Notes: generated by a model not told the origin, from the letters alone. Shown: positions 1 through 43,411, counted from the stretch's first letter. The stretch: 43,411 nt of DNA from a virus (IMGVR_UViG_2541047907_000004:1-43411); one strand, 5' to 3'. Program-made: numbers and translations.

Positions 1-933
1 ATGGACAACGACAAAATTGATCAACACAGCGACGAAATTGAAGTTGAGAGCGAAGAAAAAGAGCGCGGCAAAAAAATAGAAATAGATGAAGACCGACTCC
101 CCTCCCGGGCGATGGCAATTCATGAGCATATCCGCCAGGATGGTGAAAAAGAGCTGGAACGCGACGCAATGGCGCTACTGTGGTCAGCCATTGCGGCGGG
201 TCTGTCGATGGGCGCTTCGCTACTGGCAAAAGGGATATTTCATGTCGAACTGGAAGGAGTGCCAGGCAGCTTCTTACTGGAGAATCTCGGTTATACCTTT
301 GGTTTTATTATCGTCATTATGGCCCGCCAGCAATTATTTACCGAAAACACCGTGACTGCGGTACTACCCGTCATGCAAAAACCGACAATGAGCAACGTCG
401 GCTTACTTATGCGATTATGGGGCGTCGTGCTGCTGGGTAATATTCTCGGGACAGGTATTGCTGCATGGGCATTTGAATATATGCCTATCTTCAATGAAGA
501 AACTCGCGATGCATTTGTCAAAATCGGCATGGATGTGATGAAGAACACCCCCAGCGAGATGTTTGCCAACGCGATCATTTCCGGCTGGCTGATCGCCACT
601 ATGGTTTGGATGTTTCCTGCTGCGGGTGCGGCAAAGATTGTGGTGATTATATTGATGACCTGGCTTATTGCACTGGGTGACACCACCCACATCGTTGTCG
701 GTTCTGTTGAAATCCTCTATCTGGTGTTTAACGGCACGCTGCACTGGAGCGATTTCATCTGGCCCTTCGCACTACCTACTTTAGCGGGGAACATCTGCGG
801 CGGCACCTTTATCTTCGCGTTAATGAGTCATGCACAGATTCGTAACGACATGAGCAACAAGCGTAAAGCAGAAGCACGCCAAAAAGCAGAACGTGCGGAA
901 AACATTAAGAAAAATGATAAAAACCCAGCATAA
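1..933 (+). CDS. yfdC: Inner membrane protein, formate/nitrite transporter (FNT) family, YfdC-like
   Basis: Complete 310-aa ORF starting at window base 1; hydrophobic multi-TM profile; matches my recollection of E. coli YfdC, which lies immediately upstream of argW. Confidence 0.85.
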   Translation: MDNDKIDQHSDEIEVESEEKERGKKIEIDEDRLPSRAMAIHEHIRQDGEKELERDAMALLWSAIAAGLSMGASLLAKGIFHVELEGVPGSFLLENLGYTFGFIIVIMARQQLFTENTVTAVLPVMQKPTMSNVGLLMRLWGVVLLGNILGTGIAAWAFEYMPIFNEETRDAFVKIGMDVMKNTPSEMFANAIISGWLIATMVWMFPAAGAAKIVVIILMTWLIALGDTTHIVVGSVEILYLVFNGTLHWSDFIWPFALPTLAGNICGGTFIFALMSHAQIRNDMSNKRKAEARQKAERAENIKKNDKNPA

Positions 934-1008
934 ATGGCGAGGGTTTAAGCAATCGAGCGGCAGCGTACTTACCCCGCAGTCCATTAGCGGGTATACTCAT
1001 GCCGCATT

Positions 1009-1083
1009 GTCCTCTTAGTTAAATGGATATAACGAGCCCCTCCTAAGGGCTAATTGCAGGTTCGATTCCTGCAGGGGACACCA
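1009..1083 (+). tRNA. argW: tRNA-Arg (anticodon CCU), argW
   Basis: 75-nt sequence GTCCTCT...CCTGCAGGGGACACCA; acceptor stem GTCCTCT pairs with AGGGGAC; T-loop TTCGATT; anticodon loop cCTCCTAAg gives anticodon CCU; encoded 3' CCA. Confidence 0.95.
1069..1083 (+). repeat. attL core: 15-bp CTGCAGGGGACACCA, the 3' end of argW, repeated exactly at attR
   Basis: Exact 15-bp direct repeat at 1069-1083 and 41708-41722, bracketing all phage genes; integrase adjacent. Confidence 0.75.
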
Positions 1084-1244
1084 TTTATCAGTTCGCTCCC
1101 ATCCGTACCAGTCCGCAAAATCCCCTGAATATCAAGCTTTCCGTAGATTTACAGTTCGTAATGGTTCGCGTCAGATCGTTGACAGCCGCACTCCATGACG
1201 GGTAAAAAGTGGATAAAATAATTTTACCCACCGGATTTTTACCC

Positions 1245-2402
1245 ATGCTCACCGTTAAGCAGATTGAAGCAGCAAAGCCGAAAGAAAAACCATACCGCCT
1301 TCTCGATGGTAATGGCCTGTACCTTTATGTCCCTGTATCAGGGAAAAAGGTATGGCAACTTCGCTACAAGATTGACGGTAAGGAGAAAATCCTGACTGTC
1401 GGAAAATATCCGCTTATGACTTTGCAGGAAGCAAGGGATAAAGCATGGACCGCGAGGAAAGACATCTCGGTTGGCATCGATCCGGTAAAGGCGAAAAAGG
1501 CTTCGTCTAACAACAATTCATTTAGTGCGATTTACAAGGAATGGTACGAGCACAAGAAGCAAGTCTGGTCAGTAGGCTATGCAACTGAACTTGCCAAAAT
1601 GTTTGATGACGACATTTTACCCATCATCGGCGGTCTTGAGATTCAGGATATTGAGCCGATGCAACTGCTGGAAGTAATCCGCAGATTTGAAGATCGCGGT
1701 GCAATGGAGCGAGCCAACAAAGCCCGCAGAAGATGCGGCGAGGTTTTCCGTTACGCTATTGTCACCGGCAGGGCTAAATATAACCCGGCACCTGACCTTG
1801 CTGACGCCATGAAGGGGTACCGCAAGAAGAACTTCCCGTTTCTTCCTGCAGACCAGATCCCGGCATTCAATAAAGCACTAGCAACATTTTCAGGAAGTAT
1901 CGTATCGCTCATTGCCACCAAGGTTTTACGCTACACTGCCCTAAGAACGAAAGAGCTTCGTTCCATGCTATGGAAGAACGTCGATTTTGAAAACAGGATT
2001 ATCACCATCGACGCCAGTGTGATGAAAGGACGCAAAATTCATGTGGTCCCGATGTCAGACCAGGTGGTTGAACTTCTCACTACGTTAAGCTCCATCACCA
2101 AACCAGTATCAGAGTTTGTTTTTGCCGGGCGCAACGATAAGAAGAAGCCAATCTGCGAAAATGCGGTACTGCTTGTGATCAAACAAATCGGCTATGAAGG
2201 TCTGGAAAGCGGTCACGGATTCAGGCATGAATTCAGCACGATTATGAACGAGCACGAATGGCCTGCTGACGCTATTGAAGTGCAACTGGCACATGCCAAC
2301 GGCGGATCTGTGCGTGGGATTTACAACCATGCTCAGTATCTCGATAAGCGCAGAGAAATGATGCAGTGGTGGGCGGATTGGCTTGATGAAAAGGTGGAGT
2401 AA
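1245..2402 (+). CDS. intS: Tyrosine integrase, P4-like family (IntS-like)
   Basis: 385-aa protein from ATG 1245 (MLTVKQIEAAKPKEKPYRLLDGNGLYLYV...), matching my memory of K-12 IntS; the longest ORF begins at GTG 1209; C-terminal catalytic region with conserved R...HxxR...Y pattern; directly downstream of argW. Confidence 0.9.
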   Translation: MLTVKQIEAAKPKEKPYRLLDGNGLYLYVPVSGKKVWQLRYKIDGKEKILTVGKYPLMTLQEARDKAWTARKDISVGIDPVKAKKASSNNNSFSAIYKEWYEHKKQVWSVGYATELAKMFDDDILPIIGGLEIQDIEPMQLLEVIRRFEDRGAMERANKARRRCGEVFRYAIVTGRAKYNPAPDLADAMKGYRKKNFPFLPADQIPAFNKALATFSGSIVSLIATKVLRYTALRTKELRSMLWKNVDFENRIITIDASVMKGRKIHVVPMSDQVVELLTTLSSITKPVSEFVFAGRNDKKKPICENAVLLVIKQIGYEGLESGHGFRHEFSTIMNEHEWPADAIEVQLAHANGGSVRGIYNHAQYLDKRREMMQWWADWLDEKVE

Positions 2403-2432
2403 TCCACCTGAACCACTATCGGAATAACACAA

Positions 2433-2462
2433 AGCCCTGCACTCCAGTGCAAGGCTTATTTA
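2433..2462. terminator. Putative bidirectional intrinsic terminator between convergent intS and tailspike genes
   Basis: Imperfect hairpin agccctgcact/agtgcaaggct flanked by an A-run upstream and tatttatt downstream. Confidence 0.4.
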
Positions 2463-2465
2463 TTG

Positions 2466-4547
2466 TCAATTTATTGATAACATTTGCGCATTTGTCCCAA
2501 TTTTTGCAAATGTTGCAACTTTCCATGATGCGCCAGCAATGTCATTGCCTGAAATTGTAATTATATTGCCATCAGTTCCTGGTGCTTTGTTATTACCGAT
2601 AGTAGTCTTACCATCAATGTTTATTATTGTAATTTTCTGCCCTGGTGAGATGTAACGAAGTCTAGACAGCGTTGTATTCGATGCTTGGCTGATTGTTGCT
2701 TGTGATGTATGGGTTACTACAGGAGCCACACCAGTTATTGTATTAAAAGAACTTCCCGTCCCCCTAAACATTACACCAAAGTATATATTTTGTGTGCATA
2801 TAATCAATCTATCACCAACACCGGGGTATATTAATGATGGATCATACGCCATTTTATAGTTATTTGTTTCATGATATGTATTTTTTAGTAACAACACCTC
2901 AGCGCCAGATCCAGCTTTAACTCGCGGAGGTGTAGAGCAATAAAAATCAGCATATGATAGTAGGTCGAACATATAAGATGTAACTAAACTATTTGGATGT
3001 TCGATATCAACCCCACCTTCAAAGAATATGCTACCTGAACTTGTGCAAAAAGCTGTTCTTGGCTGCTGAGGTGATGAATTTATGTTTCTATATTTAAACG
3101 ATCCCATTACTGTAAGTGCCGCTTCTCCTGAAGACTGAAGACATGCTTGCTTAATTACCCCTTGCTGATTTGCAGTGATGTTTATGATGCCAAACTTGAC
3201 GTCAGTCCCAGCACCAACGCACAATATATTGTATGCACTAGGATCTTGACCAGGACCGGTGAAATTGGCATTGACATCACACACGCAGTTAACAGACCCA
3301 ACTGATCCTGTAGCACCATCTAAGAAATAAGAAATAGAAGAAAGACCAATACCGGATATACTCTCTATTCTAAAACCTGCTGTAGTATGAAGTTTTACTG
3401 GTGAGCACGCCAGAGGAGAGCCATCTACATATATTTCACCACAATAAAAACCCTTACCATGGCCATTTGTGTACAATGCATGACCTTCATGACCTTGCGA
3501 TGCAGTGATGTTTTTGTGATAAATACTACCTATGCGCTGATTATCAAATACAACTCCAAATACCCCGAAATCAACAGTATTAAAAATAGCTTTATCTATT
3601 TTCGCAGACACTCCTGTGAACCACACACCAGCAATAAACCCATAAACATCAATTGTATCTATATAGAACCCTGATACATCTCTATTTTCGTAATAATTCA
3701 TCCAAATTGACGCCCCATAAGATTTCCAGTCTCCAGATGTGACGTATGAATAACCGAGGGTGTTACTGCTTATAACAGCCGTTCTATCACCATTGTACTC
3801 AAACTTCCAGTATCCGAGCATTTTAACACGTGGCGTACGTACCTCAAATACAGGATACCCCCACAGCAATTGCTCAAAGATAGCATTATCAGAAATTAGA
3901 ACCATGTCAGGATTTGGAATTATAATCCACCCAGATATAGTGTATTTTAGATTTCCAAATTCTATTCTCTTTGCACCGCTATTTAGAGCAGCATTAATTG
4001 CTGCCATATCAGCAATGTAATCGCCAACACCAATAGAACCATGTTCTGCAAAGTCGGTAACAGATACTGTTTCTGAGTTTTTATCGTGTTGTGTACGTAG
4101 AACTGAGCCAACGAAAGGTTGCTTAACGCCAAGCATTGCATCACCTTTCGAGTCATCTTCAGCATATACTCCTGTTTGGGATAACTGCTGAAGAAGATTT
4201 GGTCCGAACTGATCAGGGTCATACTTCAGCACATTAGGAAAATAGAACTGCTGCGCACCATATGCATCATAAACAGCCATCGAATGACCTTGCACGGTTA
4301 CAAACTTGGCAATCTGTCCGTTATATACAGGATAACCAGCAGCGTTGATAACTATTGGCTGCGCCACCTGAACATGAGAGCCATCTTCTCGTTCCAGATA
4401 TACAGGGATCTGGTTTTCTGGATTTACCGGGTCAGTGTCAATTTTACCGATATAAATTTTGCCATTGGCAACCGCTTTAAAAGAACGCGCCATAGTGAAG
4501 AGTTGCGATGGCATACTCACTACAACATTGGCTGTAATGTCTGTCAT
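2466..4547 (-). CDS. Tailspike protein: P22 gp9-like N-terminal head-binding domain plus a divergent receptor-binding/enzymatic domain
   Basis: 693 aa; N-terminus [50 protein letters not shown]... closely matches remembered P22 tailspike N-terminus; the remainder is G/S/T/N-rich beta-helix-like and not P22-like. Confidence 0.85.
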
Positions 4548-4604
4548 TTAATTTGCTCCAGATACAAGGAATCGCCGCAGCATGGCGACGGTGAATTTTG
4601 GGCA

Positions 4605-4630
4605 TAAAAAAACCCAGCCGAAGCTGGGTC
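4605..4630 (-). terminator. Intrinsic terminator downstream of ant (minus strand)
   Basis: Hairpin cccagc-cgaa-gctggg; on the minus strand it is followed by a T-run (the A-run at 4605-4612 on the plus strand). Confidence 0.5.
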
Positions 4631-4647
4631 GTTGCGTTGGTTATCTG

Positions 4648-5571
4648 TCAGTAGTTATGTACTGAAGGAGGTAATTCTTTATTCTTAAGTCTCATCCATG
4701 CGGAAAGATTCGTTGGTCCGTCTGGCTCATTAATATCAACATCTCGTGTGTGATTGATTAAAACGTCTCTCGCCATTCCGATAACATACGAGAATTCATG
4801 ACCGTAGTCGTAGCATCTGCCGGAATAGTTCGATTGAATTTGTTTTAATGCCGGATACAGTTCGCGGAATAATGCCTGTGAGCGGTTGGCATAATCCCAT
4901 AACCATACAAGGCTGTTTGCTTCTTTTGCAGAAAGCTCGTTTGCCTTCTTCTCTTGTTTGCCGATGAACTCACCTTCAAGTGGAACTCGAGCTGCAAGTG
5001 ACAGTGCTTCTGTAAACTGCTCCTCACTGATTTCTTTGTACGAACATCCAAAATGGGATTTCAGTGACGACCACATGGTGATCATCGCCTTCGCCTGTTT
5101 TTCTTTTGGCAGAGACTGACCGCGACTCATGACGAGTTGTTTAATGGTTTCCTGCTGTTCAGTGGTGATTTTACCCGGCAACGCCTTTTTAGCTTTGCGC
5201 GGGTTAACTACATGGCCTTTAGTCCAGTATTCGTAGAGCACATCGTCACACTCTTCCTGATACTGGATTACCTTGTCGCGGATTTCAGGGCGGACTTTGT
5301 TAGGGCTGATGGTTTGCAGCCAGCCATTCAGTTTACGTAAAGCAAGGCAAATCATGGTCTGCACACCGCCAACTGAAGGTATTGCGATTTCCACAATACC
5401 TTTAGCAAATCTTTGTTTTAACTTTGTAAACTGTGAAGCCCAATCCATACCCATACCTTCAACGATAGGTTTCATTGGGGTGTACGGCTCACCGTTGTGA
5501 TTGACAACATAAAGCTCTGCGCCGTGGAATGGTACATTGATAGTAGATACTGCTGTTGCTATACTTTTCAT
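4648..5571 (-). CDS. ant: Antirepressor (Ant-like; AntA N-terminal plus KilAC-like C-terminal organisation)
   Basis: 307-aa ORF immediately downstream of arc and upstream of the tailspike, the position of P22 ant; sequence-level assignment is from gene order and general antirepressor features, not exact recall. Confidence 0.6.
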
Positions 5572-5640
5572 GTCGTTAATTCCTATGCGTGGTTTTACGA
5601 TACCGAAGCCCTGACTGTTCCAGCAGTTGGGGCTTCAACT

Positions 5641-5802
5641 TTACGCGCCAATGCGCCCTTCCTTCTTAAAGCTTTCCATTACTCTCTGATAAATCTCAGA
5701 GTTAACAGACCGACCATTCTCTTCCGCCACCTTGCGGACCAAATCCAATACTTCTTTAGGCCACCGCAAATTGAACTGCGGCATTTTGCTCATTCCTTTC
5801 AT
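5641..5802 (-). CDS. arc: Arc repressor (ribbon-helix-helix)
   Basis: 53 aa MKGMSKMPQFNLRWPKEVLDLVRKVAEENGRSVNSEIYQRVMESFKKEGRIGA, essentially the remembered P22 Arc sequence; the ORF-track ORF extends upstream but the Arc start is ATG at 5802. Confidence 0.9.
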   Translation of the reverse strand: MKGMSKMPQFNLRWPKEVLDLVRKVAEENGRSVNSEIYQRVMESFKKEGRIGA

Positions 5803-5818
5803 ATTCACCTCACAATAT

Positions 5819-5865
5819 GGGTCCACCGTGGACCTATTGAGAATATAGTAGAGTGCTTCTATCAT
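5819..5865. promoter_or_regulatory. immI control region: Mnt operator palindrome (gggtccaccgtggacct, 5819-5835) and Arc operator (atagtagagtgcttctatcat, 5845-5865) between divergent arc and mnt
   Basis: Perfect inverted repeat GGTCCACCGTGGACC and the 21-bp ATAGTAGAGTGCTTCTATCAT motif, both matching remembered P22 Omnt and Oarc. Confidence 0.75.
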
Positions 5866-5892
5866 GTCAATACACTAACTTGGAGTGATGGC

Positions 5893-6147
5893 ATGGCTAG
5901 AGATGATCCGCACTTTAACTTCCGTATGCCTATGGAAGTAAGGGAGAAATTAAAATTCAGGGCGGAGGCGAATGGGAGATCAATGAACTCCGAGTTGTTA
6001 CAAATCGTCCAAGATGCTCTATCAAAACCATCGCCTGTGACTGGCTATCGCGACGAAGCTGAACGCTTGGCTGATCAGCAGGCAGAGCAGTTCAAGACTG
6101 TTGTGTTTGAGACACTTAAAAAGATTTATGGCAAGGATGATAAATAA
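5893..6147 (+). CDS. mnt: Mnt repressor (maintenance of lysogeny; ribbon-helix-helix)
   Basis: 84 aa MARDDPHFNFRMPMEVREKLKFRAEANGRSMNSELLQIVQDALSKPSPVTGY..., matching remembered P22 Mnt; divergent from arc. Confidence 0.9.
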   Translation: MARDDPHFNFRMPMEVREKLKFRAEANGRSMNSELLQIVQDALSKPSPVTGYRDEAERLADQQAEQFKTVVFETLKKIYGKDDK

Positions 6148-6683
6148 TGCTGCACACAATTCATTTCTTATGCCCCGTTAACACCGCCACTGTTGGGCAA
6201 CTTCAGAACCACTGTCTCACCGCATTATCTCAAGGCGCAACTGAATTAAATATCCATATATCAAGTCAGGGAGGGGAAACTGCCGCTGGTTTTACTGCGT
6301 ATAACTTTCTTAAGTCACTCCCTGTTGCCGTTAGAACTCACAACATAAGCAATGTTGAATCCATAGCTAATATCGTTTTCCTGGCTGGCTCAGAACGTTT
6401 CGCAAACCCATTATCAAGATTCCTGTTACATCCTCTATTATGGGGCTTTGCCACCCCAGCCGCCGACCATGCCAGATTGAGAGAGTACGGGAAATGCCTC
6501 GATAACGATCTTGATCGCTTCGTTGAGACGTTCAATATCGACATCGGAACCCATATTAGGTGGGCATCCCTGATAGCAGACTCGACCATTTTGGATGCTA
6601 ACAAGGCTCTTGAGCATGGCATAATTAATTCCATAAAAACTGCAAGGCTGGTATCCAATCAGGCAAACTGGTGGGTTGTTTGA
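6147..6683 (+). CDS. ClpP-like (S14 family) serine peptidase-fold protein, translationally coupled to mnt
   Basis: 178 aa; ATG overlaps the mnt stop (TAATG); blocks HISSQGG, ISNVESIANIVFLAG and SRFLLHPLLWG align with ClpP YINSPGG, GQAASMGAFLLTAG and SRVMIHQPLGG (from memory), with Ser and His at triad positions. Confidence 0.6.
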   Translation: MLHTIHFLCPVNTATVGQLQNHCLTALSQGATELNIHISSQGGETAAGFTAYNFLKSLPVAVRTHNISNVESIANIVFLAGSERFANPLSRFLLHPLLWGFATPAADHARLREYGKCLDNDLDRFVETFNIDIGTHIRWASLIADSTILDANKALEHGIINSIKTARLVSNQANWWVV

Positions 6684-6760
6684 TGGGTAAATCATGATTA
6701 CTCCTATGGCCGGAAAGATTCGCATCCTTAAATTTAGTGAGCAAGGATTACCATCACACC

Positions 6761-6946
6761 TCAACAGCTTCCGCGTCCCTGAGTAATTCTGTCGCGGATT
6801 TGCTTCTTACGGTGGTTTAAGCTGGAGAGCTTGGCTTCTGCTTCTGATATTTGCGCATCAAGATCTTTAAGCTCAAGATCTGAAAGTCGCTGGTCAAGCA
6901 GGGTTTGGTTCAACTCAATGTTGTTCAGGCGTTCTTCTATGGTCAT
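6761..6946 (-). CDS. Small coiled-coil protein (61 aa), unknown function
   Basis: ATG preceded by AGGAG RBS; sequence MTIEERLNNIELNQTLLDQRLSDLELKDLDAQISEAEAKL... has heptad-like repeats; convergent with the ClpP-like gene. Confidence 0.4.
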   Translation of the reverse strand: MTIEERLNNIELNQTLLDQRLSDLELKDLDAQISEAEAKLSSLNHRKKQIRDRITQGRGSC

Positions 6947-7087
6947 GATTTCTCCTTGTTGAGGTTGATGTGAAACGATTGATTGTATACGCACTCTTTT
7001 GTTAGCTAGTAGCTTTGCTTAATCGCAAGATAAAGTTTCTGATTAATCCCTAAAAATCAAAAAATAAAGTTAAAACAGGTACATGAT

Positions 7088-7291
7088 ATGGAATGGATCA
7101 TAGGATTTGTTGTTCTTATCTTCATAGCCAGTATGTTTAAACCAAGAAGTTGCGATATCTGTGGTGCTGGATTTAAGAAAAAGTACTTCACATGGACTAT
7201 CGATGGAAAGAAACAGCATCTTTGTCCGTACTGCAACAGTAAAATGGAGAGACGCAACAGCGATAGACGCTTTAAGGATCGATTTGGTTAA
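7088..7291 (+). CDS. Small membrane-anchored zinc-ribbon protein (67 aa), unknown function
   Basis: N-terminal hydrophobic segment IIGFVVLIFIASMF followed by CxxC...CxxC (CDICGAG...CPYCNS); followed by a strong terminator. Confidence 0.45.
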   Translation: MEWIIGFVVLIFIASMFKPRSCDICGAGFKKKYFTWTIDGKKQHLCPYCNSKMERRNSDRRFKDRFG

Positions 7292-7306
7292 CCATTTTAT
7301 CTCCAA

Positions 7307-7337
7307 CAAAAAAACCCACCTGACGGTGGGTTTTATT
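7307..7337. terminator. Bidirectional intrinsic terminator (acccacc-tgac-ggtgggt, A-run upstream, T-run downstream)
   Basis: Perfect 7-bp stem, 4-nt loop, flanked by aaaaaaaa and ttttatt; serves convergent genes 7088-7291 (+) and 7336-7755 (-). Confidence 0.7.
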
Positions 7338-7755
7338 AGTGCTTGTATAGGTTGAACTCTCTATCAAGCCATATAACAAAAAATGTCGATCCAAGACGAT
7401 AACCAACCATGGCTTTCAAATCATCAAATCTAAAAGCCAAGAAATGATCTACGTCTTCCGTTATATGACCGGGGATACCAGCTTTAATTGCACCCCTTGC
7501 AATCTTCTCAAATCCAAGCTTATGCCTACCTTGCTGCTTAATCTCTGCCCATGTTAGTTGACTTAATCTGTATAATTTATCAGCTAAGCCAGCTTTCTCA
7601 TCTTTTTGGCATTTCGTTATGCAGTGAGAGCTTTGGATGTAACAGAATGAAAATTTCGGTTTCTTTTGATCTGAATTCCCCCCTGACTGCGGCCCTAACT
7701 TTAACTTACCTGTAGATTCAGCAGGGGGGATAATCCTTTTAGATTTTCTTGCCAT
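7336..7755 (-). CDS. Unknown 139-aa protein downstream of and coupled to the DUF4065 gene; candidate toxin/effector
   Basis: ATG at 7755 lies 4 nt after the upstream gene's stop; basic N-terminus, C-x6-C-x3-C cluster, beta-rich C-terminus ending ...GYRLGSTFFVIWLDREFNLYKH; the ORF also has an upstream in-frame start at 7830 overlapping the neighbour. Confidence 0.45.
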   Translation of the reverse strand: MARKSKRIIPPAESTGKLKLGPQSGGNSDQKKPKFSFCYIQSSHCITKCQKDEKAGLADKLYRLSQLTWAEIKQQGRHKLGFEKIARGAIKAGIPGHITEDVDHFLAFRFDDLKAMVGYRLGSTFFVIWLDREFNLYKH

Positions 7756-7759
7756 CTCG

Positions 7760-8209
7760 TTAGTTAATCCGAGTTGCAAAGTACTCTGCCATCTCCTTAG
7801 AGCTAATTTCAGAACCACCAACACCCTCAATATAGTTTGATCTCCATGGTGACTCTTCGTGTGTCATGTTCCTCAGTTTCCAGGCAGAAAATTGCCCAAA
7901 AACATCCCAGACTTCTTCTAATAGCTCTAACTGTTCTTCGCTGAATTTTTCAGCATCAAAAGACTCTGGAGAAGGGATAGCTCCATTACCATATTGTTTA
8001 TAACGGCGATAAAGCTCAGGGACAACAGGGCCATGCATCCAAGCTTCCATCTTATTCTGAAAAAGAGGCTCACCAAGCAACGCCAATGAAAACCCCTGAG
8101 CATAGTAAACAAGCTTTTGTAATTTTAAATTAGAGATTGTGTCACCGCTATCCTCGTCACACCGCGACAGGAAGTAGTCGGCGACATCAAAACAAGTAAG
8201 CATGAACAC
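7760..8209 (-). CDS. DUF4065 / Panacea-domain protein (GepA/SocA-like), candidate antitoxin
   Basis: 149 aa; GGAGG RBS 5 nt upstream of ATG; motif block NLKLQKLVYYAQGFSLALLGEPLFQNKMEAWMHGPVVPELYRRYKQYG matches my recollection of the DUF4065 family signature. Confidence 0.65.
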   Translation of the reverse strand: MFMLTCFDVADYFLSRCDEDSGDTISNLKLQKLVYYAQGFSLALLGEPLFQNKMEAWMHGPVVPELYRRYKQYGNGAIPSPESFDAEKFSEEQLELLEEVWDVFGQFSAWKLRNMTHEESPWRSNYIEGVGGSEISSKEMAEYFATRIN

Positions 8210-8577
8210 ACCTCCATCTTGATAGCCACAGCTAAGTATCCAACTATGTCAAATGTCATTTAATACTATAACAAAGCTATCAGCAATCCTTCGGAGGCTA
8301 ACTTACAACCACTTTAGCGACATGTTTAAACCATTACGTTTCACATTTACTGCATTTTCGCCGAAGTTACCTATAAGGTAATGTCACATTTCCTGCAAGT
8401 TTCATGCAATGTTGAAAAGTGAGCTATTCACTTTTCTATGACACTAAACACCAAAAATAGCACTTTTTGCTAAATCATTCGTCCAAGTTGTGGATGGTTT
8501 GTCGTTGACACGTTTTCACACACCACTCCACCAATAAAGTATCATCTGGTATCCTGCTCAAAACTAAGGAGGTTGGT

Positions 8578-18704: not shown

Positions 18705-20831
18705 TTAACTCGGCATTAAGTCTGCCGGTGACTGTGGTGGTGACTGGAATTGCTGTTGTTGTGACTCGGCGACATCTTTCAGAAGGCGTATTGCCTCCAT
18801 CACTGCTTTGTCATCGATGTTTCTGGCTTGAGCCAGTTTATAGACAGTGTTTGCCTGACTCTCCATCGCACCCTGCTGGGCAGTAAATGCTTTGATTTGA
18901 GTTTGAGCAGTTTCGTTAGTTGCTTTTTGCGCTTCTGCCTGCGCTGCTACCATTTGCGCCTGAGCGAGAACCATTTCAGGATTTGGCTGGCTTTGTGCTG
19001 CCATTTGCGCCTGTTGAACAATCTGCTGCTCTTTCTCATTGCGTGGTTTTGCAATACCAGATATCAGCAGTTGGTTTCGGTTGTACTCTTTGAAGTCATC
19101 AAGGCCTTCGCCATCGATATTGTCCAGAATAATACCCTGAATTGCCGGGCGCATTGGGTCTGTTGGAAGCATAGAGCTAAGGACATTTGTCAGTACAGAA
19201 ACCGTTGCATCACGTCGTGCTGTGTAGCTTGGTCCAACATCAACCGTCACATCGTATCGACCGACAGAAAGGTCATTTAACGCAACAACAGCCCCTGTTT
19301 GCCTGTCAACAACCTGTGCGCTCAGGACAGCGATATCATCACTTCCATCTTCGTTAACGATGCGCACTTCACGTTCTGAACCGTACACTTCACGCGCCAT
19401 TGACAGCCATACTTCACCAGCGCGTTTAAGACTTTTCGCCATATTATCCAGATAGATAAACGAAGCCATATCTGCTCTGTTCATCAAGTTGTTAACCGTT
19501 TCCTGAGCAATATTACTTGGCATCTGCTGCATGGCCTGACTGCCGCCTGTAACCTCCTGAATATCAGCACTGGTTTGCTGTAGTAATGCAGCCAATGCCT
19601 GATTCATAACCGCAGGCTGTGTATATCCTGCCGGGGTAGCTCCAGCGATAATGTTGCCAGATTTATCTCTCACTTCGCGCAACGGCAAGAACGCTGGGCG
19701 TTTCTTGTTGCGAGCCTCCCAGTGCTTCTCAAGTCCACGAATTTGCTCCATGCCAACTATAGGGATCTGACCGGGGTCTTGCGCTGCAGTATCAGCCAGC
19801 ATTGAAACCTGAAGGTTGTACAAACGCTGTGGATCCATTGCTTTTGCAATGTGCCCTTCGACACGCTCAATGTCATCAATGAACCAGCGTTTTCCATAAA
19901 CCGGGATGAGGGGGATATGCTCACCAGGAATACGTCGAGGTTTCTCAAGGAAACCATCACCATCCACTACGGATACATACACACGACGGCGCTTCACTGA
20001 GCGCCTTGCCACTTCCTGAAATCCAGCTATTGCCAGTTCATCTTCAATATCTTCAACCTGATCACTGTCGTATGTTGCAATCTCTCCAGTGATTGGATGT
20101 CGATAACTGATGACGTCAACAGACTCTTTACGAACTTCGTAATACTTCGCTATGTAAATAACATCTGCACCAAACCAGTTATATTCCCAACTGGTCATAG
20201 ACGTTACATCCAGAGAAGTAGGAGGTTTCTTTCCGTATTCAGCCTCATATTTTTCAGGTGACAACGAATACATACAGAACGCCCACAACGCGTCAGATTT
20301 GTCGTACTTCTTAGCGTCAGGGTCAAACCACACAGAGCGCGACGGGTCGTATATTGGTTCAATAGCAATACGCTGACGATCGTCCATGGGGTCGTATTCA
20401 TTGACCAGCATCGACGTCAAACGGAAGCAACCGAAACCACCAGTAGCAGCGTCGTCAAATGCATTATCGCAAGCCTCACCGCCATCAGTTTCTTCGTAGT
20501 CAGCACGGAACAGACCATTTAATTTATTGGCTAACTCTTCGCTTGCCTCTCTGTCACCAGGACGAAACTTAACAGTGATTCTGTTATTGCGGTATTCTGC
20601 AATGATGCGGTTAAGTTCAGTTGCTACCTTATTGATTTCAAACTTAGGATACTTCTCTAACTGCTCATCAAGCTTAGTTCCAGCCGCCGTTGCTCCTTCC
20701 CATTGACCTCCGGGGACACGAGCAAACCTCGTAGCTTCAATGCACTTTTCGCGCACTTCCTTCTGTGGAGAATAGGCGCGGTCAAACCTGAGCATGATCC
20801 GCTCATGTTTTTTCTCTAATGTCTCTGCCAT
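18705..20831 (-). CDS. Portal protein (P22 gp1 / Sf6 gp3-like)
   Basis: 708 aa from ATG 20831, which sits 2 nt after the terminase stop; the longest ORF extends to 20903; long C-terminal helical Q/A-rich tail typical of P22-like portals. Confidence 0.85.
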   Translation of the reverse strand: MAETLEKKHERIMLRFDRAYSPQKEVREKCIEATRFARVPGGQWEGATAAGTKLDEQLEKYPKFEINKVATELNRIIAEYRNNRITVKFRPGDREASEELANKLNGLFRADYEETDGGEACDNAFDDAATGGFGCFRLTSMLVNEYDPMDDRQRIAIEPIYDPSRSVWFDPDAKKYDKSDALWAFCMYSLSPEKYEAEYGKKPPTSLDVTSMTSWEYNWFGADVIYIAKYYEVRKESVDVISYRHPITGEIATYDSDQVEDIEDELAIAGFQEVARRSVKRRRVYVSVVDGDGFLEKPRRIPGEHIPLIPVYGKRWFIDDIERVEGHIAKAMDPQRLYNLQVSMLADTAAQDPGQIPIVGMEQIRGLEKHWEARNKKRPAFLPLREVRDKSGNIIAGATPAGYTQPAVMNQALAALLQQTSADIQEVTGGSQAMQQMPSNIAQETVNNLMNRADMASFIYLDNMAKSLKRAGEVWLSMAREVYGSEREVRIVNEDGSDDIAVLSAQVVDRQTGAVVALNDLSVGRYDVTVDVGPSYTARRDATVSVLTNVLSSMLPTDPMRPAIQGIILDNIDGEGLDDFKEYNRNQLLISGIAKPRNEKEQQIVQQAQMAAQSQPNPEMVLAQAQMVAAQAEAQKATNETAQTQIKAFTAQQGAMESQANTVYKLAQARNIDDKAVMEAIRLLKDVAESQQQQFQSPPQSPADLMPS

Positions 20832-20833
20832 GT

Positions 20834-22246
20834 TTACCAACCGGAGGATGAGGGAACGTATATTTCTGTTTCTTCGCGGACCAATGCCGGGCAATGCATA
20901 CACATCATCAGCGCATCAGCCAGGTTAGGAGATGGAATACCGAGCTTCTGCTTCATTTCGACCTTAGTCATTAGCTCCAGCTTCCCGTTGTTATTGAATT
21001 TGCGCTGAATCTGCGTCAGTTCTGCAAACAGCTTCTCCAGCATCTTCTCGCCTATCGCTTCTTTGTCGAAACTCAGCATGTCGTCGGGGTCTGCATACTC
21101 ACCGTGGACAACCGCCCGATATGTCAGATACAGCCTGTCAGCCAGCGCGTAATAGAATTGCGCTCGCTTATTGCGGAATACATCGCCAATAGTGCGAACG
21201 TTGTCGCCATGTACGACTTCATCAGCCCATGCTCCGGCCTGATAAGGCGCATCTTCATCGAATGGCGATTCGCTGCCCTTAAACATCGTGGCGGTGATTT
21301 TCTTGCCGGAGAACGCTTCCGTTGTCTGTCTGCGTAGCCCCGCACCAACACCATCGCCATCCCACAAGTAGTGGTCAGCGCCGTCTTCAATCGCCAGCGA
21401 AGTAGCCCAGTCAGCACCCTCGTTGATGTCCATCAGCAGACCTTCAGCAATGCGCTTAACTACCGAACCGTGACGCGATGCATAACCTTTAGCATCCGGC
21501 CCTGTATCTGACGGGTCATGCGCAGAGACAACAGCGCCTTTCGCTTTCCATCCGAGTTTCTTGTGCGCATCGGTTGCAGCTTCAAGCCATTCTCGTTTGA
21601 TGATTGCCATATCACTTGCGCTTACTGGCTCACCAAGCCAGATGTGACGATACAGTGTCGGATTTCTGCGTTTACACTCTTCCATCTCCAGACGGAGAAC
21701 TTCAGGAAAGTGCGGGTTGTCGGTGTAGTTCACCGTCAGCAGACAAATATCATCAGGAGGATTTACGACGAATCGCTGATAGGTATCGTCGAGGATGTTT
21801 TTCGGGTTGAAGCTCACCCATATTTCGGAAAACGGCTTGCGGATGGTTGGTATCAGGATATCCCATGATTCCTTCGTCACCGCTTCCGCTTCTTCCACCC
21901 AGCAGATATCAATGCCTTCGAGCGATTTAATCTTCGTCGGGTTGTTTTTTATGCCGTAGAACATGAATTCAGCATTCGTTCCGAGATGACGAATCATGGA
22001 ACGCTGAATTTCAAACTCAGCCGAATACCCTTCCCGCTCGATGGTGTCTTCAAGCAACCGGATTACCGAATCGCTGATACTGTTTTGCAGTTCACGAGCG
22101 CAAAGAATACGCACAGGCTGCCGACGTGCCGCCTCAACAAGCAGCCTCGCAATTGCCCATGATTTACCGCTACCTCGACCGCCTTTGGCGACTTTGTAGC
22201 GATGCGCCTCAATGAACGGTTCAAAGACAGGATTAATCGAGGTCAT
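20834..22246 (-). CDS. Terminase large subunit (Sf6 gp2-like)
   Basis: 470 aa; Walker A KGGRGSGKS near the N-terminus; nuclease-type C-terminal domain; overlaps the small subunit gene by 4 nt. Confidence 0.9.
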   Translation of the reverse strand: MTSINPVFEPFIEAHRYKVAKGGRGSGKSWAIARLLVEAARRQPVRILCARELQNSISDSVIRLLEDTIEREGYSAEFEIQRSMIRHLGTNAEFMFYGIKNNPTKIKSLEGIDICWVEEAEAVTKESWDILIPTIRKPFSEIWVSFNPKNILDDTYQRFVVNPPDDICLLTVNYTDNPHFPEVLRLEMEECKRRNPTLYRHIWLGEPVSASDMAIIKREWLEAATDAHKKLGWKAKGAVVSAHDPSDTGPDAKGYASRHGSVVKRIAEGLLMDINEGADWATSLAIEDGADHYLWDGDGVGAGLRRQTTEAFSGKKITATMFKGSESPFDEDAPYQAGAWADEVVHGDNVRTIGDVFRNKRAQFYYALADRLYLTYRAVVHGEYADPDDMLSFDKEAIGEKMLEKLFAELTQIQRKFNNNGKLELMTKVEMKQKLGIPSPNLADALMMCMHCPALVREETEIYVPSSSGW

Positions 22247-22683
22247 TTTCCGAATAGAGTGCTCATCGGTGATGTTTCAATCTGAATTGCGCCGCCGTCT
22301 TTGCCTGTTAGTTCGTGATCAACCTTGTCGCGCCATTTATCCTTCTGTCGATTCTTAAGCCAGAAGATGGCAGCGGTTGTATCAGGCGGGTAATACTTCT
22401 CAAGCGGAGTTTCGACAATTCTGTTTTCAATAACACGAATATCGATGTCTGGAGCCACGAAGCCCATAGCGCGTTGATAAAGACGGTCACTAACTTCTGC
22501 ATCAGCGACGGCCTTACCCTTTTTTATGGACTCCGAAAACTCAGGATAATCAAGCTTCCACTTGTTAATAGTTGACTCACTGACTTCGAAGAAATCAGCA
22601 AGCTCTGCATCGGTGTAGCCCAGCAAGCACAGTTTGCGTGCCTGTTCGGCGTACGCCTCTTGATACTTTGTTGGGCGCGCCAT
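22243..22683 (-). CDS. Terminase small subunit
   Basis: 146 aa directly upstream of and overlapping the large subunit gene; N-terminal helix-turn-helix-like region. Confidence 0.75.
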   Translation of the reverse strand: MARPTKYQEAYAEQARKLCLLGYTDAELADFFEVSESTINKWKLDYPEFSESIKKGKAVADAEVSDRLYQRAMGFVAPDIDIRVIENRIVETPLEKYYPPDTTAAIFWLKNRQKDKWRDKVDHELTGKDGGAIQIETSPMSTLFGK

Positions 22684-22685
22684 GT

Positions 22686-22928
22686 TTATGCTCCGGTGGT
22701 GAACAGGTCTAACGCTTCCTTCGATTTACGCACCGCTTCGATTGTGCGGGTCGTGATATCCGAATTAGCGCCGCCTGACTGGAAGTGAATTTTGAATAGC
22801 TCAAGCTTCAGCTCGTCAGTGCCAATGAATTGAAATGCTTCTTCTGCGGCTGCGTTCTGGTTCATGACCAGCTTGTAAATCTCTAACTGGAATTTCTGTT
22901 CTTCAGTCATGGGAATAATCTCTGCCAT
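22686..22928 (-). CDS. Hypothetical protein (80 aa) upstream of terminase
   Basis: ORF with compact spacing to the small terminase gene. Confidence 0.4.
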   Translation of the reverse strand: MAEIIPMTEEQKFQLEIYKLVMNQNAAAEEAFQFIGTDELKLELFKIHFQSGGANSDITTRTIEAVRKSKEALDLFTTGA

Positions 22929-23156
22929 TGTTGGCTCCGTTTATCCGTTAAAAGGGATATCAGTTAAGTTATCCCGTGTAGGGTATAAGCCATTGTCGAG
23001 ACCACTCATTGAATGGCCTCTGCAATAACCGATGTCTTTCCATCAGTCCGCCACCACAAAGAATCTTTTTTGCCATAAGGCAGGAGGTTCATCTTTCAGT
23101 GGCTGCCAGTGTTATTTTCCCCACTTACTGGCTTGGGTTGTTTCGCTGTACTGCCG

Positions 23157-23699
23157 TTAATTGGTGAGTCCGGGGATTACGGTTTGCCCGTGCTGTTCAA
23201 GGCGTTCAATTCTGGCCAGCAGCTGTGGCTTCTTAATTTTTCCCCAGCGATTAAGCAGGCGACCTGACATGCTGGCAACATCCTTCTCTTTCATGTACTC
23301 CAGCATTACGGCATTTCTCTCTTCTTCAAATTGACGATGACCAACCTGAAGCATGGCGTACATCCAGTTGAATGCGTTGATGTAAGCAATTTTGATACGC
23401 ATTGCTTCTTTTTTGGTGTAGGACATAACCAAAAGCATCAACCCATCCTTACGTAGCCGATAGAATTTTTGTGGCTTACCATTCTGTAACTCATTGTTTT
23501 TATAGCAAACCTCAAAATTGAGTTTTGTATCAAACTCTTCAGGACAAGCAGCGATAGTTCTTTCTACATCACGCACAACGTTGTCATGTCGCTTACGAAA
23601 TGCTTTCGCCACCATAAATGAATCGGTGACAGGGTCATTGTTGGTAATAAAAACCAGTTCTTTGAAATCAATGCCGTCAACGATAGTTGGATAATTCAT
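23157..23699 (-). CDS. Rha-family phage regulatory protein
   Basis: 180 aa; N-terminal block ELVFITNNDPVTDSFMVAKAFRKRHDNVVRDVE matches the Rha family signature as I recall it. Confidence 0.65.
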   Translation of the reverse strand: MNYPTIVDGIDFKELVFITNNDPVTDSFMVAKAFRKRHDNVVRDVERTIAACPEEFDTKLNFEVCYKNNELQNGKPQKFYRLRKDGLMLLVMSYTKKEAMRIKIAYINAFNWMYAMLQVGHRQFEEERNAVMLEYMKEKDVASMSGRLLNRWGKIKKPQLLARIERLEQHGQTVIPGLTN

Positions 23700-23845
23700 C
23701 GGTAATTACCTTTTAGTGATGAACCTTGTCACACAGGATTCCGGCCCACAGAAAGGCACCGATAACCAAACCGGCATCCTCAAGGGTCATCCTGAAAGGT
23801 TCTGTGTTCATAAGTCGCGCGTGTGAAGCGCGTTTACTGCGGACA

Positions 23846-23870
23846 TAAAAAAGCCCCGCATCGCGAGGCT
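23846..23870 (-). terminator. Possible intrinsic terminator downstream of the spanin genes
   Basis: Imperfect hairpin gccccgc-atc-gcgaggc followed (on minus strand) by a T-run. Confidence 0.35.
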
Positions 23871-23901
23871 CATTAAATGGACTTTGTGATTTGCAAAAAA
23901 A

Positions 23902-24339
23902 TTATTTCAGGCACTGAGTCCTGATGTACTCCTGCAGGTAGTTAACCTGCGCGGTTATCTTGTCGATTCCACTTCGGAGACGGTAATAATTGAGTTCAGC
24001 ATCTGCTGTAAGTCCTGGGCTTTCTCCATCGCCCATGCCGCCGGCTCCGGTCGTTGACTTTGCACAGGTGGCGGCGACTTGCAGGCGCTTACGCCCAGCA
24101 GAAACATCAGCACGGAGACTTTCGATAGTCGCGTTAGCATCAGCAAGCTCCTTTGTGTATCTGGCGTCAAGTTCTGCTACATCACGTTGACGCTTCTGCA
24201 TGTCAGCGATGATGGATGCGGCCTTATCGCGCTGCTCTTTGTAGGCGATGGCGTTATCACGGTAATGATTAACAGCCCATGACAGGCAGACGATGATGCA
24301 GATAACCAGAGCGGAGATAATCGCGGTTAACCGACTCAT
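23902..24339 (-). CDS. Rz: Spanin, inner membrane subunit (Rz)
   Basis: From [34 protein letters not shown]..., close to remembered lambda Rz; N-terminal TM plus coiled coil. Confidence 0.8.
23955..24140 (-). CDS. Rz1: Spanin, outer membrane lipoprotein subunit (Rz1), embedded in Rz in the +1 frame
   Basis: Lipobox LGVSAC after a signal peptide, proline-rich mature part; entirely nested inside Rz as in lambda. Confidence 0.7.
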
Positions 24340-24427
24340 GACATCAACACCCCAACGGCCAGAAACCACGGCCACGCATCGTTGCCATTAAATGCGAGCA
24401 ACGCTGCCATGAAAAAGCAAATCATGC

Positions 24428-24931
24428 TCATTGCTGCCCCCACAAACAGACTTCACGCTCAATCTCACGACGAGTCATCAGCCCTTTCCATTGCTTACCT
24501 CCAGCGTATGTCCAGCGACGTAGCTGGTCACATGCACCTTTGATATCGCCCTGGTTTATTTTGCGAAGAAGCGTCGATGTTCTGAAATTGCCTGCACCCA
24601 CGTTGTAGACGAACGAGTAAAGAGCGCCGCGCGTTGTTTCCGGTATATCGACTTTGATGTACGGGTTAATTTGTCTGGCGACAGTGGCAAGGTCTTTATT
24701 CAGGAGGGCTTTGCACTCTGCTTCGGTATACGCTTTACCGAGCATGATGTCTTTTCCGGTGTGTCCGTGACATACAGTCCATACACCAACAATATCTTTG
24801 TATGGTATGTAGCTGACACCTTCCAGGCCATCGTTACCACTTGGTCCAGTGATTAACACAGATGCTATAGCAATAGCCCCGCCACTTATCGCCGCTATTA
24901 CGCTATTTCGTAGTGCCGGTGACATTGCCAT
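24428..24931 (-). CDS. SAR endolysin (phage 21 R-like lysozyme)
   Basis: 167 aa; N-terminal signal-anchor-release segment [24 protein letters not shown] followed by a lysozyme domain; strongly resembles remembered phage 21 endolysin. Confidence 0.85.
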
Positions 24932-25106
24932 TCAATCTGTCCTCGCGCTCTTTGCGCTTGTAGTACCAGTTGATGCCAAATGTGCCGACAGTACAAAGAA
25001 TACCAATGATGACAGCCCAGTCATTCAGGGAGAGAATGCCACCCATCGCAGTCAGTCCTCCGAAACTGTAACTGAACCATTCTCTGATTTTGTCCATACG
25101 GTACAT
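24903..25106 (-). CDS. Holin (pinholin-type) with dual-start motif
   Basis: 67 aa, starts MYRMDK (Met1 and Met4, holin/antiholin-like arrangement), two TM segments, charged C-terminus; immediately upstream of the SAR endolysin gene. Confidence 0.7.
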
Positions 25107-25704
25107 GCTCTACCCCTTCATTGAGGGGATTTGCTCTATTTAATTAGGAATAAGGTCGATTACTGATAGAACAAATCCAGGCTACTGTGTTTAGTAATCA
25201 GATTTGTTCGTGACCGATATGCACGGGCAAAACGGCATGAGGTTGTTAGCGCAACCTCCTGCCACCCACTTTCACGAAGGTCATGTGTAGAAAGCCGCAG
25301 CATAACTATCACTGATGAATTCAGGATAGCCAGTGGCTACGGCCCAGTTTGGGTTGTGGCGGTCGGTGCTGAACTCCGACTTAATGACGATAGGCGTGTA
25401 CCGACGCCTCGTTTTACTTCCTCCGCTTTCACGGCTTCACCCTAGACCAGCTTTACGAAATCCTCGTAAACCTAACCGCGGCAGATATGACCGGCACGGT
25501 GTGCCATATCACGGACCGGCGGGTGTCTCGTTCACCTGATTAACGCATCAGCCTGCGTATTCACCACAACGATAAGAGCACTGCGCGGCACCTTTCACCA
25601 ATTCCGCGAGGTCTGCGGGTTCAATGCCCTTACCTGTTGTGCAAACAAAAAAGCCACCGTTGCAACTTAAGAGTCACTAACGGCAGCTTACCCTCTAATT
25701 ATGG
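25107..25704 (-). promoter_or_regulatory. Late regulatory region between Q and the lysis genes (expected pR', qut and late leader)
   Basis: 598 bp without a convincing ORF, between the Q-like gene and the holin; the site of the Q-dependent late promoter in lambdoid phages. Confidence 0.35.
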
Positions 25705-26223
25705 CTAAATGGCTAATTGCATGTCAAGGTTTTTAACAGCAACATGCTTAACTTTCTCAACACGTTTACGCATTTTGAAAGCATTTTGCATTGGTTGGTA
25801 CAAAACAAATAATGACGCTTTCAGGATGTCGTCAATTTCGTTTCTACAGGTTGCCAGTGAAGGTTTTCTCCATCCCTCGCCACCACGTCCACACATCTTG
25901 CGTGGCTTTGCAGTCGCGTGATAGTAGGATGCAATTGCTCGCTTAGATGAACCATGAGCGTAGTAGCTGAGGAGGATGCCAAAGGCTTTTTTGTCAATGT
26001 ACATGACGGAATCGACGACCTGAGAAATCAACATTCCATCATCATCATTGCACATTGGCCTTGTCATAACTCTTCCCGGCTCTACGCTCTCCATGAACTT
26101 CGCTATTACGCTGCTCATGCGCTTTTCCAGACGACCTGAATAAACCCATGCGCCCCACAGTTCAAGCCAGCCATTCAGCCACTCGAGCTGCTCTTTGGTG
26201 AGGTTTAGTTCTCTTATGCCCAC
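25705..26223 (-). CDS. Late gene antiterminator Q (Q82/QuuD-type)
   Basis: 172 aa; block [11 protein letters not shown]...[18 protein letters not shown]...LLSYYAHG resembles remembered DLP12 QuuD; GTG start overlapping the ninI end; located just upstream of the late region. Confidence 0.6.
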
Positions 26224-26744
26224 GCGCCTTCTCCCTGTACCTGAATCAATGTGAGGTTTCCGCAGAACACTGCGCCGGTATCGATATACATCTGGTTGGA
26301 AAACTTGAGTGGTTTCACTGCTGGCGTATGACCAAAGATGAACGTGTCCGCGCCTTTGATTTCTTTCACGATCCCGTCTTGTGAGTTGCTGATTCGTTCG
26401 CGGTTCCAGATTACCTGCTGATGATCAACTGGCTTTCCAAACTCGTATTCGTCATAAGGATAATCGGCGTGGCAGATGACATATTTTTTATCTTTGCTCA
26501 CCAGTTCGATGATTAACGGAAGTTCATCTGCTTTATGGGCAAGAGCTTTAGCCAGAATTTCTTTGTCGTAATCGAGATTAAAGAACCAGCCACCGCCATT
26601 AAGCATCCAGTGATTGACGTTTCCGCGCTCTGATAAGCCATCAATCATCATTTGCTCATGGTTTCCACGTACAGCTCTGAACCAGGGGAATGAACCGCCC
26701 CGGGAATCCTGGAGACTAAACTTCCTGAGAAAGAGGTAAACAGG

Positions 26745-27071
26745 ATGACTAAAAATACTCGTTTTTCCCCCGAAGTCCGTCAACGGGCAGTCCGTATGGT
26801 TCTGGAAAGTCAGAGCGAATATGACTCACAATGGGCGACAATTTGTTCCATTGCTCCAAAGATTGGCTGTACGCCGGAGACTCTGCGTGTCTGGGTTCGC
26901 CAGCATGAGCGGGATACCGGGGGCGGTGATGGAGGGCTCACCACCGCTGAACGTCAGCGTCTGAAAGAGCTGGAACGTGAAAATCGTGAACTGCGCCGCA
27001 GTAACGATATCCTTCGCCAGGCTTCCGCTTATTTTGCGAAGGCGGAGTTCGACCGCCTCTGGAAAAAATGA
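26745..27071 (+). CDS. IS3-family transposase OrfA (HTH DNA-binding)
   Basis: 108 aa [22 protein letters not shown]... with a leucine-zipper-like C-terminus. Confidence 0.9.
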
Positions 27072-27958
27072 TGCCACTGCTGGATAAGCTGCGTGAGCAG
27101 TACGGGGTCGGACCGCTATGCAGCGAACTGCATATTGCCCCGTCAACGTATTACCACTGTCAGCAACAGCGACATCATCCGGATAAACGCAGTGCCCGTG
27201 CGCAGCGCGATGACTGGCTGAAGAAAGAGATACAGCGCGTATACGATGAAAATCACAAGGTATACGGTGTGCGTAAAGTCTGGCGTCAGTTGTTACGGGA
27301 AGGTATCAGAGTGGCCAGATGCACTGTGGCACGTCTCATGGCGGTTATGGGACTTGCCGGTGTTCTCCGGGGTAAAAAGGTCCGTACGACCATCAGCCGG
27401 AAAGCCGTTGCCGCAGGCGACCGCGTAAACCGTCAGTTCGTGGCAGAACGACCTGACCAGCTGTGGGTGGCTGATTTTACTTACGTCAGCACATGGCGGG
27501 GCTTCGTCTATGTGGCGTTCATCATTGATGTGTTTGCCGGATACATCGTGGGGTGGCGGGTCTCATCGTCCATGGAAACGACATTCGTGCTGGATGCACT
27601 GGAGCAGGCGTTATGGGCCCGTCGACCGTCCGGCACGGTCCATCACAGTGATAAAGGTTCTCAGTATGTATCGCTGGCCTACACACAGCGGCTTAAGGAA
27701 GCCGGATTACTGGCATCAACAGGAAGTACAGGCGACTCGTATGACAACGCGATGGCGGAGAGCATCAATGGTCTTTACAAAGCGGAGGTAATACACCGTA
27801 AGAGCTGGAAAAACCGTGCAGAAGTGGAACTGGCCACACTCACGTGGGTGGACTGGTATAACAATCGACGATTGCTGGAAAGGCTGGGCCATACTCCTCC
27901 GGCAGAAGCAGAAAAAGCTTATTATGCTTCCATCGGAAACGATGATCTGGCAGCCTGA
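27068..27958 (+). CDS. IS3-family transposase OrfB (DDE catalytic domain)
   Basis: 296 aa; overlaps OrfA in the -1 frame across an A6 run (27063-27068), consistent with programmed frameshifting to an OrfAB fusion. Confidence 0.9.
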
Positions 27959-28175
27959 GTTCACAGATAAAACACTCTCCAGGAAACCCGGGGCGGTTCA
28001 GAATGTGATTAATTCCAGGCATTCAACGTTCTCTGCACCACGATCAACCAAATCGCCCACCGAGATAAGCAGGTCTTTTTCGTTGTCGAATCCAATCGTA
28101 TCCAGTTTGTTCATCAGGTTCGTGTAGCATCCGTGCAGATCGGCAACTACCCAAATATTTCGGTATTTGCTGCCA

Positions 28176-28382
28176 TCAATTCTTTCGTAATAGCGCATCT
28201 CTTTCACTCCATCCGCGATGAACCATGAGAACGTCGTTGACGATGGCGTGCATTTTCCCGTCTTTATCATCAACGTATTTTCTGACCGTACCGCGACTAC
28301 ATTTCAGTCTGCGTGCTACTTCTGTCTGGTTTCCGTATGCCTCAACGAGCATGTCTGGAATGGTTTTTACTGAGAACGTCAT
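28176..28382 (-). CDS. ninH: NinH
   Basis: 68 aa [37 protein letters not shown]..., matching remembered lambda NinH. Confidence 0.85.
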
Positions 28383-28981
28383 GCGGCCTCACTTCTGCTA
28401 TTTCGCAGGTCTTTGAGTTTCTGTTGGTACTCTGCCTTGATCGCCTTGCACTCTTCGATAGTCCAGCGATGGCGGTTATGGTTTGATTCGATTTCGTCTA
28501 CTGCTTCCTGCCCGATTCGGTTAATCAGTTCGACGCGATACGGAACGAGATTTCCGCTTTTATGCTGGTTGCACACCACGCATTGCTTGTGAATATTGCG
28601 TTCATCAAATCGGAGTTGAGGTGCCGCAGAAGTTGTCCGGTAATGTCCGGCATCCCACTGAGCAGACGTGAGCGTTCCGCACGAGATACATGGTAAGTCG
28701 CGGTCTCTTTCTCTGATGAAGGCGTTTACGGCTTGTTGGGCTTGTTTAATCCAGTAACTGCGGGGCTTTAAGGCGAGTTTTCGAATCTTAAGTTTATCTT
28801 TCTGTTTCTGCTCCTCTCGTCGCCGTTTCTTCTCTGCTGCTTTTTCCGCTTTTTCGCGTTCTTTGCTTCGTCGTTCGAGTGCTATCTTTGTTCCACAAAT
28901 CTCATTACACCAATATTGATTTTGATATTTTGGTATAAACCATTCATTGCAACATTTACATTTCCTTCGATAGATTCGCAT
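28379..28981 (-). CDS. ninG: NinG (Rap-like recombination protein), starting at a downstream ATG with its own RBS
   Basis: From [15 protein letters not shown]... the C-terminal ~165 aa ([15 protein letters not shown]... onward) match remembered lambda NinG; AAAGGAG RBS 5 nt upstream of the ATG. Confidence 0.8.
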
Positions 28982-29522
28982 AAGTGCTCCTTTCGTTGCC
29001 GGAAAAATCACCGTAATACTTATCTCGGGCTTCTTCAGCAACTAGTACCGCTAACTCCAGATCATCAAAGCATCCGAAGTGTTTACTCTTGCCATGGAAA
29101 CCTAGCCTAACATTCCATTTTTTCTGTCGTTTGTGCCAAGTAACTCCTCTGCAACCTGATTTGCTGTTCTTTCGGATCCTTATATTTCTTGAATTTTCTA
29201 TTGGCAGGCATTCTCTTAAATTTTCTGGCCTATTGTCGGTCCTAATTCCATTAACGTGGTCAATTTGACCAGCAGGCCAGCGATTATGAGTTATGTAAAA
29301 AACTAAGATGTGAGTTTTATATCTACGCCCATCTATCATGATCATTGAATAACCGTTGGAATCAAAAGTTCCAGCAACACTATTTAATGCTATCCTTCCC
29401 TGAGTGGGAACTTTCCATCTAAATACCCCGGTAGATTTATCGAAACTTAGTAACTCAAATATCCTTTTAACAGTTAAATCTTCTCTTTTACGGTTACATC
29501 GTCTTCGCGCTGGTTTAGCCAT
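28956..29522 (-). CDS. HNH homing-type endonuclease with C-terminal AP2-like DNA-binding domain
   Basis: 188 aa; HNH_3-like core ([16 protein letters not shown]...NRPENL) and AP2-like block ([31 protein letters not shown]); its first 9 codons MAKPARRRC equal the lambda NinG N-terminus. Confidence 0.75.
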
Positions 29523-29685
29523 CGTATTCTTCCTCGTACATTGAGCTATTCGGATCGCTCATCAGTTCTGCACAGCAGTGCTCACACACGTGAACTTCCA
29601 GCACATGCAGCTTCTGACCGCAATTAGCGCACGTTAAAGCCCGCTCGACGCTTTCTTGTTCGTAACTTCGATTTGGGTCAATCAC
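29515..29685 (-). CDS. ninF: NinF
   Basis: GTG start preceded by GAGGAA; [48 protein letters not shown] matches remembered lambda NinF. Confidence 0.75.
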
Positions 29686-29864
29686 CTTGTATTCCTCGCA
29701 CGATGTCTTAGCCACCGGATATCCCACAGGTGAGCCGTGTAGTTGAAGGTTTTTACGTCAGATTCTTTTGGGATTGGCTTGGGTTTATTTCTGGTGCGTT
29801 TCGTTGGAAGGTATTTGCAGTTTTCGCAGATTATGTCGGTGATACTTCGTCGCTGTCTCGCCAC
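29682..29864 (-). CDS. ninE: NinE
   Basis: 60 aa [35 protein letters not shown]... matching remembered lambda NinE; GTG start 4 nt downstream of AAGGAGG. Confidence 0.8.
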
Positions 29865-30004
29865 ACGTCCTCCTTTTCCTGCGGTAGTGGTAACACCCCT
29901 GTTGGTGTTCTTTCACACCGGAGACACCATCGATTCCAGTAAGGTTGATTTGGTCGGAAGCGGTTATCTTCTTTGCATTCACCGCACCGATAACATCGCA
30001 TCAT
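29831..30004 (-). CDS. ninD: NinD-like small zinc-finger protein (57 aa)
   Basis: Found by manual translation: [31 protein letters not shown]...; ATG overlaps the ninC stop (ATGA); the size equals lambda NinD. Confidence 0.5.
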
Positions 30005-30873
30005 GCAGCTTCCCTCCCGAAGTCGAAATCAAGCTGCCCTCCAAATATTTCGCATGACTCAGAACAAGAGCCGGTATCGAATCTTTTAGCTCGTACCATG
30101 TCCTGATACAGGGCTTGATAATCATTTTCTGAATACATTTTCGCGATACCGTCCAGCGACATTCTTCCTCGGTACATAATCTCCTTTGGCGTTTCCCGAT
30201 GTCCTTCACGCACATGGGATCCCGTGATGACCTCATTAAAAACACGCTGCAATCCCTCCTCATCTTTGCAGGCAAGTCCGATTTTTTGCGTTGATTTTTT
30301 AATGCAGAATATGCAGTTACCGAGATGTTCCGGTATTTGCAAATCGAATGGTTGTTGCTTCCACCATGCGAGGATATCTTCCTTCTCAAAGTCTGACAGT
30401 TCAGCAAGATATCTGATTCCAGGCTTTGGCTTTAGCCGCTTCGGTTCATCAGCTCTGATGCCAATCCACGTGGTGTAATTCCCTCGCCCGAAATGGTCAT
30501 CACAGTATTTGGTGAAGGGAACGAGTTTTAATCTGTCAGTGCAGAACGCGCCGCCGACGTATGGAGTGCCATATTTCTTTACCATATCGATAAATGGCTT
30601 CAGAACAGGCATTCGCGTCTGAATATCCTTTGGTTCCCATACCGTATAACCATTTGGCTGTCCAAGCTCCGGGTTGATATCAACCTGCAATACGGTGAGC
30701 GGTATATCCCAGAACTTCACAACTTCCCTGACAAACCGATATGTCATTGGATGTTCACAACCTGTATCCATGAAAACGTAATGCACGTCTTTACCTGCCC
30801 GTCGCTTTTGCTCCATTAGCCAGAGCAAATATGCTGACGTCCTGCCACCGGAGAAACTAACGACATTTATCAT
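30001..30873 (-). CDS. ninC: NinC (PAPS reductase-like PP-loop protein)
   Basis: From [25 protein letters not shown]...; PP-loop SGGRTS; matches remembered lambda NinC; ATGA overlap with ninB. Confidence 0.8.
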
Positions 30874-31310
30874 GCAGCCCTGTCTCCCCATCTCGCTTTC
30901 CACTCCAGAGCCAGTCTCGCTTCGTCTGACCACTTAACGCCACGCTCTGTACCGAATGCCTGTATAAGCTCTAATAGCTCCGCAAATTCGCCTACACGCA
31001 TCCTGCTGGTTGACTGGCCTATTACCACAAAGCCATTCCCAGCAAGGTTAGGAACAACATCCTGCTGCTTTAATGCTGCGGTAAACACACACTTCCAGCT
31101 TTCTGCATCCAGCCAGCGACCATGCCATTCAACCTGACGAGAGACGTCACCAAGGCAAGCCCAAAGCTTTCGATTTTGGTCTAAGCTGCGGTTGCGCTCC
31201 TGAATGGTTACTACGATTGGTTTTGTTGGGTCTGGAAGGATTTGCTGTACCGCGTGAATAGCGTTTTGCTGATGTGCTGGGGATCGAATTTCAAAGGTTA
31301 GTTTTTTCAT
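30870..31310 (-). CDS. ninB: NinB (recombination protein)
   Basis: 146 aa MKKLTFEIRSPAHQQNAIHAVQQILPDPTKPIVVTIQERNRSLDQNRKLWACLGDVSRQVEWHGRW..., matching remembered lambda NinB. Confidence 0.85.
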   Translation of the reverse strand: MKKLTFEIRSPAHQQNAIHAVQQILPDPTKPIVVTIQERNRSLDQNRKLWACLGDVSRQVEWHGRWLDAESWKCVFTAALKQQDVVPNLAGNGFVVIGQSTSRMRVGEFAELLELIQAFGTERGVKWSDEARLALEWKARWGDRAA

Positions 31311-31383
31311 GACTTCCCTCTCTCCCAAATAAAAAGGCCTGCGATTACCAGCAGGCCTGTTATTAGCTCAGTGATGTAGATGG

Positions 31384-31674
31384 TCATTGCCTTACCTCCA
31401 TAAGCGCCCTATTAATAAACGCCGTCATTGGATTTGCACATCCCCACCCCGTACCATCTGGATTTCTTTTAATTGGCTCCTTCTTCACTTTGCGTTTTGC
31501 ATAAATAACCGTCTTCCACTTACGCTCAACAACACTCAAATGTCCTTGTTTCACCATATGCCTTGCTGCTTGAGCGATTCTGTTATTTGGTATTCCGGTG
31601 ATCAGTGCTAATTCATGTGGGGAGAATTGTTCATGAGTTTTCAGATATTCCAGGATGATTTCTTTTCCAGTCAC
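31384..31674 (-). CDS. Ren-like protein
   Basis: 96 aa, GTG start overlapping the loader gene stop; N-terminus TGKEIILEYLKTHEQFSPHELALITG resembles remembered lambda Ren; sits where ren sits in lambda. Confidence 0.5.
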   Translation of the reverse strand: MTGKEIILEYLKTHEQFSPHELALITGIPNNRIAQAARHMVKQGHLSVVERKWKTVIYAKRKVKKEPIKRNPDGTGWGCANPMTAFINRALMEVRQ

Positions 31675-32516
31675 GATCTGCTCCTGTAACTATCCCATGT
31701 AAACGCAAGAGTGCACCCGCCGCCATCATTCATCCTGTCAATAACACGCTCACCAATGAATGCAGACAGTTCATCTTTGCTCTGGTTGCTAATCAGGATT
31801 GTTGGCTTCATGCGCTCGTAGCGGGTGTTGATGATTTCGAACATGATCATCTTTTCCGCCTCGCTTCCAAACTGCACACCAACCTCATCGATAATTAGCA
31901 GGTCAGGTTTAGTGAACTGTCGGATCACTTCATCCTCTGTGCGGGTGGAGTTTTTCGACCATGTTGATTTATATTCTCTGGCAATTTTCAGCGCCGTTGT
32001 GAAAATAGCTGAGCTTTGATGTTCCGTAATTGCGTGCCGGGCGATAGCCAGTGCAAGATGATTCTTTCCAGTACCAGGCTTTCCACACATAACCAGCCCA
32101 CCGCCTTTCTGTAACCTCTCAGGCCATTTGCTGGCGTATGCCTGACACACCCTGAGCACTCTCTTTGCATCGTCGTTGACTGGCTCGTAGTTCTGTAGTG
32201 TGCAACCCTTGAATCGTTCGGGAATATCAAGATTATTCAACAAAAACTCGACATTTCGCTTACGTGATTCCTCGTCGATTTTAATCTTCTCTGCCTGTAG
32301 CTGAATAAGCTCATCTCTCATGCATTCCGGGCATTCGCTAGGTCTTGAGGCAAACTTAATTGGCCCAGTCGAGTAACGGTTACGCTGCTCAAACTCACCA
32401 TGTTTTTCACAGATGCCAGTGCCAATTTCTACAGCTGTATGCTCGATAGCAATTGGCGGAGAACTCAATTCTGCAAGTTTTTTCTCCAGTTGGGAGATCT
32501 TTTCATCCAGCGTCAT
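31671..32516 (-). CDS. Replication protein, DnaC-like helicase loader (AAA+ ATPase)
   Basis: Walker A GKPGTGKNHLALAIA and Walker B DLLIIDEVG; immediately downstream of the O-like initiator. Confidence 0.8.
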   Translation of the reverse strand: MTLDEKISQLEKKLAELSSPPIAIEHTAVEIGTGICEKHGEFEQRNRYSTGPIKFASRPSECPECMRDELIQLQAEKIKIDEESRKRNVEFLLNNLDIPERFKGCTLQNYEPVNDDAKRVLRVCQAYASKWPERLQKGGGLVMCGKPGTGKNHLALAIARHAITEHQSSAIFTTALKIAREYKSTWSKNSTRTEDEVIRQFTKPDLLIIDEVGVQFGSEAEKMIMFEIINTRYERMKPTILISNQSKDELSAFIGERVIDRMNDGGGCTLAFTWDSYRSRS

Positions 32517-32518
32517 GT

Positions 32519-33364
32519 TCACTCCTGCGCCCATGAAGGCATTTCAGTTTGCCCGTAATCTTTGGCGGCAAAGTTTTCCTGCATAGCTCGCTGCTGCGGC
32601 CTCGGTTGAGATTTCCCCTTTGGAGTCTTGGGTTCAAAAATCCCCTGCCAACCACTGGCGATGCTCTGGTTTATAATTTCTTCAGGTGTATATCCCTTCT
32701 CCAGACTTCTGCTTAGAACGTTGATAGCCTGAGTGACGCTTTGCTTAGACTTGATCGACTTACCTATCTCCTTGCGATAGGTAACCCACGACAACCATGT
32801 TTCTGCCGATAACCAATCAGGCAACTCTGTTTCTAGCGGGTCGAACTTCTGAGAAATTTTTTTGGGGGATATAGGGGGTTTATTAATATTTTCTTTTGTC
32901 TTTAAAGAATGTCTTTTGTGTGTCTCTAACTTCGAGACATTGAGTGTCTCTAATTTGGAGACATTTTTTGTCTCTAACTTCGAGACAAAGTTGCTAACTT
33001 GGAGACACTTGCTGAATTGCCACGCAGATACCTCCCTGTTTACACCGATTTGATTTCCATCCATAAACAGGCAATTCATTGAAATCAGTTCTTTTTTAGC
33101 CTTGTTAACATTCTGCCTTGATAGTCCTGTTAACTGAGCAATTTGCTCATCGGCTATTCGATCTGTTTTCTTATTGAATCCATATGTTTTCCGGACGTAG
33201 GCCAGCATAACTTTCAACTGGCGAGCGGTTAAATCGGCACTTGCGATAGCTTCCAGCAGCTCGTTAGCGAATCTGGTGTAACCATCATCGATATCAGCCA
33301 CTCTTAGCTCCTGTTCGGCAAAGTTACCTCTGCCGAAGTTGAGTATTTTTGCTGTATTTGTCAT
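32519..33364 (-). CDS. O: Replication initiator O-like protein (origin-binding), ori embedded in the gene
   Basis: N-terminus MTNTAKILNFGRGNFAEQELRVADIDDGY... matches remembered lambda O N-terminal domain; AGGAG RBS; four iterons inside the coding sequence. Confidence 0.85.
   Translation of the reverse strand: MTNTAKILNFGRGNFAEQELRVADIDDGYTRFANELLEAIASADLTARQLKVMLAYVRKTYGFNKKTDRIADEQIAQLTGLSRQNVNKAKKELISMNCLFMDGNQIGVNREVSAWQFSKCLQVSNFVSKLETKNVSKLETLNVSKLETHKRHSLKTKENINKPPISPKKISQKFDPLETELPDWLSAETWLSWVTYRKEIGKSIKSKQSVTQAINVLSRSLEKGYTPEEIINQSIASGWQGIFEPKTPKGKSQPRPQQRAMQENFAAKDYGQTEMPSWAQE
32921..33007. repeat. Replication origin iterons: four ~19-bp palindromic units (TGTCTCTAACTTCGAGACA-like) at 24-bp spacing, with an AT-rich tract at 32860-32920
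   Basis: Units at 32921-32939, 32945-32963, 32969-32987 and 32990-33007 read directly in the sequence; arrangement parallels the lambda ori inside O. Confidence 0.75.
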
Positions 33365-33396
33365 AATGACTCCTGTGAATTGATCCAGTAATGACC

Positions 33397-33690
33397 TCAG
33401 AATTCCATCTGGATTTGTTCAGAACGCTCGGTTGCCGCCGGGCGTTTTTTATTGGTGAGAATCGAAGCAACTTGTCGTGCCAATCGAGCCATGTCGTCGT
33501 CGACGACACCCCATTCAAGAACAGCAAGCAGCATTGAGAACTTTGGAATCCAATCCCTCTTCCACCTGCTGATCTGCGACTTATCAACTCCCACAGCTTC
33601 CGCTGTCTTCTCAGTTCCAAGCATTGCGATTTTGTTAAGCAACGCACTCTCGATTCTTAGAGCCTCGTTGCGTTTGTTTGCACGAACCAT
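33397..33690 (-). CDS. cII: Transcriptional activator CII
   Basis: 97 aa MVRANKRNEALRIESALLNKIAMLGTEKTAEAVGVDKSQISRWKRDWIPKFSMLLAVLEWGVVDD..., essentially the remembered lambda CII; lambda-like RBS taaggaaatacttacatATG. Confidence 0.9.
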   Translation of the reverse strand: MVRANKRNEALRIESALLNKIAMLGTEKTAEAVGVDKSQISRWKRDWIPKFSMLLAVLEWGVVDDDMARLARQVASILTNKKRPAATERSEQIQMEF

Positions 33691-33751
33691 ATGTAAGTAT
33701 TTCCTTAGATAACAATTGATTGAATGTATGCAAATAAATGCATACACCATA

Positions 33752-33800
33752 GGTGTGGTTTAATTTGATGCCCTTTTTCAGGGCTGGGATGTGTAAGAGC
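33752..33800 (-). promoter_or_regulatory. nutR (boxA and boxB hairpin GCCCTGAAAAAGGGC)
   Basis: Minus-strand sequence AGCTCTTACACATCCCAGCCCTGAAAAAGGGCATCAAATTAAACCACACC matches remembered lambda nutR almost base for base. Confidence 0.8.
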
Positions 33801-33809
33801 TGGAATGTC

Positions 33810-34025
33810 TTAAGCGGCTTTGTGTTCCGGCGGGAACACGTCATCAAGACTGACTTTTGCGCCTAACTTGTTTAGGCACTCAACAAGAGCACGGCATGTT
33901 TTAAGGTCTGGGAAGCGACGACCAGATTCCCAATGTCCGATAGCTCCCTGTGTGCATCCAACTGCCTTAGCAAGTGTTGTTTGAGAGATATTCAGTGACT
34001 CTCGATATTTTCGTAGGTTGCTCAT
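33810..34025 (-). CDS. cro: Cro-like repressor (XRE-family helix-turn-helix)
   Basis: 71 aa from ATG 34025 (MSNLRKYRESLNISQTTLAKAVGCTQGAIGHWESGRR...), GGAGGG just upstream; divergent from cI; the longer ORF-track version has no support. Confidence 0.7.
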   Translation of the reverse strand: MSNLRKYRESLNISQTTLAKAVGCTQGAIGHWESGRRFPDLKTCRALVECLNKLGAKVSLDDVFPPEHKAA

Positions 34026-34142
34026 ATGCCCTCCATAGTAACCATGAAGCAATAATACGATATGTACTTTTAGAATGCAAACAAAAAATACATCTTGTGC
34101 ATGGATGATTTTAGTACAGAGCGTAATAATAAGGGTATGAAA
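34026..34142. promoter_or_regulatory. Immunity region operator/promoter interval (OR, pR, pRM) between divergent cro and cI
   Basis: About 117 bp AT-rich intergenic region between divergent repressor genes; individual operators were not resolved by eye. Confidence 0.5.
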
Positions 34143-34796
34143 ATGAAATGGTATGAACTGGCTAGATCCAGAATGAAAGAGCTCGGCATAACTCAAGAGA
34201 AGTTAGCTGAAGAGCTTGGTATGACGCAGGGTGGAATTGGTCACTGGTTGCGCGGATCTCGTCATCCATCTCTTGACGAGATTGGTGTGGTGTTTAAATA
34301 CCTTGGTATTGATAACGTCTCATTCAACCACGACGGTACATTTTCACCTGTTGGCGAATACTCATCTGCCCCCGTTAAAAAACAATATGAGTACCCTGTT
34401 TTTTCTCATGTTCAGGCCGGGATGTTCTCGCCTGAGCTTAGAACCTTTACCAAAGGTGATGCGGAGAGATGGGTCAGCACAACCAAAAAAGCCAGTGATT
34501 GTGCGTTCTGGCTTGAAGTTGAAGGTAATTCCATGACCGCGCCAACAGGATCCAAGCCAAGCTTTCCTGACGGGATGTTAATTCTCGTTGACCCTGAGCA
34601 GGCTGTTGAGCCAGGTGATTTCTGCATAGCCAGACTTGGTGGTGACGAGTTTACCTTCAAGAAACTGATCAGGGATAGCGGTCAGGTGTTCCTACAGCCA
34701 CTAAACCCGCAATATCCAATGATTCCATGCAATGATAGCTGTTCCGTAGTAGGGAAAGTTATCGCCAGCCAGTGGCCTGAAGAGACATTTAGTTAA
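34143..34796 (+). CDS. cI: CI-type prophage repressor (HTH N-terminal domain plus LexA-like S24 autocleavage domain)
   Basis: C-terminal ~100 aa ([73 protein letters not shown]...) match remembered lambda CI; the N-terminal domain differs; in-frame alternative starts at 34101 and 34137. Confidence 0.85.
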
Positions 34797-34827
34797 CAGC
34801 CTCACAACTCTAAAACACACAACAATA

Positions 34828-34856
34828 ACCCGACCTTAGCGTCGGGTTTTCTTTTT
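34828..34856 (+). terminator. Intrinsic terminator downstream of cI
   Basis: Hairpin acccgac-cttagc-gtcgggt followed by tttcttttt. Confidence 0.7.
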
Positions 34857-34921
34857 CCAAAATATAAACCTATTAAATACAAAGCGTTATAAAAAACTAA
34901 TTATATTTAGAACATTTTGTA

Positions 34922-34950
34922 TTGACTCGATAAAGTACAAATCGTACTAT
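34922..34950 (+). promoter_or_regulatory. Candidate pL promoter (-35 TTGACT, 17-bp spacer, -10 TACTAT)
   Basis: Hexamers at 34922-34927 and 34945-34950 upstream of nutL and N; GTAC-containing half-sites in the spacer may be operator elements. Confidence 0.45.
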
Positions 34951-34989
34951 TTAGCCATCAGCAGGACGTACTAACCACCATGAAGGTGA

Positions 34990-35020
34990 TGCTCTTAAAA
35001 ATTTAGCCCTGAAGAAGGGC
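34990..35020 (+). promoter_or_regulatory. nutL (boxA-like TGCTCTTAA and boxB hairpin GCCCTGAAGAAGGGC)
   Basis: Matches remembered lambda nutL boxA/boxB; located in the leader upstream of N. Confidence 0.8.
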
Positions 35021-35130
35021 AGCATTCAAAGCAGAAGGCTTTGAGTAGCGCGAAATGCAGCTGCAAGACAGCAACCGTGGAGATAAGCATCACGGCGCGT
35101 TACTCAAAGCTAACTGACAGGAGAATCCAG

Positions 35131-35457
35131 ATGGATGCACAAACACGCCGCCGCGAACGTCGCGCAGAGAAACAGGCTCAATGGAAAGCAGCAAATCCCC
35201 TGTTGGTTGGGGTAAGCGCAAAACCAGTTAACCGCCCTATTCTCTCGCTGAATCGCAAACCGAAATCACGAGTAGAAAGCGCACTGAATCCGATAGACCT
35301 TACGGTGCTGGCTGAATACCACGAACAGATTGAAAGCAACCTGCAACGTATTGAGCGCAAGAATCAGCGCACATGGTACAGCAAGCCACGCAGTGAAATG
35401 GGGGTGACTTGTGTTGGTCGCCAGAAAATGAAATTAGGCAGCAAACCACTTATTTGA
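35131..35457 (+). CDS. N: Antitermination protein N
   Basis: MDAQTRRRERRAEKQAQWKAANPLLVGVSAKPVNRPILSLNRKPKSRVESALNPIDLTVLAEYH... matching remembered lambda N; AGGAGA RBS. Confidence 0.9.
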   Translation: MDAQTRRRERRAEKQAQWKAANPLLVGVSAKPVNRPILSLNRKPKSRVESALNPIDLTVLAEYHEQIESNLQRIERKNQRTWYSKPRSEMGVTCVGRQKMKLGSKPLI

Positions 35458-35465
35458 GGTGATAT

Positions 35466-35552
35466 ATGGAAGAAGAATTTGAAGAGTTCGAAGAGCATCC
35501 GCAGGATGTGATGGAACAATACCAGGACTATCCGTATGACTACGACTATTGA
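35466..35552 (+). CDS. Possible 28-aa acidic micro-protein (MEEEFEEFEEHPQDVMEQYQDYPYDYDY)
   Basis: ATG 6 nt downstream of GAGGTGA, immediately after the N stop; overlaps the ral start by 17 nt; not in the ORF track because of its size. Confidence 0.3.
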   Translation: MEEEFEEFEEHPQDVMEQYQDYPYDYDY

Positions 35553-35736
35553 TAAGAATCAATGGTGTGGACAATTCAAACGATGCAATGGATGCAAGCT
35601 GCAATCGGAATGCATGGTTAAGCCTGAAGAAATGTTTCCTGTAATGGAAGATGGGAAATATGTCGATAAATGGGCAATACGAACGACGGCAATGATTGCC
35701 AGAGAACTTGGTAAACAGAATAACAAGGCTGCCTGA
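35536..35736 (+). CDS. ral: Restriction alleviation protein Ral
   Basis: 66 aa MTTTIDKNQWCGQFKRCNGCKLQSECMVKPEEMFPVMEDGKYVDKW..., matching remembered lambda Ral. Confidence 0.8.
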   Translation: MTTTIDKNQWCGQFKRCNGCKLQSECMVKPEEMFPVMEDGKYVDKWAIRTTAMIARELGKQNNKAA

Positions 35737-35775
35737 TGGTGGCCTTTATTTTTGGCACTAACAACAGAGGCTAAC

Positions 35776-36072
35776 ATGGAATTTAAAGGTACTGAAGGTA
35801 AGTGGGAAATAATGATGGATGGCGATGAGATTAAAATCATCCAGGCAGACTCTCTTGAAAATGGCACAGGCTGGCGTTCGTATATTGCAATCTGTGAGGA
35901 AGTTCAATGCATTGAAGATGCCAATCTAATAGCGGCAGCACCTGACCTTCTCGAAGCACTTCAGTTATTACTTAAGCAATCCAAAAATAGAACAACGACA
36001 ACATATCCAGAATGGTATGGAGCTGTTAATAAAGGTCTCGCAGCAATCAGAAAAGCCATAGGTGATGAGTAA
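35776..36072 (+). CDS. Hypothetical early protein (98 aa)
   Basis: ATG 5 nt downstream of AGAGG; contains a NLIAAAPDLLEAL-type motif seen in many enterobacterial phage proteins of unknown function. Confidence 0.5.
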   Translation: MEFKGTEGKWEIMMDGDEIKIIQADSLENGTGWRSYIAICEEVQCIEDANLIAAAPDLLEALQLLLKQSKNRTTTTYPEWYGAVNKGLAAIRKAIGDE

Positions 36073-36230
36073 TGAATAAGAAATACATTGTTGAAGTTAT
36101 AGATCGAGAAACGAAAGAAGTAATTAAACATTTCGAATTTGATAATTATAGAAAAGCTGACCGCGTCGAAGAAGGATTGTTGCGACAAAGTAATCTCGAA
36201 AAATTTGATGTTGTCATGCGATGCGAATAA
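36072..36230 (+). CDS. Hypothetical small protein (52 aa)
   Basis: ATG overlapping the upstream stop (TAATG); found by manual translation. Confidence 0.35.
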   Translation: MNKKYIVEVIDRETKEVIKHFEFDNYRKADRVEEGLLRQSNLEKFDVVMRCE

Positions 36231-36323
36231 GCGCCTATAGCAGATTTGCGAGTCTGCTATGTGAGCAATGTCGCTCGTAACTAAACAGGAGCCGACTTGT
36301 TCTGATTATTGGAAATCTTCTTT

Positions 36324-36350
36324 GCCCTCCAGTGTGAGGGCAATTTTTTT
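36324..36350 (+). terminator. Intrinsic terminator-like hairpin within the early-left operon
   Basis: Hairpin gccctc-cagtgt-gagggc followed by aattttttt, upstream of the 36363 gene. Confidence 0.45.
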
Positions 36351-36362
36351 GACGGAGGATAT

Positions 36363-37331
36363 ATGAGTGAAGTAACAGATTTAGTTGTTATTGAAAAAGC
36401 AAATGCAATGACTGTATTTCAGTCTGCCGACCAGATTGAAGAAATCCTTCAAAGGGTTGAACGTGAAGTTATGTCCTTTGTGCCTGATATCACAACGGCA
36501 AAGGGCAGAAAGGAGATCGCTTCTCTGGCGTATAAAGTTGCGCAGACGAAAACATATCTCGATGGTCTTGGCAAAGACCTTGTTGCTGAACTGAAGGAAA
36601 TTCCAAAGCTAATTGATGCCAACCGCAAGACAGTGCGTGATCGCCTTGATGAGCTGAAAGCCAAGGCGCGCCAGCCTCTTACTGATTATGAGGAGGAACA
36701 GGCACGGATTAAAGCCGAAGAAGAAGCTAAGGCAGCAGCTGAAGCTCTCGCAAAGCAAATTGAGTCTGACCATGAAATAGCGATTTTGATGGATCGCGAA
36801 TTTGACCGCCAAAGAGAAGAGGCAAGACTCAAAGCGGAGCGGGAAAAGCGAGAGCATGAAGAACGCTTAAAAAGAGAAGCTGAAGAGAGAGCCAGAGCAG
36901 AAGCCGAAGCAAAGGCAAAAGCCGAAATTGAAGCAGCAGCAAGGCGAGAAGCAGAAGCTAAGGCCGCAGCGGAACGTGCAGAGCGTGAACGCATTGAAGC
37001 CGAGCAACGAGCACAGCGCGAAGCAAAAGAGGCAGCAGAACGAGCTGAAAGAGAAAAGCAGGCGGCAATTGAAGCAGAACGCCGAAAAGCACAGGAGGAG
37101 GCTGAACGAATCCGGCGCGAGGCTGAAGCAAAAGAGCAAGCCAGAATAGCAGAAGAAAAAAGAATCAAGGAAGAAGAAGAGCGTAGAGCAAAGGATAAAG
37201 CTCACCGGAAAGAAGTAAATAACAAAATACTTGCTGACCTTATCAAGGTTGGTGCATCAGAAGATGTTGCTAAAAATATCATAACAGCCATCGTAAAAGG
37301 CGAAGTATTCGCAACAAAAATAACCTACTAA
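36363..37331 (+). CDS. Hypothetical protein with long low-complexity E/A/R/K-rich helical region (322 aa)
   Basis: ATG downstream of GGAGG; N-terminal globular region, central repeats (AEREKREHEERLKREAEERARAEAEAKAKAE...), C-terminal globular region. Confidence 0.55.
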   Translation: MSEVTDLVVIEKANAMTVFQSADQIEEILQRVEREVMSFVPDITTAKGRKEIASLAYKVAQTKTYLDGLGKDLVAELKEIPKLIDANRKTVRDRLDELKAKARQPLTDYEEEQARIKAEEEAKAAAEALAKQIESDHEIAILMDREFDRQREEARLKAEREKREHEERLKREAEERARAEAEAKAKAEIEAAARREAEAKAAAERAERERIEAEQRAQREAKEAAERAEREKQAAIEAERRKAQEEAERIRREAEAKEQARIAEEKRIKEEEERRAKDKAHRKEVNNKILADLIKVGASEDVAKNIITAIVKGEVFATKITY

Positions 37332-37355
37332 TAAAACCAACATAAGGAACCACCC

Positions 37356-37487
37356 ATGATTTACGCAATCGCGGGAGGCGCTCGCATGGGTGCCTTCCAA
37401 TTAAATGAATCTTTACTTGAACGAATCACCCGTAAATTACGTGACGGATGGAAAAGAGTTGAGGTCTTATTATGCGCAATGAAATAG
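37356..37487 (+). CDS. Hypothetical small protein (43 aa)
   Basis: ATG downstream of AAGGAA; found by manual translation. Confidence 0.3.
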   Translation: MIYAIAGGARMGAFQLNESLLERITRKLRDGWKRVEVLLCAMK

Positions 37488-37624
37488 CCATCAATCACCA
37501 GATGCTTCGTGCTGCACAAAACAAAGCAGTAATAGCCAGATTTATTGGTGATTCCAAAATGTGGCTTGAAGCAAATAAAGCGATGAAATCAGCTATCAAC
37601 CTTCCGTGGTATCGCAGGAAATGA
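37472..37624 (+). CDS. Kil-like small protein (possible host division inhibitor)
   Basis: 50 aa MRNEIAINHQMLRAAQNKAVIARFIGDSKMWLEANKAMKS...; the FIGD..KM..EA motif resembles my recollection of lambda Kil; weak assignment. Confidence 0.4.
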   Translation: MRNEIAINHQMLRAAQNKAVIARFIGDSKMWLEANKAMKSAINLPWYRRK

Positions 37625-37779
37625 GTTTTACAGATAACTGGTCAGACGAAGAATTCATTCGTCAGATGAAAGAATTAATCGGTAACGAAGGAGATATTCA
37701 TGTCACTTGCAACCACAGTGAAGGAGAGCAAGTTACAGAGACGCATGTACACGCAGAAAGCTCTCTGGTATCGCCATAA
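37621..37779 (+). CDS. Hypothetical small protein (52 aa) just upstream of erf (Arf-like position)
   Basis: ATG overlaps the upstream stop (ATGA); found by manual translation. Confidence 0.3.
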   Translation: MSFTDNWSDEEFIRQMKELIGNEGDIHVTCNHSEGEQVTETHVHAESSLVSP

Positions 37780-37880
37780 TGGTGACCGCGAAGGAATGCG
37801 GGTATGCCTTAATTTGTCCAGAGTCGAAGTATTAAACCAGCGTTATTTCCTTGGGCCGTGTCCATTCTGAGAACAATCAT

Positions 37881-38486
37881 ATGAGCAAAGAATTTTACGC
37901 AAGACTGGCAGCTATTCAGGAGAATCTGAACGCGCCAAAGAATCAGTACAACTCATTCGGCAAATATAAATACAGAAGCTGCGAAGATATTCTTGAAGGC
38001 GTTAAGCCGTTACTGAATGGTCTGTTTTTATCAATCAGCGATGAAGTTGTGTTGATTGGTGATCGGTATTACGTGAAAGCCACGGCAACTATTACCGATG
38101 GCGAAAACAGTCATACGGCAACCGCTCTTGCACGAGAGGAAGAAAGCAAGAAAGGAATGGATTCTGCACAAGTTACGGGAGCTACAAGCTCTTATGCACG
38201 CAAGTATTGCCTCAATGGTTTGTTCGGCATTGATGATGCGAAAGATGCAGATACCGACGAGCATAAACATCAGCAGAACGCAGCAGCAAAGCAATCAAAA
38301 CCATCACCTACACCTGAACAGGTTCTAAAAGCATTCACTGACGCAGCATTGCAGAAAAACACCGTGGAAGAGCTTAAACAGGCGTTCGCCAAAGCGTGGA
38401 AGATGCTCGAAGGCACACCTGAGCAGCACAAAGCGCAGGACGTTTACAACATCAGACGAGACGAATTAGAAGGAGCGGCTGCTTAA
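37881..38486 (+). CDS. erf: Erf single-strand annealing recombinase
   Basis: From MSKEFYARLAAIQENLNAPKNQYNSFGKYKYRSCEDILEGVKPLLNGLFLSISDEVVLIGDRYYVKATA..., matching remembered P22 Erf. Confidence 0.9.
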   Translation: MSKEFYARLAAIQENLNAPKNQYNSFGKYKYRSCEDILEGVKPLLNGLFLSISDEVVLIGDRYYVKATATITDGENSHTATALAREEESKKGMDSAQVTGATSSYARKYCLNGLFGIDDAKDADTDEHKHQQNAAAKQSKPSPTPEQVLKAFTDAALQKNTVEELKQAFAKAWKMLEGTPEQHKAQDVYNIRRDELEGAAA

Positions 38487-38869
38487 TGGCACATTCGATT
38501 ACTGTAAGACTAAACAAGCCCACAAGAGAGTTTCAGGCAGGGGAAAATATCGGATTCAACATCCGTGCTGGCGTTCAGTATTACGATCGCCAGACAAAAA
38601 AGAAAGAATGGACAAACTACAGCGCCGTTGTATTTGCCAAGCCTGGAGCGCAAGCGGATTACTACCGTAGTGTTCTTGTTGAAGGTGGCATTGTGGAAAT
38701 TACCGGAGAAAACATCAGGGTTGATGTTTATCAGGGGCAAAATGGTCAATCAATCACTCTTGAATTACTGAATGCAAAGATTGGATTTGCAACTTCAGGA
38801 AACAGCCAACAGCAACAAAGTAGCAATCATCAAAATCATCCTGAATACGACGATTCAATTCCCTTCTAA
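38486..38869 (+). CDS. Phage single-stranded DNA-binding protein (short SSB with C-terminal acidic tip)
   Basis: 127 aa; start overlaps erf stop (TAATG); OB-fold-like pattern and C-terminal ...PEYDDSIPF resembling the SSB DDDIPF tail. Confidence 0.6.
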   Translation: MAHSITVRLNKPTREFQAGENIGFNIRAGVQYYDRQTKKKEWTNYSAVVFAKPGAQADYYRSVLVEGGIVEITGENIRVDVYQGQNGQSITLELLNAKIGFATSGNSQQQQSSNHQNHPEYDDSIPF

Positions 38870-38892
38870 ATTAGCAAAATAAGGATTCCATT

Positions 38893-39186
38893 ATGCCAGC
38901 GCCTCTGTATGGTGCGGACGACGCGCGCCGCTGTTCCGGCAATTCCGTATCGGAGGTGCTGGATAAATTCAGAAAAAACTACGATCGGATAATGTCGCTA
39001 CCACAGGAAACGAAAGAGGAAAAGGAATTTCGCCATTGCATATGGCTTGCAGAGAAAGAAGAACGCGAGCGAATTTACCAGACATCAATCCGACCATTCC
39101 GCAAAGCCACATATACCCACTTCCCTGAAATTGACCCGCGCCTGCGTAATTACCGCTCACGCTATGGCGCTATCAGTAATGACTGA
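38893..39186 (+). CDS. abc2: Anti-RecBCD protein Abc2
   Basis: 97 aa [63 protein letters not shown]... matching remembered P22 Abc2. Confidence 0.8.
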
Positions 39187-39196
39187 GGAATTTACC

Positions 39197-39364
39197 ATGA
39201 GAGGACTTGCATACAATCCCGGCATTCTTCCGGCAGAAATGATTATTCGCCAACGCGTAAAGCCAATGCCATCGAGAGAGGAATTGCTTAAGAGAAATTC
39301 TTTTCCGTCAGTAAATCAAAACAAATATCTGAATGCGATGTGGCGCAAAGGAGGCAAGCAGTGA
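39197..39364 (+). CDS. Hypothetical small protein (55 aa)
   Basis: ATG downstream of GAGGAA; stop overlaps the next gene's GTG start. Confidence 0.35.
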
Positions 39365-39660
39365 GTGTATGTCTTATTGATAAACGTCGACGTGGGCAAC
39401 AAATACCATCTGTTGGAATGCCGAATCACACATGGTTTTGCGTACTTGATATCGATGGTATGGATGCGTTGGTTGACACTCGTCATTACTGCGATACCGC
39501 AACAGCTACTCCGGCGAAAGCAAAGAAAATGGCTGCTCTGATAGAAAACTGGACTCCACCTGATGGTTGGTGCAATGGGAATGATCGAGATTGGCATGAA
39601 AAAATGAAGGGCTATATCTGCGATTTCTTACGTAAATGCAACGGCTTCAGGGTGATGTGA
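39361..39660 (+). CDS. Hypothetical protein (99 aa, Cys/Trp-rich)
   Basis: GTG start 7 nt downstream of AAGGAGG; translationally coupled to the upstream small ORF. Confidence 0.45.
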
Positions 39661-39661
39661 T

Positions 39662-40245
39662 ATGACCAAATTAACTATCAGGCACTGCGTGAAGCGGCAG
39701 AAAAAGCAACGTGGGGAGACTGGGACTCATATAAACCACACCGTGGCGCACGTGGTTATGAGGTCCGACTAAGTAGTCAGGCCATTGCGCAACACGTTCT
39801 GAAAAACAACGCTGAATTTATTGCTGCCTTTAATCCAAAGGTTGCTTTGGCACTACTGGATGAACGGGAAAGGAACCAGCAATACATCAAACGCCGCGAC
39901 CAGGAGAACGAGGATATTGCGCTAACGGTAGGGAAGCTGCGTGTTGAGCTGGAAGCCGCAGAGAAGCGCATTGCAGAACTGGAAGCACGGGAAATAAAAC
40001 CAGCCAGAGGTGAAGTTCTTGTCGTTGTATCTGGTTTTACTGGTTGCGGGAAAAGCACCATTGCCGGGGAAATAGAAATTGCGATGAAAGCTATTGGTGT
40101 GCCGGTTCAATGGACTAATGTCGATGCAGAAAAGCGTATGAGCGGCGCTGACTGGCTGACAGCGATTGAGATGTACAAACCAAATGTGCGCATCGTGGAA
40201 GTTAATGTGCCACGCGTCGCTGGCATTCGCATCAAAGGAGAGTGA
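39662..40245 (+). pseudogene. Ead/Ea22-like gene with apparent 5' frameshift (no in-frame ATG)
   Basis: Long open frame (YDQINYQALREAAEKATWGDW...RIAELEAREIKPARGEV...) starts with no ATG; the only nearby ATG (39662) is in the +1 frame and stops after 36 codons; an extra A in the A3 run would put ATG in frame. Confidence 0.4.
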
Positions 40246-40246
40246 T

Positions 40247-41026
40247 ATGGGCGCTATAACCAAAGAACGTATCAAATTATTCATTAAAAATCCGCTTGAT
40301 AACGGACTTACTCGTGGCGAACAAATGGAACTGGCACGAATTGCGCTGGCATCGCTGGAAGCAGAGCCAACAGGTGCATTCCACATTGCTGAACAGCAAG
40401 TTGACGGCACAAGTGACTATCTCAAGGATGGAGAATGGCCTATTGATAATGGGATTATTGAAGTCTACGCCGCTCCGCCAGTACCGGTAGTACCTGCTGC
40501 ATTACCTGAGAACGACGATGAGGACGGGCATGACATTGATTATCTTGAGCCATCTGAAGTTTACGCGCTTGGGCGAACAGCTGGCTGGAACTCCTGCCGC
40601 GCCGCCATGCTTCAGGCCGAACCTGTAAGTAATAGTGATGAGTTACCGCTGGACTATCTGCAAGGACACAAAGACGGCCTGGAGTGGGCTGCACAATTGG
40701 CAGAAGCCAATCATCCGCAAACAGGTGACTGGTTGTACGACGACTCAATCGATCTTGCCAGGGCGATTCGCAAAGGTCCGGATATGCCTACTGTTCAGGG
40801 TGGCAATTCTCCGGTAACTCCGGATGGTTGGATAAGCTGTAGTGAGCGAATGCCGGATACCAAAACAGCCGTTCTTGTTGCCGTGGAGTTTGACAGGAAA
40901 GGTGACTGGCGAATGAAATGGGCGACTTATATCCCGGGGCATCCTGACGCTAATGATGGGTGGTTAATTCCTGGTGCGTCGTGGAAACCGTCACACTGGA
41001 TGCCGCTACCAGAGCCTCCACTTTGA
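40247..41026 (+). CDS. DUF551-domain protein
   Basis: 259 aa from ATG 40247; C-terminal block PDGWISCSERMPDTKTAVLV...WKPSHWMPLPEPP fits the DUF551 signature as I recall it. Confidence 0.6.
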   Translation: MGAITKERIKLFIKNPLDNGLTRGEQMELARIALASLEAEPTGAFHIAEQQVDGTSDYLKDGEWPIDNGIIEVYAAPPVPVVPAALPENDDEDGHDIDYLEPSEVYALGRTAGWNSCRAAMLQAEPVSNSDELPLDYLQGHKDGLEWAAQLAEANHPQTGDWLYDDSIDLARAIRKGPDMPTVQGGNSPVTPDGWISCSERMPDTKTAVLVAVEFDRKGDWRMKWATYIPGHPDANDGWLIPGASWKPSHWMPLPEPPL

Positions 41027-41122
41027 AAGCGAAGCTTATACATATCTTTTACATCAGCAATCTATTGTTAATCTCCAATCAATGTTACGTTGTCATCTCT
41101 CTCATGCTTTGGAGGTAGTGAT

Positions 41123-41302
41123 ATGTCTTGTCCAAAATGCGGTTCTGGAAATATTGCAAAAGAAAAAACAATGCGTGGATGGTCTGGTGATTATGTGTGC
41201 TGCGATTGCGGATACAACGACTCTAAAGACGCATTTGGAGAGCGTGGTAAAAACGAGTTTGTTAAAATTAATAAAGAACGCGAAGGCAACGAAAAAAGCT
41301 AA
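41123..41302 (+). CDS. Small zinc-ribbon protein (59 aa)
   Basis: ATG downstream of GGAGG; CPKCGSG...CCDCGYND four-cysteine motif. Confidence 0.45.
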   Translation: MSCPKCGSGNIAKEKTMRGWSGDYVCCDCGYNDSKDAFGERGKNEFVKINKEREGNEKS

Positions 41303-41366
41303 TTTATTTATTCATATATGAAAACAATGTAACCAATATTCGAATTGAAGAACTGAAAGAACACCA

Positions 41367-41390
41367 AGCCGCCTGATGGCGGTTTTTTCT
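41367..41390 (+). terminator. Intrinsic terminator upstream of torI
   Basis: Hairpin agccgcc-tgat-ggcggtt followed by tttttt. Confidence 0.6.
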
Positions 41391-41398
41391 TGCCTGAT

Positions 41399-41414
41399 TT
41401 GCAGGTTCGATTCC
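41399..41414 (+). repeat. 16-bp copy of the argW T-arm segment (TTGCAGGTTCGATTCC), inside the prophage upstream of torI
   Basis: Exact match to tRNA positions 1054-1069, the segment immediately 5' of the att core in the tRNA; here separated from the attR core by 293 bp. Confidence 0.6.
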
Positions 41415-41433
41415 CTATTCGGAGATAGCACTC

Positions 41434-41634
41434 ATGCAACACGAACTACAGCCTGATTCCCTGGTTGATTTGAAATTCATCATGGCCGATACTGGCTTTG
41501 GTAAAACCTTCATCTACGACCGGATTAAGTCCGGCGACCTGCCAAAAGCCAAAGTTATCCACGGTCGAGCAAGATGGTTATATCGTGACCATTGTGAATT
41601 CAAAAATAAACTCTTAAGCCGCGCCAATGGGTAA
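41434..41634 (+). CDS. torI: Excisionase / recombination directionality factor TorI (AlpA-family winged helix)
   Basis: 66 aa MQHELQPDSLVDLKFIMADTGFGKTFIYDRIKSGDLPKAKVIHGRARWLYRDHCEFKNKLLSRANG, matching remembered K-12 TorI; located next to attR. Confidence 0.85.
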   Translation: MQHELQPDSLVDLKFIMADTGFGKTFIYDRIKSGDLPKAKVIHGRARWLYRDHCEFKNKLLSRANG

Positions 41635-41707
41635 AATAGCGGGTAAAATATTTCTCACATCTAAAAAACACCATTCCAGTCAATCCCCTGCCGCTTCAAG
41701 TAGATGT

Positions 41708-41722
41708 CTGCAGGGGACACCA
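41708..41722 (+). repeat. attR core (CTGCAGGGGACACCA)
   Basis: Exact 15-bp repeat of the tRNA 3' end including CCA. Confidence 0.75.
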
Positions 41723-42163
41723 GATACCCTTCAAACGAAATCTACCTTCACCCCGTAAAAGATGGGTTTGGCAGCACACTTGCCTTATATCTACTCATTT
41801 TTACTGCAACAGGTTGAAATCTCAGCACTGTCAGAAAGCGCTGATGACTAAACAGCCCTGAGCCGGGCGATGTAACCATCACACAGAATCCTGATAGCGA
41901 AATATGGCGTGACTCGATACTTCACTCCGCAATGCATTCCTTGATGAATTCGCAGGACCGTGATACACGGGACAGGTCACTGAATGACGACAATGTCCTG
42001 GAAATCAGCGAACCGCGCATCTGAAGTACATTTGAGCGACTGTACCAGAACATGAATGAGGCGTTTGGATTAGGCGATTATTAGCAGGGCTAAGCATTTT
42101 ACTATTATTATTTTCCGGTTGAGGGATATAGAGCTATCGACAACAACCGGAAAAAGTTTACGT

Positions 42164-43411
42164 CTATATTGCTGAAGGTACAGGCGTTTCCATAACTATT
42201 TGCTCGCGTTTTTTACTCAAGAAGAAAATGCCAAATAGCAACATCAGGCAGACAATACCCGAAATTGCGAAGAAAACTGTCTGGTAGCCTGCGTGGTCAA
42301 AGAGTATCCCAGTCGGCGTTGAAAGCAGCACAATCCCAAGCGAACTGGCAATTTGAAAACCAATCAGAAAGATCGTCGACGACAGGCGCTTATCAAAGTT
42401 TGCCACGCTGTATTTGAAGACGGATATGACACAAAGTGGAACCTCAATGGCATGTAACAACTTCACTAATGAAATAATCCAGGGGTTAACGAACAGCGCG
42501 CAGGAAAGGATACGCAACGCCATAATCACAACTCCGATAAGTAATGCATTTTTTGGCCCTACCCGATTCACAAAGAAAGGAATAATCGCCATGCACAGCG
42601 CTTCGAGTACCACCTGGAATGAGTTGAGATAACCATACAGGCGCGTTCCTACATCGTGTGATTCGAATAAACCTGCATAAAAGACAGGAAAAAGTTGTTG
42701 ATCAAAAATGTTATAGAAAGACCACGTCCCCACAATAAATATGACGAAAACCCAGAAGTTTCGATCCTTGAAAACTGCGATAAAATCCTCTTTTTTTACC
42801 CCTCCCGCATCTGCCGCTACGCACTGGTGATCCTTATCTTTAAAACGCATGTTGATCATCATAAATACAGCGCCAAATAGCGAGACCAACCAGAAGTTGA
42901 TATGGGGACTGATACTAAAAAATATGCCGGCAAAGAACGCGCCAATAGCATAGCCAAAAGATCCCCAGGCGCGCGCTGTTCCATATTCGAAATGAAAATT
43001 TCGCGCCATTTTTTCGGTGAAGCTATCAAGCAAACCGCATCCCGCCAGATACCCCAAGCCAAAAAATAGCGCCCCCAGAATTAGACCTACAGAAAAATTG
43101 CTTTGCAGTAACGGTTCATAAACGTAAATCATAAACGGTCCGGTCAAGACCAGGATGAAACTCATACACCAGATGAGCGGTTTCTTCAGACCGAGTTTAT
43201 CCTGAACGATGCCGTAGAACATCATAAATAGAATGCTGGTAAACTGGTTGACCGAATAAAGTGTACCTAATTCCGTCCCTGTCAACCCTAGATGTCCTTT
43301 CAGCCAAATAGCGTATAACGACCACCACAGCGACCAGGAAATAAAAAAGAGAAATGAGTAACTGGATGCAAAACGATAGTACGCATTTCTGAATGGAATA
43401 TTCAGTGCCAT
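42164..43411 (-). CDS. cscB: Sucrose:H+ symporter CscB (MFS, LacY-like oligosaccharide symporter family)
   Basis: Complete 415-aa ORF whose start codon is the last three bases of the window; 12-TM hydrophobic profile; MALNIPFRNAYYRFASSYSFLFFISWSLWWSLYAIWLKG... matches remembered CscB. Confidence 0.85.
   Translation of the reverse strand: MALNIPFRNAYYRFASSYSFLFFISWSLWWSLYAIWLKGHLGLTGTELGTLYSVNQFTSILFMMFYGIVQDKLGLKKPLIWCMSFILVLTGPFMIYVYEPLLQSNFSVGLILGALFFGLGYLAGCGLLDSFTEKMARNFHFEYGTARAWGSFGYAIGAFFAGIFFSISPHINFWLVSLFGAVFMMINMRFKDKDHQCVAADAGGVKKEDFIAVFKDRNFWVFVIFIVGTWSFYNIFDQQLFPVFYAGLFESHDVGTRLYGYLNSFQVVLEALCMAIIPFFVNRVGPKNALLIGVVIMALRILSCALFVNPWIISLVKLLHAIEVPLCVISVFKYSVANFDKRLSSTIFLIGFQIASSLGIVLLSTPTGILFDHAGYQTVFFAISGIVCLMLLFGIFFLSKKREQIVMETPVPSAI

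Follow-up and report, generated by a model that had tools for sequence, protein, structure and literature searches.

The argW prophage and its right end

The window, by which we mean the whole 43,411-nucleotide stretch analysed here, holds a full-length P22-like (HK620/Sf6-type) prophage inserted in argW. It carries the module found at argW in KplE1, HK620 and Sf6 (attL-intS ... torI-attR), with a 66-aa TorI and the same core. The features on which the analysis draws are:

1009-1083 (+): argW, tRNA-Arg(CCT), from ARAGORN and the sequence
1054-1069 (+): T-arm and variable-loop segment of argW, the source-like copy of the 16-mer, from the 16-mer search
1069-1083 (+): attL core CTGCAGGGGACACCA, from the core search and alignment with the empty argW site
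1089-1179 (+): P' arm with five published TorI sites, its placement inferred by transferring K-12 coordinates
1245-2402 (+): intS, integrase gene, with arm-binding, central and catalytic domains (Pfam); homologue of HK620 int
41090-41302: eaG-like ORF (zinc-ribbon), upstream of the terminator at the prophage right end
41366-41391 (+): intrinsic terminator after the eaG-like ORF, a stem (41366-41385) plus T-run
41399-41414 (+): 16-mer identical to argW 1054-1069, from the sequence search
41402-41414 (+): family-wide conserved 13-nt box CAGGTTCGATTCC, from the leader comparison
41421-41424 (+): torI Shine-Dalgarno GGAG, its predicted partner being TTCC at 41411-41414
41434-41634 (+): torI, recombination directionality factor (excisionase), 66 aa; matches HK620 hkaC and Sf6 gene 18
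41611-41745 (+): extent of the published minimal attR (PMC3509656 and primer mapping), holding arm repeats, T-loop remnant and core; its right end is given approximately, the right flank being unlike that in K-12
41629-41638 and 41641-41650 (+): two GGGTAAAATA repeats within the minimal attR
41695-41707 (+): diverged T-loop remnant TTCAAGTAGATGT, directly left of the core (TTCGATGT in most relatives)
41708-41722 (+): attR core CTGCAGGGGACACCA, 15 nt, from the core search and alignment with the empty argW site
42164-43411 (-): LacY-family sugar/proton symporter, in host DNA adjoining attR on the right

The right end thus runs from the eaG-like ORF through the terminator, torI, the P arm and the core into host DNA with the LacY-family permease, a protein that we take to resemble the sucrose permease CscB. 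In E. coli 2014C-4135 the empty argW site consists of the tRNA followed by GATACCCTTCAAACG...; joining the left side of attL to the right side of attR gives exactly this sequence, and the ends of the prophage are thereby confirmed. The permease flank also adjoins the empty argW site of this strain.

HK620, Sf6, Kapi1 and many E. coli prophages share 96-98% identity with the right-end segment, and the match to K-12 KplE1 begins at 41384 and continues rightward. The terminator module (41329-41392, at the end of the eaG-like ORF region) is mosaic; it is near-identical in P22 and many Stx phages and, according to the annotation of the P22 record L06296 (P22 eaG), is also common to lambda 29106-29165. 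An hkaB-like ORF of 43 aa (41627-41758, +) overlaps the end of torI and continues across the arm sites and the attR core to a stop in host DNA. Integration thus alters its C-terminus, and it is unlikely to be a real gene.

A second copy of the argW T-arm ahead of torI

The earlier note had described an exact 16-nt copy of the argW T-arm (tRNA positions 1054-1069) at 41399-41414, and the 16-mer search confirms it. In the window, TTGCAGGTTCGATTCC occurs only at these two places, both on the plus strand, even with two mismatches allowed; the copy at 41399-41414 lies 20 nt upstream of the torI ATG. All 16 positions match, against 0.02 matches predicted by shuffled sequences with two mismatches permitted, so a chance match is, as had been argued, very unlikely. 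Searches of the prophage for further copies of the box at up to three mismatches yielded none beyond chance. The core CTGCAGGGGACACCA is similarly restricted to 1069-1083 and 41708-41722 in the window, and the core search and the empty-site alignment agree that the attR core is the last 15 nt of argW. The 16-mer and core segments of the tRNA overlap by one base (1069), and at the right end 293 nt lie between 41414 and 41708. All coordinates given in the earlier note were correct, and the 16-mer indeed lies after a terminator (stem 41366-41385 and T-run) and before torI (41434-41634).

Not every base of the match has the same weight. Conservation across the wider family is limited to 13 of the 16 bases, CAGGTTCGATTCC (41402-41414). 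Many lineages, though not all, have the TT at 41399-41400, and the G at 41401 is replaced by A, C or T in other lineages. The base N of TTNCAGG (A, G, C or T by lineage) does not follow the host T-stem inferred from the core, and the E. coli G therefore carries no weight; in Edwardsiella and the L149 group the box has ACAGG beside a TGCAGG core. The 16/16 match consequently comprises 13 selected bases, two often-kept bases (TT) and one weightless base.

The attachment site keeps its own T-loop

It had been proposed that the 16-mer and the attR core are two halves of one tRNA copy, separated by torI. In the attP and attR sequences of relatives, a diverged T-loop copy directly adjoins the core on its left, ...TTCGATGT followed by ATGCAGGGG. 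The T-loop is retained there as AATTCGATGT followed by ATGCAGGGGAC; most relatives have (A/G)ATTCGATGT before ATGCAGGGGAC, and Klebsiella phage RCIP0114 has ATCAGGTTAGATGT before ATGCAGG at the core boundary. The E. coli version, TTCAAGTAGATGT followed by CTGCAGG, is the most eroded T-loop remnant. TTCGAT(G)T is kept directly left of the core in most relatives, and the tRNA copy of attP is uninterrupted at the core boundary. Because the tRNA-derived stretch of attP is continuous, the upstream 16-mer is a second, extra copy.

In-vitro excision works with a 135-bp attR of K-12 (Panis et al. 2012, PMC3509656 section 3.6), and its left primer, CTCTTAAGCCGCGCCAATGG, corresponds to window 41611-41630. 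With its last base at 41414, the 16-mer is 197 bp left of this start and so lies outside the DNA sufficient for in-vitro excision. The IntS arm-type repeats, GGGTAAAA(TA), are found at 41629-41650 and in attL. The suggestion that the 16-mer is a secondary att or Int arm-type site is not supported, since it lies outside the minimal attR and the GGGTAAAA repeats bear no resemblance to it.

Similarity to the tRNA downstream of the box is not significant. Semi-global alignment of 14 leaders to TGCAGGGGACACCAT gave P values of 0.03-0.7, none of which survives multiple-test correction, and the match past the box extends to two extra bases (TG) in Serratia and L015 alone. The idea of a decayed second core, in which the leader (box, GGAG and ACCATG) would be an eroded tRNA 3' half whose acceptor sequence GGGGAC became the torI ribosome-binding site, was rejected on these alignments, its scores against shuffles not being significant.

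Given that a T-loop adjoins the attP core, that the minimal attR excludes the 16-mer, and that the box is conserved before torI (see below), the split-copy reading is unsupported, and we are confident that the 16-mer is neither a split nor a functional component of the attachment site.

Two inverted repeats were observed around the core. CCCCTGC (41685-41691), which lies in the P arm and is kept in all relatives examined, is inversely complementary to GCAGGGG (41710-41716) of the core. An imperfect inverted repeat also surrounds AGGGGAC(A), formed by GATGTCTGC and the reverse complement of CCATTTATC. Such repeats would place the strand-exchange region in the acceptor-stem part of the core.

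A conserved box in torI leaders

TorI homologues were used to search species-representative genomes and IMG/VR. The 16-mer recurs in related elements as a conserved box: CAGGTTCGATTCC lies 4-7 nt before the GGAG of torI in Escherichia, Citrobacter-like elements, Erwinia, Pantoea and Edwardsiella, and 13 nt before it in Serratia. The alignment of right ends and of the empty argW site that the earlier note had called for fixes the prophage ends and shows the box kept in relatives. Box-bearing elements encode TorI proteins that are 74-100% identical, and their upstream genes are unrelated. Within E. coli, two unrelated upstream terminator modules (one of the yfdT type) are joined to the same torI leader at the T-run, which indicates that the left edge of the torI module is the terminator T-run and that the box travels with torI.

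When 22 distinct leaders are compared, 11 positions of the box show conservation of 90% or more; the loop varies freely, and so does the spacer that separates the ribosome-binding site from the ATG. Across 16 lineages the box has a mean pairwise identity of 0.91, against 0.88 at torI codon positions 1 and 2 and 0.60 at position 3, a comparison from which purifying selection on the box appears likely. A box that is under such selection, and that shifts with torI among unrelated contexts, would be no neutral relic. The relic reading, in which the 16-mer is either what is left, without function, of a longer attP tRNA copy split by the torI module or else a secondary att site, draws on the exact identity to argW, the shared orientation, and the fact that this segment abuts the core segment in the tRNA. 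However, attP has its own T-loop remnant contiguous with the core, tRNA similarity past the box is not significant, and the box lies outside the minimal attR; moreover, it is as conserved across genera as non-synonymous codon positions and goes with torI, not with the flanking module. The conservation pattern largely refutes the relic reading as judged from these comparisons, and we regard it as highly improbable.

The box varies in copy number and in detail. Some lineages have an extra T (ATTTCC), two elements (L131 and L156) have a box without one G, CAGTTCGATTTCC, and Erwinia-type phages have two boxes in tandem:

L003 1985-2014, and L110, L111 and L112 1456-1484: tandem boxes CAGGTTCGATTCCC, 16-bp period
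L114 about 1455-1480: two shorter boxes, GTTCGATTCCC and GTTCGATTACC, 13-bp period

The tandem boxes are identical to each other in three diverged Erwinia phages (Midgardsormr38, L110 and L111). Several lineages have no box, including the viable phages Klebsiella RCIP0114 and Erwinia vB_EhrS_49; the box is therefore dispensable. It is also absent upstream of xis in Proteus-type TorI relatives (L023 2992-4567; L136-L140), where xis is followed by a convergent integrase gene and then by tRNA-Arg(CCT) on the opposite strand.

E. coli and Proteus alike have the 13-mer as the T-arm of their tRNA-Arg(CCU) (the Proteus T-arm reads ACAGGTTCGATTCCTGT), and flanking bases are also tRNA-like, with the TT of the variable loop kept on the 5' side in most lineages and TG on the 3' side in Serratia and Pantoea L015. 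Descent from tRNA-Arg(CCU) is the most economical account of these matches, and it seems reasonably probable that the box was copied from that gene long ago. Of the origin proposed earlier, the tRNA-Arg(CCU) source is thus plausible; the insertion of torI into a former tRNA copy does not fit, the attP copy being continuous. As a weak test, IMG/VR was scanned for GGTTCGAATCC..GGAG..ATG: 102 of the 121 matches listed are real tRNAs, and no TorI-like ORF lies downstream of the motif among the matches listed.

The torI leader as a proposed control element

In KplE1-type prophages the integrase is constantly made at a low level, and TorI production essentially triggers excision (Panis 2010, PMC2951348). 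The same paper calls the promoter and control of torI uncharacterised and argues that excision control targets the gene for the recombination directionality factor (RDF). In the window, a sigma-70 scan of 41000-41800 found no sigma-70-like site and no -35/-10 pair. An N-terminal extension of torI or an upstream ORF across the box was sought as well; the stretch from the in-frame TGA at 41395-41397 to the ATG contains no start codon.

Our best explanation, held tentatively and at somewhat less than even confidence, is that the 16-mer represents, in E. coli, a 13-bp T-arm-like box of the torI leader, a selected cis element that would act in the following way. With no recognisable promoter of its own, torI would be reached by read-through of the upstream terminator. 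In the read-through RNA the 3' part of the box (UUCC, or UUCGA) would pair with the Shine-Dalgarno GGAG 4-7 nt downstream, and the UUCC:GGAG pairing would keep translation of the excisionase low. The untranslated torI RNA could also become open to Rho, such that stray transcription in the lysogen would not trigger excision. The idea of Rho termination reportedly comes from a KplE1 study in PNAS in 2013. Occlusion of the ribosome-binding site is, on the predicted folds, the likeliest single mechanism, albeit a doubtful one when taken by itself.

Several features of the leaders are consistent with occlusion. UUCC or UUUCC stands 4-7 nt before GGAG in all box-bearing leaders, the exception being Serratia with a gap of 13 nt, and in about 17 of 21 leaders the predicted minimum-energy fold contains the same inner helix, AUUCC/GGAG; a longer predicted fold pairs UUCGA (41407-41411) with the torI GGAG instead. 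On average the ribosome-binding site has a predicted pairing of about 0.83-0.85, compared with 0.44 for 25 other genes of the window and with about 0.3-0.7 in homologues without the box. Helix-strengthening variants occur as well (a U-to-C change in L147 and the extra U of the Citrobacter type).

Other results fit a helix less well. RNAalifold returned no consensus structure and no pairs on 22 leaders, and no double compensatory changes were found in the leader helix. The window leader is no more stable than its shuffles (z = +0.44; P = 0.83 on shuffling the spacer and 0.23 on shuffling the box), and just the Citrobacter-like and L015 leaders reach a fold P of about 0.01-0.05. For the Serratia and Edwardsiella leaders the minimum-energy prediction is instead a T-arm-like hairpin in which the ribosome-binding site stays open, and the tandem boxes of Erwinia are not needed by simple occlusion. 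The 5' strand of the helix is constant, including a CG that is predicted to be unpaired, which resembles sequence-specific recognition by a protein more than it does a helix. An outer helix, GGUU/AACC, closing just before the AUG was also considered and rejected; its significance was confined to the Citrobacter-like and L015 leaders and did not extend to those of the window, Erwinia, Serratia or Edwardsiella. An Rfam scan of 41200-41800 gave nothing but noise below threshold (STnc130 scored 23.8 bits, the threshold being 55, and isrK 14.2 against 50).

Factors that could read the box

Since the box is contiguously invariant, sequence-specific recognition by another factor stays a serious alternative to occlusion. 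One candidate is TorI itself, whose five sites in the P' arm we placed from K-12 coordinates and the published 8-nt/12-nt/2-nt spacing (PMC2951348), anchored on the intS ATG at 1245:

1089-1096 (+): TorI site I1, CAGTTCGC
1109-1116 (+): TorI site I2, CAGTCCGC
1152-1159 (+): TorI site I3, CAGTTCGT
1162-1169 (+): TorI site I4, TGGTTCGC
1172-1179 (+): TorI site I5, CAGATCGT

TorI sites have cores of GTTCG, GATCG or GTCCG, and TorI represses the intS promoter, PintS, via I4 and I5 (PMC2951348). The box contains GGTTCGA, and as a DNA operator it would let TorI bind GTTCG and repress or block its own gene as it does at PintS. The invariant CG of the box fits the invariant CG of all TorI sites, the L131 and L156 boxes read CAGTTCGA, which shares seven of eight positions with site I1, and the tandem boxes of the Erwinia phages and L114 resemble repeated TorI binding sites. 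The flanks of the core do not fit, however. Compared with the 8-bp site (C/T)A-GTTCG-(C/T), the box has the GTTCG core and an A at both flanking positions, whereas among 40 anchored TorI sites from eight P' arms position -2 is C or T in 39 and position +5 in all 40. Nor does the arrangement: the boxes repeat with periods of 16 and 13 bp against the 10-bp spacing of I3-I5, and TorI binding is highly cooperative over five sites (PMC3509656), yet most leaders have a single box. More indirectly, the attL fragments of the TorI binding studies contain these 16 bp within their tRNA part, and just I1-I5 were reported for them (PMC2951348, PMC3509656). By its sequence the box is a poor TorI site; binding is possible but not favoured, and we consider a TorI operator unlikely.

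A promoter reading is suggested by the records of two related phages. In HK620 (AF335538) the annotation gives a promoter for 'phage integration' as well as a cII site, TTGCCTGATTTGC, which corresponds to window 41390-41402, and Sf6 (AF547987) has pI annotated at the equivalent place. On that reading the stretch would be a cII-activated pI promoter with a transcript running through attP into int, and the 16-mer would be the spacer plus the second TTGC repeat. However, the TTGC repeats of the leader are N5-spaced, against N6 at the prophage's own lambda-type site (33668-33681), and K-12 and many other copies have TTAC in place of the first TTGC, which Erwinia, Edwardsiella and Serratia lack. 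The scan found no -35/-10 pair, the sequence at the hexamer positions is variable among lineages, and the conserved part would be the promoter spacer, normally the least constrained. A pI promoter at this place is accordingly very unlikely. The lambda-type site itself, TTGCGTTTGTTTGC (33668-33681, +), has the form TTGC-N6-TTGC of lambda cII sites and is probably the activator site for pRE of the prophage.

The box might instead be read as a T-arm look-alike by IntS, as a pseudo-core or decoy for the left half-site of attB, or by a host T-arm-binding protein. The invariant block is contiguous over 13 bp with flanks free to vary, and as RNA it is the canonical T-loop sequence (GGUUCGAUUCC). In most relatives TTCGAT is also held at the same register left of the attP core, which suggests that IntS reads that part of the T-loop. 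On the other side, the box lacks the TGC and overlap bases that come next in attB, reaches 7 nt further left than the half-site inferred from attP symmetry, and is excluded from the 135-bp attR (from 41611) that supports in-vitro excision; in the E. coli leader, just 2 bp of a T-stem can form. We judge recognition of this kind to be quite improbable. A broader proposal, for which we see only a slim chance, is that a T-arm copy of the target tRNA was taken over as a control site of the excisionase gene and is read by a trans-acting factor, perhaps a recombination protein or else a host enzyme that binds T-arms (TruB or TrmA, for example) and would act on the mRNA. If this were true, excisionase output would be tied to occupancy by the factor, an undescribed mode of control of a recombination directionality factor.

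Relation to known systems

The box probably helps to control excisionase expression. A 13-bp element beside the ribosome-binding site of torI, present in at least six genera, is a concrete and easily mutated candidate for the missing control of this gene. Because some viable phages do without the box, its effect is probably modulatory. The analysis corrects two ideas about this stretch: that it remains from a split attachment site, and that it is the cII/pI promoter of the HK620 and Sf6 annotations.

The module itself is well studied; what the sequence comparison would add is that the leader of an excisionase gene contains a conserved element which, unusually, looks like the T-arm of the very tRNA that the phage targets. 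The window shares with the KplE1/HK620/Sf6 module the leader, the five TorI sites adjoining intS and the GGGTAAAA arm repeats, whereas the published att maps do not include the leader box, which lies 197 bp outside the minimal attR. The box is unmentioned in the literature searched.

In its identity to the target tRNA, its orientation and its nearness to att, the box is like the attP copies of tRNA 3' ends in phages that integrate into tRNA genes. It differs from them in being additional and non-contiguous and in comprising only the 5' strand and loop of the T-arm, whereas the true attP copy consists of the core with the diverged T-loop beside it; it is also almost invariant, unlike the region left of the crossover in attP copies. 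Its tRNA origin, if correct, would exemplify the reuse of a tRNA fragment as regulatory DNA or RNA.

Control elements near xis or int genes and attP are also found in lambda, in the pI/cII control of int and in sib retroregulation. In contrast to pI/cII, the cII repeat spacing and promoter hexamers are neither matched nor conserved here, and the box lies upstream of the RDF gene, not within that gene. Hairpins that sequester ribosome-binding sites, such as translational operators and RNA thermometers, offer a closer parallel, in that UUCC lies 4-7 nt upstream of GGAG and pairing between them is predicted in most variants; unlike these, the box leader has no covariation and no excess stability in E. 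coli, and bases predicted to be unpaired are conserved.

Autoregulation by RDFs and their down-regulation of integrase genes (TorI at PintS; P4 Vis) likewise involve a GTTCG-containing sequence before a gene of the recombination module. Here, by contrast, the flanks of the box break the pyrimidine rule of TorI sites, and most lineages have one site. Site I1 with its flank, CAGTTCGCTCCCATCC (1089-1104), resembles the leader box with its flank, CAGGTTCGATTCCCTATTC (41402-41420), and TorI sites (CAGTTCG) are one G apart from the 5' half of the T-arm, CAGGTTCG. From this likeness, it is a possibility that the TorI site array descends from T-arm copies.
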